64,000 nt of DNA from Kudoa neothunni (GCA_964304625.1 OZ199839.1:11884479-11948478), one strand, 5' to 3'. Positions 1-64,000 are shown, counted from the first letter of the stretch. Program-made: numbers and translations. Notes: generated from the letters alone by a model not told the origin.

Positions 1-2051
1 TAAATGTTATTGCTACGAATATAAATAAATTATTAATTTAAATAAGAGTACAATTTAAAAAAAACTTAAATTTTACTCTAATGCGTTATCTGAAATTAAT
101 TTCTACAATAGAAGGAAACACGTTTTGTATTCTTGAATACAGTAACCTGTGCGGGAATCAAAGTTTTCCTTGTAGCGTCATTTGTACGATGGAACCCTCT
201 TCTGGATTGAAAGTTGACATACATCACTCATTAAAAGAAATATTAATCGTTATGAACATCTTTTTTCCTACAAAATAAAAATGATGGAATAGCTTAGAAT
301 ATAAAATTCCAAAATATTTTAGTAAAGTATTAATTTACTACAAAATAACGTTTGTATTATTTGCGACTCTCCATAAAAAAGAAAGCTTAAAGGTAACAAA
401 AATCGCCAACATATAGAGGTAACTGCCTGTCTAGCATTACTTTTTAAGTTAGTAACGATATGGAAAATTTTTTCATAATCATATTTTTAAATGAGATACA
501 CAATCGTCTTTGTAATGATTCGATATACAAATTCCTACCTCATCAACAAAAAGTCGATTTCTCAGATAATCATCTTTTTGAATTGATATCACTTGGATCT
601 AATAAAAAGCATACAAAAAAATGTTATGCTATGAACCGAGTAAAAATATCACAGTGAAAGCCCTACACAATGTGAAAACAAGAGGAATAACCAACATGGA
701 TGTATTCACGACTGTCAGTATGTCAATTCACAATTTTAATTGTTATGTTAAAACTAATAAGATGACAATAATGTTGTTACTTGATTATTTTTGGTTGATC
801 ACCTAATGAGACTTACTCTTCAATTTTGTTGAAACTTTATGTTAACGAAAGCAATACATAAACTTTCGAATTCTCGGTGATTGTACAATCAAATATTTTA
901 GATAAATTCCACGATTGGTATTTTTATTAGTGCGCCCTTGTATTTAACTGTTGCTGACGATCCTATTTGAGAATTTCGCTTAACTTATGCACGCATTTTG
1001 TATGAAAAAATTCATGCAGGCATTAATGGCTTCTTGACATAAATTTTAGAATGCTTTCCTATTTTGAATGAAAAATTATGTATCGTTGTTACGGTTGCGA
1101 ACATTAAGTAAGGGAATTTTTGAGAATTGTCTCTTCAAATACCAATTTTTTACCAGGAAACTTTGTGTAATACAAATATTTCAAAGGAAGTTAGTCCAAA
1201 ATAATACGAAATAACAACTGATACTTGAGATAAATTCATTAAAATCTTACCAAATATTAGTTGGGGCTATCATTCCCACTGAGAGTGAAAACAATCGGAT
1301 GACCTAAACAACGTAGGCTAACAGTCATTTCTTTTTCTAGAAAAAAAAACATATGAAAAAATAATATACTAATTATTAAATTACCAACTGTTTATCAAAA
1401 AAAGTTTGATTTGAACACAACAATTGTATCATAATCAGTCTAATACAATATTTCTAACTCATGCGCTTAATACATTTCGTAAACTAATAATTTACTATCT
1501 AACTGTTTTAAATTTTCAAATTATATAAATATGCCGCCTATCTAATATAAGTGAGCAGTTGCCACAAAATTAAAAACGTTTCTTGGCGCTCGATCATATC
1601 AGCAGAAGCCAAAATTGTTTAGTTCATTTGACTATTATCCTTATTAGCTGATTTTACGCAAGAAATTTTGCATATTAATTTTACTAAACGTTGAAAAGAT
1701 GAGCTAAAACTATTTTTTAATCCAAAATTCCTTACAATGATGTTGTATTTTTCAATGGCTCAAATTTTCTCCAAAACGGTTAATTATGTTAGGCCAAAAA
1801 TCATTTATTACAAATATAAATTTCAAATTTTATGTGAGTTTGTAGATTTGGAGTTATTCCCTCCCGTAGCAATAGACAACCCCCGTATCATGCGGATTAT
1901 ACGGATCCGTAGCAATAGCCAGTGTCTTATCTCTAAATTGGAATCACGAACGACACCGAACCAACCTGAGAAGGATTAATATACCCAATAAAATATGACT
2001 AAAAGTTTTTATCATAGTTATTAGTTGGATTTTGTTTAGAAAAAGTAATTA

Positions 2052-2883
2052 CAGTAAGAAACCAATTTCACGCACTCGCGTGCGCAATCATTTTAGAAAA
2101 ATTTGGCATTTGATAATGATTAAGTTGCGTTTATAAAGGCTAGTTCACTATATATTAATTTTTCAACGATCTATGAAATACTCTTCTTGTTTCTATCGGT
2201 AGAATAAGGCAATTTCGTCTACGTTGTAAATAAAATTTTCAGAGTATCTTTTAAAAAATGTTCTAATTTTATTGGTCTATTATGAAGTAGTTTCTGGTGT
2301 AGCAGCAGCAGCGGCAGCAGATTAGCTAATAGAATTTGATTTTTTAATGTTGGGCCTTTTTTAAAACAACGAAACCCTCAACGAATTGCACGCGAAGAGA
2401 AAACTTTTTCTTTGACAAATTGATTTCTCTTGATGATTATCATGACGACGTTTACCACAATCTATCTGCTTCTTGTTCACCCAATCCATTCATATACATC
2501 TTCATCAACAGAATTAAATTGTCCTGTGCGTAAATAATTTCTATCTTTTGATTCTACAAACATTTATAGGTTTTGATTATTTTATTTTTTATCTCTAGGA
2601 TGCCATTAGGAGTCGAGATAATAGATATTTTAAAATATGATACATTGGCAGTTTTATGCATTAAATATTGATTTAACTAAATAATAAACAAGAAGTACCA
2701 GAAAAAAGTGCGTAAAATTGGTCAATCACGTGACTGTTATTAACGTTATTTAGCAACTTTTTAAAATAATTTTTATAAAAATTTTGATTGAAATATTATG
2801 AGTAAAATATTATATAAACAACGAAAAATCGACATTCTAACTAAATAGGTTTTTAAAAAATGCGTGAAATTGGTTACTTACTG
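2052..2883 (-). mobile_element. pogo/Tigger-derived non-autonomous element (internal deletion derivative)
   Basis: TA-flanked TIRs CAGTAAGAAACCAATTTCACGCA / CAGTAAGTAACCAATTTCACGCA (1 mismatch in 23); degraded HTH-like coding remnant on the minus strand. Confidence 0.75.
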
Positions 2884-3917
2884 TAATATCTTAATCATAA
2901 AGCTTTGACATTCTTGAATCGTAAATCGTCATTTCTAGATCGATGACCGTAGATAAAATTTGATAATTTCGTTTTCTGAAAATTTTTTACATGTTGTTCA
3001 AATAAATTAGAGCACCATTCATGGAAAGTAAATTTTTTTAATTTTTTGTAGTTATTTGTAATTTTCATTCCATTATGAAGCCTCATGATGGATTCTTTAT
3101 TACCCAAAATCTAATTTGACCTTCCCTGTACGGACTCAGACAAAATCACGCCCTGTCCGAGTTCAGGTCACTGGGTGACACCAGGAGAAACTTAACTTAA
3201 TCAATTTTTCATTTTTCAAAATATAAATTTTATGACATCTAAAACATTGATAAATTCAGCAATGAACCATTTAAGGAAGCTTTTAGTTCATGTGGGGTAG
3301 AAAATGCGAATATTTATGAGTTAAGGCATCATGTAACCAAGAAAAGTTATGTGCATTAAAATTAAAAAAAATTAAACATTAAAAAGAATATATAGCAGTT
3401 TAATTAAATATATGTTACTGCTGAAAATGGATATTTAATGTTATCACCGAAACTCGCAATATCACCATGCCAAGCACAAACATTCATTTATTTTCGGTTA
3501 ACGGAGATTATGTAACTCAAATTCGAGATTTTCTAAGTAACCTTACTACTAAGCGTTTCACTGATGAATTCATGAAAATATACAAATTTAAACTATACCG
3601 CATGTTTAAGCTGCATTCTTCGTTTTCTCCAATTGTTGCTATCCTTCGTTTGAATGTTGAATGTTAATTAACAGTTTTATCTTTAACATAAAGAAAAACA
3701 AAATAATTATACCACAAAATATTACTTCAAACAGTTAAGAAATAATCCGTATGTAGCAGAACTGCATAGAAATAAAATGATCCTTTTTTTGAAACAAGAT
3801 ATAATGCTAGACGTTAAATAATTTAATTTTTCCCACAAAATTAATTTTTCGTTTCAAAAGTAACAAAGAACTAAAGATTCAATAAAATCAGTGTGTCATA
3901 AATGGCGCTTAAATAGT

Positions 3918-5660
3918 TCAGTGAGTAGGATCTATAATATCATTATTCAAAAAGAAGCTATTTGTTACATTCGGTACATATACTAATATTTTTTGGGGCT
4001 CTATGCTTTGCACACACACGAATTTTCGACAATTGAAACACATTAGCTTTATTTTCTTGTCGACATTTCTTGGGCACAAGGAACATCTTTTTCTATTTGG
4101 TAATTGTGGTAAATTCAAGTTTAATGATTTATTATTATTATCGTCAAAAAGGGCAAAACCATAGTTTATGCAACTTGGTAATCTTTCAGAATTTGTTTGA
4201 CGACGAGAAACATTTTCTCAAGCCAAATCAATGGATAACTCTCTAATAAAGTATTGTCTCCTGCTTTTATTATTTTTTTGCCATTCAAAATATTTGTTGG
4301 AAAATAAGGTATAAAAGTTTAAAACTGCAATGTCTAGCAGATCCATAAAAATTTTCATTGACTATTTGCGTGTTGGTTTTGAACTGGAATAAAGCCCAGT
4401 CATTTTGTCCGCCATATCAACACCGCCTTTTGTTTTATTGTAATGAATAATTACATTAGGTCGTTTCTTTCCACATTTTCAATAGAATAATCATTATGTT
4501 TGGTTAAGAGAAGATTCACAGCGTAATTTTTTTGGGGACATATGAGACCAAAGTGAGGTCTCCATGAAATCCAAAAATTGACGAGAAAACCTCACGCATA
4601 GGATTTTTGAGGAATTCTTTAGGAATCTCGCATTTGTTGGGTCGGATAGTTCCAGTCAAAGTTATTTTATTTGAAAGTAGTTTCTGGGCGAGTGGGATAA
4701 ACGTAAAGAAGTTGTCGATTGTTACTCCTAGACATGTGCCGCAAAATGGAGAAATAAGGTCTTTAACTATCCTTACACCTTGGTTCATCCCTTTTAATCC
4801 ACCAATCTTTCCCGTATAAGGCTGTATGTTTAGAAGATACGATGTTTTGACATCTGCGGCCACCCATAATTTGATGCCATAACGACCTGGCTTAGACTTC
4901 ATATATATTCGGAAAGAGCATTCCCCTCGAAATTTCACCAACCTTTTATCCACAATGATATAGAGTCCTGGCCAAAAATTTTTCAGACAATTATTATTGA
5001 AAGATTGAAAAACGTTTCGGATCTCCTCGAAATTATCATTTGACTTTTTCTTACGTTCAATTCTTGTAGCTTTATCATCAAATCGCAACATTTGATAAAT
5101 ATATGTGAAACGATCCCTCGAAATTCCTGCCGCAAAAAAAATTGTTTAAATAAAGGATTGCTATCCCTCACATTCCGAAGTGCAAGAGATGATCCATTCG
5201 AGCGACCCCAAGCGAGCAAAACGCCCAAAAAAGCCTTTAACTCCTCTACTGTTATTTCGTTACCGTTAAAACCTTTATATTGCTCATAATATTTATTCGT
5301 GCATTGCATTAACTCATCAAGAATATCACGAGAAAAAACAATCCAAATGCTTCAGAGATGGTTTCGAAATTACCCATTTTCTCAAGAAATGTAGAGGATG
5401 GTGGTGAAATTTTGTTGTGTGAGCGATTTTTTGTTCCTGTGCGATGCTTCAAACCCCATTGAAAACCACATCGAGAAACTACATAGTCAAAATTTTCATT
5501 CCCAATTGAAACAATCCAGATCATCATGTGATCCTTTATTTTCAGATTGACTACTTAAATCTTCCAGGAAATCGTCAGTTGATGTATCAACAGATTTAGG
5601 GAACTCGTAGTCAGATTCACTGTCAATGTCTGTAGAAGAATCGAATCGTCAATTAGCTTT
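3918..5660 (-). mobile_element. piggyBac (PGBD-like, DDE_Tnp_1_7) transposase pseudogene, copy 1
   Basis: Fragments LRFDD...VDKRLVKFRGECSFRIYMKSKPGRYGIKLW, DNFFT, YNKTKGGVD and C-terminal Cys-rich RKRCSLCP..CFNCRKFVC; several frameshifts and stops; termini not resolved. Confidence 0.9.
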
Positions 5661-7188
5661 TCTGCTTCGTCATACATAATGTTTTACAAACATTAAATAA
5701 TAAAAATTTATCACAACGTTAAAAAAATCAAGTTACACTTTAAAATGCAAAACAACTAACACAGAACAATAAGCGCAAAATTAGTGAAACCTGATCAGAT
5801 TAATTTTTGCTTATCTCAGATAACATTGATTATTGCTGTTAGAATTGATATCTACATTGAAATACAGGTATACATTCGATTTAAAATAATAAAAAATAAT
5901 TCAATCTAGAAAATGTTTTATATATAATGTTGTATACAATTAACAGCTGTTGTGGAGCGTGTGGCTCCCCATTTTTATCGGGTTTTCAAGACTTTTTTCG
6001 TCGGAAGTGGTTCTAAAAAATCTTATATCGTCTTTTCATCTGGATTGCATCAAAAGTTTTTCCAAATTTTTAAAAATAAATTTTTGCTTTAATCGCGTAT
6101 ATGACGACAAGGTCAACAACATAATCCTCATGTTAAACATTGGTTTCTATATTTCACTATGAAAGAATATGAATGTGATTACAATTTATGCATTTAAATG
6201 TTTATTTTATTTTTGCATTTTATTATAATGAATAAAAATTTACAAGAAATCATTATAAACGGTTGTTGTTCAGGCATGTAGAATATTGAAATTTTCTCCA
6301 CACTCATAGCATTTTTTCATTTAAATCACTCTATCGTTTAAGGCAATCACTGAATGTTATTTGGTAAATTGTCTAATAATCTTGACTCTAATTGTAACAA
6401 TACTACGCGTACATTAAACAGGGAGCGGCGGCTCTGTTGAACCACTAAAACCTATATAGTATTGAGTCATATTGGTGCATTTATTCAGTGAGTATCTATT
6501 CGCTATAAAGCTCACAACAATAAGTTGTTTCAAAGACAGAAACGAGTTTGAGGCGAATTTCATTTAACTTTGAGTATTTAGTTTCTAGAACGCATTTCCA
6601 CAATTCACTTGATAAGTTGAAATTATGAATCATGTTCAAAGCTTTAATGAATGTTTAATTCTTTCGATATTTATCACTTTGATAATGGATAGACACTAGT
6701 TCTAAAACTATATGGTAGTTTGTAACTATGTTTTCTAATCAAAATTTTTATCTAGTTTATGATTAAAGATTTAATTTCTTCGCTTGATTAAATAGTTTAA
6801 ACTTCGTACTTTGCTGAATTAACGTACTGTTAGAATTAAAAAAATTGATTTCAAGAGTCACATGCGGGTCCGCAAATCATTGTTTGGCCACCCTTGTTAT
6901 ATATCAGCAATATAAAATATTTTAATTGCCTGCGCACGCATCAAAGGCACGGAAAATCGATTACCTACTGTACTTATAAAAGATATTATAACCAATCGTA
7001 CACCAAATACATAAGTCCATATGAACATGGATATTTAGATTACAGTAAGTTTTATATCATAGTTAACGCGTTATCTAATCTAATTGAGCGTTAAAAATAT
7101 CCAATCAAAATATTGAAATAAAATAAAACAAATTTCAATCATTTATAATATTATATATTATAAAAAACTTTAAATATAATTTCAACAG

Positions 7189-7411
7189 TTACAATTCATC
7201 GTTTCGCCTAAGTTTTGCAACAGCATAAATTATACTATAAATATAAAAATTAAATAATTTTGTTAATATTCCTATTACCAAATCACGACACAAACAGAAG
7301 AAACTGTAATTATTGTTGGCAACAGTATTTCTACAAAAAATGTTAATATAATCAACTAAAAAATTACTTTTAGTTCTGTGACTGATTACAATACCTTGTA
7401 CAAACGCATCC
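7189..7411 (-). CDS. Three terminal exons encoding a transmembrane helix and short tail (probably the 3' end of the ADAM gene)
   Basis: Exons 7411-7368, 7330-7279 and 7234-7189 joined across GT-AG introns of 37 and 44 nt read DAFVQGIVISHRTKKILLPTIITVSSVCVVICIIYAVAKLRRNDEL*. Confidence 0.6.
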
Positions 7412-8099
7412 CTAAAGTTTTTATTGGTATCGAATTAAATATTTATATTATTATAAAATTGTTAAATTAACATTAATCATCTTTTTTGATAAACTAAATA
7501 TATTCTGATCATTTTATATTTTTGTAAATACGAAAATTTAATTTAAAATGATTTATATTAAATATATTTTTTTTAAATAATCATAAAATATTAGATTAAG
7601 AGTGAATGGTTAATTTATTTTTCATTTCAAAAAAATTTAATAATCAATAAAAGCACGAACTAGTTGAATCATGTCTGTCTTATCATTTCTTAATCAGCAT
7701 TATTACAAATTTACCAAAAAACTATAACATATTTTGATTAACAATAAAGAATTATTATTCTATTTTCTTACTTAGGGAAACATTTGAAAGACTAAAAGAA
7801 AATGTTACTTTATTTAATATCTATAAGTAATTAAATGTTAAAAATATGACATCAATATAAATTTTTAGTTTATATGACCAGTACAAAGTTAATGAATACG
7901 TTATTTGTTTTTAAACTTAAATATATATTTATAACATTTATATTTCATTATGAAATTAGAATAAAAACTAAAAAATTAATTTTCTTATCATAAGGATTAA
8001 AATAAATTTATTCGTTTATAAAAACCCACATTATTAAAAAAGTTAAAAACATTTTGAGTGTTAATAAATTTAAATGAAGATCATAATAATAAAAATGCC

Positions 8100-9109
8100 G
8101 GTTATTCTTTACATAACGGGACTGTTTTTGTTCTTTTCGCCACACATTCGGGAAATGGAAAACGTTGGGAGAAATTTTGATTTAGAAAATAACAATTCCA
8201 TCAATATGATGGGTTATGCATTTTTTATGCTAGGTACAATTTATACTATTAAAATTTAGAAAAATCTTAATCTGATTTAATCAGAGAAAAAATGAATAGA
8301 TGGGACAATGGTGCGTCTCATATGGACTAAAAGTTGTCAACATCTGGTTTTTCTGATATCCTTATTGGTTAAAAAAGCAAAATTTACGAGTTGACTCAAT
8401 TTAGCAGAATTCCAAACTGCCGCGATGGAAACTATTTTTATTATACCTCGTAAAAATTCACTATATAAAGGTTATCTGCGAAAAGAATACAAAAGCATGT
8501 CAAAAATTCTTTCTTCAAAAATTATAACTGATTGAACTGAATTGTGTAGAAGTAATCTTATGTTGAAGATTACAGATGAACGTAAAAAAATTGGCGGTAG
8601 AAATATCGTTGTTCAGATCGATGAAATTGAGACAACAAGGCAAATATATTGAATTATTCGTAGAGTAGATGAGTAAGAATAAATGTTTTTTCAAAAATCT
8701 CAAGAGAAGAGGCAGTTATGTCCGCGAAAAAATTGTTCTTACTAATATGGAAGTGAATTCTATAATCTAGACAATAAAATAAAGGGGGCCACAATCTTCT
8801 GAATAATGTATGATTTTTTTACGATATAGTTTGTCACAAATATTCTTTATTTTTGGTGTTGGTATACATACAAATAAATTCGAAATTAAGTAGATAGGTA
8901 GGTAGGTATTAAAGAGGGGTAGGGGATCATTGATAAATGAAGAGTCATTATATGACTTCATATCGGATTATATGTACAATCAAAATATAAAGAAATCAAA
9001 TTTGGTATCATCTTTAAAGAAATAATGAAGAATTATTTAATATAATTTATTGTTTTGTACAATTTTACCAACATTTTCCGACTACAGACCCGTTATGTAA
9101 AGGATAGCC
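8100..9109 (+). mobile_element. Merlin/IS1595(ISXO2)-like element, degraded
   Basis: TIRs GGTTATTCTTTACATAACGGGACTG / GGCTATCCTTTACATAACGGGTCTG; internal KIGGRNIVVQIDE motif (~8587-8627); TSD not clearly preserved. Confidence 0.7.
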
Positions 9110-9269
9110 AATGTTTCTTTAATTATTTATAAACATTTAATTCTTTTTTTACGATTTAAAACTAAAAAATTAACTTTTATATATTATAGATAAATAAATT
9201 TAAAAGTTTTAATTGACTTAATCACAAATATTTATTATTATAATTAGAAGAAAAATAAATATGTATAAA

Positions 9270-10172
9270 TCACTTCGACTCGAACATCTTAAAATAATTG
9301 CAAGAAGGATTTTATTTTATTCATAAATTATTTACTGAAAAAATTACGATAATGCATATTTCGAAGGAACAAATTCCAACTTATGATTAGGATAATTGTA
9401 CTCGGGGTCTAATAAATAATTATGAAAATTAATTATTTCTTGCTACCTTAAGTATACCGAGCACAAACCATCTCTGTTGCAATACTATGAAAATATTCAA
9501 TACAACACAATCAAAATATTCATATAATACTTTATGTTTTGGACAGGTAATATTTTTACACTGGTTCCATTCTTTGTACTCACTCTCACATTGTCCCATA
9601 TTGCAAACCTATTTATATGAAATTTAAAAAATATTATCATAAAATCTACTGTTCCTTCAGGACATTGGATTTTTTCACATTTTTCTTTATTCTCAGTTGC
9701 ACTTATACATGCATTATTTAAACACATCTAAATTAGAATAAACAAACCAAAATATTTGTTGTAACAATTACTTTATGTGATCCACATTTATAACCATTCG
9801 GCACAAACCCAAGAAAGTTATCTGAGTAGATTGGATTTATAAATCTACAATAATGTATAAAGTATTATTTGATAATAATAATAATAATAATAAAGATGGA
9901 ACTTGCAATAGCCTTCCGATCCCCCTTGTGAATTCTCATTTCCCCTATTCGTTCTTCTGAAGACATAGTAACATGGTAATAATCCGCAATAGGATTTTCT
10001 ATGAGTAATGTTACATTCATTTAATTATATAAAGTAACCTTGTATTTTTCCTGCCAATTGTTAAATCAAATGTTCTGTTTGGATCTATTCTATTAACACA
10101 CATTGGTTTGTATATTGTTCTTTCTAAATTTGACAGTAATTATTTTGGTTGTTAATTAATTTAAATATTTAT

Positions 10173-10209
<37 letters not shown>

Positions 10210-11847
10210 CTAGAGTTATATAGGAGAGCGCATTGGGTTTGAATAATAGGGCAAACTCCATTAACACAAAATGCCTGAATAATATTAAAATTTTCTTCCG
10301 AATATATAATAACAAATTACTTCTCCCAATCTACAGGATGTTCCATCAGGTATCTTTAACGATGGAGGACACTGTTATATTTCAAAGTTTATATATTAAA
10401 ATTTAAATAAATTGATACAAATGGGTTAGATCCTGTACATGTTGATTTGACATGACATGCACCTCCCTTACGACATAAAGACCCCTTTTTCTTAAACTAA
10501 TAAATTCATATATTATTTCACGTATATATCAAATGATTCGATTATTATTAAGATATAATATTACTTTACATTTGTAACAACATTCTCCTATGGAACAATC
10601 ACATTTTTTTTTAAATTTACATGTGGTCTTATCACAAAATTTATTTTCCTTATTTAATTCACAATTTGCATCAAATCCACAGTCACAATCTTCTCCAGGA
10701 TCTACAATACCATTTCCACACACTTGAAACGTAGGATGGTTGACATTATTCTTAGGAGACCATGAGGAAATAATTTTATTTAAAAATGAATACCATTAAA
10801 AAGTCATTTTTATGGTAATACAAAAAATGATTTTCCAAATATTCAAAACCAATTCCACTAAATGCCGGTGGGTATGGAAATTCTTCTGGCCTAATACAAG
10901 TCAATCAGATAACTAAAAAATTATTTACCATGAAAAAATATTACGCAGCATAATACAACCATATTCCTCTTCAAAACATTTACTTTCTAGTTTAAATAAT
11001 AAACTACTTATTTATTATAAATAAAAGTAATTTACTTTGGATAGTAACATCTGAAGCTCCAAAAAGATGCCCTAATTCGTGAGAAAATGAAACATGAGTT
11101 TCTTTTCGATCTAATATTTCTTTCGAGAATACCTAATTGTCAATAAATATGATACGTACACAGAATTGATACCTGTACAATAGATGTACCGAATACTGGA
11201 TTATTTCCCAAATTATAAATAGAATGACTTATTGTACCATCGTAGAGTGAAGGATGTCGATAACTAGATGAATGTTAAGCGTGTTCCTACAACAACCATA
11301 TATACACAAACATTATGTGATATCCTGTTCTAATCGATGATGCCACGAGAAAACGTCGGAAGTTGGACGTTAAATTTCCCAGAGATACGTTTGTTTCAAG
11401 GAAATTACTAAATTTAAATGCCTTCACTATGATTTTTATATTGTGCCATGCATATGTCTGTGATATATTCAACTATTTAAGTATCATCTCATGTACGTAT
11501 TTTACTTGCATTGATTTTATCACTGTATCTCTCAAATAATTTGGATCTTTATCGTCAAGTTTTATCTTAATGTATTGAAAAAATAAGCAACTTAAATATA
11601 ATTACAGTGCTTGCGGACTTGTGAATGTTTATATGTACGTATTGGATATTTTCAATTTTTTTGAGATATTCGTTGTTCTTCCATAGCTACGATAATTTAA
11701 CAACGACATCTAACAAATTAATATACTTTGGATTGGACAATGTGGCCTCCTAGGTCTTAAAAATAATATAAACTAACTCAGATTATTATAAGTACTTCCA
11801 TTTATTGTTAATATTGGCAATGAATATAATATTAATTTATACCACAT
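9270..11847 (-). CDS. ADAM/reprolysin-type metalloprotease-disintegrin, multi-exon
   Basis: Signal-like MWYKLILYSLPILTING; HELGHLFGASD (11049-11081); Met-turn GCIML; disintegrin CGNGIVDPGEDCDCG...GECCYKC; Cys-rich GFVPNGYKCG..MCLNNAC; many short GT-AG introns with consistent phases; 3' end uncertain. Confidence 0.88.
10176..10206. repeat. (TA)n microsatellite in an ADAM intron
   Basis: Uninterrupted TA run. Confidence 0.9.
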
Positions 11848-14154
11848 AAAAATTCTCCACTATTTACTATATCTAATCGGGAATCGAAAGTTAATTGCTT
11901 ATTTAAATATGAATTAATCCTTTAATAAGGAAATTAAATTGATTTATTTAAATTAAAGTAGAATTTTAAATTTCAAATATTAAATAAAATATCAGTAGTA
12001 TATTTGAATAAAAGAAATAATAATGGTTACAGCGTTATTAAGTGATTAATTTAGATTGTTATCATTATTTTTATCAAAGCATTGAAATTAAATGTTAATT
12101 AAGGATAAATCATTTTTAATTTTTAACGTTATAAAATTAAACGCATTTCTACAATAATATATACTTTTTTATATTTTATTTTTAAATTATATGGCAATAA
12201 CTTATTTTAATATAAGATTCTTATTTAAATTAAAAATACGATTAATGTGTCAAAAATTGCATAAACCGTCATTATCACGAGAAAATACTTCAAACGTAAG
12301 CGATTAATGGGATTAAATGATATTAGCGATTATTAATGATACATTTAACAATCAATTTAATAGGCAAATATATTCACAAACTAAATATTTTATTATTTCT
12401 TGCGTTATAGAGAATAATCTTTATAATGAGGAAGTTATTATTCATTATTTTGTTTGTGCAACAAAAAGACTAGGTGTAAGTAATGTTTAAAGATGCCGAT
12501 ACTACCAATAGTAAATCTTTGATTTGAAATGGTTACAAATTAGACCAAATTAAAGAGAAAATAAAGGTTCATTTTTTTAATATATAATATTAATAAATTA
12601 AAAACGATTTTTTATTTTTCAACATTCGTAAACGTTTCACTTAGTAGGTTACGAAAAATTGATATTTTTAACAAAATCTATAATTATTATATCTTTATCA
12701 ATAAGTTATATATCTTAAATAGAACTTTAAAATGAGTGGGTTTGATAGCAACTACGTCTATTTCAAGAAACATGTCGTTTGATAAAATATCGCTAATGAG
12801 TGATTAAACTGGGCGCATATTTTAATATAATTAAAATTGTATTCTTTGAGGTTTCAATTTCTCCAAAACTTTCCATATTTTGTATGATTGAATGAAAAAT
12901 CATTTAAACCAATGTTATATTTAAAATTATGTTGAATTATTGAATCTGTCACGTGCTTTAAGATACCAATGAACAATGAACCTATTAGGAGTTGGGTATA
13001 AAAGAGAGACTAATAAAATAAATTAAGAGAAAAATAATTCCAATATGATGTTTTCGTATAATTAAACCTACTGTACCCTAAATTTCTATTTCCTTTTATA
13101 ATTTTAGTTGAATGATTGCTTAAAATTTATTTGAAACTGATGTAGATTCTAAATAGAAAAATTTTGCTTAACCGAAATTTCAGCAACAGTAATCCGAAAC
13201 AACTTTTTTCTGGAATTTTCAGATAAAAATGCCTTGAAACCTGGTTAGTGCTTGGTTAAAATGGCATCTACATTTATTTTTTTGATACATATGTTCGTTA
13301 TTTATTCAATTTAAGTTTATGTTTGATTAATAGAAATAGCGTATTGTAGATAATATAATATTTTATGTTCTAAATGCAACTATGTTCATGATGAGCGAAT
13401 AAATGTTGGGTGACGGCAAACTCCTTTATATCTATCTTATCTTATCTTTTCATGAGTAATAAAATATAAAGTATAAAATATAAAATTGGAATTTATTGGA
13501 TCGTTTAATCACAAACTAGCAGCGACTTCATAAGACCAATTTATCCACGGAGTTGGTTCAATTTAACAATGTTTATACATCAGTTTTTTCCCATAACACT
13601 TACACTTTTAAATCGTTTTGAGTCTTAACAATCATTAATCAATATTAAATTGTTAGAATATGCCATATTTTAATTAATGAGGAAATTTTAAATATCGTTA
13701 TGTAGAATTATGGGAAAATTCTCCTCATTGTTATTTTATTATTCTTACCATCATTATTAATACAGCTCACAATATCCAAGCTGGGAAGAAATTATAAAAG
13801 AATTAAAAATAATAGTCCATATTTTAGAATCTAAAATGTATCATTCTAATATGGCGCAGCAGTGTTAGGGTCTCACATATCAGTAGTGCGCATGTGCCGC
13901 CTACGTTGGATCTAAAACTACTGTGCCTTAAACTAATGTTTTCATATTGTATTCACTAGTATAACTTATATAAAGTAAAATTTACTTCAAAAGCACAAAA
14001 CAAACATTGAATCATGAAAAATAAAGTATGTAACCAACCTACAAACTTTATTTTCCCGTCTGCACATGCGCGTTATTCAAACTTCGTTTAACCAAAATTT
14101 TAGTATCCGAAAGGAAAATTCCAAGTTTCAACATTTTCAGATAAACGGGGTTCG

Positions 14155-15277
14155 TCTGTATATGTATAAAATCTTTTGTCTGCATGTGTGTGTACCTAAA
14201 TGCACATGCGCGACTAGAATTTTTTCCTTATAGAGAGATCTTTATGGAATTTTTTGGAAATTTCCACGTTTCAAAAATCTTCAAATTATTTATCGCTAGC
14301 AAATGATTCAAAAAGTGTTTACAAAATAGTGATTTTGTCGATTCAAAGTTTGTTAAGTGGATTACATGAGTTCAATTTTAGGATTAGCACTGGCTTCTGT
14401 CATGGTGACGGTCGATTGAAGTTAACTTTCCTCTTATATACGTTATCAAATATTGATTAATTGCTGTTTTCTGATTTCATACATAAATTTAGTGTGTAAA
14501 TTTAAGTGTTCGTGCAGATACACTCTCTATGCCTGGAGTTTTAATGTATTTGACTCGTCGATAAGCACACGTCGAAAGTTCTGTTGATTGTTATAGATAT
14601 GGAAAAAATCTATATTTGCATCATCAATAGCGAATTCATGGAGCATTATAATGAAAGCGATGAGCCCGTTGATTTAATTGAATTCGTCCGCTATGTTGAA
14701 CTTTCAGTGATTAAATTCTATGTAGAGGGTTGTACTCTTACAGCATCTAATTAAATAAATTATTTATGTTGATAGTGAAGCGATTTTTAGCTATTTGTTT
14801 GAGGAAAGTGCACTAATATTTATGCCGGGTTAAGCGATATTAATTTTAGCAATATCAATTAATTTTCTTGTGTTTTGTCCTACCTCTACCACTGCTTCTA
14901 TTTTTTCATCTCTTAAAAAGTTTGTGGTCCAGACAGTTCCTGATCCGGGCCAGAATTTGACTTTTAAAAATCAAATGGTCAAAGAATAACGTTTTAGATA
15001 ACACTTTAATGGGATTTAAATAATTTGGGGACAAAAAAATATGATGCTGAACTTAAATTATTTAGCGTTGATGCCGAGCCACGAAATTTTTAAATGAACG
15101 CCAGGATTGGAACACTCCTTAAAGAAATGATCATAATTTAAATTTCATAATCAAATCCTTAAAGTATGATGCTTAAAATTTTTTAGTTATTTTGAAACTT
15201 CAATATTTTTTTGAATGTTATTAAAAAACGTCTCTAGGCGAAATCTTCCCCGAGCAACGCTGGGCAGTTTGCGCTGG
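14155..15277 (+). mobile_element. Non-autonomous Helitron, family A copy 1
   Basis: 5' TC + TATATGTATAAAA; 3' hairpin CCCGAGCAACGCTGGG then CTGG|T; colinear with 51437-52332 along its length. Confidence 0.75.
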
Positions 15278-15296
15278 TTGCATTAAAGTTGATTAA

Positions 15297-17490
15297 CCCT
15301 CCGATGATTTTGGGGGAGAATCTAGCCCCATGCGATTTTAAAATTCATATATCTCCTTATGTTGGGAATATTGGTGTTTAAGATTCTATGTATTCCTGTA
15401 ACATAGATTTCTTTTTAATTCCAGACTAAAATATTTTTTAAATATTTTGTATTAAAAAATTTATTGCATGTTTATCTTCTAAAGCTAAAGTACTTTGGAG
15501 TGGAAATTACCCCACTCATTTTTTTACGTTTAAATTAAAAAAAATTACAAAACTCTTTAATTCGTATATATAATGTTTTTATAAGCACAATTGAAATAAA
15601 TTTACATATCTTACGCTAGGTAATTGTGGTTTAATCTTCTCCATTAATAATTCATTATAATCTGTATGCCGTAATTTTATATTGTGGTTAGACTCATCCA
15701 AATAATTAAATATAACTTTCAGTGCAAAAACATTTATTTTAGAGAATACTTATTTTGAACAATCTAAAAAACTGTTTGAAGAATGTATCGGACAATAAAA
15801 TTTGTAGCATTTATGGCATCATCATGTAGTATTTTATCATTTTCTCGAGGACAAAACTCACATCGTGCACTTTTTATGTTTACAGGTGGTTCCAAATGGG
15901 AAATATTTGATTTATTGAAGTGCCCTTTTTCCGGTATATTGGTAGAATGTTTGGCCAACAACAATTTAAACAGTTTATGGAGTTGCTATGCGATCTTCCT
16001 TAGGAAGGTTCGTCCATTATTCGATTCACCAAATATTTCTTCATACAATGCAAAGTCATTCACCAATGACAAATCGACGAACAAAAACCGATGCGAGCAT
16101 CCTGTCGACATTATACATTATCTACGCCGTCCTTAGTTTTATTATAATCCAATATTAATTGAGGTTTGAACTTAAGGTATTCTCCAGCAATAGAGTTATC
16201 ATGTGTGCCGGAAGTTAGAAGAATCACAGATTTGCCTTCTTTGCAAATATGATAACAGCATATATTTATCTTAAAACGAAAAAATGGTGGAGTAAAGAGG
16301 TCATTTTCTTGAAAGTTGAAGACAGGGTGGTTTCTCTTATTTTTTTTCGTTGCTCCCAAAAAAGTCAACTTTCTTTCCAACAATTTCTTCGAGAGAGACA
16401 TCGATGAGAAGAAATTATCCGTGACAACATTTCGGCCAGAATCAAACAAATGAGTTGTAAGGCTAATTACGATGTTTTCACCTACGTTAGTTTGTCTGTT
16501 CGTCTCAGAATTATTCTTTTCCAAGTAAAGACTGGCATTACAAACGTAATTGGCGATTGGATCAACCAGTAGAAAAAATTCTTACCATAGTTCCCCGTCT
16601 TCACGGGCATATATTGGCGGAAAGGACATCTTCCACAGAACGGAACCAATTGTTCATCAACAGTTACATCCTCATTCGGAACAAAACATTTAGGTAGCAC
16701 TTCAACCCACTTCTTCCATATATCATGAATGACACGGAGTCAGTCCAACTTTTTACGTTCTTCGCGTGTATTAAAGTTCTTAAAATGCAGTGCTCGGGAA
16801 ATAGGTTTGAAGCGTCGAAATGAAAATAATTGCCGATAGATTTCTCTTCCTTCCGGCTGAATAACTCACTTATATGCTCCTCTCTATTCTTATGGGTGGC
16901 CATGAGGAGTAACAATCCTAAATATCTCCTAATTTCTACCAAATCAAGATAGTACCATTGTTCACCGAAATGATGTTTTCCAAACATCTTTGTAAAAAAA
17001 ATGATATCATTACTCATTTCATTATTAAAAAATAATAAAAATCAGTCCAACATTTTTTTTATTTTGTTTGAGCATAGACAGTGAATACATTTTATTCTCC
17101 GAACCTCTCTTTGTTGGACGAGACTTTGAAGCACTCCATTGAATACCATCTTTAATCGTAAGAGCATCAATAACAATGTCAATTATTTCCAGCTCGTCTG
17201 AAAACTCCTAATCCTCGTAAATTTGATCTTCACACTCATTTTCCGAAGAACAGAATTCATCGTACAAATCATCCGAGCCGCTCATTGAAAAAACACACGC
17301 TCGCACATACGTCGACAATAAATATATCACTTTATCGTGGGGTTAAAACAAAATCCGCGCCTGGAAATTTGTTATATTCTAGTTTTGAAAACTTTGTAGT
17401 ATGTTTCATGCTTTAAATGAAAAAAATAGTTGGGATATTTTTTATCCCAAAGTACTTTACATGTACATAGTTTTTATGATCATCAGAAGG
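15297..17490 (-). mobile_element. Full-length decayed piggyBac element, copy 2
   Basis: TTAA on both sides; TIRs CCCTCCGATGAT / CCTTCTGATGAT; fragments VDEQLVPFCGRCPFRQYMP, TDNFFSS, DYNKTKDGVD, RCEFCPR; frameshifted. Confidence 0.93.
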
Positions 17491-18624
17491 TTAAACTCAT
17501 TTTAAAAAATTTGCGAATGAAAAAATTAATAGTTTTGTTTTCTATTGTTCAACAATTTTATTTTTGTTTTTAAGATGCCAATAGGGCTGGATGTGAAGGG
17601 TATGTTCGATGCTTTATAGTAGCAGATTAGCATCTTTTTAGAAGATTCTGTTGAGTTATTTGAGTCTTTTAAACCTTCATGAAATATTCCTATCATTAAA
17701 TTTAATTTTATCGAACGTTAACAAAAATCCATCTTTTATCAAAAACGTTCCGAAAAGTGCGTGTAACCGACCAATCACATGATTATCAATCTGGAAATTT
17801 CTCAAACTTAGTATATCGTTTAGATCCAAATTCTTTAATAAAAATCTTTAAAAAATATTATATATCGAATGTACATTTGATTATTCAAAATGTGTTGATT
17901 TTTAAGAAGGGCGTAAAATCGTACGTGTGTAAAACGTGTACAACCAGTAATTGATTGTAGAAGTAATTTTTTAAAATTGATGGTTAACAATAAAAAATCC
18001 AAGATCCATGACTCTAATTCTTTGGTTTTGGTACTATGATTCAAACTCTTTTTAATAGATTCACACAAAGCTGCTATGATCCTTTTCAGGTATTCGAGGG
18101 TTGATGTATATGGGGGTTGGCAAAAAAATATGAGCTTATCAAGGGATCAGAAATTTCAAAAAGGTTGAAAACCACTGGTCTAAGTCTAGTGTCTAATGTG
18201 ACATTTTAAGTTGTTGAAACGTAAACAGCAGGTTGATAGGGTTAATAGAAGATCGACAAACAACATAAAATTTTCAAGTTAATAGGGAAAGATTTAAAGT
18301 ACGTATTGCTATAAGTATCGAATAAGTTGGATGTTGCTTGCGATAAACATATACATTTCCCGACTATAAAGATCGGATGGGTTCAAGGGTATGGTGTAGC
18401 CTATTTTAAACCGATTCATTGATAAAAATAAACTTATTGAGCAGACTAATGAATAAATTTTGAAGTTTGGTGCTGTTACTATCAGTGACTAAATGAGATT
18501 CCATGTATGTAAGGAATAAGAGTCACTGTTTTTATATAGCAAAAGGGTGTTTATTTTATCGAAAAGTATCAAACCTACATCAATTCTTATTTCTTAGGTG
18601 TAAGAATTAATCTTAAGTTTTAAA

Positions 18625-20472
18625 ATGAGGTTGTATGAGCTCGTTGTGATGACTCTGGCTGCTATTTTTCGACCAAATTTAATAACGCCAACGATGTTGT
18701 TATATAGAAACGTACTTATAATTAAAAATATATTTATATATTTATTTTAGATTGGAGTTGCTGTGTTATTCAAGCCATTATCCACAGAAATTACCCTATA
18801 TTCCTTTCAATTTGATAAAAACAAACGATTGATGTATTCATCCGTTATAAAGCAGACTAAAAGTTCCGATAAAATTATAAGTTAAGAATATCTCATGATA
18901 AAAAATATTTAGCTATTGAAAACAAACTGTATTTGAAGAAAATTGGCGTTTTTATCAATAAATGTATTACGCTGGCGATAAAATCTGATCATTTCAAGGA
19001 TGTCAACAAAGAGGATATATTTATATTTTTTGTGCTTACTGACAATACTAAAATGATACTGTAGTTAATATTGATTTTTTTTACTGAATTATTATAGAAA
19101 TATTGATGAAAAAAAGATGGATCTATTAAAACAATCAATAGATATAGAATTGAAAGACTTCAAACAGTTGCGTCCTCACCCTCATCTTCTAGTGATGGGT
19201 GAAAATCAGTTGAATATGGCGTTGTATTTTCACTCCCATTACCAATATAAGGAACAGGTTTAATTTTTGACGCTGGTTTGTTTTCTTGTCAGATCTAATA
19301 GGAAAACTTGGGGATTGTTGAAATGGGATTCACCACATTGAGAATAATGTACCCCCTGGAAAAATTGGATGAGTCTCTTAAACAGTGCTACTTTATGAAT
19401 AAATACAACTCCACATTTGAAACTGCAGCCTATCCAATTTCAAAAATGTTTTCTGTTGCCTTCCCCTGCACAGGTTACAGAACAATCCACGACATGCTAT
19501 CAATGTTAATAATTCAAGTGAGATTTCAATGAGTGAAAGCTATTGGATGTACTTAATAGGATAAAAAAATATTTTATTCATATTAATTCTAACGATTCAA
19601 AGATCAGCGAATTATTTACTTCATATTATATTCATTAGAGTGGAAATTATTTAAACGCTGATTCCAATGAGTTGCTGAATCCTTGTATTCCCGAGGGGTC
19701 GTCGTATTTCTTGAACGTGAACGAAATTCTTAACATTTGCACTAAACCTACTCGCTTTGCAACTTACTTCTCAAATTACAAGTTTGTGGGAAAGTTCGAT
19801 CAAGATGCTTGCATGAAACTACTAGATTCTGTGCATTCAACAATTCATTCTAGGGTGAAACCAGAATTCATGTTAATGGTGAATCAGATAAAGTGTGACA
19901 TTATTTTTGAGCCAAAATTATCATTGTTGGTATTTTGTTTCTAATAAGTTTTCCAAAAATACAGCAAATTTTTAAGTTTTTAGGATTTTTTGAATACCTG
20001 GATCAATTTGGCTGGAAACACGGGGATGATATTGAGTTACTCATTAAAAATCATTGCACCGAATCTTATCCAAGTGACGCCAACGTAAGTGAAGTTAATA
20101 TCGTATATCTTATAAATAGAAATAAATCGTAGATGAAATTAATAATTAACGACTGTTTCAACCTGTTAGTTCTTCGACACACGCTGAAAATATTACTCAA
20201 AACTGACCCTCAAAACATTATCCTACCAGTACTTATTGTTGACTAATTTTTAGGTTTTTTCTTAAAGTCAGATTTAATTCATTATCTATGCCTATTAGGA
20301 CACTCTGATCAATATGCAAATGGGCTTAGGTTATTTTGATCCACGCATAAAGGAAGCAGACGCCAAATATTTCAAACGAATTAAAATCCTGCTCATCCTA
20401 TTCCCCACATTGATTCTTACATTATACATCGCTATCTTCCTGGCTATTTTTTGTGTTGAAAACAAAATTTAA
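18625..20472 (+). CDS. Divergent CD39/E-NTPDase (GDA1/CD39 family)-like membrane protein, probable pseudoenzyme
   Basis: Spliced ORF with ACR-equivalent segments in the correct order (IGVAVLFKPLSTEITLY; IFFVLTDNTKMIL; VMGENQLNMALY; LGIVEMGFTTLRIMY; NMQMGLGYF), CD39-type Cys pattern (FPCTGY, LNPCIPEG, ICTKP, FVGKFDQDAC), N-terminal hydrophobic segment and C-terminal TM. Confidence 0.72.
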
Positions 20473-20717
20473 TGAATACATTTATAGGAGTCATAATTTT
20501 TCCATTAAATCTATAACATGAAATTTGTGTGATAAATTTTTGAAGGCTTATTTCTATATTGAAGATTAAAATGTGGGGCAATGATGACTTTTTAAGTTAT
20601 TTACCAAGCTACTAGGTAATATAATTCCTAATTATTTTAAAATTTAATAATAATACTTTTAATGATTAGACTATTTATCCAACAAATAAATATTATTAAT
20701 ACTTGTTTTGTTGATTA

Positions 20718-22550
20718 CAGTAGGCATCCGATTTTGCATACTTTTCTCAACCATCTTTTGACTGAATTTTTGTTTGACATCAATTAAATAATAAAGATGT
20801 CCATAACTCGTATTAAAATTGTTAGAAATGTAGAAGAGAAATATAATATGATATTTTGAAAGTTTACCCTATTTTAAACGCTAAGATAGCGACAGTAAAA
20901 CATTTCCAAATTTCGAATATCGCCATCCTAAATGGGATTCTTCGTAAGAAATTAGAAATAATTTCCATCGTTAGAGAAGATTTGCATCGACTAAAAGAAA
21001 AAAACATTCATAATGGATCAAACATTGATTCATTACGAAGGTGTTTATGATTGAATCTGTTTGATTAGGGGAACAAATCGAACCGCCGCCTCTGATATCG
21101 CAAATAAAAGAATTGAGCTTTCTGTTGAAAATAAGAAACCAAAACGTGTGACAATTGGTTGGTTTAAGAGCTTTAAAAAGCGATTTAACCTAAGAAAAAT
21201 TAATATTCATGTCGAAGTCGCAGATATAGATCCTGTGGTTGTGAAGAATGGATTCCACAACTTAAAGTCATGTTAAAATTATAGATCAGATTATATATAT
21301 ATATATATATAATATCGACGAATCTGCATTATTCTACCAGCAACAGAGAGGTATATGCAGTTTTTAACGTTTTGATTTATTTTATCGATAAAAGTTTTGT
21401 AGTTTCATCAGAAAGAAATATAAAGAGGACAAAACAATCGATGAATCGAGTAACTATTTTATTAGGTATCTCAATGAGTGGTGGAATACTCGAATCACTA
21501 ATAATCGACAAACACAAAATCTCTCGTTGTTTTAAGAATATTAAAAAACTTCCTGTGTCATATGATAAAAATAATAAATGTTGGATGAATAATGATGGAT
21601 TCTTAAGATATATAACCTAGCTTAATTAATTATTTGCAAAAAGGAATACACAGGCGTTATTGTTCCTTTATAATGCATCATGTTTCTGTAGAAAAAATTT
21701 GAGAAACATAAAAATGGGGTTTCTTCGCCAAAAACTACGAGTATTTTGCAACCTCTTGATCATGGGATAATATATTCGCTTAAATCTGCCCCAAAAGAGC
21801 TATGCTTAAACGATATATTGCTCGTGTTGAAACAGGTATTGATCCCATCCCTCCGAACATATTAGAGGCAATGTTACGTATAGGAGACGCTTGGAATATG
21901 GTTTCTCCATAAACAATTAGAAATTGTTTAAAAAACGTATTTTCCTATTGATGAATTGTCTTCTATACTACTAAGCGATGATTTAATAATAAAACATACA
22001 TCTAATAGAGAAATGAGTGATATTATATGCCCAGAGGAAGTTAACAATGAAATAAAGGGGATAATTCAAGAGGGATATGAAATTTGTTGTTTTTATGATG
22101 GCTATTCTACATTAGATTTAGATGGCAGAGATAATTTTGTGGATTCGGTTAAGGATGGTGATGGATCTGGTGAGGAAGTGCTTGAAGGTAAATCTGAGGA
22201 TACCCCTGTTCTGAATTTCAAAGAGGTTATTGATTCCATCAGCGAAATTAAAAAATCCTTTCTGAAAAACGATGTTGATCGATTAAGAATTCTTTCAAAT
22301 CTTGGGAACGACGTATACGATATCATGTGGAAAAATATTAAACAATCGAAAATAACAGATTTTTTCAAATGTTAGAATATAAATATTGTCCATTTTACTA
22401 TATTGCGTTTTATCTTTATATAAATATATTTTCTCAGTGATTAAGAGTTAAAATTTTACTTTTAATTGTTAAAAATATAATATTAAAATATGATGTGTGT
22501 GTGCGCCTTTCACGGTCCTGGAGGGATTGTGTAAACTCGATTGCCTACTG
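20718..22550 (+). mobile_element. Full-length decayed pogo/Tigger element
   Basis: TA TSD; TIRs CAGTAGGCATCCGATTTTGCATA / CAGTAGGCAATCGAGTTTACACA; CENP-B HTH GWFKSFKKRFNL, NIDES, RVTILLG, NNKCWM, QPLDHGII, C-terminal KQSKITDFF. Confidence 0.92.
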
Positions 22551-23341
22551 TATTTATATCTCTCTTAGATCTAAGGAGTAAAAAATCAAATAAATAAATT
22601 TATTATTATGAATTTCTCGAAAAAGTTATTCTCAACTAAAAAATGACAGATTTCTAAATGTTAATTATTTTACCTAATATATAAAAAGTGTAAATAACAC
22701 ATATTATTAAATGGAATAAAATTATGATGCGCGTCAGAATGATACATATTTTTTTAAATTAAAAATGGCTTATATTTTGAAATCTCGCTATGAAGTAATC
22801 TGGATTGGCTGAAACATCCGATTATAGATAAATATGCAATTCTCCGAACAATCTTTAAAGCATAGATTCCCAACCTTTATTCTATCGCGTCCTACTTTTT
22901 TTTGAAAACAATTCCGTACTCCACCTTTTTAAAATTATTGATTTTTTTTAATTAAAACTGTTTATGAGTCTGAATAAAGCTCCGTATCATGTGAAAATCC
23001 GAAAGCAGTTCATATATACTTCTCATTAAAATTAAAATGTATTCGATCAGATCTAACTTAATTTTTCGATAGACCTTTAAAATTAATATCTTTGGTTCCT
23101 CAGTCCATCAAAAACAGCATCAAGTGGAACTCGTAGTAATCCAACCTTCATTAGAAAAGACTTTAGTGTATACGGGGTTGATGAACCGAAAATCAACAAT
23201 TTAAATACAGAATTAATCGATATTATATTAGGTTTAATCAAAATAATGGGGGTGTATGATTTGAAATGAGATAATATTGCGATTAGAAGCATTCAGAATC
23301 TATTAGGATGGAGGGCATGTTAAATTTATTATAATTTTATA

Positions 23342-23423
23342 CAGTCGGATCTAGATATAAAGTGATTCGATATTGCGTCATTTTTCGCGGTCACAAAAAT
23401 TACGCAATATCCAATCTCGACTG
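23342..23423. mobile_element. 82-bp pogo-type MITE
   Basis: TA|CAGTCGGATCTAGATATA ... AATATCCAATCTCGACTG|TA. Confidence 0.6.
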
Positions 23424-23739
23424 TACGCATTTGGTTGAGCATTAATTGATTCATACAAATTTTCCTGAGCGCTAGAACATTCAAATGTCCGCACACGCGC
23501 GGTCAAAGTTCAACAATGTTTTCTCGTTAATTATTCAAAAATTACTCTACAACAAATCTTCTCATTACACGGGAATAATCAACTATTATTTCCCAATAAT
23601 TTTGTTGAAAAAAACCTAGGATGTATTTACACCCCAATTTTATTCGGAAGGTGTAAACTTTCATGTGACTTAGAGGGTTAATGGAAGAAATGTGACACGG
23701 TTTCTTTTTTTTATTTGAATAAAAAATATTCGAGTTTTT

Positions 23740-24330
23740 ACTATTAATTCCACCAAAAAACCACTGCTCCTCTATCCTCCAACCACGATTATATTTTCTT
23801 TTGCGGAATTTTGATTAATCGAAGCCAACAACCTCTCCAGATCCTTATGACTTATTACATATGATTGAAATATATGGTTACCTCCTATCAGTTGAGAATC
23901 AAATAGTTGATTTTCTCCGTAACGGGATCTAAATTCCATTTTCCAATCCACAAGGGTTGAGATGGATCCTATCCGTAAATCCGATTGGATATATGCATTT
24001 TTGCACTTATACAACCAGTAGTAAATCATTAAGGGTATTGTCTACCTTGAAGAATTAAAATGTTTATTAACAAGAGTTTCATTCTTTACTTTATGTTTGA
24101 AGATTGAAACAGGGAATTTGATCTTACGGAAATGAATTTTCTATATTTTTTGTGGTTCCTTCTTCATGCAACCTTGATGAATTTCAGTTTTGACTCCTTA
24201 ACAAATTTTCTTTATTTGAGTAAATTTTGTATATTTTATTTGTATTGAACAACTTCTTCATATTTGCGCCATGACAACTTGTTTTATCGTAATAATGCAA
24301 CGTCGTTATCCTCAATAGAATAGCAATTCG
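23740..24330 (-). pseudogene. Merlin/ISXO2-like transposase remnant
   Basis: STLVDWKMEFR...QLIGGNHIFQ...VVGG resemble the IS1595 DDE N-terminal region; heavily decayed. Confidence 0.5.
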
Positions 24331-26186
24331 ACAATCTTTTATATTCAAGACATAAGGGTTTGATATGCTCCGTTTTATGACTTTATGTTGTTATTTCTTT
24401 AAAATTAAATAATCTTTTGTTGAATCCTTTGAAATACGCACCATTTTTGTATGCCACATTTATTTTAATATGACAATTTTATTTATGTATTGCAAACTGC
24501 GCTAACAAATAAATAACAATGTTTATACGAAAGAAACTCATCACAAATTTAATGCTTATTAATCCATAATAATTTTTAAATTATTTAATTAAATTAATAA
24601 AATACATAGTTATTCAAATTTTAGATATGCAATAATTAATATATTAGGCATTTTAAAATTTGTATGAATATTCCATGCGTGAGCGGCCGCAATCGGATAA
24701 ATCTTACGTGTGTTATCAGTTGTCCTTGAAACTATCTCAATTGTATTGTTTGTAAATATGGTTTTTAAATTCTTTAAAAAAATGAAAATTATATTAAAAA
24801 TGTCATAAATCGTAACAATAAAAAATTATTAAAATACATATAAATATGCGTATATTTTGAAATAAAATTGTTTAAAGATTAAAATAGCTCACTTTTTGTT
24901 AAAACTATTGTATAACTTCATTTTATATCGATATACACTTAATGGATAAAAAAGAGAAAAAGTAAATGTTAGGGAAAGAAAACATAACTGATTATGCTAT
25001 GCTAGTCTCTAGTAAACAATTCTAACAAGTATATATACTAATGTTGTTGTCCTAGAATCTAGATCGTTCGAAAAGCTTCAGATGTGTTCTACATGGCATT
25101 GGATAATTCTATTGTCTTCTAGAAACTACCAAGCCCTCAATCATAAATAACAAAATGTTGGTTGTTTTATATTTCCATAATGACATTTAAGGGAATTTAT
25201 TATTTAAGCAAACTATGGTATAAAAAATCTGTTTAAAAATTCAAGAAACTAAAACGGTTGCCGACGTATCGTTTGGTAATATTTATAATGAATTATATAG
25301 TAAAAACGGTAAAAATGTATCATAGTGGCTGTAATCCAAATCAGCGACTGTAATAGCGCGAATAGAAACACTATATGTAAGTATAATAATACTCATCCAT
25401 CCGAGCCACGTCGCTAACACTATTCATCATAAGCGGATTCCCGCGGTCGTGATGGAGGCCACGGTCTCACTTATTACAGCGACAACGTACAAAAACGAAC
25501 CAGCTGAATATTTTAATAACGAGTGTTGATAAGTGATGCGACATCAGTAGGGTACTTTCAGCAACCGCTATTTGTCATCACAGTAACATTTGCAGTAATC
25601 TATTAATGCAGAGAACTCCTAGTCCCTCGTGATTATTTCGACTGGCTATGTCACCAATTAAATCGGCTCAAGTAAAGCATGCTTCATGTGTTGTAAAATT
25701 TATGTAGGACAACTCTAATTTTGTTGGATTGTCATATTTCATCCTTGGCGATTGTCTATTGTTAAATCTGTCTATAAGAAAGAAGAATTCGTATTTTATG
25801 CAAGCATTAGGTGTCCAATTGTAGCAAATGCATAATCATAACATCAAAAATAATATATTTAACGAAAATAAGTCATTCCTGGCAAAACTTATAGAATAAA
25901 TATAACGCTAATCTGGTTTTAAAAATACAGGAGTAATATTCGAACTAATTATAATCTATAATCTGAAAATTAGGCCATTATTCTGCATTTTAACCGTAAA
26001 AACTTGACCAATACGCAGAAGTTACGGATAACATCACCCTACCACGCACATGTGTGCCAAGCTACTATCGATTCTTAAATGGACGAAATTTTCATAGTTA
26101 GTATTAATAACCGTTTAAGTCTTATTTCTCCATTTTCATCCTCACATTTTAATGTTAGTTATTATTTTTGCACTATGACGATTAAG

Positions 26187-28893
26187 GGTAATGGGGGAGT
26201 GTGCAGCCCCCATTTTTCATCTTTTTGCGCATGTCTGACAATCCCGATTTTATTTTGAATAAAATATTCATTGTTTTAAACTTTCGACCGAACAAAAATT
26301 AGCCCCATAATTAACTTCTAAAAATGTGGCTACAATTCTCGTTCGACTTCTAGTGGTGCGCGCATATTAATGCGCAGGTTAGTTTTGTTCTATTCTCCAT
26401 ATGAATTTAACATATTAACCATTATTAAGCATGGTTTTGCGTTGTTTTAAATCTAATATGAATGGTTGCAACGTCGGCAAAAGTAAAAATAACAGTTTAT
26501 AATTGCACGAAATATCTAAAATATATTAATTTCATCTGCAAAAGTTTTATATCTTTCTTCCTTTGTAAAGTCATTTATCATAAATTTTTTTAGTTTATAT
26601 ATTATTTTTAATATTCCATACAAAATTTAAAATAAGGTAATCTACAAATATATCACATGTATTATTAATTTTCATTCAAAAGCATGTTAACTAAGAATGA
26701 ATTCACATAAACTTTTAATATTGTATATGAAATCCATAAATTTGCAGTTTTATGTTTTATTAAATTTTTGATAAAGTCACTGTGAATTTATAAAATGATT
26801 TTAGAGAAATTCTAAGCGTTCAATTCGATCTAGTTTTTTATGAAGATAATTTTCATAGATAAGTTAGTTATGGTAGAAAAGCATGCTTTTATTTTAATCA
26901 TTTTAATTCTACATACACATTAAATTTTGTGGGTTCGTCTATAGTTTGTAGCTTTCTACATTAAATACATTACGTAAGACCAACAAAATATTGTATTTCA
27001 TGTATTATTACACTCTTATGAGGTTAAAAAGCTCTTATTACAATAATCAATGATTCCGTTTTAAAATAATTCTAAAATATAGAGGAGATTATAAAACTCT
27101 TAATTTAAATATTATATTCATTTTCAATTTAGCACTGCGCGTAGAATAAGAAACATAAATTTAAAGGAACAAAAAAATGGAATCATTAGTCAATTAATTC
27201 TAAGAGATAGGGTTGAGTATATTTATCGAATTTAAAACAAAATTGAAAAATTTCCATTTATTTCTGAATTTCGATCGCATCCATTCTTCGTGAAGATATG
27301 AATCAAGGTACGTTCTGGGGACACCACTCATCCTCCATTGTATTTGTGTGGTAACTTCTCTTGTAGCGTGTTCCTTGGAATGGTTAAGACTATGGGTAAA
27401 TCCATACATTCTAATGGTTTGATATGCTTTCCACTCATCAGTAGAGATTGCGGATCTAGGCACAACTTCTCGACGTATTAATGGTATCAATGTACTCGCA
27501 TCCCCTCTTTAAACAATAAAAAATGTAGATTCTAACAGACTTCTTTTGTCTTCATTATCGACGGAGTATTCGCATGTCATGACCACCCAAGGCCCTTCGA
27601 TACGATTACCATAATGCTCAACAGTGTAGGAATTTTCACTGCATTCAACCTCGTCATTTTCCGATACAGATAGAATATAGGTTTCATTAGGGGCCCTTCT
27701 CCACCAATCATATGCCAAATATTGTCCACTATTATTTTTTCGCGTCCCTCTTAGGAAACATTCATCAATTTCGATAACTTTTATAGGGCCACCAAATTTT
27801 GAACGCAAATAAAACGATTCAGTTGAAATCATCCGAAATTTGGAAAACCAATATATAACCGTTTTTCCAGATAATTGTGCCAAGTTAATTGTTCTCCATC
27901 GCTGTTCTTCGAAACTCCATAAATATACCATCTCAAATATTTCCTGAATTGTTAAATTTGAACAATTACTCCCAAATATGTTAGTTATTGAAAAGAACGT
28001 TGATATTTGAGGAGAACAATGAATTTTGCAGTTTCTACTGTGGAAAAATAAAATATGTCTTACTAACAACATTACTTGGAACAAATAAATGAAAATCTTC
28101 CAGCTAAGTTATTGTTTTGTTCATACAAAGCATTATTACTTAATTTTCTTCTAATAACTTTCAGTTTGAAACTATTACGTCTATTATGTCTTCCGCAATT
28201 TCTGCATCTTGCACGAATTCGGATAAGGTTGTTGTCAATTCACAAATTTGTTAGTCTCTCACTGCCAAGTAAAATGCTGTAAAATTGGCGCTGGCTGCTG
28301 ATAAACACCATAACGAGGATTCGTTAAATGTCGTGTCAACTAAAATGAAAACTACCCTGAAAATACATAAATGTGTTATTTATGTTTGGACACAAATATA
28401 AATACATTAATTATTAGGGGGTCATAAAATAAATTATACATATATTCGAATTAATTTTAGATAAAAACCAAAATTTAAGAGAGAAATCTATTCAAAGTTT
28501 CTTCTTAGTGTGTCCCCAAGAAGTTGGCATAATCAAAGTGATGCAGTTAACGCGAAAATGTTTTCCATTAGAGTCGACAGGAAGATTAATACTTTGTTGA
28601 AATAATGGTGGTAAAAATATATTGGAAATTTAAAATAAGGCAAAGCCACTCTTAATCATGGCCAATATGTTAAATTCATATGGAAAATAGGTCAAAACAC
28701 CTTGCGCATTCACATGCACACGTACCGATTAAAGCCTAACGTGAATTTTTGCAAAATTTTTAGAAGTTATTCATGGAGCTAATTGTTGTTCTGCCAAAAG
28801 TTTAAAATAGTGAATAATTGAGTTAAAATAAAATTGGGATTGTCGGACATGCTCAAGAGGGTGAAAATGGGAGCTGCACACTCCCCCGTTACC
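26187..28893 (-). mobile_element. Merlin (IS1595/ISXO2-like) transposon with long TIRs; transposase disrupted
   Basis: TIRs begin GGTAA(T/C)GGGGGAGTGTGCAGC and stay alignable for ~240 bp; KFGGPIKVIEIDEC, GPWVV, TLIPLI, ISTDEWKAY, HSLNHS, SYLHE; an in-frame stop at 27509 plus frameshifts; TSD degenerate (cgattaag/aaattaaa). Confidence 0.92.
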
Positions 28894-29661
28894 AAATTAA
28901 AGTCTTTGGTAAGTTTTGTTATAAAAAAGAACCGTTTCATCCTTATACTTGTTTGGAATCTAAAAATATCTGTTGAGTCCACTCATTAAATCTTGAAGTA
29001 TCCATGCTTCCAATCTCTCCTTGGAAGTATATTGTATTGGTTGGTTCCCGTGTCTTTTTTTAATCCATGAAGCCAGCCTCTACTTGCAGAAAAATTATTG
29101 AGACAACATTCCTTTCGTTAAGGATGGCTTTTCCATAATGGCAAAACCTGAAACTTATTTTTGCGTTGGAAACCTAGGATACAATTTACAATTTAGTTTT
29201 AAAAAATTTAAAATATCCATAAAAAACTCTTTAATCCTAAAAAATGAGAATTTTTAAATTTTTATCCATTCGCATGTATGGAATCCAACTACGAATGACA
29301 TTACATTCTTATGAATATGCATTAAAAATTAAAATTATTTGTATTTTTTTCTCCTACTATGTATCATGGAATGATGTACAAAAATCTATTATTTCGCTTT
29401 TTTCGTTAATAATAAACTGAAATGGGGTCATTCTAAAAATTCGCTATATCGAGTTTCCGACCTCAAAAAGCAAAAAGCTACGTTATTTGATGGAACCTCG
29501 CGATCGCTATAAGGGACAAAATAAACTTTTAAATTATTTAAAATTTCTTTGTATATATTTATCATTTTAAAACGAACAAACTTGAAAACGAAGTTCAATA
29601 ATTCCAAAATTAATAAATAGAACGTTCAATATCAAAACATCGCTATATCCAGGTTCGACTG
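28894..29661 (-). mobile_element. Truncated pogo/Tigger 5' fragment
   Basis: TIR CAGTCGAACCTGGATATAGCGA at the right end; FSASRGWLHGLKKRHG CENP-B HTH; homologous to 40500-40770. Confidence 0.7.
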
Positions 29662-29873
29662 TGTATTGGCGATAAAAATATTTAATAATCTAGCAATCTT
29701 TATATTTTATATATGATTTAAATTGCGATTTTGCTTTAATTATAAAATATTGCTTTAATTTTATAAAACAACTCAACATTTATGAGTCTCCAACGAAGAT
29801 AATCACCAATAGGTAAAACTAACAACTATTAATTGTTTAGTTAGACAAAAGTGTATATTTTCTTATTTCCATA

Positions 29874-32692
29874 TTACAGATAGTGAACAGGATCTTTGGA
29901 TTTTCTTCTGAAAATAGCTAATAGTATCACCACTAACAAAAGGAGCATAATTGGTATCATCACATATATACTAAACATAATTCAATATGAATCCACGATT
30001 GACTTTTACATGTATCTGATGAACGGTCTATTTAAAATTAAAAAATACCAAAATTTCAACAAAAATTACGGATTTCTATTTTTTGCTGCTTCACGCTCAG
30101 CTTTTTCTTTGCTATCTATGTTATATTATTTCAAATTTAATACAGGTATTTCTATTAATTTTACTAAATTAATTAAAATTAGCAAAAACTTGGTAAAATT
30201 TAATATACCCTTCCTCTACTTTCCTTATTAGTATTGGAACTATATCAAATATCTCAATATTAGTATATTCACTTCTAAGATATTTTTCATCTACATATTA
30301 TTAATTTTACCCATTTTTAAATTAATTATACTAAAATCATAATTAAAAATATATAACTATATTTCAAATACCCCAATAATTTTTTGATTTTTGAATCTTT
30401 ATTCCATAAAATACAATTATTATAGGTTAAAATATACAATTAATTAAAATAATTTTATTTACATGGAATATCGTGGATTTGATAGGTTGAATGGTCCTTC
30501 ACTTTCACTGTTAATCTGTAATCCTTCTCCTTCAATAATCCATTAACATCAATGTTACATCCATTGGCTGAACATTCCTCTTCACCATTACACCAGGTAA
30601 CTGCAGGCTCTGGAATGCCACTTTTAGTCTTCTCATGCAGCATGAATGGACATTTATTATTGTCATTTTTACCTTCAAAGATTACGTCAATTTTCATGTC
30701 ACTTTCTTCGTCCAGCGTATAACTTATACGCGTAACAATATTAACTAAAATCCAATGTAATTAATTTTATAGTTCAGATATATTTGTTACGCGTGGTAAT
30801 ATCAATATTTTTTTCCTTGTAACCATCAGTTGGCTCGATGATTACTCCATAAGTTACCCCGAATTGTAAGTTTGTAATCTTGAACGAACTGTGACATTTG
30901 TTCTCACAAGCCCCTAATCCTTCACATGTAGCCATGAATTTTGGGGTCGATGCGCCCTTCTTTTTAAGATGAATTCTGCATATTGACGATGAATCCACAT
31001 TGGTAAATGGTGTCAATGTGGCAGTTACACCATTCACTGTATTCTCAATATCTGAATCTGTCAATACCGTCCCACCACCTAAAACTTTGTATTTTAAATG
31101 GTTTTCATTCATAGTTACTTGTTCTGAAAATCATTTTTTTGATGTAAGGCTCATTCACACCAAGATCAGTGATCGTCACTGAAATTAAATAATTTGTTCC
31201 AGCCGAAAGGCCGATAATGGAATATGACTCATCGCAACTGTTGTTGCAGTTTCCGTTATTACATATAGCACTAGTTTCAGTGAATAATGTATTGGCTCTT
31301 GATATTTTAATGGTGCATGTTTGGGAATTAATGCCTGTTTTAATGTTCTTATAATTATTAAGTCTGGAAAGTGTGACGCCAGTTTCAGTGATTTCGCTCA
31401 AATTAAAACCAAGGTCACCCCCTATTGAAATATAAATTATACGAACGTAATTATACATTACTTGTGAAATATTGCTTATATCCAGTGGAACCAAATCTTG
31501 GTTTTACAATCACTCCGACCTTTTGATAATTTCTGGATAAATTAATGATACCATCTTGACAAAGTTGATAGCACCCATCCGCCAAAGTCCCACAAGCATT
31601 CAATACACTGTCTATTTTATCGGGATCATCATCATCATCATCATTCACCTCATATACTTTAATGTGGCACATCTCATCGTTATAGGGGCCTGGAGAGAAA
31701 TTTAATTTTATTTGATTATTGTTATTTTCAATAGTTGATACAGAATAAATAATTTGAGATCTTATAGTAATAGTTTTATTAAGGAATGTATTGTTTGTGT
31801 AATAAAATAATGCAGGCCACAAAAGGCTGGATTCAATTTTATAATAATTTATATATCTATCGACCGGGAGATTAGTTGGTTTAGTTTCAACAGTGTCGGA
31901 ATAATTATTCACGTTTAATTCAGTTTCCTTAGATTGGCTAATGGAATTCTCATTTCCATCCACATACACCTTCCATCCTGTTATTGATGTTGTTTTGTAG
32001 GTAAATCGGATTTCATTCCCTTCGTGATTTAATTGATAAGTATTTTTTTGTATTGTTCCTAAATAATAATTTTAAAATAAATTTATTATATAATATGTTA
32101 TTTCTATTATTTATTAGATATAGGAATAGAATGGGTATTGAAATTACCCATTTGTATGACGAATACGTTCACATTTTTACAAGATTTTGCTTTATCGTCA
32201 GTTTCACCATAGCAAACTGATATATAACGATCAATTTTCGAATTTATATATCCAATCTCGATATCGGCTGATTCACATTCTGTCATGCAAAAGTCAGCAT
32301 CATTACCTTGAGCGCATGTTGGTTTGATAAAATCATGGTTATCTTCCAAGTTGGATATTTTTAAAGCGCATTTATTACCACTGGGAAATTCCGACAACGT
32401 TATGGAGAATTTGCCAATATCATTATTATTGTTCTGACCAAACTTTTGTTTTAGTTTTCCAAATCCAGACAAGGCTATCAGAATAATTTTAAAAAAATTA
32501 TAGGGTTTCTCGATCAAAAACGATAATACTGCAACCAAACTCGCAATTAGTGATTAAATTCGATGCTCTTAGTGTTTAAACTTAAATTCTAACTACTTAG
32601 AATCGTTTGTTTTAAAATATTAAAAATTACTTCAAATATATATTAATAACACAACAATTGACAAAAAATATGCATAACAGAGACGGACGCAT
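29874..32692 (-). CDS. Type I membrane protein, Cys-rich head + three 4-Cys FN3-like modules (paralog A)
   Basis: ORF-track pieces join through phase-1 GT-AG introns; TM IYVMIPIMLLLLVVILLAIF followed by RRKSKDPVHYL*; candidate signal exon MRPSLLCIFFVNCCVINIYL at 32692 whose splice junction is unresolved. Confidence 0.75.
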
Positions 32693-33361
32693 TTTAGTTT
32701 TAAAATAACCGCCATATTCTAAGTAATCATGCAATTATTAAATAAAAATGTTTTTAAAAGAAAAACTATATATGTAATGTAGAGATTATGATATTAAATT
32801 TATCTAGATGAATGCTCTAATATGATAACTTCATGTCGTGTTAATAATAGAACGAAATTTATAAATCGTACAATTAATATTTTAAATCAATTAAAATATT
32901 GTTTACTCTACATGAAAAATAATTTTTCCAAATCGGCGCCTAAAGATGAATTTAGTGAACTTAATCATGCTAATTTTAAAATATATGAATATATTTATAC
33001 TGAATATTTAAAGACTATGTTTAGTTATATTATATAAAAAATGAATTATGGATTAAAAATTTAATTTAATATAAATTAAAAATCAAATGTATTATTCGCA
33101 ACTTTGAAAAAATTTATATGAATAATAAATAAGTAATATTCTATAGACTTTTGCATATTATTTTATTATTATTATTTAAAGCTAACAAGTTTGAATTTTG
33201 ATATAATGTATTAATTAAATGAAATAACACATCATAAAATTAAAATAATGGTGGACCATCGTTGAAAATACTTGTAAGCGTGAAAGATTGAATTAGTATT
33301 CATTAAGTTATTTATTTCGTTTAAAAATTATACTTTATTTTTAAATGAAATATATTATTAA

Positions 33362-36300
33362 TTATGAATCGTCATCATGACATTGTTGAGAGCTTGTCCG
33401 TTTCAGACTCATACGACCTGGAACATTTCTATGATGGCAGCAATTTATAAAAACTGTATAATTTAACAAAATATTCAGGTAAATTCTGTCATTGATGAAG
33501 AATAAAAGTTTCTCTCACTGAGTAAAAGAAGACTTGTAGGAAAAGGGGCTTAAAACCCCAATTTTCGTTATTGAAAATATTAGATTACACAACTCAAAAA
33601 GCCTTGAAATTATGATTCTCGATTAAAATTTAAACAATATATTTCTACCACATACTTAACATCCCACGGTTCAATTAAAAATTTATTTACAATCAGGAAA
33701 TAATTAGTGATTAGATATAAGATCATCGATCCAAATGAACTAAATTTGATAATTTTCGAATTTTCCAATAAATCATTCGGTCTCACTACAATCATTTGTA
33801 TCAAAAATGTTAGGTAATTTTTTTTGATCATCTTTGTGGGAGATAATATTAGAATTAACTAGATATATAACCTTTAATTATTATTTTAGGAAAATTAATT
33901 CTTTTTGACTGATCTGTTATGTCGAGTTTGATTGCAAATGTGGCGTGATTGATAGAAAACCATCATACAATAATTATACCTGGAATCGCCATCTTAAATG
34001 GAGGAGATTTTCCACTTACGTAAATCATTAATCTGTAGTTATACTTTTTGTTATAGAAGGAAGATCCAAACTGAATATTGTCGCATTTTTTAATATTCCT
34101 ATTGTCTACACATCCAACACATGATTGCAATATTTTAGTGGGTGAATCTAAGTGATAATTAAATAAATAAGATTATTCTTATTACTGTCTCTTCCTTCAT
34201 GAACATAAAATTGATAATAACAATTTAAGTTATCAGCGTTGCTAATAGTTGTTTTTGATACTATTTTGAGATTACTTTTGGTCGATTCTGTCGAAATTTC
34301 AAATTCAATGGTTTCGCCATCTAATGATTGTTTATTTAATGTTACATACAAAATTTTACTTGTTTTCTTATTTTCCGAAATTACAGCATTGTAATTTCCA
34401 CTTGGTACCACTTTTATATCATATGTCCCACCAGAGTATAACCCCACAAGGGTGAACTCCTGATTACATTTTTTTACGCAAAATTCATTTCCTGCGCATA
34501 TAGCAGGATAATAATATAATTTATTATGTTCTCTCACATAAATGGTACATGTAATTGTTGTATCTGCAGGTTCAAGTGTAAATGTGAATCCATCAACGGT
34601 TGCAGTAACTGTTAAAGACCCACTAGTCAAGTTAGTTGTGTGAGCTAGAATAATATAAATATCTTTTATTACAGTTAAATTATATACTTATTTTATGATA
34701 AAAGTATTTTCTTGGTGAATAATGCGGTATACCGGTTATTTCAACCATAATATCATTGGGTACATCAGTTGGGTTAGCTGGTATATCCATTTTTGCAAAG
34801 TTACAATTTTCTGAATCACTAACAGTTTTTCTTCCATTCTCTTTAACCAATGGAGCATATGCGTTCCACATTTGCAGAGAACAAGTTGGTTGTGTTGAAC
34901 CAGTTATAGCTCCTCCATTTTCATCTTTGTTATTTGCAGAGATATCAATTTTAATTTTATTATCAGACGCAGTAGCAGAAACGTCATTCCCATGTTTCAC
35001 TAAAATTCTTAATTATATTTTCTTGAATATAAACAATTACGTATGTAAATATTGTTTTGATAACCAATAGTGGGCTCCATCCCTAATTTGAGAACACGCA
35101 ATTTTACTGCTTTCACACCTGGAATATTGTCAAACGTAACATTACTACACAGACTGTAGACACAATTTTTATTATTCTCACAAACGTTTGAAAAAAATCT
35201 ATTTTGAGATGACGCTGTGGCATCTATCCATTCAAATGTGCATATGTTAAATGGTTCTTCGTTAACCAGCTTAACTGTTAGGTTATTCTTTGTTTCATCT
35301 ACAGCTAATTCAAAATAAAACCTGCTAAAAATTGGTGCAGTATTTTCAACAAAAGTATTATCATAAAAATAATGAAAGTCGACATGTTTTGGGCAACTTA
35401 TAAAATAATCTTCAACCAACTCATCGAATCGAATTGAGTAACTTCCAAATATACACGGTTGTTGATCTTGAGATTCCTCGAAAAGATTCATTTTATGTCC
35501 ATCCTTAAATCCTTCGCAATTTAGAGAACACTTTTTCGTTCCAAATTTTATTTGATCTTCATGCAATGTTGCTATATGCGGAATCTCCTCAAAATAATCT
35601 TAACAACCTTAAATTTATTATCCATTTTAGTTTTACCCGTGCCGTATGAATAGACTTTTCCCACATAATACATACCATGTACAGTGACTTGATTTAATTT
35701 TGTTGTTAATTTGGATAAAAAAAGCTCGAAATCTTTCTTGTAATAACGCTCTATGATTTCTGTCAAATCGCGTTCAAATATAACTCCATCGTTCCCTCTA
35801 GATTTGCCGGCTATTCCATAATCAACATGAAGATATCTAACGGAAATATAATTCAGTTTGTCTTCACTACTAAGATCAATAATCGATTCCAATTCATCAA
35901 ATTTTTCACAAATTTCCTCAATTTTATCTTTATTTTCGCCAGCATCTTCATATACAGATGATTTGGAATTAAATTTTTTTATCGAACATACAAAGCTTGA
36001 GATATCTAATAAATCACCCGACAATTTCACTTTGTATTTATCTAGTGTTTTGTCATATTTTAGATTCATATAATCCATTTTCACCTCCATATCCCCTAGA
36101 ATAATCAATTCTGGATTATATATTTATTTAATTACTTGTGATTATTAATTTCACTGGTTTTGCGACATTTTCATTAATAATTATTAATTCGTATACTATT
36201 GAAACATCTATAGTAGTCCATGAAATATCAAGTGTGGGAGTCCCCGATGATGTTTGTACAGCAGGATCACATACACTATTTAAACAGTCAAAAATAATTC

Positions 36301-38231
36301 TTTTAGATTCTTGCTCCAAAAGAATATATCTCCATAAACTTCCAAAAGAACCTAGCGTTGTAGGCGTGGTGGCGATGATTTTCATTGCATTAACATCTTC
36401 TGTTTTTTTTACGGTTACGACGATCCCATTAGCTATTAAAAATAATTATTATGCTATTACTCAAAAAACTACTGGAAATAGTTGAGCTAGTAGCACAAGT
36501 GAAATCGCCAGAGCAAACAATTATCTTATAGCTAGTTTTGGGATCAAGATTTACGATTTCAAAAGGGCTAGAACAGGCATCTGAACAAAAAATTTTGTTA
36601 TTGTCTTTCTCGCAGGTTGCAGGAAACTTTGCTGAATCGTCTCCGTCAAGCGAATAATATAATTCGCAAGTAGCAGCATTATTAGTTCCATCATCAAATA
36701 CGTTGGTCGGAGTCAGTGATAGTTTTGTATTATCGGCATTAACGGCAGATGGTGTGATTTGTCCTCCATTCTTAAAATCACTTCCTAATTAATTATTAAA
36801 TAATTTTTTAATATTAGTTATTACCTTTAGTTTTGAAGAAAATATATCTGTGATAATGTTTCACTTCAAAAGAATCTATAGTTTTTAATCCGGCTATTTT
36901 CATCCTTAGGACGTATTCAGTTAACGGTGAAAGTCCTGATATAGTCTTAGAAACGAAATTTTTGCACTCACCATTACATGTTGCATCTTCTCCAGTGCTT
37001 TCAATTCCAAAAAATTTTGGAATAATTTTCATTTCTGCAATTTTTGCTTCACTTTCGACTATGTCATCTTCATTTTTATTTAAACTTGTTAAATCTATCG
37101 TTACTTCGCTATTATTATCTTTATCGACAACGTGAGGTTGATTACTGCCAACTAAAAACTTAATTAAAAGTATAATGAAATTAAATAAATACATGTCACA
37201 GTTTGAATGAATTCTTTTGAAGTGGATTGAATGATTGATTTAACAAGTACTTGAGCAAATTTCAAATCACTATCATTTAACAATGTCGCTTTGTAGCAAG
37301 GTTGTAGGCATGGTCCAGCTTTATTCATATCTGAACAATACGAAGAAAAGTGCGAATCATTAATTTCCTTTATACCAAAGTAACACAACCTTGATGGTTC
37401 CGGGTTCTGTAATTGTATTGTGTAATAATATTTTGAATTAACATTTTGTTTTGCTCCAGATGCAATAAACCAATCTTCAGTTGGTTTTTTAGGATTGAGA
37501 AATATTTCGGGAGATTTATCGTTAAATTCAACAATATATTTTGGTTTATATGATTTTGATTTAAGTTTCACCGATGTATCAGTGTAAAATAATGTGTTCA
37601 CTGCCTGACTTGTTTCAATAACAGAGTTTTCTTTGACAGTTAAACTCATATTGTTTTTACTTTTAACTTTAACTGTAAATTCATCGTTTTCCTTTTCCAC
37701 TCCAAAAATAGTTTTTATTAAAATGTCTATAATAATATCTAGTGGTTTTATATACACTAAGATTTAAATACCCTCGAATGAAAAAAACTCTTTTAGTAGA
37801 GCACTTTTTTACATCACCGTCATTTTTCCCTTGACACCATCTTAAATATTTAATTTTTTTAAATTCATCCCCACTAAACTTCAATTCTATTTTCTTGCAC
37901 TCGTAAATGCACATTTTTGAAATTTGGTCATCATCGGCACCTTCTATATCCGTAGTGCACGTAGGAATGTTTTTAAGCGTCAACTCGTTTTTATCGTAAA
38001 ATTGGAGACCACATTTTTTGTTACTATTTTCAATATTGTATCCCGAAATGAAAAGACTATATCTTTCTGATGTTTGCGAAAAATGATATTTTATCATGTT
38101 ATTATCAATTTCCGACGTAAAAACACATTTTCCAAAGAAAACTAAAAATGGTTCATTATAGAAATACATTGAAAAATACTAGAAAAATATAAAAGGTGTA
38201 TTGATTGGAAATTTCTCCATTTCCACGACAT
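33362..38231 (-). CDS. Larger surface protein, same head + about 7-8 Cys/FN3-like modules (paralog B)
   Basis: Signal exon MSWKWRNFQSIHLLYFS; at least ten consecutive exons linked by phase-1 introns without stops; GLSPLTEY, NLDPKTSY and GLYSGGTY tyrosine-corner motifs; 3' exons (33362-33900) uncertain. Confidence 0.78.
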
Positions 38232-38509
38232 TAATATCCTTTTTTATAATAAGAATAACGATTATTAATCTTTATCATTGTTAAAAATTATCTGTACTGA
38301 TTTATTTTAACGTGTGTTTCATTGATTTAATTCAACTAATTGATCAAAAGCAATGTAGTTCTCTAAGGAACAATAGTATTCAGAAGGAAGATCCGTAATT
38401 TATGGAAAAAAATAAATATTCGTTTCAAAATGATGACATTTTCAAAGTTCACACTCTAGAATGCCTGACAAAAAACTTATAATCTTCATCTGAAAAAATA
38501 ATTCATCAC

Positions 38510-40060
38510 TCAATCCTAAGGCGAAAGTTCGCCGATAATGACGCAAGCGCAAATAGAAAAGTGTTTTTGTTAAGAAATACATTATTTTATATGAGAAAAC
38601 ACATATTTTCAGTAATACCAAAATAATTATTCCAAGTTCCAAGAATAAGTTTTAGATGTAGCCTCTAAATAATGTAGTCTGTAATATTTTGTATAATTTT
38701 GTTAGATTAATTTTAATTTTTTATGTTTTTCTAAATAATTAGTGTTTTTGTTGGAAGATTCTGAGTTATGCATTAAATATTTAATGTCTTGCTTTACAAG
38801 ACTTTGAATGTTTCCAGAAGAATTGTCAGACCTGAATGACATTGATCATATCGAGAATAAGAATGACGATGGAAAAGTTCTGCAGAGTTCGTTGTAAGAT
38901 CAATATTATTGATAATTCTCTCGAAATTGTTCCATGACTCAGGAGTATATTTAGATGTTTTTATAAAAATTGTTTCAAAATATTCTATAAATGGAGCAAC
39001 ATTAATGTTAGCGAGCTAGCTTGATTTATTTTTTAATTTAAGAAATTCGTCAGAAATACCAGAACTAGGTACAAACTATAACGAGATAAAACACTTAATA
39101 TATAACTTAAATCACTGTTGTGTAGACAAAATTCGGTGACACCTAGATTTTGTATTTTTCTCCAAATACATTGGCTAAAATGAAACATGCAAAAATAGAT
39201 ATTAGTATTTTGTGAAACATTCTTGAAAGCGCTAAAAGCTGATTGTTCTAGATTAATTATTACGTTCTGGGGGAAACATAGAGAGAAAACTTATTTTGTA
39301 AAATATTTAAAACTTCATATAGTGCTTGAGTTTTTCCAGCCATTAAGACAAATATTAAAGAGAAGAATTTTCTCATCATTCTGCCACGGATGATATACAA
39401 CTGAGAGAAAGCTTCAGGGACAATATTAAACATACCACATTTCAACCATAAATTTGTTTTATTCAGATGTAATATAATCTTATCAGTCGTAAAAATTAGT
39501 ATTCTATTGTCTTCTAAGGACCCAGAATCATGAAAGCAAGAAGTTTCGTTTCTTAGGTTAAGTAAGTTAGCGTTTGCCAAGTTGCTTTCAATATTAACAT
39601 CTATTTGTTTTCTTTTACGAATATTCTGAATATTTTTGTAAATGGTCCCTTCATTAAGGTTCGATAACTCATTCAGACTATTCTGAGTCGTGCAGGTGGA
39701 ATATATCTTATTTGTGGCGTATTGTGTATTCTCGGAAACGTTACGAATTTTGTTTTCAGACATGATTTTATTTATGTCCTCCTCCTCCTCTAACATAACA
39801 TGATTATGGATTCCACGTTCTTCAAGTTTATCAATCTTGTCAGCCCGAAAATTCTACAGGCGTTCTTTAAAACCTCCTTTATCGCATCTCCCTAATTGAT
39901 GGTCCTACATTTTTTATCCCTGACATAAAAATAATGGTTTAACAAGATTTTATCGCCTCCGCGTTTTGTTTGGAGCATGACGAATGAATTTTCTCTTTGT
40001 TGTATGTTGAAGGTTATGCATGCGCGTAAATTGGCGAAAGTTCGCCATATTATGTATCTA
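38510..40060 (-). mobile_element. Mutator-like (MULE) element with FLYWCH-type N-terminus, decayed
   Basis: QTKRGGDKILLNHYFY; NRILIFTT...LWLKCGMFNIVPEAFSQLYII...LIFVLM; CMFHFSQCIWRKIQ; subterminal inverted GGCGAA..TTCGCC motifs at ~38520 and ~40033; boundaries approximate. Confidence 0.82.
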
Positions 40061-40299
40061 TATTCTGTCTTAAAATATTAAATATGGAGGAAATATTAAA
40101 ACGAAAATGATAAAATGTGATAATGATGTTTCCCGATAGTGAAGTTCCTCCGTATAACGTGGCTTTTTGAGGTCCGTGATTGGGTTTAGTAAGGTTTCAG
40201 AATGACTCGAAAACAATTAATATTAGTTAAAATTTTACGAGATAATTAACTTTTTGAAATCTAGAGATGGTATAATCGATGCAAAAGTGCGAAACATTG

Positions 40300-40820
40300 A
40301 AAAAATTGAATATTTGCTAATTATTTTTTCTTAGATTTTCATATAAAGATGTATAGGTCATTCACGTTTGATGCCACACATGCAATTGAATAAAAAATTA
40401 GCCAATGATTATTTTTCTAACAAAAAAAATTGTTTTAGGTGATTTTTAAGGTTTAGATACTTAAATGTATGATTGAATTTACAAGGCAAGACATTTAGGA
40501 AATTAGTTCCTGATTAGGTCATTACGAAAAAAGCCATGCTTACCAGAGAAGAATTTGGGCCAAGCAATGTTTCCGCAAGCAGAGGCTGTCTTATTTGATT
40601 AAAAAAAGAAACAAAACCCAATACAATAAACTTCTAAGGGGAGACTGGGAGCATCGATACTTCAAGATTTAATGAGTGCACTCAAAAGATCTTTTTTGAT
40701 TTCAAAAAAGTATAAGGATGTAACAGTTTTTTTTATAACAAAACTTACCAAAGACTTTTAATTATAAAAGATGAAAAGAATGTTCGCGGAAAAAATAATT
40801 CAAAGCATCTATCTACTATA
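40300..40820 (+). pseudogene. pogo/Tigger transposase fragment (same family as 28894-29661)
   Basis: SASRGCL.. HTH; aligns with the reverse complement of 28900-29130. Confidence 0.6.
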
Positions 40821-40822
40821 TA

Positions 40823-42443
40823 CAGTAGGTAACCGATTTTCCGTAACTTTGCACGCGCGAAAAAATAAACAAATAAATCTATTTTAAAGAAATTAATTTC
40901 ATTTATACATTCATCTCCTTTTATTGAAATAATATGTTATTTTTATTTATATTTTTAAAGCCGTATGTCGTAATTTTATAATCTTAACTCATTATTTCAT
41001 CTAAATAATCAATTCCTCTATGTCGTATATTTATTCTGCTTTTTAAACATTTAAATACATCTTTTGAGGATATAAATTCTGCCACTCAAAATCTTCAGTT
41101 TCAGAATCCTCAGATTCAACAATCAAACGGGCAAGCTCGTCAAAATGTTTTGATGTAGGTATAATGACTTCCTCTTGAATAATCTCGGAATTTTTTATGG
41201 AGAATTCTTGATTGTTTAAATTAATGTTTAATGAACGCTCGTATTTATCGGCTGCAGGAAACTCATATTTTCTGAACCAGTTAAATACAATATCGTTTAA
41301 AACACCTTCCCATTATATATAAATTGTAATTAGGAACAATGTTATAAGCGAATCTTGGTAGGATGTATTTATCTCACTGCTAACTGCAGCAATATGGCTT
41401 TCTATTAAATTATTTTTGTAATTTTATTTGAATAAAAAAAGATTCCATGGACTATTAATTGCAAACCGTTAATTGAATTTATCGTAAGGAATATAGGAGA
41501 GATATTGGACAAATGAATTTCGGCGTGACAAGTGGCATTATTAGGAAGTAGTAAACTTTCTTGTACTTTGTTTTGAATACATTGTCAAAATTAGAAAGAT
41601 ATTTGCTAGATGTTTTCCTAGTCATCCATTCTTTCCTGTTTGATTTGTATTTTACTAGAAATGTTTTATTTAGTATTTTTAAAACAACATGGTTTTTGTG
41701 ATATCCGATCACAAGAGATTCAATGCAACCTGCAACCTCCAGGCGTAGATGCTCGTCGCAAAACAATAATTATTTTTTAGATTTTTTTCTCTCGACAAAA
41801 CATAGCATTAAAAATAATGGGCTTCTTTGTTTCTACTAAGATAATGCAGTTTCGTCATGGTTATATATACAGCCATCGTTGTTACCTTTGACTTAGTCAT
41901 TCAATTTAGGTTACCAATTTTCTACAAAACTTTAATCAACATAAACAGCATTACCATGGGCAGAGATATTTTTAAATTAAATCTTGATTTAAAATCAAGA
42001 AGTCAATCATGGGTCACTACTACGCTTAGGTTCAATTCTTTTGTCAATTGGTTTCTTTCATGTATGATATCATGATCAGATAGTTCAATTTTTTTATCTC
42101 AAATAATTCATACAGTCATATACTATAGTATCGATGTCGATATTTGAACATTGTTTAAAATTATTTCTCTCTGAAGAAGGCAAGCCAGTTTATAAGAAAA
42201 AACTATATCTTCTTCCTAATCAAGATGATATCTAGATTAGAAATAGAAGGGAACTTAAATTTACGAAAAGTAGTATTTTTGCACTCCTGTTTAGTATACT
42301 TTAAATAAAATCAATAAATTAATATTTGAGTTTTATTATTCCCACATTTTTAACTTTTTCAGACATTTCAAATGTAAAAAAAGGCACACCACTTATTAAA
42401 TCCGCCTAGAGCTGAAAAGTTACGGAAAATCGGTTACCTACTG
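40823..42443 (-). mobile_element. pogo/Tigger element with perfect TIRs, transposase decayed
   Basis: TA TSD; perfect 28-bp TIR CAGTAGGTAACCGATTTTCCGTAACTTT; HDETAL and YKSNRKEWMT fragments. Confidence 0.9.
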
Positions 42444-43115
42444 TATTAATTGTTACTCCTTTTTTAGCAATTTTATAAAGGATGTTAATGAAGTTTTCGT
42501 AATCTGTGAGTGGTAACTTACTTATTCACTATTTTAACATAATTTCCCCATATTGAAATAAATGAAACCTTTCTTTTTAACAAAAATACTTACTGGTTCA
42601 AAAATATACAAATTTAATTAACAACATACGATTAAATCTAAAACTAAAATGTAAAGGTGTTTGGGGTTGAAAAATTACAGTAATGCTTAAATAATTAAAT
42701 ATCAACTGGTTTTCTTGAAGTAATGCACCCTTTTAAAAATTAACGTATTGTTTGATTGCCCTAAAAAACTTCTTTTTATTTAACTATTCTTAGATTAACG
42801 AAAACGTTGTGAAAATATCGGTTAGATGGAATAGACCAATAATTTCTCATTAACTTACAACATAACACGTATCGAGAGGGGACTGTATTTTGGGCAAAAG
42901 TAATCGTAAATATAAATTCTTAAACTACGTGTAGAATGTGTTTTCACATCTTTTCATGCAGCTTTTATATCATAATGAATTAGTTTTACCGAAAAGAAAA
43001 TTATATTTTGATTGGAATATTAACCTTAAACTCTGGGGTAATTAATAATTAGGTTACTAAGAACTTAAACATTATTTAAAAATTATCTCATCAAATATCG
43101 AAATTTATCGAATTA

Positions 43116-45390
43116 CAGTGGGTGACGGGCGGTTCGTAATTTCAAAGGTCGCGCGCGTAACGTTGGGAGGGATAAATATTATAAATCAACTATAATGATA
43201 AATTATTTTGAAGGAAATTACTCAATCATAATGATATTTTTAAGTTTTCTGACAATTATATCGTATACCTCTCGTTCAATATCTGTTTTATGTTTATAAT
43301 TATTTAAACCCTTGTTTCAAGTAACGTTTTAAATCAGAAAAATAAGAGAGATGCCGGTAATGGGGGAGTATACGCCTCATCAACTTTAGCCTTTTCCGCA
43401 TGCTTGACATTCCCCATTTTATTCCAAACTTGATTTATATTATTTTTAAATATTGAATTAATAGAAAGAACTCAAAAATCAGTATCTTAAAAAATATGAC
43501 AACATCTGCCCTTCGGGTTAAATAGGCAGGCGCGTACGCTTGTGCGCATTTGAGTTTTCCGTTGTTTTCAATTCCCTTTGATCATTAAAACAACTTGTAC
43601 ACAATTTTTTTCTTTTTATTATTTTTTAAGCAATGTAAAAATCCTATTATTGTTATGTTGTATATACTTAGAAGGTTATAGGGAAAAAATGCAATTTGTA
43701 TATGTTAGATTTCAATTCCTATAATAAAAAATTTACTATGAAATATCAAGAAATTAGTTTTACTTTATATATTTTTTTACATCTTGATAATGATTTGTTG
43801 ACGAAATGATCATGAAATTACAATAGCATGTGATTATATGTTTCTTTTATTGTTATTTTTGTTGGAATTGTATGTTAGAAATTATTTTTTATAAATTATA
43901 AATATCTAATAATTACATTTTTTTTATTTTCGAGATAAAAGACACCTTTAGTTATCGATTGTATTAATATGTCTACAAAATACATTATTGCTCATATCAC
44001 TTTAATATTATTACGTAACATAAAATTGTATGAGAGAATGTGTTATTTTATTTTTAATTCATAAATTTCAAATATGTTTGACAATAAATTAATTCTACCA
44101 GATGGAAAAAATGAATAAATATTAAAAACATAATCAAAACGGTTCATTGTACAGTTGTTGCATAGATTTAATATGATGTGGCAATATTAACTTTGGAAAC
44201 ATTTATACGACTAAAATTACCTTCCAATATATATTATTGTAAATATTAATTTTGACTTCGTGATGTAATTACTTTTTCCAAGCTCAACAAAATTATTCAC
44301 GCTTATTTATTTATACCAAATGAACAGTTTACTTAAACAATACACTCCCCTAATTTGATATTTGCTTATTAATCAGTTTTAACGCGTAAAAAATATTTTC
44401 CGAAAATCGATTTACTTAGGCTGAGCTGAGAAAACATCATATCTCTCAAAATATTTTATTCGATTGGTCAAATTGTATGGTCTACTGAAATGGCTGCATG
44501 GGGATAGGAGTTCCATATATAATATATCATAGCATTATATGTATTGCTAATAAATATAACGTCGAAAGTAACCTACAGGCGATGAAACAATGATAAATCC
44601 AAAAAATTAAAATAATCAACAGGGTCAATTTTAATTGTATTTGCTAACTTAGAATATTGCCATTACTGTCTATTTTAAACGAAACAAGTTGTATAAAAGT
44701 TGTTTTAGTGATCAAAGGGAGTTGAAAACAACGGAAAACTCAAATGCGCACAAGCGTACGCGCCTGCCTATTTAACCCGAAGGGCAGATGTTGTCATATT
44801 TTTTAAGATACTGATTTTTGAGTTCTTTCTATTAATTCAATATTTAAAAATAATATAAATCAAGTTTGGAATAAAATGGGGAATGTCAAGCATGCGGAAA
44901 AGGCTAAAGTTGATGAGGCGTATACTCCCTCATTACCGAGATGCCATTTTGAATGGAATAATTTTTTGGTCCCTATCTCCGGATTTACGAAACTCGTCAT
45001 CCCTGTGACAGTTATCGTCATTTATAAAATCGCTAATGTTGGCGTCGTTTTCATTATTGTTCCGCTCCATACTTTCGCCAGTTATTGAAAAATTTTATTA
45101 TTTCATATATCTCTTTTAATGTCCTAACTCAATTTTTATTTCTGTCCGCCAATTCGCCGCTACTCGAAAACGAAAATCTCAACGCACCTGCAAAGTCACG
45201 AACCACGCGTCACTACAAAATAATCCATAAAAAACCTAATTAATTAATTAATTTAAAAATGTTTTATTTGTATTCTTGACAGTAAAATAAATTTTTTTAA
45301 ATAGCTGAGAAATAAATAACATATTATAATCTTATATGTACGTTAATCCTGTAACATTTTCTCAAATTAGGAACTACACGTCACCCACTG
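43116..45390. mobile_element. Tc1/mariner-type non-autonomous element (host of the nested Merlin MITE)
   Basis: TA|CAGTGGGTGACG...CGTCACCCACTG|TA; 27-bp TIR with 4 mismatches. Confidence 0.75.
43356..44937. mobile_element. Non-autonomous Merlin-type element with ~240-bp TIRs
   Basis: Perfect 8-bp TSD GAGATGCC (43348-43355, 44938-44945); TIR GGTAATG(G/A)GGGAGT shared with 26187-28893; AT-rich non-coding interior. Confidence 0.92.
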
Positions 45391-47430
45391 TATTCGTTAG
45401 AGTCCGCCATGGCAGTTTCATATTAACGCCTAATGTTTGAGTATATTTCACATCTATATCATGTAATAAATATCTTAATTATTATAAGCGGAAAAAATAG
45501 AATATTTAATGAGAATAAGATTCGCAAACACTCAGAATGAATTTTGCGACAGTTTCGCACATCTGAAGCAAGCAATAGCGGGTTTCTTATCAATTTTCCG
45601 TAAAAACATTCAAACCTTGAAAATATTGTTCATTTATTTGAAGTTATGAGCTATAGCAGAATAGATAAGGTCGAACTCTTAGGATTTTGGGCTTCAGGGA
45701 TGTTTCTTTCCATTAATGGAAAGCTATAGTAACTTTGCCATATTTTAAAAAGCTTTCTCGTAACCATATCATCTCAAAAGTTTTTTTTTAAATTGACGCG
45801 CATTTATATATAATAAATCCAATAGATAGAAAAATAACAGCATAAGCCATCATTATTGATTGTGGATTGACTCGAATTCTCAGTTTTCAATCTCGTCAGA
45901 TTCTTAAAACATAACAGTTGTAAAGTATTCATAATCATTTGAATTACTATGGGTGAAATCCATCTCAATTATCGTTACGATAAAATTAAAAGCGCGAGTC
46001 ACGTGATAGTCACTAGAAGTAATAACCGCATAACTTCAAATTTATCCTTCAAATAAACCTAAAACTTGATTTATGTAATAATCATTATTTTATCTTTCAA
46101 TTAGTATGAGAAAAATCTGGGATAATTTTTTACTCCAAAAGTTTATTGGAGGGTAATCTAGTTTTTATTCCTCTGATTTTATATTTTTAGTCATAATATT
46201 TTAAAATTGTGTATTATTCACCTCTTTAGAAAATTAGAAAAAAATTCGTATCCTATGAAGAGCAAACAAATCACGTATACAACCAATAACTTTTTGTTGG
46301 GGTAAAAATTTACCTCAACTTCATTAGAGGGTTAAAATAAATACCTCCACGACAGATGCGTACTGTTGAAAACACACACGAAATGATATAAGAACTTTAT
46401 ATAAACAGATTTATAAATTGACCATTTTTCTATGATAGAGCCGAAAAGTTTAGTTTACGAATATAGTATTTAGCCATTTTGAAGTCATGAGCAACTAGGA
46501 TTATTTTTTTTTGTTTAACAACAAAATTTATTAGGATTATACAATTAATCTTTGATTCCATCTTGATTTATCGCAAAAATTTAAAAAGCTTTGGCGCTCT
46601 CTTGCATGAAATTTCAGTTATTTTAAATGTTCCTGCTTTTTTTACGTTAACCACCTAACGTTAACGGAAGAAAAATAAAATCGAAATATAATTTATTAAT
46701 TCAAGGTACTCTCATGCATAAAAATGATCGTAATTGAATTTCAGAATAAAGTTTCTGATGATTACGTATGTATTATAGTGAGTGTGACATTCCTGTATTT
46801 ATATAATTTCCATATCATAAACTAAAAAAATTATGAATATTTGGTAAGAAATCGATAATTAAATTTTAAATTATCTACTAGATAAAGCAAACCGGAAATC
46901 CGTGTGTGAACGTCAGTTAAATTATTTATAGAGAGACATAACACTCACTTTGAGCACACATATCTAAAGATGAAATTTTATTTTAACACAGAAAAATATA
47001 TAAAAAATTTGCACCCTATGAAATGACTATAAAACAATGTCACGTGGTATGGTTTGAAGATTTATGCAAACATAAAGAAGGTCATTTTGTTAATAGTTTT
47101 TAAACGTTAATTTTGTATGTACTATAGTGTTTATTTTGCTTTAAAATTATTGAAAAATAATTTAGTAATTGAATTGTTTTAAACAAGGTAGATAATTTTA
47201 GGTTACGTAGCCAAACATTAATATGAAATTCCTTTGTTGATGTCTAACCAGATTGGATATTTTCATATGGTATGATATAGAGATTTCTGTGGAAAACACG
47301 GAGAAATCGATTTTTTAGGAGATCTAGAGAGGAAATTTTAAATGCTCAGTAGTGTTTATTCATTTTTAAAAATATTAAATAAGTTTCATGCATCTAATTA
47401 TTTAAGGTAAGTTAATTAGAATAAAATTTA

Positions 47431-48732
47431 GGGCTAACTACAGTAACTGTATACGAACATAATAATGGCACCGACATACAATCGGAACAAAGTCGTTTCC
47501 TACAATGTGTCCTACTGATTGATTTCTCTTAAAAAAATTTTCAATATTTTTTATATCAAAAAAAATAACATTAAAGAACTAAAATTCAGATCAAAAAATA
47601 ATTTTAAAACCCTAAGCCGAGCATATTCAGATTCTCGTGTAATTTCCATTTTATTTAGAAAAAGTTTAAAATTACTTTACTTTTTGTGTTAAACACAGAT
47701 ATTTACATTAATTAATCCAAAATTTGTTTATAATGAATAACAGAGATCTATCAGCTAACTCGTTGGTTACCGCGGTTTATATATTAATGCGTTACAAAAT
47801 TAAAATAAATTAAAGTAACCTCATGTGATATTTATGTTTACTCTCTTTAAACGCACATTTTGTGAACGTACTTTGTAAAATGTAACAATTAACGTTCGAG
47901 CAACCTAAATAGATCATATATTCACATATCAAAGTTTACTATAAATACATGGCGTAATGTTACACTATATAACAAAAAACTAATAAACAAATGTTTGTGT
48001 TTAGATTTTACACCATGTTTATATTAGTTAAATAAATAATAAAAAAATGCTTTCAACATTTATACAACTATTGTTGATTTAAAAGCATAAAAATCGTGTA
48101 TTTTGATATGTGATGATTTTTATATTTAAAGTTTATTTTAATTGAAAAGTAATACTCGAATATTTTCCTACGAGTTACCTAATGTATATAAATAAAAAGA
48201 TAACTTAATAAAAATAATTAGAAATTCTTGTCTAAAAATTTTTTTATCCAGAATAAACTACCCACAAAAATTTATGAACTAATAATCACATTATAAAACG
48301 TTATTGTTAAATTTAGAAACCTTCGTTTTGATTGTGAATAGAATAAATGAGAAAGTTCTGTTTTTAAAATATGAAGTCACATGATTGTATATTTACACAC
48401 TTATTATTAACAAAAACGAATAAAAAAATTATGAAACAATGAATGAATTTAAATTTTTTAAAGTTATAGAAAAATAAGAAATTTTTGAAATATTTATCAA
48501 CACCATAGAGATTTCACCTGAATCCGAATATGCTCGACGTAAAGTATATTTCCAGTTTGCGAGATTATTTTTGTTTGTATAAAATTTTCTAAGTTCCTCT
48601 TTTTTATGATTAAAACAAACAAGAAAAATTTTCAAAAACGAAGCGAATTAATAGGATGAATTGTAGGAAGCAACATTTCTAATTGTTTATGCGATACCGC
48701 CCCAAATTGGCACACATATTGTAGCTTAGTCC
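47431..48732. mobile_element. Old long-TIR non-autonomous element (superfamily uncertain; Harbinger- or Tc1-like ends)
   Basis: 47431-47650 is a diverged inverted copy of 48500-48732; a third copy of the arm lies at ~58650-58900. Confidence 0.6.
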
Positions 48733-49628
48733 AATTTTGTGTAAAACCTTAATAGAGAGTTTATCGGTTGATATTTGCAAGATTAGTCTTAATTAGAAAT
48801 TTAATAGACCACATGTGGATATTTGGTTAAATTCAAGCTGAAATGATTTAAACCTTTACGCCTTTTACACTGTAGTAAAAAATAAATTTTTATCATTAAA
48901 ACGTATCTAACCATTTTAATGACATTTGAAATGAAAACGATTGATACTTATCCCATTTTTCCTTTTTTATCCAATATTTATTAGTTTTTACTTTTCTGCA
49001 TAATATCAAGGTCATATTCAAAATATGCCATAACAAAATGCACGAGATTACATGATGTTATATTTAGATGAGTACTATTATTCTTTTGTCGGGACGGTAA
49101 TTCAACCTATTTTTTCGGGTATCTAGAAACTTAAAATATATTTTTCGTAGCGCCGTTAATGACCAATCATATTTTTCACTAACTCATTCTTTTTTCTTAT
49201 AGAAAAAATTACGTGAACAAATTTAACGGACGCATGTGATGATTAATTAAATTAATTAATCCGATTATTTTATTTAGATATTCTGATTAAACATTGAAAT
49301 AATAAAAATACGCCGCATAATACACACCAATGTATTAATATCATGAAACAGCTTTTAATTTAAATTGTTGAAAAGAATTTATTGGAGACATTAGCTTCAG
49401 AATTCATAGTTGAACAAAACATTATGAATTTACACGTGGATAATCTAATTTTTAATTAATCTGATTTGTGCGCTATCAAAATGACTTTACTAAATTATAT
49501 CCCTATTCATGTTGTGATATTTTACTGAATAAAAGGAACCATTCCTCTCTGTGTTTTATTTCCTTCATATTTTAATAAAATGTTACAAATTACAAAAAAA
49601 ATTTGTTACGTAAAAACATTGGGCAAGG

Positions 49629-49658
49629 ACCCTGAGCGTGAGCCAGGGTTTGTGCTAG
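49629..49658 (+). mobile_element. Helitron 3' terminus (5' end not identified)
   Basis: Hairpin ACCCTG-AGCGTGAGC-CAGGGT followed by CTAG|T. Confidence 0.55.
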
Positions 49659-49708
49659 TTATCAATAATTTCACTCATAGAAATGTTTATTAGTTCTTTA
49701 TAAAAAAA

Positions 49709-50710
49709 CTAGCGCCAAAACCCCGGCTTTTTCCGGGTGTGGGCTAATTTTACTTTTAAACAAATCTTGAAAAATTAAAAAAATATTAATCCCATTATAA
49801 TCCCCTCTGCTGAACGGAATAAACTCAAAACTTGCTTATAATATCGTTTCGACAATAATGTTAAGTAAAAGGATTTGTTGTATAGAATTACCCGGCTTTT
49901 CCCATAATGAGATTATTTAGTTACAAAAATACAAATAGATTTTATCATTTAACAGACCTGTCGATCAAAGTATTCAACGGAAAGTATAATCACGGTATTG
50001 TTCTTTCAGAGTCAGTGTTAATCAGACTAAACGGTAATATCCCGTTATTCTTCATTTTCTCCTTGAGTGGACTTTATCTTAGTTAGAAATCAAAATTACT
50101 TTCAACTCGTGTGCCATTTTAATCACATTAACCAACCCGTCGATGAACCCATTACTCAAAAAACTTTATATAGGTGCGTGCACGATATAAAATTTTTAGA
50201 TTGAATTTAAATTCGTATAAAAAATAATGAACGCTTTTATCTCAAATAAAACATGTAAAGTAAATAATATTTCCTTGTGAATTAATCTCCTGTCCGAATC
50301 ATGCGTGATTGTTGACCCGGCTTACGCAAGCAAAAACGTTAGAGAACGTCTTGACCATGTTCGAATAGTAATAAACATAATATTACAACTTGATATTTGA
50401 AGCGGCAGCGGGGAATACAAGTTTTCTATGTCTATCACTAAATTTATTAGTAAATCGCGTGCAGTGTTAATCTTATTATCATCGGTTATAATCTGTTTAC
50501 AACAAGTTTACTCTACGAATTCACTACTTTGTATGCATGCAGAACGCTCCGTTATATTTTTGTAGTTAGGTTCGTATTTTTAATGTATAATAAATAACTC
50601 AAATATCCTAAAAAGTCTATGTATAAGGAGATGATTTGTGCACACACACTGACAGACAGACAGACAGATAGATAGACGGACGGACACTTCGGCTTTGTGT
50701 AAAGGATAGA
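49709..50710 (-). mobile_element. Non-autonomous Helitron, family B
   Basis: Minus strand: A|TC start, (TCTG/TCTA/TCCG)n microsatellite near the 5' end, 3' hairpin CCCGG..CCGGG then CTAG|T. Confidence 0.8.
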
Positions 50711-51436
50711 TAGTCAAAAATCTTCACTGTGTTAGAATTCTTCAATAGATTTATTTATTTATTTTGAATAGGTACAAAATCATCTTATATACAGTATACA
50801 TAGAATAACCCATTTAAAATTACGCGTCCTATACGCAATTTTCGAAATATATTAATTTTCACATTGAACAGGTAAAAAATTTAAGTAAATACATTTATTT
50901 ATAATGATGCTGATCTGTTGACAAAAGTTTCAATTGTTCGATCATTAATATATTCAAATATAAGTAGATTATGGCGGTTATAATATTTTGTGAACTATTA
51001 TGTTTACGACCATGTATACAATCGTATAATGCTGGATTATTAGAATAATTTCAATAATAATAAGTTGTCTCAAAATTGAATATTTTAAATATAATGTAAA
51101 AAAATTTTAACTTATACAGAAATATAAAATAATAAACGTTTTGTCTTTTAGTACATAATATTAATACAGAATTAGCGAAAGGACTTTCACATCTATACCA
51201 TGAAGATTACTATAATCTTACGATAAAATATATTAAGAATAAATATTAGAAACTGTCTATCGTGATTTGTCATTCATTGGAATAACAGTCTTCTATAATT
51301 CAAGAAACAAGTAAATTATAACGTGTTAACTTGTTTTTGCTATGAATATTATTTTCAAACCTAAAATTATATTACGGTTTTCTTATATATTTATTGTTCG
51401 ACTCAAAATATATATTGAAAAAATATGATAATATTA

Positions 51437-52332
51437 TCCTTTATATATATAAAAGAGGACTGTCGGTATGTTTGTTTGTGTGTGTGTATGCCCCTAAGTA
51501 CGCATGTGCGGATAATTTTTTCCTTATAGAGAACCATATAGAAAATTTTTATAAATTTGTGATATTTAAAAAAATCGTTTAATTGTTTTCGGATTAAATG
51601 AGTTCAACGATAGGATTAGCACTTGCTTATTTCATGGTTATGGTCGGTTGGAGTTAACTATCTTCTTTATATGCTCCATCATATGTTCATTAACTGCTTC
51701 TATCTATCTTTATGTATAAAGTTGGCGTCTCCATTTGTGTGTCTGTGTAAATACACTCCTTATTTGTGGAGTTTTAACGTATATGACTTGATAAGTATAT
51801 TTTATAAGTTCTATTAATGGTTTTAAATGTGGTAAAAAATCTATATGTTTCATAAATAACGAATTCGTGGAGAACGTTAAAGTTACGTTGATTGAAGCGT
51901 TATAATGGAAATACTGCGTTCATAGGTTTCATTAAATTGCCCGCTAAGTTTTACTTTATGTGATTAAATTCAATGCGGATGGTTGTACTTTTATTTCACC
52001 AAATTATTTAAATTGTTTATGATAAAAGCGCATGTATGTTTATGCCGAGTTAAACAATGCTAATTTTAACAATATCGATTAATTTTCATAAGTTTTCTTC
52101 TATCTCTTTTATTTTTTCTATTTTTAAATGGACGCCGGGATTGATACTTTCCTTCACAGAAATTATAATAATTTAAATTACATAATCCAAATCGTTATAG
52201 TAAGTTGATTAAAAATTTTTAGTTATTTTGTTTCTATGGGTTAATTCGAGATTTCAATACATTTTTTGAATGCTATTAAAAAATGCCTCTAGGTGAAATC
52301 TTCCCCAAGCAACGCTGGGCAGTTCCAGCTAG
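51437..52332 (+). mobile_element. Non-autonomous Helitron, family A copy 2
   Basis: A|TCCTTTATATATATAAAA ... CCCAAGCAACGCTGGG hairpin ... CTAG|T; no TSD. Confidence 0.85.
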
Positions 52333-52504
52333 TTCCGGATAAAAGTATCACTCATCACCGTATGACATATACAATATAGCATATATAGCAATGCAATATT
52401 TCTAGATTAATTATTAATAAATTTATCTTTTAAACCTTCAGTTATACATTTAGTTATTATAAAAATCTGTGTTATATCTGAATATATGCCCCCATGCATA
52501 TTAA

Positions 52505-52579
52505 CCTTCGGAGTGTTTTTGGGGTCTATTAGATCCCAAAAGCATTAAATGTATTGTTGATTTGGAAACGCTCGGAAGG
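52505..52579. mobile_element. 75-bp piggyBac-type MITE
   Basis: TTAA|CCTTCGGAGTGTTT ... AAACGCTCGGAAGG|CTAA (12/14 TIR match). Confidence 0.65.
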
Positions 52580-55500
52580 CTAAACAAACATTAATTATCG
52601 ATTATTTATAAAAATGGGTTATTCCTCTGTAGAGGCGTTTTTCTCCAATGATTATTCGTTGTTTTTCCTTTGAAGTCTCCATATTCTTAGTTAATCCTCC
52701 CGGGACGGTGGGGGTTTTCTCGGACTCCTATTTCAGGTTATTCGGAATTTTTCTCTATAAATGAAGGTTAAACGACGTTTAAGAGCTCAGCTAACCTTTA
52801 AGTGTAAAGTTTCTAATTAAATTATAGTATTTATTAAAATTTTTAATACTCACAGTTTTTGGAAAATGTGTTTTTAGTAGGGTGCAAAATAAATATTTTT
52901 TAGAATCCCTCCAACTGAATCAGGTTTAAAGAATATTTGTGAATATGCTCAAATAGATTTAATAGATTATATTAAATATATAGTATATCTCCAAATTTTT
53001 TGTGGGTTTTAAATGTCTCCGAGTGTTCACGGGACCTAAGAGGATCAATGTTAATATTAAATAATTTTGCTTGATAATAACACAGGAAGTATTTATGTTA
53101 TAATAATTTAGTATTCAAATTTAAACAATGATAACAACAACAGTTCACAACAGGCGCTGAATACATTTTTGGGATTACCGAGTCTTCCCCGACATACGGA
53201 CACTCAGAAAGACTGATGACTGATACTTGTATAAACTCATCTATAAATAGTTTAAGGATTTTTTCATCCCATTTCAGACTTAATGTTTAATTGAAAAAAA
53301 AATTTACGTTTACATTGAATTTTAAGTGGTTAAATAAGATATTTATAAACTTTTATTTTCCATTAATTTCGTTGCATTGTACAATCAATTTATCATAATA
53401 GAGAACTTTTGGAGTACCGCGGGGCCTCGCACCGGAACGCGTGTAATTTTTTCGGGAATTAACTTATTTTACTTAATAAATAGTAATAATTGCTTATAAA
53501 TCAAGTCTACAATCCTTTAAGTAGAAATTCCATTGACTGCAAGCGCATTTCATTGTCTATGTTCGGCTAACCCAGGGGTCACAAACTTCAAGGTCGAGGA
53601 AAACATTAATTTTATGTACAACAAAAAGTAGAATCGTATCTTTTAAAGTTTTTAACCTTCTTCTGATTCAATCATTACATCTTCAGATATTAAATTTAAA
53701 TTTATCGTCGTATGATTGTGTTGTTTTGACGCGAACACTCATTCATAATTCAAAATATTTTTTGAAATAACGTTTAAATTTTCAAATAATTTTCGAAAAT
53801 GTTTAAACCCCGCATGACAGTGGTTCTGGCACCCCTTAGGGCGTCAACTATGGGCTTGGGGATGCGAGATTCCATCATAATATAAAATAATTATTGGTAA
53901 CTTTTGATTCGGCTACACCTTATCGTATACAAGCGGGTGCGAACCTTGTTTTGTCATCAAATGTGGATGCGAGTCCAATTTTAGTTGCGAAGCGATTCTG
54001 CATGATATAATCTGAATGGAATACATAACAAAATTGTGTTGACTCACTTGAAGACTATCAATGCATTATTTTAGTGGATGAATCTTAATTAAAAATACTC
54101 AATTAATTCCTTGAACGATTTTATTTTATCTTAATTGAAATAAAAGAGATTATCGACGGATTAATGTAACAAGATTCTGAATGTGAAACGTACGAATCGA
54201 TAACAAACATGTTTTAAGGTTTATTTGCTTCCTATGCTTCAAATAATTTAAAATTCTTAATTATTTAAACATATAAATTAAATTGATTAGCTCTAATTTT
54301 TAATCTGGTTGAGTTTAATTGATTTGATACCAGAAATTTAAAATAATGAAGCAATAACCACTTTTCCTCGGATATTTACTTGAATCATATACATTATTAT
54401 ACAAAATTATACAATCATCTGTAATTGATGGTGAGTAAATAAATAATAAAAAATTTAAATATACCAAATCCTGTCGCAGGAATCAGTTTCTTGTTTCACA
54501 TTCAAATACAAATAAATTCATTATTTGTTTATATTAATGTTATTTTCGTTTCATTTTTATGACTGCTTTTCGAAAAAACATTGTTTACCCCTGGTTAACC
54601 GGAACTTCATTGTCCGGAAAGAAAATTGCCCGTCCAAAATTTTCCGAATAATCTAGGTTCGACTGTGTATATATACAATAAAACATATATAAGGTTTATT
54701 CACCACACATGAATGATAGAGTAATTGCTACAAGGGTTCATGTAATGATTTGGATGAATATTGTGAGAAATTGTTTCCATATGGTAGAGTTATTTATATA
54801 AATTTAAAGTTAAAGTTAACAATATAATTAGCTGAAGTTAGTCGAAAACTTGATGATTACGTGAAAAATGTTATTATAATTTAAGATCGCAATATTATTT
54901 AGTATCGTAAATAACATTAATATTTTCATAAATATTAGTATGATTGAACACCAATTCACCGGCGAGATAAATTGCCAAATTTTTAAGCGCGACTTAGGAA
55001 AAATAATCGTTATGTATAGATTGCATAGTTTTATTTCATTGATAAAATATTAACTAGAGGTGAAGTTTTGTTTAAATGGTTATTTTTTCTTAGTATGTAA
55101 CTTTTAAGAAATTAATAATTAATGTTAAACCGACAGATTAATCGAATGTTCATTACATTGAACAATATAAGCGAATGGGTTATTGTTAATAATACGTTTT
55201 ATAATAATTTTGTGGCTTATACGCTCTCCAGTTACTAAAAATATTAGCTTAAATAAACAATTTCAAATCCAATTAATAACTCCATTCATTTTAATAGAGA
55301 TAGAAGGTGCCTCTTAATTTGGTGTGAAGTGTCATCTGTAGTTCCAATAACAAGCTATGAAAAAATTCTACCAATAGGTGACGGAACATTCATAACATGC
55401 CGGTATGAATAACTCAAATATTTCTATTAATACGAGTCTCCAGCACTTTGCATGGATCTTTGGGTGTTGCTCCTAATGGGCACGCCTGTGATGAGTCAAT

Positions 55501-55799
55501 GGTAATAAATGGAATCAATAAATATTTTTAAAACTATAATTTTTTCAATTAGGTTTGTGATGGGGGATATTGTGTTCCTCATGTTTAATCTACGGTTATA
55601 ATGGATTAAAGAATATTTCATACCAATATAGCATTATTCTATTACATTTATTAACTATTATATATTTGAAATATGTTTTATCAGTATACATGTTCCATTT
55701 TTTATAATTTTGATTCACATGGTTACAGCTGAATGAAATCAAAAACAACGAAAATATTTTTTTCATTAATTTCAAATAATATCAGAACTTAGACGCCTA

Positions 55800-56700
55800 G
55801 TAAAATATATTTCATTGATTGTATCCATAATGGCAGTATGCTATTCATTTCTGTTTTGCAAAAGTTTGTTTTCAACAATAAATTTTATTTAAATAAAAAA
55901 TCATGCAGTTTGATTAAAAAATGGGAATAAGGTGGCGAAACTACACCGTGCCTGGATTATTTATTTTATTAACAATAATATCAGTCTTATGGAATCCTAT
56001 GTTGTCCATGATAATCAAAACATTTGGAACTCTTTTAGCATTAAAAACTTTAAAACATGAATGATATTCTGAAAAAACATTTTGATTCAGTGCCTCCCTC
56101 CTCGAAATCTTAAAAATCCTCACGTTATTACAATTGATAGCAGCGATAAGTATATTTGTTGATCTTATAGAGCAGTGTTTCGAACCTTTTTTAGCCGTGA
56201 CCCACGTTAATATCGGAAATGTTTAATCGAATTTAACGTTAACAATTTTTATTTTTTAACTTAAAAATTTTAGTTAGCATTAATTTTACGTGTACTTTTC
56301 AACCTTGAATATTGTTTTTTTAAACTAGTATTATTAAACTGCCATGTTAGTTTTGTGTGGACTTATCACTCTTGCTTTTTAATAATCACCACTGGTTCAT
56401 TATATTTAAACTAATGTTTTAAATATAATATTTCATTTTAATGATTATTTTTGGTTTTTTTGACCCAATGGTATCATCTATAAAGTTGCAAACTACTAGC
56501 AGTTAATAATTTTTCGCTTTAATATTCATTGCAACGAACACAATTTTTTATATATAATTTCTTTCTATTCAAAAAAGTATGAAAACAACTGTAGCACGTT
56601 TACTTGTAAATTCAATAAATTTAAAGGTATACCAAATTCATCCAAATATAACTCGCCATTACGGAAATATATCCTTACTTTTTAATACTTTGGCATCTAA
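55800..56700 (-). pseudogene. IS630/Tc1-like DDE transposase remnant, apparently interrupted by a hAT-like MITE from ~56172
   Basis: VLIIMDNIGFHKT followed by PPYSHF; CAGTGTTTCGAACCTTT hAT-like end. Confidence 0.6.
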
Positions 56701-57819
56701 AACAAAATTTATTCAGCTAAAGAATTTTTGACTTTTAATTTAAAAAAATTAATAATAAAAGATTGAATATATTACTACTATATGTTGATTAAATAGAAAA
56801 ATCAATATAAACAAATATAAATTATTAATGTAATTCTAATTTTTTTTAACAACTTTAATAAAGAAATCATAATTTTTAAAATATTCAACCTAAATATAAG
56901 AAAATTAATCATTTAATTCAGGAATAAAATCAAATATAATATCCACACCAGGGTTATATATAGCGGAAGTTAGAAAATTTACGTTTTCATTAAAATTATT
57001 AAATGAGACAAACACTATTACTTCTCTAAATTTATTATTTTCCATCAGCTGCCATGACGATTTAATTTTCTTAATTAAATACGTTATGCAAAATCAAAAG
57101 TATGTTTATAACATGGGGATAAAAATTTATATGCGATTCCATGTTATATAAAATTAATCGTTAACAACTTTTCTTTATTAAAAATCATACATTTTTTTAC
57201 TTTATTAGATTTTTATGCCATAATAAAATGTCTTTTCGATTGAATATTTTATTAATTAAATTTATTTCTATATTAATTTTCTGTTTTGTTAAATAAACTA
57301 TTTAACAAAATTTATTTCGTCGATTATAGGTATTACGACCGGCATATAAGGATAGTAAAAAAATATAATTAGGATATGCAGATTACATTTTCATGCGATA
57401 TTTACAAACACATTTTTGTGTATAATAAAAATCTTTGGTTTCTTACGAATTAATAATTTTATTAAATAAAATTCTTTCTGCGTGAGAATTCCGGACGAAT
57501 AATGCTTTCAATGTCTAGATTTGGGTTGTTAAATCGGCGAGTAAACTGAAGTATTAGAAAACAACTTCAAATTTAATAGCTAATTTAAATATAAAGATTA
57601 TTTTTTAAACATACTCGTGTCACTTATATATCTTGTGAATAATCTTATCAAGTATTAAATGATTAAAAATAGAAAAAACTATTAATTCAAACTGCCGTGT
57701 CATGAAATTAAAAAAGTTTTGACACATGAATAGTTACGTTTCTAAAATTTAATGGATAGATAAATTAACTCTCAACTGTAACAGATTTTCAAGTTAAAGA
57801 ATTTTTCGTTGGCCGCAAA

Positions 57820-57873
57820 AACAAACGAACGAACGAAAGAGTGAGTGAGTGAATGAATGAATGAATGAATGAG
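57820..57873. repeat. Compound tetranucleotide microsatellite (ACGA)n(GAGT)n(GAAT)n
   Basis: Directly visible. Confidence 0.8.
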
Positions 57874-59486
57874 TATTGACTGATCGGAACACGTGCTGAT
57901 CATTTCAGCTCGCATGATGATTCAAGTTTTTACCGTTTTTCACTGTGATATTGTTCTGTGCCATTCATAAAGCAATAATATGTAGTTTAATTCAATATAA
58001 TATTTTTATTAAATCAATCTAAATCGAGCCCAAAAGTTAAAATAACATTTTCTATCTGTGTCCTTGTCTGCGCACAATCATAACATATATTCACTAAAAT
58101 TTCATCTAAATTTATAAAAAAGCATTATATACTAGATTTTACAACAAAATAATAGGAAGGTGGGCGCGCGAATCTAATGTTTGGCCGTTGAGGATTAATG
58201 TAAACTTCCTATTTTTGATCCTTTGACAATGAAATCATCTGTATAAGAAACGTCGGATCCCGATATTTTACAAATAGAATCATCATAGGACTTTGAAATA
58301 AGATTAATTTGTATAAGCTATTCGTATCGTTGTATGTATTTTTCGAGGTTATATTGCATAAGTAAAAAGTAAATATCATATTTAGAGAATAAATTACTAC
58401 AAAGAATTAAGAAAGTTACATCTCACTAATACAGAAAGAATGTTAATCCGTTTATTTAAGGATTTGACCTTCAAAAAATCGAGGGTATAGGGATTATCCT
58501 CTATTTCGAAGAGATTAAGTCAATGTATTAACAAGATTGCGTGATTCGTTCACAGTGTATTTTTGTAATTAATGTTAGGCGAAATTTTCTTATCAAATTA
58601 AGCAGTGCTTTATTTTTTGGAATAAACTATTTTATTTCTAATAAAATATCAGCTAAACTACAATACTACAGTATCTGTGTACGAACTTCGGGCGGTGTCG
58701 CACACTAAATCGGAAATAAAGTCGTTTTCTACAATTCGTCCTGTTAATTCACTTCTTTTTCAAAAGTATTTTCATTTTTGTTCTTACCTCAAAAAATTAC
58801 ATCATGTAGTTAAATTAGGCTCAAAGAGAAGTAACCTATAAACTAGACATAAATATTAAGTCAAGCAGATTTGGATTCACGTGGAATCTCTATGTTGTTG
58901 ATAAATGCATCGAAAAAATTATTATTTCTCTATAATTTAACAATTTCGAAGTCATTAATTGTTCACTAAATTCTTTTTTATTTGTATCTTTTAGTGATAA
59001 GTTTGTAGATGTGCGATCACGTGACATCGTACTTTCAAAACAGAACTTTCTGATTTATTCTATTAATAATTAAAACGGCGATGATTCAATTTAACTATGA
59101 CGTAAATTAATGTGATTTTTAGTTTATAAATTTTTCAGCATAGTTTGATCATGATAAAAAAAATGTTATAACAATATTGGTTCCAAAATTCAAACATGAA
59201 AATTTTTAATTTATTTGATTAAGTTTACTTTCTATTTATTCACATTAAATATCTAAAAACAAAAATAATCAATAATTAATTTTTAATTAAAATTAACTTT
59301 AAAGTAGAGAAATCGTCGTAATTAAAAAATATACGATTTTTAGTATTAATAAGTTAAATCAATTATGGATATTAACAAGTTCTAAGCATTTTTGTACTAT
59401 TTATCTTAACTATATACACACGGTGTAAAAACTCAAAATAAATGTTTATTAGTTGATTTTTTAATATGTAATGAAATATTAAGTCA

Positions 59487-60818
59487 TCTGTCCTCGTATA
59501 TATATAAAGTAGTAGTGTTCGTGTGCGCACTAATCGTCTCCTCATACAGAGACTTTTTGAACTATTCGAGTTTCTTAGTATACTTTAAAAAATCCAAAAC
59601 TAACTACAAAAATGCAACAGGGTTATCTGATTGTCTATGAAGTGGTGAATTTGTAGTGTAAACAGATTAACGCTGGTAATAATAAGATTACTTTATCGTA
59701 TGATTCGCTATAATGTTCAATAATATGCGTATATAACTTTAATTTCTATTATTTAAAAAACAAATGTAACTTAACTCCTTTTGCACTTTTAACTAAGTTA
59801 ACAAGTTCTACAACATTCTTTCTTGCGTAGGCGAGGACTCGGGGTAAACGAAGATTTGTTGTTTATATAGGAGATTAATACGCGTGAATAAATTATTTAC
59901 TTTGAACGTTTATTAAAGATAAAAGTTTTAAATCAACATAAAATGATATTATCACGTTATAATGAAATGGAACATTGTTAAAAACCTTTTAGATTAGTTA
60001 GTTTATCGACTGGCTAGTTAAAGTGATTAATACGCAACTCGAGTTGTAAAAACTTATGATTTCTAAATGAAAATAAAGTCCAATCAAGAAGAAGGTGAAA
60101 ATGATCGGGTTATTGCTGTTAATGTTCAAAGTCAATTATAATTATTTTATCGTTCTTTCAACGGCAGTGTTTTCGATAGAATTATTGATATCTCATTCCT
60201 CTTCACTTTCTTCTTTATTGGACTTTAGTTTTGTGATAATTAATGGCGATGCCGCTAATCTCTGATGAGAAATTAGGAGGCGGCTGATTCAGGCGTCGAA
60301 ACGAACCTTATATTAACTAGATAATCTATTATACTGTTGGTGTACTATTGCGTGATATTTTGTACGATGAAACTTAATGCAAGAATGCAGCAATTTTCAT
60401 TTAGGAATCATAAGTTCTTGCAACTCGTGTGGCTTATTAATCTCCCGTTTAAATAACAAATCTTCGTTAACGACGCTTTCACGGCCTACGCATCAACGAA
60501 TGTTTTAGAACTTGTTAACTTAGTTAAAAGTGCAAAAAGAGTTAAGTTACATTTGTTTTTTTAAATAATAAAAATTAAAGTTATATACGCTTATTATTGA
60601 ACATTATAGCGAATCACATGATAAAGTAATCTTATTATTACCAGCGTTAATCTGTTTACACTACAAATTCACCACTTCATAGACAATCAGATAACCCTGT
60701 TGCATTTTTGTAGTTAGTTTTGGATTTTTTAAAATATACTAAGAAACTCAAATAGTTTAAAAAGTCTCTGTATGAGGAGACGATTAGTGCATACACATTA
60801 CTACTTTATATATATAGA
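59487..60818. repeat. Foldback made of two inverted 5' portions of Helitron family B
   Basis: 59497-59820 is nearly identical to the reverse complement of 60497-60816; weaker inverted similarity continues inward to ~60105/60195; arms are homologous to 50050-50650. Confidence 0.85.
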
Positions 60819-62430
60819 TATCGCCCATGTATACGAAATAGAACTTATTTATAATTGGATGTAGTATCCGGTTCATCATAGCCTGGAATGTGGGTGGCGC
60901 ATTGCACAACCCGGATGGCATTCTATTGGATCAGAATAAACCGAACGGTGTAATGAATGCTATCTTCCATCTTGATGTTTTTTTACTTCAATCCGATGGG
61001 ATCCTGAAGATAGGTCGAATTTCGAGAATATTGTGGAGCCTCCCAGTCTATCAAAATCTTCATCTATTCTAGGTAATGGATAACTATTTTTGATTGTTAT
61101 ATTGTTCAGTCTTCTGTAGTCGATGCAAAGTCTATATTCTACTGTTTTCTCATTGACTAAGATAACGTTGGATGCCCAAGGGTTCTCCGATGGTTCTAAT
61201 ATTCCCTTGGACAACATTTTATGCATTTAGTTTTCAATTTTGTGTTGAGTTCCAGTTGCTTTCTTCAACGGGCCAATTTTGTCGTACATCAAATCTGAGA
61301 ATTCTTCCAGAATATTCCTTATTGTGACCACAGATGGTTTATTTGTTATCGTCGTGAGAAGAACATTTGACAAACGTTCGCTGGTTCTAATTCCTTCGCT
61401 TCCAGTATCAATAATAATTCCAAATTTTGTTAGTAGGTCCAATCCGATTATTAATTCACGACAGACGTTTTCGCCCACCAAAAGGCTGGTTATCTTTGAG
61501 ATTTTTGGGACGCACTTTGGAATTGTTCTAGCAACGTCAATTGCGATAAATGATCTACCTGATCCCGTATCGACAAGACCTGTAACCTCAATGTCGTTTA
61601 ACTTGAGGCGAATGGTTAATGAATTGTTGCGGTCGAAAAGGTAACCACAAACATAGGAACGTCTGCTAAATTCTGAAATGATGAACATGTTATTTTTAAA
61701 CCGTTAGGAGAATCTTTTCGCGAAATGTCCAGGTTTTCCACACAGGTAGCATACATTTCTACATGGAGTACGGCGTTTGGATGGGTTGTTTGGTCCACTG
61801 GACATGACTCTCTTTAACTCTTCATATTTTTTTGAAGCTCCTCTACCTTTTCTCTCAGCTCACTAACATTGGAGTCATCGCAACTATGAATTTTCGCCTT
61901 GTTGAGCTCTGCCATTCCAGCCAGGATCCAAAAGGTGTTTTTGTACTCCAGCTCTATCCAACTTTTGGGCTACCAGTAGGGCATTTTCGATATCATTCAT
62001 CTTTGTGATCAGTAGGTGGTTTCAAATTTAGATGTGGATAGCCTTGACAAATTGGTTGCATAAGATTCTTCGCAATAAGTCCTCCGTTGAACCTTCAAAA
62101 ACCAACTTACTCCGACTTGTAAACCTATCGCAGAATGATTTATGTCTTCTCCATCGTTCTGGAACATTCTAGTTGTAACAGATAGGAAAGATTTATTGCA
62201 ACCATAATAATCAATCATTTTTACCTTGAAGTCGTCGAAATCGCTATAATCGTTTATCCCATTGCTAATCATCCTTCCGTATATCACATCAGACAGCATG
62301 AGCAAGGAAGTATCTAACCCGATTCGACTTGTTCATTATTATCAATTTAAAGCATCATTCCACTCTTCCAACCATGTGAGCCACTTTCGAGGTTCGATTA
62401 TACAGCTCGATCCTAAATAACTCCCCAGTC
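60819..62430 (-). mobile_element. Ty3/Gypsy LTR retrotransposon remnant (gag, zinc knuckle, protease, 5' RT)
   Basis: CYLCGKPGHFAK, GLVDTGSG, ILEPSENPWASNVILV..YRLCIDYRRLN..YPLPRID, PFG; truncated at VYMGD; frameshifted; LTRs not resolved. Confidence 0.9.
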
Positions 62431-62759
62431 GCGGGAGTCACAACTATGCACACAACAAATCACTCGATAAATATGGCAACATTTACTAATCCGCGTAATG
62501 ATTATTTATGCTCATCGAGAAATATCAAGTAACATCGAGATGACGTCATCGCTTCGCAATTTCTATCATTCATGCTGATGATCTTCCTCGGGCCTAACAT
62601 AAAGATATTCTCATTCGTCTGGCAGAGTATAAACTCCTCAGACGAATCGTTATCAATTTCAGATCTCACACGATTGGATCTAAAATGTTACCTTTCAAGG
62701 GGAAGCATCAAGTGTTCCTACTAAAATAGTCTTAGAGTGGTAACAAAAGCTTGTCACTA

Positions 62760-63305
62760 TTCTTGAAATATGGTCACCAGAAGATATTTTTAATATTGAT
62801 GCGACTAGTCTTTTTTCCAACAATACAAAGGTTTATACTAATTAAATGACCTGTTGAAATTTTATTTGTAGATAACGATTATACAACCGGAATGGAAAGC
62901 GATGTTAGGGGAACAAAGCAATTAAAGAACCGGGTAATTGTAACTGTTCTTCTTGGATGTTCAATGACTGGCGAAAAACTCCCTCCATTTATTAATGGAA
63001 AATGTGAAAAGCCAAGATGTTTTAAAGGTGTAAGTACATATCCATTGCTCTACGAGTCGAATAAAAATTCTTGGATGACTTGGGAATTATTTATAAAATA
63101 TATGAATCACCTTTATAATTCTCATGTCTTATCGAAATAAAAAAATTATTCTTTTTCTTGACAATTTCCCAGCGCACCCTATATAAACTTACAAATATCA
63201 ACCAATTTTTGAAGTTTGGAAAAGAAATACATAAAATTATCGAAAAGTCTATAGAGAAAAAAGACTGTCTGATTATTTTCAATTACGATGAATTTTCTAA
63301 CGTAA
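62760..63305 (+). pseudogene. pogo/Tigger transposase fragment with an intron
   Basis: NIDATSLF, RVIVTVLLGCSMTGEKLPP, KPRCFK, YESNKNSWMT, LDNFPAHP; GT-AG intron 62831-62871. Confidence 0.85.
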
Positions 63306-63309
63306 TCTA

Positions 63310-63600
63310 TCCACTATATATATCAAATTTAAATGTCCGTGTGTGTGTCAATGTGTACGCATTTTTCATTCTTTATAGAGAGACATATCGCTCCATTGAG
63401 CACGCATATGGAAAGACAAAATTTTATTTTAACAGAAAAATACGTAAAAAATTATCACGTGACATAAGTGGGTAGTCTTTGTATTATTTTATCTAAAATA
63501 CTCTGAATTTACTTCGAACTTCAAATGATCTTGGCCTACTCAAGGCTTTAGTCTGCGCGCCCAGGCAAGGAAACCATGCGGAAGGGGGCTTTTGCACTAG
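63310..63600 (+). mobile_element. Short non-autonomous Helitron
   Basis: A|TCCACTATATATATCAAA 5' end, GC-rich subterminal segment, CTAG|T. Confidence 0.6.
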
Positions 63601-64000
63601 TTGTATATAAATTTAATATGTAAATTTAGGTGTTCGTGCAGATACACTCTCTATATCGTAGTTTTAACGTACGTGACATGATAAGTATATTTAAAAGTTC
63701 TATTAATGCTTAAAAATACGAGAAAAAGACTATGTTTGCATCATTAATAACGAATTGGTTGAGCATGCCATAATAAAATAGATTAAAGTATTATAATACG
63801 AGCAATGGGGTCCTCGGATTTCATTGAAATCGTCCGCTATGTTGAACTTTCCAGGATTAAATTCAACGCAGATAGTTTTATTTTATTTCATTCAATTATT
63901 TAAATTGTGTATGAAGAAATTGAAGTGGATTTGTGGTTGTTTATGCGATAAAGTGTGTTTAGCTCTTGCCGAGTCAAGAGGTATTAATTTGAGCATAAAA
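63601..64000 (+). repeat. Internal fragment of Helitron family A (runs off the window)
   Basis: Aligns with 14480-14850 (GTGTTCGTGCAGATACACTCTCTAT; TCGTCCGCTATGTTGAACTTTC). Confidence 0.75.

What the first reader, a model, noticed from the sequence alone, without database searches (positions are those of the whole stretch)
29874..38231. Tandem paralogous surface proteins built from an unrecognised 4-Cys FN3-like module
Seen: a ~95-105 aa unit recurs in both genes with the pattern C-x(15-20)-C-x(4-8)-C-x(3-4)-C then F/Y-x-I-x-G/N-L-x3-T-x-Y. Examples are TCTIKI..SAICNNGNCNNSCDESYSIIGLSAGTNY, ICRIHL..MATCEGLGACENKCHSSFKITNLQFGVTY, TCELYY..PATCEKDNNKIFCSDACSSPFEIVNLDPKTSY and TCTIYV..PAICAGNEFCVKKCNQEFTLVGLYSGGTY. 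Established: L-x-P-x-T-x-Y is the FN3 tyrosine-corner signature, and canonical FN3 usually lacks disulfides and has a strand-B Trp that is absent here. Units differ at most non-Cys positions, and paralog A ends in a TM plus 11-aa tail with no signalling domain. Inference: a lineage-specific, fast-evolving adhesin or variant surface antigen family with a disulfide-stapled loop inserted into an FN3 sandwich.
Basis: partly seen in the sequence, partly recalled or inferred. Interest (0 to 1): 0.8.

Follow-up and report, generated by a model that had tools for sequence, protein, structure and literature searches.

The report
Kudoa giant FN3-like surface protein
The two supposed neighbouring genes are the front and back halves of one roughly 1,900-residue membrane protein made of fibronectin-III-like modules, most of them with four cysteines; it is one of about 60 similar genes in the tuna parasite Kudoa neothunni, and I found the family described in no paper.

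Summary
A module of about 100 residues with the pattern C-x(12-26)-C-x(3-16)-C-x(3-4)-C recurs in 10 exons, against 0.22 expected by shuffling. An eleventh copy is split over two exons. A model of one module (pLDDT 84) matches only FN3 domains (Z 10.4).

"Tandem paralogous genes" is not supported. In at least 12 other loci of this genome and in two contigs from other public samples, the exons of "gene B" run straight into those of "gene A", separated by a short phase-1 intron. In the window and its three sister copies that intron has grown to 1,505 nt through repeat DNA. Both splice sites are kept, and "gene A" has no conserved start codon.

The product is a type I membrane protein: signal peptide, about 17 beta-sandwich modules, transmembrane helix and an 11-residue tail. 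The modules look like three five-module super-repeats. The family has about 60 genes. Only unnamed metagenomic ORFs are relatives elsewhere.

The window copy has one possible frameshift, a T7 run at 37781-37787.

Not shown: transcription, surface location, adhesion and antigenic variation.

This scan had already noted FN3-like surface-protein families on other DNA of this genome.

The parts
38180..38231 (-). Exon 1: ATG and most of a signal-peptide-like N-terminus (MSWKWRNFQSIHLLYFS), ending in phase 1
   Evidence: Sequence read directly. The 38-nt intron 38142-38179 (GTATTT...TTTTAG) joins it in frame to FFGKCVFTSEIDNN. A hydrophobic N-terminus before [ST]x[ED]IDNN is also seen in paralog L044.
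37772..38141 (-). Exon B1: 4-Cys module, position 1 of super-repeat 1, with an extra Cys pair near its end
   Evidence: E 1.5e-18 with a profile built from paralogs only. hhalign B1~A1 99%.
37781..37787 (-). T7 run; sister copies have T6. It puts the canonical donor (GT at 37770-37771) in phase 2, out of frame with the conserved acceptors
   Evidence: Alignment A5; coordinates.
37193..37738 (-). Exon B2 (start 37738 or 37726): variable N-terminal half plus the best-conserved 4-Cys module of the family
   Evidence: Alignment A4: 37 invariant columns among 19 paralogs, all in the second half. 72 matches in the genome. The AF2 model of this exon is all-beta but unreliable, pLDDT 56.
36825..37151 (-). 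Exon B3: module with only C3 and C4
   Evidence: hhalign B3~A3 87% and B3~B8 67%.
36473..36784 (-). Exon B4: 4-Cys module used for the structure model
   Evidence: AF2 pLDDT 84, pTM 0.76. FN3 matches.
36136..36432 (-). Exon B5: 98-aa module with two Cys, not matched by the 4-Cys profile
   Evidence: Its weak link to B10 is hhalign E 0.0019.
35637..36095 (-). Exon B6: least conserved exon (35% mean identity among paralogs), keeps C1 and C2
35041..35571 (-). Exon B7: Cys-rich N-terminal half plus a 4-Cys module; best-conserved long exon (66% mean identity)
   Evidence: hhalign B2~B7 81%.
34688..34999 (-). Exon B8: module with C1 and C2 only
34186..34644 (-). Exon B9: one 4-Cys module plus the first half (C1) of the next module
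   Evidence: hhalign B4~B9 99.6% and B9~A4 99.6%.
33980..34147 (-). Exon B10: second half (C2-C4) of the split module, ending CCAG|GT in phase 1
32475..33979 (-). 1,505-nt spacer, read as an intron swollen by old dispersed repeats. The canonical intron at this place is about 42-50 nt
   Evidence: The donor GTATAA and acceptor GATAG|CC sit at the canonical places and keep the frame. The spacer matches seven unrelated places of the genome at 65-70%. It is shared by the three sister copies. Just upstream of the acceptor the sister copies differ by indels that are not multiples of three.
32148..32474 (-). Exon A1: 4-Cys module, position 1 of super-repeat 3
31462..32058 (-). Exon A2: Cys-free N-terminal half plus a 4-Cys module
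   Evidence: P0016, from another sample, is this exon type.
31119..31421 (-).
30791..31078 (-). Exon A4: 4-Cys module
30463..30744 (-). Exon A5: 4-Cys module, ending in phase 1
30209..30290 (-). Exon X1: short stalk exon conserved in paralogs (EKYLRSEYTNIE...VEEG)
   Evidence: tblastx matches to seven distant paralogs at 39-63% identity; 70% mean identity; junctions.
30070..30111 (-). Exon X2: short stalk exon (KEKAEREAAKNRN)
29874..29970 (-). Last exon: TM helix, 11-residue basic tail RRKSKDPVHYL and stop codon
   Evidence: Paralogs share ...MIPI..LLV.IG..Y[RK][RK]...D..Y[DE]L-COOH.

Best explanation
Positions 29874-38231 hold one gene, not two. It belongs to a family of about 60 genes in Kudoa neothunni and encodes a type I membrane protein of roughly 1,900 residues. 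The parts in order are a signal peptide, about 17 beta-sandwich modules (one per phase-1 exon as a rule), a short stalk, one TM helix, and an 11-residue basic tail with a family-conserved C-terminal motif. Eleven modules are a 4-Cys variant of the FN3 fold. C1 sits at the start of strand C and C2 after strand C'. C3-x3-C4 lies in an added small hairpin in the C'-E loop, at the BC/FG-loop pole. Which Cys are lost together argues for C1-C2 and C3-C4 disulfides. The modules appear to form three five-module super-repeats (B1-5, B6-10, A1-5). By inference, the protein stands as a long, disulfide-stiffened rod on the parasite's surface and serves adhesion or recognition, either parasite to host or parasite cell to parasite cell. 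It has no enzymatic or signalling domain, and the conserved tail would serve sorting or anchoring. Shown here: gene structure, fold, family and architecture. Inferred: disulfide pairing, super-repeat, surface location and adhesive role.
For: One gene: the order B1..B10-A1..A5-X1-(X2)-TM is collinear in at least 12 other loci. B10 and A1 are joined there by a 42-50-nt phase-1 intron, and in one locus they share an ORF. The same adjacency is seen in two foreign contigs. The window keeps both splice sites around a 1,505-nt spacer that matches dispersed repeats. The ATG of 'gene A' is TTG or absent in sister copies, and the sequence there has frame-breaking indels. 'Gene B' has no TM. Fold: AF2 pLDDT 84. 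All top PDB matches are FN3, with VIA Z 10.4, rmsd 2.5 A over 89 of 103 residues, and Foldseek E 1e-3. ESM Atlas TM is 0.63-0.70. The family profile hits classical multi-FN3 proteins at profile positions 73-108. Ten of 140 modules hit Pfam fn3 at E<=0.01. Cys pairing: 120 of 140 modules are CCCC and 16 are --CC; B6 and B8 keep only C1 and C2. Super-repeat: hhalign B1~A1 99%, B4~B9~A4 99%, B3~A3 87%, B3~B8 67%, B2~B7 81%. Family size: 72 matches of the B2 exon, about 54 of them full-length and stop-free; 959 module candidates. Membrane topology: hydrophobic N-terminus, mostly even Cys counts per module, 14 N-x-S/T sequons, TM plus basic stop-transfer.
Against: There is no RNA evidence. The three RNA runs laid on the stretch gave one read each in two runs and none in the third, so they are no test. 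A 1.5-kb intron is unusual where the median intron is 49 bp (PMC12239612). The window copy has a +1 shift in a T7 run, which makes the canonical B1-B2 splice out of frame, so this copy may be damaged or the assembly wrong there. Disulfide pairing and module count rest on one confident single-module model and on alignments. The model of exon B2 was unreliable, pLDDT 56. Positions 2 and 5 of the super-repeat are weakly supported (B2~A2 1%, B5~B10 14%). Nothing tested here bears on localisation or ligand.
Confidence: 0.6

Rival explanations
1. Two separate genes: a secreted protein (B, ending ...KMAIPGIIIV) and a membrane-anchored protein (A). The split would have come from repeat DNA inserted into the former B10-A1 intron in the ancestor of the four sister copies.
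For: The spacer is 1,505 nt, against a median intron of 49 bp. The B10 reading frame meets a stop five codons after the donor. The window has an ATG-led hydrophobic ORF, MRPSLLCIFFVNCC..., upstream of A1.
Against: That ATG is TTG in the two C2 sister copies and absent in the C3 copy. The stretch between it and A1 has 1- and 2-nt indels among copies. The canonical acceptor and the first residues of A1 are exactly conserved. A1 has no internal Met followed by a signal peptide. The A exons are open, with dN/dS 0.35-0.63 for A1, A2 and A5 against the C3 copy, so they are expressed somehow.
Confidence: 0.2
2. The window copy is a recently disabled pseudogene of an otherwise functional family. It would be frameshifted at the T7 run, with an intron bloated by repeats.
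For: A +1 shift relative to the three sister copies at 37781-37787 makes the canonical B1-B2 junction out of frame, with a stop 14 codons later. About 8-10 of the roughly 62 B2-type loci carry stops, so the family does shed copies.
Against: All other exons are open and the other 17 junctions are in frame. The difference is a single base in a homopolymer of a low-coverage HiFi assembly (PMC12239612). Two in-frame alternative splice routes exist.
Confidence: 0.2
3. The family is a variant-surface-antigen system. Constant modules (B1, B2, B7) would carry a diversifying cassette (B3-B6) that is exchanged among copies to evade the fish immune response.
For: Between sister copies, amino-acid identity is 50-78% in B3-B6 and 82-92% in B1, B2, B7 and B8. 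dN/dS is 0.8-1.1 in B5 and B6, and dS is patchy from 0 to 1.2, which suggests conversion tracts. There are about 60 clustered copies.
Against: No exon shows dN/dS clearly above 1 with adequate counts; the two highest values rest on dS of 0.05-0.07. Paralogs average about 50% identity over every exon and keep one fixed architecture, which looks old and stable rather than rapidly shuffled. Nothing is known about one-at-a-time expression. Earlier follow-ups on related loci of this genome also found conversion but no selection.
Confidence: 0.1
4. Structural protein of the spore, in the valve or suture surface or a cell-cell junction of sporoblasts, rather than a host-facing adhesin. The disulfides would then serve mechanical hardening.
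For: The ectodomain is Cys-rich, rod-like and repetitive. The cytoplasmic motif is conserved, which suits anchoring. Myxozoan spores are built from tightly joined valve cells (general knowledge).
Against: No data. Sixty divergent paralogs are more than a purely structural role would seem to need.
Confidence: 0.15

Closest known systems
Canonical FN3 domains of metazoan cell-surface and muscle proteins (titin Fn3-56 8oq9_A, contactin-3 7mrm_A and 5i99_A, PTP-delta, DSCAM)
   Same: Seven-strand sandwich over the whole module: Z 10.4-8.4, rmsd 2.3-2.9 A over 83-94 of 103 residues. An E-F 'tyrosine corner'-like motif is present. One domain per phase-1 exon. The family profile matches bona fide FN3 repeats.
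   Different: Window modules stay below Pfam's fn3 threshold; the best is 12.5 bits against a cut-off of 25. The strand-B Trp is replaced by Leu. Four conserved Cys and an added hairpin sit between C' and E. Foldseek E reaches only 1e-3, with global TM 0.5.
Titin A-band FN3/Ig super-repeats
   Same: A long string of beta-sandwich modules in which modules at the same position of successive multi-module units resemble each other more than their neighbours do.
   Different: Titin is intracellular and disulfide-free, with 7- and 11-domain units. Here there are three units of five, in an extracellular, Cys-bearing, membrane-anchored protein. Support for positions 2 and 5 is weak.
Class I cytokine receptor homology module (four conserved Cys in the first FN3, WSxWS in the second)
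   Same: An FN3 fold with two conserved disulfides. Cytokine receptors appear among the lower structural matches.
   Different: There is no WSxWS anywhere. The Cys positions differ: here they lie at the start of C, after C', and in a C'-E hairpin with C-x3-C. There is no paired-domain elbow architecture and no box motifs in the 11-residue tail.
Other FN3-like surface-protein families of the same genome noted earlier in this scan (s1-701596, s1-711974, s1-690105, s1-701629)
   Same: Same organism, same kind of module, type I membrane architecture, clustered paralogs and patchy divergence.
   Different: I did not compare sequences with those loci. My count for this architecture is about 60 genes, while they report 200 or more, so this is probably one subfamily of a larger module superfamily.

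Membership tests
FN3 domain (Pfam PF00041 and its clan) | Seven-strand beta-sandwich with FN3 topology | tested here: met
   AF2 model with pLDDT 84. All 50 best PDB representatives are FN3, Z 10.4-8.4. Foldseek top hits are all FN3. ESM Atlas TM 0.63-0.70.
FN3 domain (Pfam PF00041 and its clan) | Score at or above Pfam's gathering cut-off (25 bits) | tested here: not met
   Window exons: the best fn3 score is 12.5 bits, E 0.17 (A3); Fn3_VIN3 gives 13.5 bits (B3). Among 140 family modules, 10 reach E<=0.01, the best 8e-6.
FN3 domain (Pfam PF00041 and its clan) | Profile-level sequence similarity to accepted FN3 proteins | tested here: met
   The family profile hits multi-FN3 proteins (Pfam fn3 E 1e-41 to 1e-138) at E down to 7.8e-28, summed over repeats. 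Only profile positions 73-108, strands E to G, are matched.
FN3 domain (Pfam PF00041 and its clan) | Conserved Trp in strand B and Tyr corner in the E-F region | tested here: inconclusive
   The Tyr-corner-like motif I-x-x-L-x5-Y-x3-V is present in the consensus. The strand-B position is Leu, not Trp.
Class I cytokine receptor homology domain | WSxWS motif and the receptor-type pattern of four Cys | tested here: not met
   No WS.WS in any exon. The Cys spacing and strand positions differ.
Receptor-type protein tyrosine phosphatase, or another signalling receptor with an FN3 ectodomain | Cytoplasmic catalytic or signalling domain | tested here: not met
   The tail is 11 residues, RRKSKDPVHYL, followed by a stop. 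No Pfam domain in any exon.
Variant surface antigen systems (functional class) | Large paralog family with a surface-exposed region under diversifying selection | tested here: inconclusive
   There are about 60 copies. B3-B6 are more diverged between sister copies, with dN/dS up to about 1, but counts are small and dS is mosaic.
Variant surface antigen systems (functional class) | Mutually exclusive or switching expression | not testable with these tools
   No usable RNA data. The RNA runs held almost no reads of the organism.

The most novel reading that the evidence does not exclude
The family is the myxozoan's host-interface recognition or evasion system. Each of about 60 genes would display a conserved scaffold (B1, B2, B7 and the A half) with a cassette (B3-B6) diversified by gene conversion between clustered copies. 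The 4-Cys knob at the BC/FG pole of each FN3-like module would be the variable contact surface. This would be a cnidarian-derived, FN3-based analogue of protozoan variant surface proteins.
Probability: 0.12. Interest if true: 0.8.

Novelty: new variant of a known kind. Interest (0 to 1): 0.45.

Why it matters
Myxozoans are economically important fish parasites. K. neothunni is linked to post-harvest softening of tuna muscle. Almost nothing is known about the molecules on their surfaces. A family of about 60 giant membrane proteins makes up roughly 1% of a gene set of about 5,300. It would be a prime candidate for the host-parasite interface, for diagnostics and for vaccine antigens. It also shows how a conventional metazoan FN3 domain was reshaped into a disulfide-stapled form in a very fast-evolving lineage. 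The corrected gene model, one gene rather than two, matters for annotating this genome and for reading similar "gene pairs" elsewhere in it.

Tried and rejected
- RNA evidence. One search for runs found three raw-read RNA runs under the same species label. Laid on 29860-35859, two runs gave one read each and the third none, so they are no test of transcription.
- Pfam on every exon found nothing above threshold.
- Rfam on the region found nothing.
- Terminal inverted or direct repeats in the 1.5-kb spacer: nothing convincing, so the kind of repeat there is unknown.
- The AF2 model of exon B2 (187 aa, 19 paralogs) had pLDDT 56 and pTM 0.44. I did not use it for fold searches.
Comparisons with sister copies therefore rest on partial loci L007-L020, L041, L042 and L048.
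- A separate start for "gene A" (MRPSLLC...) was considered and rejected because it is not conserved.
- A cytokine-receptor-like origin was rejected: no WSxWS and a different Cys pattern.
- Five literature searches (Kudoa gene families, K. neothunni, myxozoa with fibronectin type III, sample accessions, Kudoa proteomics) found no description of the family.
- The sample accessions of the foreign contigs appear in none of the papers searched, so their organisms remain unnamed.
- Joined (spliced) protein. Full-length searches and multi-module models were therefore left out.


Full report
**Organism.**
- The window is G000:C2:11884479-11948478 of a 40,260,978-base assembly in four contigs of 17,154,348, 12,040,071 and 11,048,340 bases; the remainder is 18,219 bases.
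- The paper on Kudoa genomes recovered from host data (PMC12239612) reports for K. neothunni a 40.2-Mb assembly with N50 12.0 Mb and three chromosomes.
- It also reports an 18,219-bp mitochondrial contig, 30.4% GC and a median intron of 49 bp.
- The figures agree, so I accept the name that earlier notes of this scan gave.
- The paper says nothing about this family. It notes that very few host RNA reads mapped to the parasite.

**Observation.**
- On the minus strand of 29874-38231 lies a chain of open exons separated by GTA...TAG introns of about 40 nt, nearly all in phase 1.
- The pattern C-x(12-26)-C-x(3-16)-C-x(3-4)-C occurs once in each of ten exons. Shuffling gives 0.22 on average and at most 3 in 2000 trials. 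An eleventh copy is split over exons B9 and B10.
- A profile built only from family members outside the window finds all eleven window modules at E 1e-16 to 1e-26.
- Profiles built from one module type at a time, from paralogs only, find other types. The B4 profile finds A4 at 3e-13 and B9 at 3e-12. The A4 profile finds B9 at 8e-20. The A3 profile finds A4 at 1e-10.

**Fold.**
- I aligned 140 modules from the window and 20 other stretches of the genome (A3) and modelled exon B4. The result was pLDDT 84 and pTM 0.76.
- Foldseek against the PDB returns only FN3 domains at the top, with E 1e-3.
- The search of 48,161 PDB representatives that does not lean on Foldseek returns FN3 domains in all 50 rows. 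The best are titin Fn3-56 and the contactins, at Z 10.4 and rmsd 2.5-2.9 A over 89-93 of 103 residues.
- The ESM Atlas gives TM 0.63-0.70 to FN3 clusters. The language-model search gives FN3 clusters at 0.91-0.93, together with unnamed and phage Ig-like clusters.
- By the model's strand list, C1 opens strand C and C2 follows strand C'. C3 and C4 lie in a small extra hairpin before strand E.
- I could not read coordinates, so disulfide pairs are inferred. Of 140 modules, 120 have all four Cys and 16 lack C1 and C2 together. Module types B6 and B8 keep only C1 and C2. That argues for C1-C2 and C3-C4.
- Window modules do not reach Pfam's fn3 cut-off. Ten of the 140 family modules reach E<=0.01.

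**One gene, not two.**
- I mapped the window's exons on 20 other 10-kb stretches. Every locus long enough shows the same order, B1 to B10, then A1 to A5, a short stalk exon and the TM exon, within about 6.7 kb.
- At the B10-A1 junction, the canonical loci have ...IPG|GTA..(42-50 nt)..TAG|C.., a phase-1 intron. The reading frame changes across it in most loci, so the two sides must be spliced together. In L044 both sides lie in one ORF.
- Two contigs from other public samples show B10 and A1 66 and 75 nt apart. L063 is 53-65% identical to the window exons and L061 is 27-44% identical.
- In the window, the donor (CCAG|GTATAA, last exon base 33980) and the acceptor (GATAG|CC, first exon base 32474) stand at the canonical places and keep the frame. 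Between them lie 1,505 nt.
- That spacer is shared by three sister copies at C2:6.21 Mb, C2:6.25 Mb and C3:9.50 Mb. It matches seven unrelated places of the genome at 65-70% identity, so it is old repeat DNA.
- The ATG that could start a separate "gene A" is TTG in two sisters and absent in the third. The sequence between it and the acceptor differs among copies by 1- and 2-nt indels, while the acceptor itself is identical in all four.
- "Gene B" has no TM segment.
- The 3' end was completed from conservation. It consists of two short stalk exons (30290-30209 and 30111-30070) and the TM exon (29970-29874), all in frame.

**A blemish in the window copy.**
- The window has a T7 run at 37781-37787 where the sisters have T6.
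- With T7 the canonical donor falls in phase 2, while both conserved acceptors need phase 1. The canonical B1-B2 splice is therefore out of frame in the window.
- This may be a homopolymer error, a recent lesion, or something bypassed by another splice site.

**Internal plan.**
- Profile-profile comparison of exon-type alignments gives B1~A1 99%, B4~B9 99.6%, B9~A4 99.6% and B4~A4 99.4%. It also gives B3~A3 87%, B3~B8 67% and B2~B7 81%.
- The collinear matches fit three five-module super-repeats: B1-5, B6-10 and A1-5.
- Positions 2 and 5 are weakly supported. B6 is too diverged to place.
- This is the grain of truth in "paralogous": the A half is an old internal repeat of part of the B half.

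**Family.**
- The B2 exon, one per gene, has 72 matches at about 62 loci on all three chromosomes. About 54 are full-length and stop-free.
- The 4-Cys module has 959 first-look candidates, and all 150 that were scored reach E<=4e-9.
- Paralogs average 35-70% identity per exon. B7, B10 and X1 are best conserved and B6 least.
- The 4-Cys module of B2 has 37 invariant columns among 19 paralogs.
- The tail motif Y[RK][RK]xxxDxxY[DE]L-COOH is shared across paralogs.
- Against the sister copies, dN/dS per exon runs from 0.15 to 2.08. The highest values rest on very few synonymous changes. dS varies from 0 to 1.2 between neighbouring exons, which points to gene conversion rather than uniform divergence.
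- Positive selection is not shown.

**Outside the genome.**
- The family profile was run against 1.84 billion representative proteins. It gave 92 hits at E<=1e-3 and none at E<=1e-30.
- The long hits are ordinary multi-FN3 proteins matched only over strands E to G.
- The short hits are exon-sized ORFs with the 4-Cys pattern. All are unnamed singletons from ENA or Logan assemblies.
- P0016 is at most 61% identical to anything in this genome, so it comes from another species.
- P0054 matches other loci of this genome, so further families use the module.

**Function.**
- Shown: architecture, fold and family.
- Inferred: a long disulfide-stiffened rod on the parasite surface, serving adhesion or recognition.
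- Not shown: transcription, localisation, ligand and antigenic variation.

All searches and models were done exon by exon.

Noticed in passing
window 37781-37787 (minus strand): T7 homopolymer where the three sister copies have T6. It throws the canonical B1-B2 splice out of frame in this copy only. This may be an assembly error or a fresh lesion.
   Followed up: partly
window 29874-38231, exon types B1-B10 and A1-A5: Position-wise similarity (B1~A1, B2~B7, B3~B8~A3, B4~B9~A4) suggests three five-module super-repeats, reminiscent of titin's domain super-repeats.
   Followed up: partly
L063:4-1899 (ENA ERZ28624939) and L061:10-2477 (Logan SRR33849685): Contigs from other public samples carry the same exon order at 53-65% and 27-44% identity, so the family exists in at least two other organisms that I could not name.
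   Followed up: partly
G000 C2:11305800, C1:1223034, C1:697366, C2:3552784, C3:1238083; L062 (Logan SRR31175926, GC 17%): Four-Cys FN3-like modules also occur in loci with no B2-type exon nearby, and in a very AT-rich foreign contig. The module is used by further gene families.
   Followed up: no
window 29874-29970 and the TM exons of L043, L044, L046, L049, L053-L055, L059: The 11-12-residue cytoplasmic tail ends in a conserved Y[DE]L-COOH after a dibasic stop-transfer. It may be a sorting or PDZ-type anchoring motif.
   Followed up: no
window 32475-33979: The swollen intron consists of two blocks. Each matches three or four unrelated places of the genome at 65-70% identity. They are old dispersed repeats of unknown type, without clear terminal repeats.
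   Followed up: partly
window 37194-37493 (second half of exon B2): This one 4-Cys module is far more conserved than the rest of the protein: LQNPxPS..CYFGIK.IN.S.FSS.CS....AGPC.QPC..ATL is invariant in 19 paralogs. It lacks the usual E-F motif, so it may hold the family's common binding or assembly site.
   Followed up: partly
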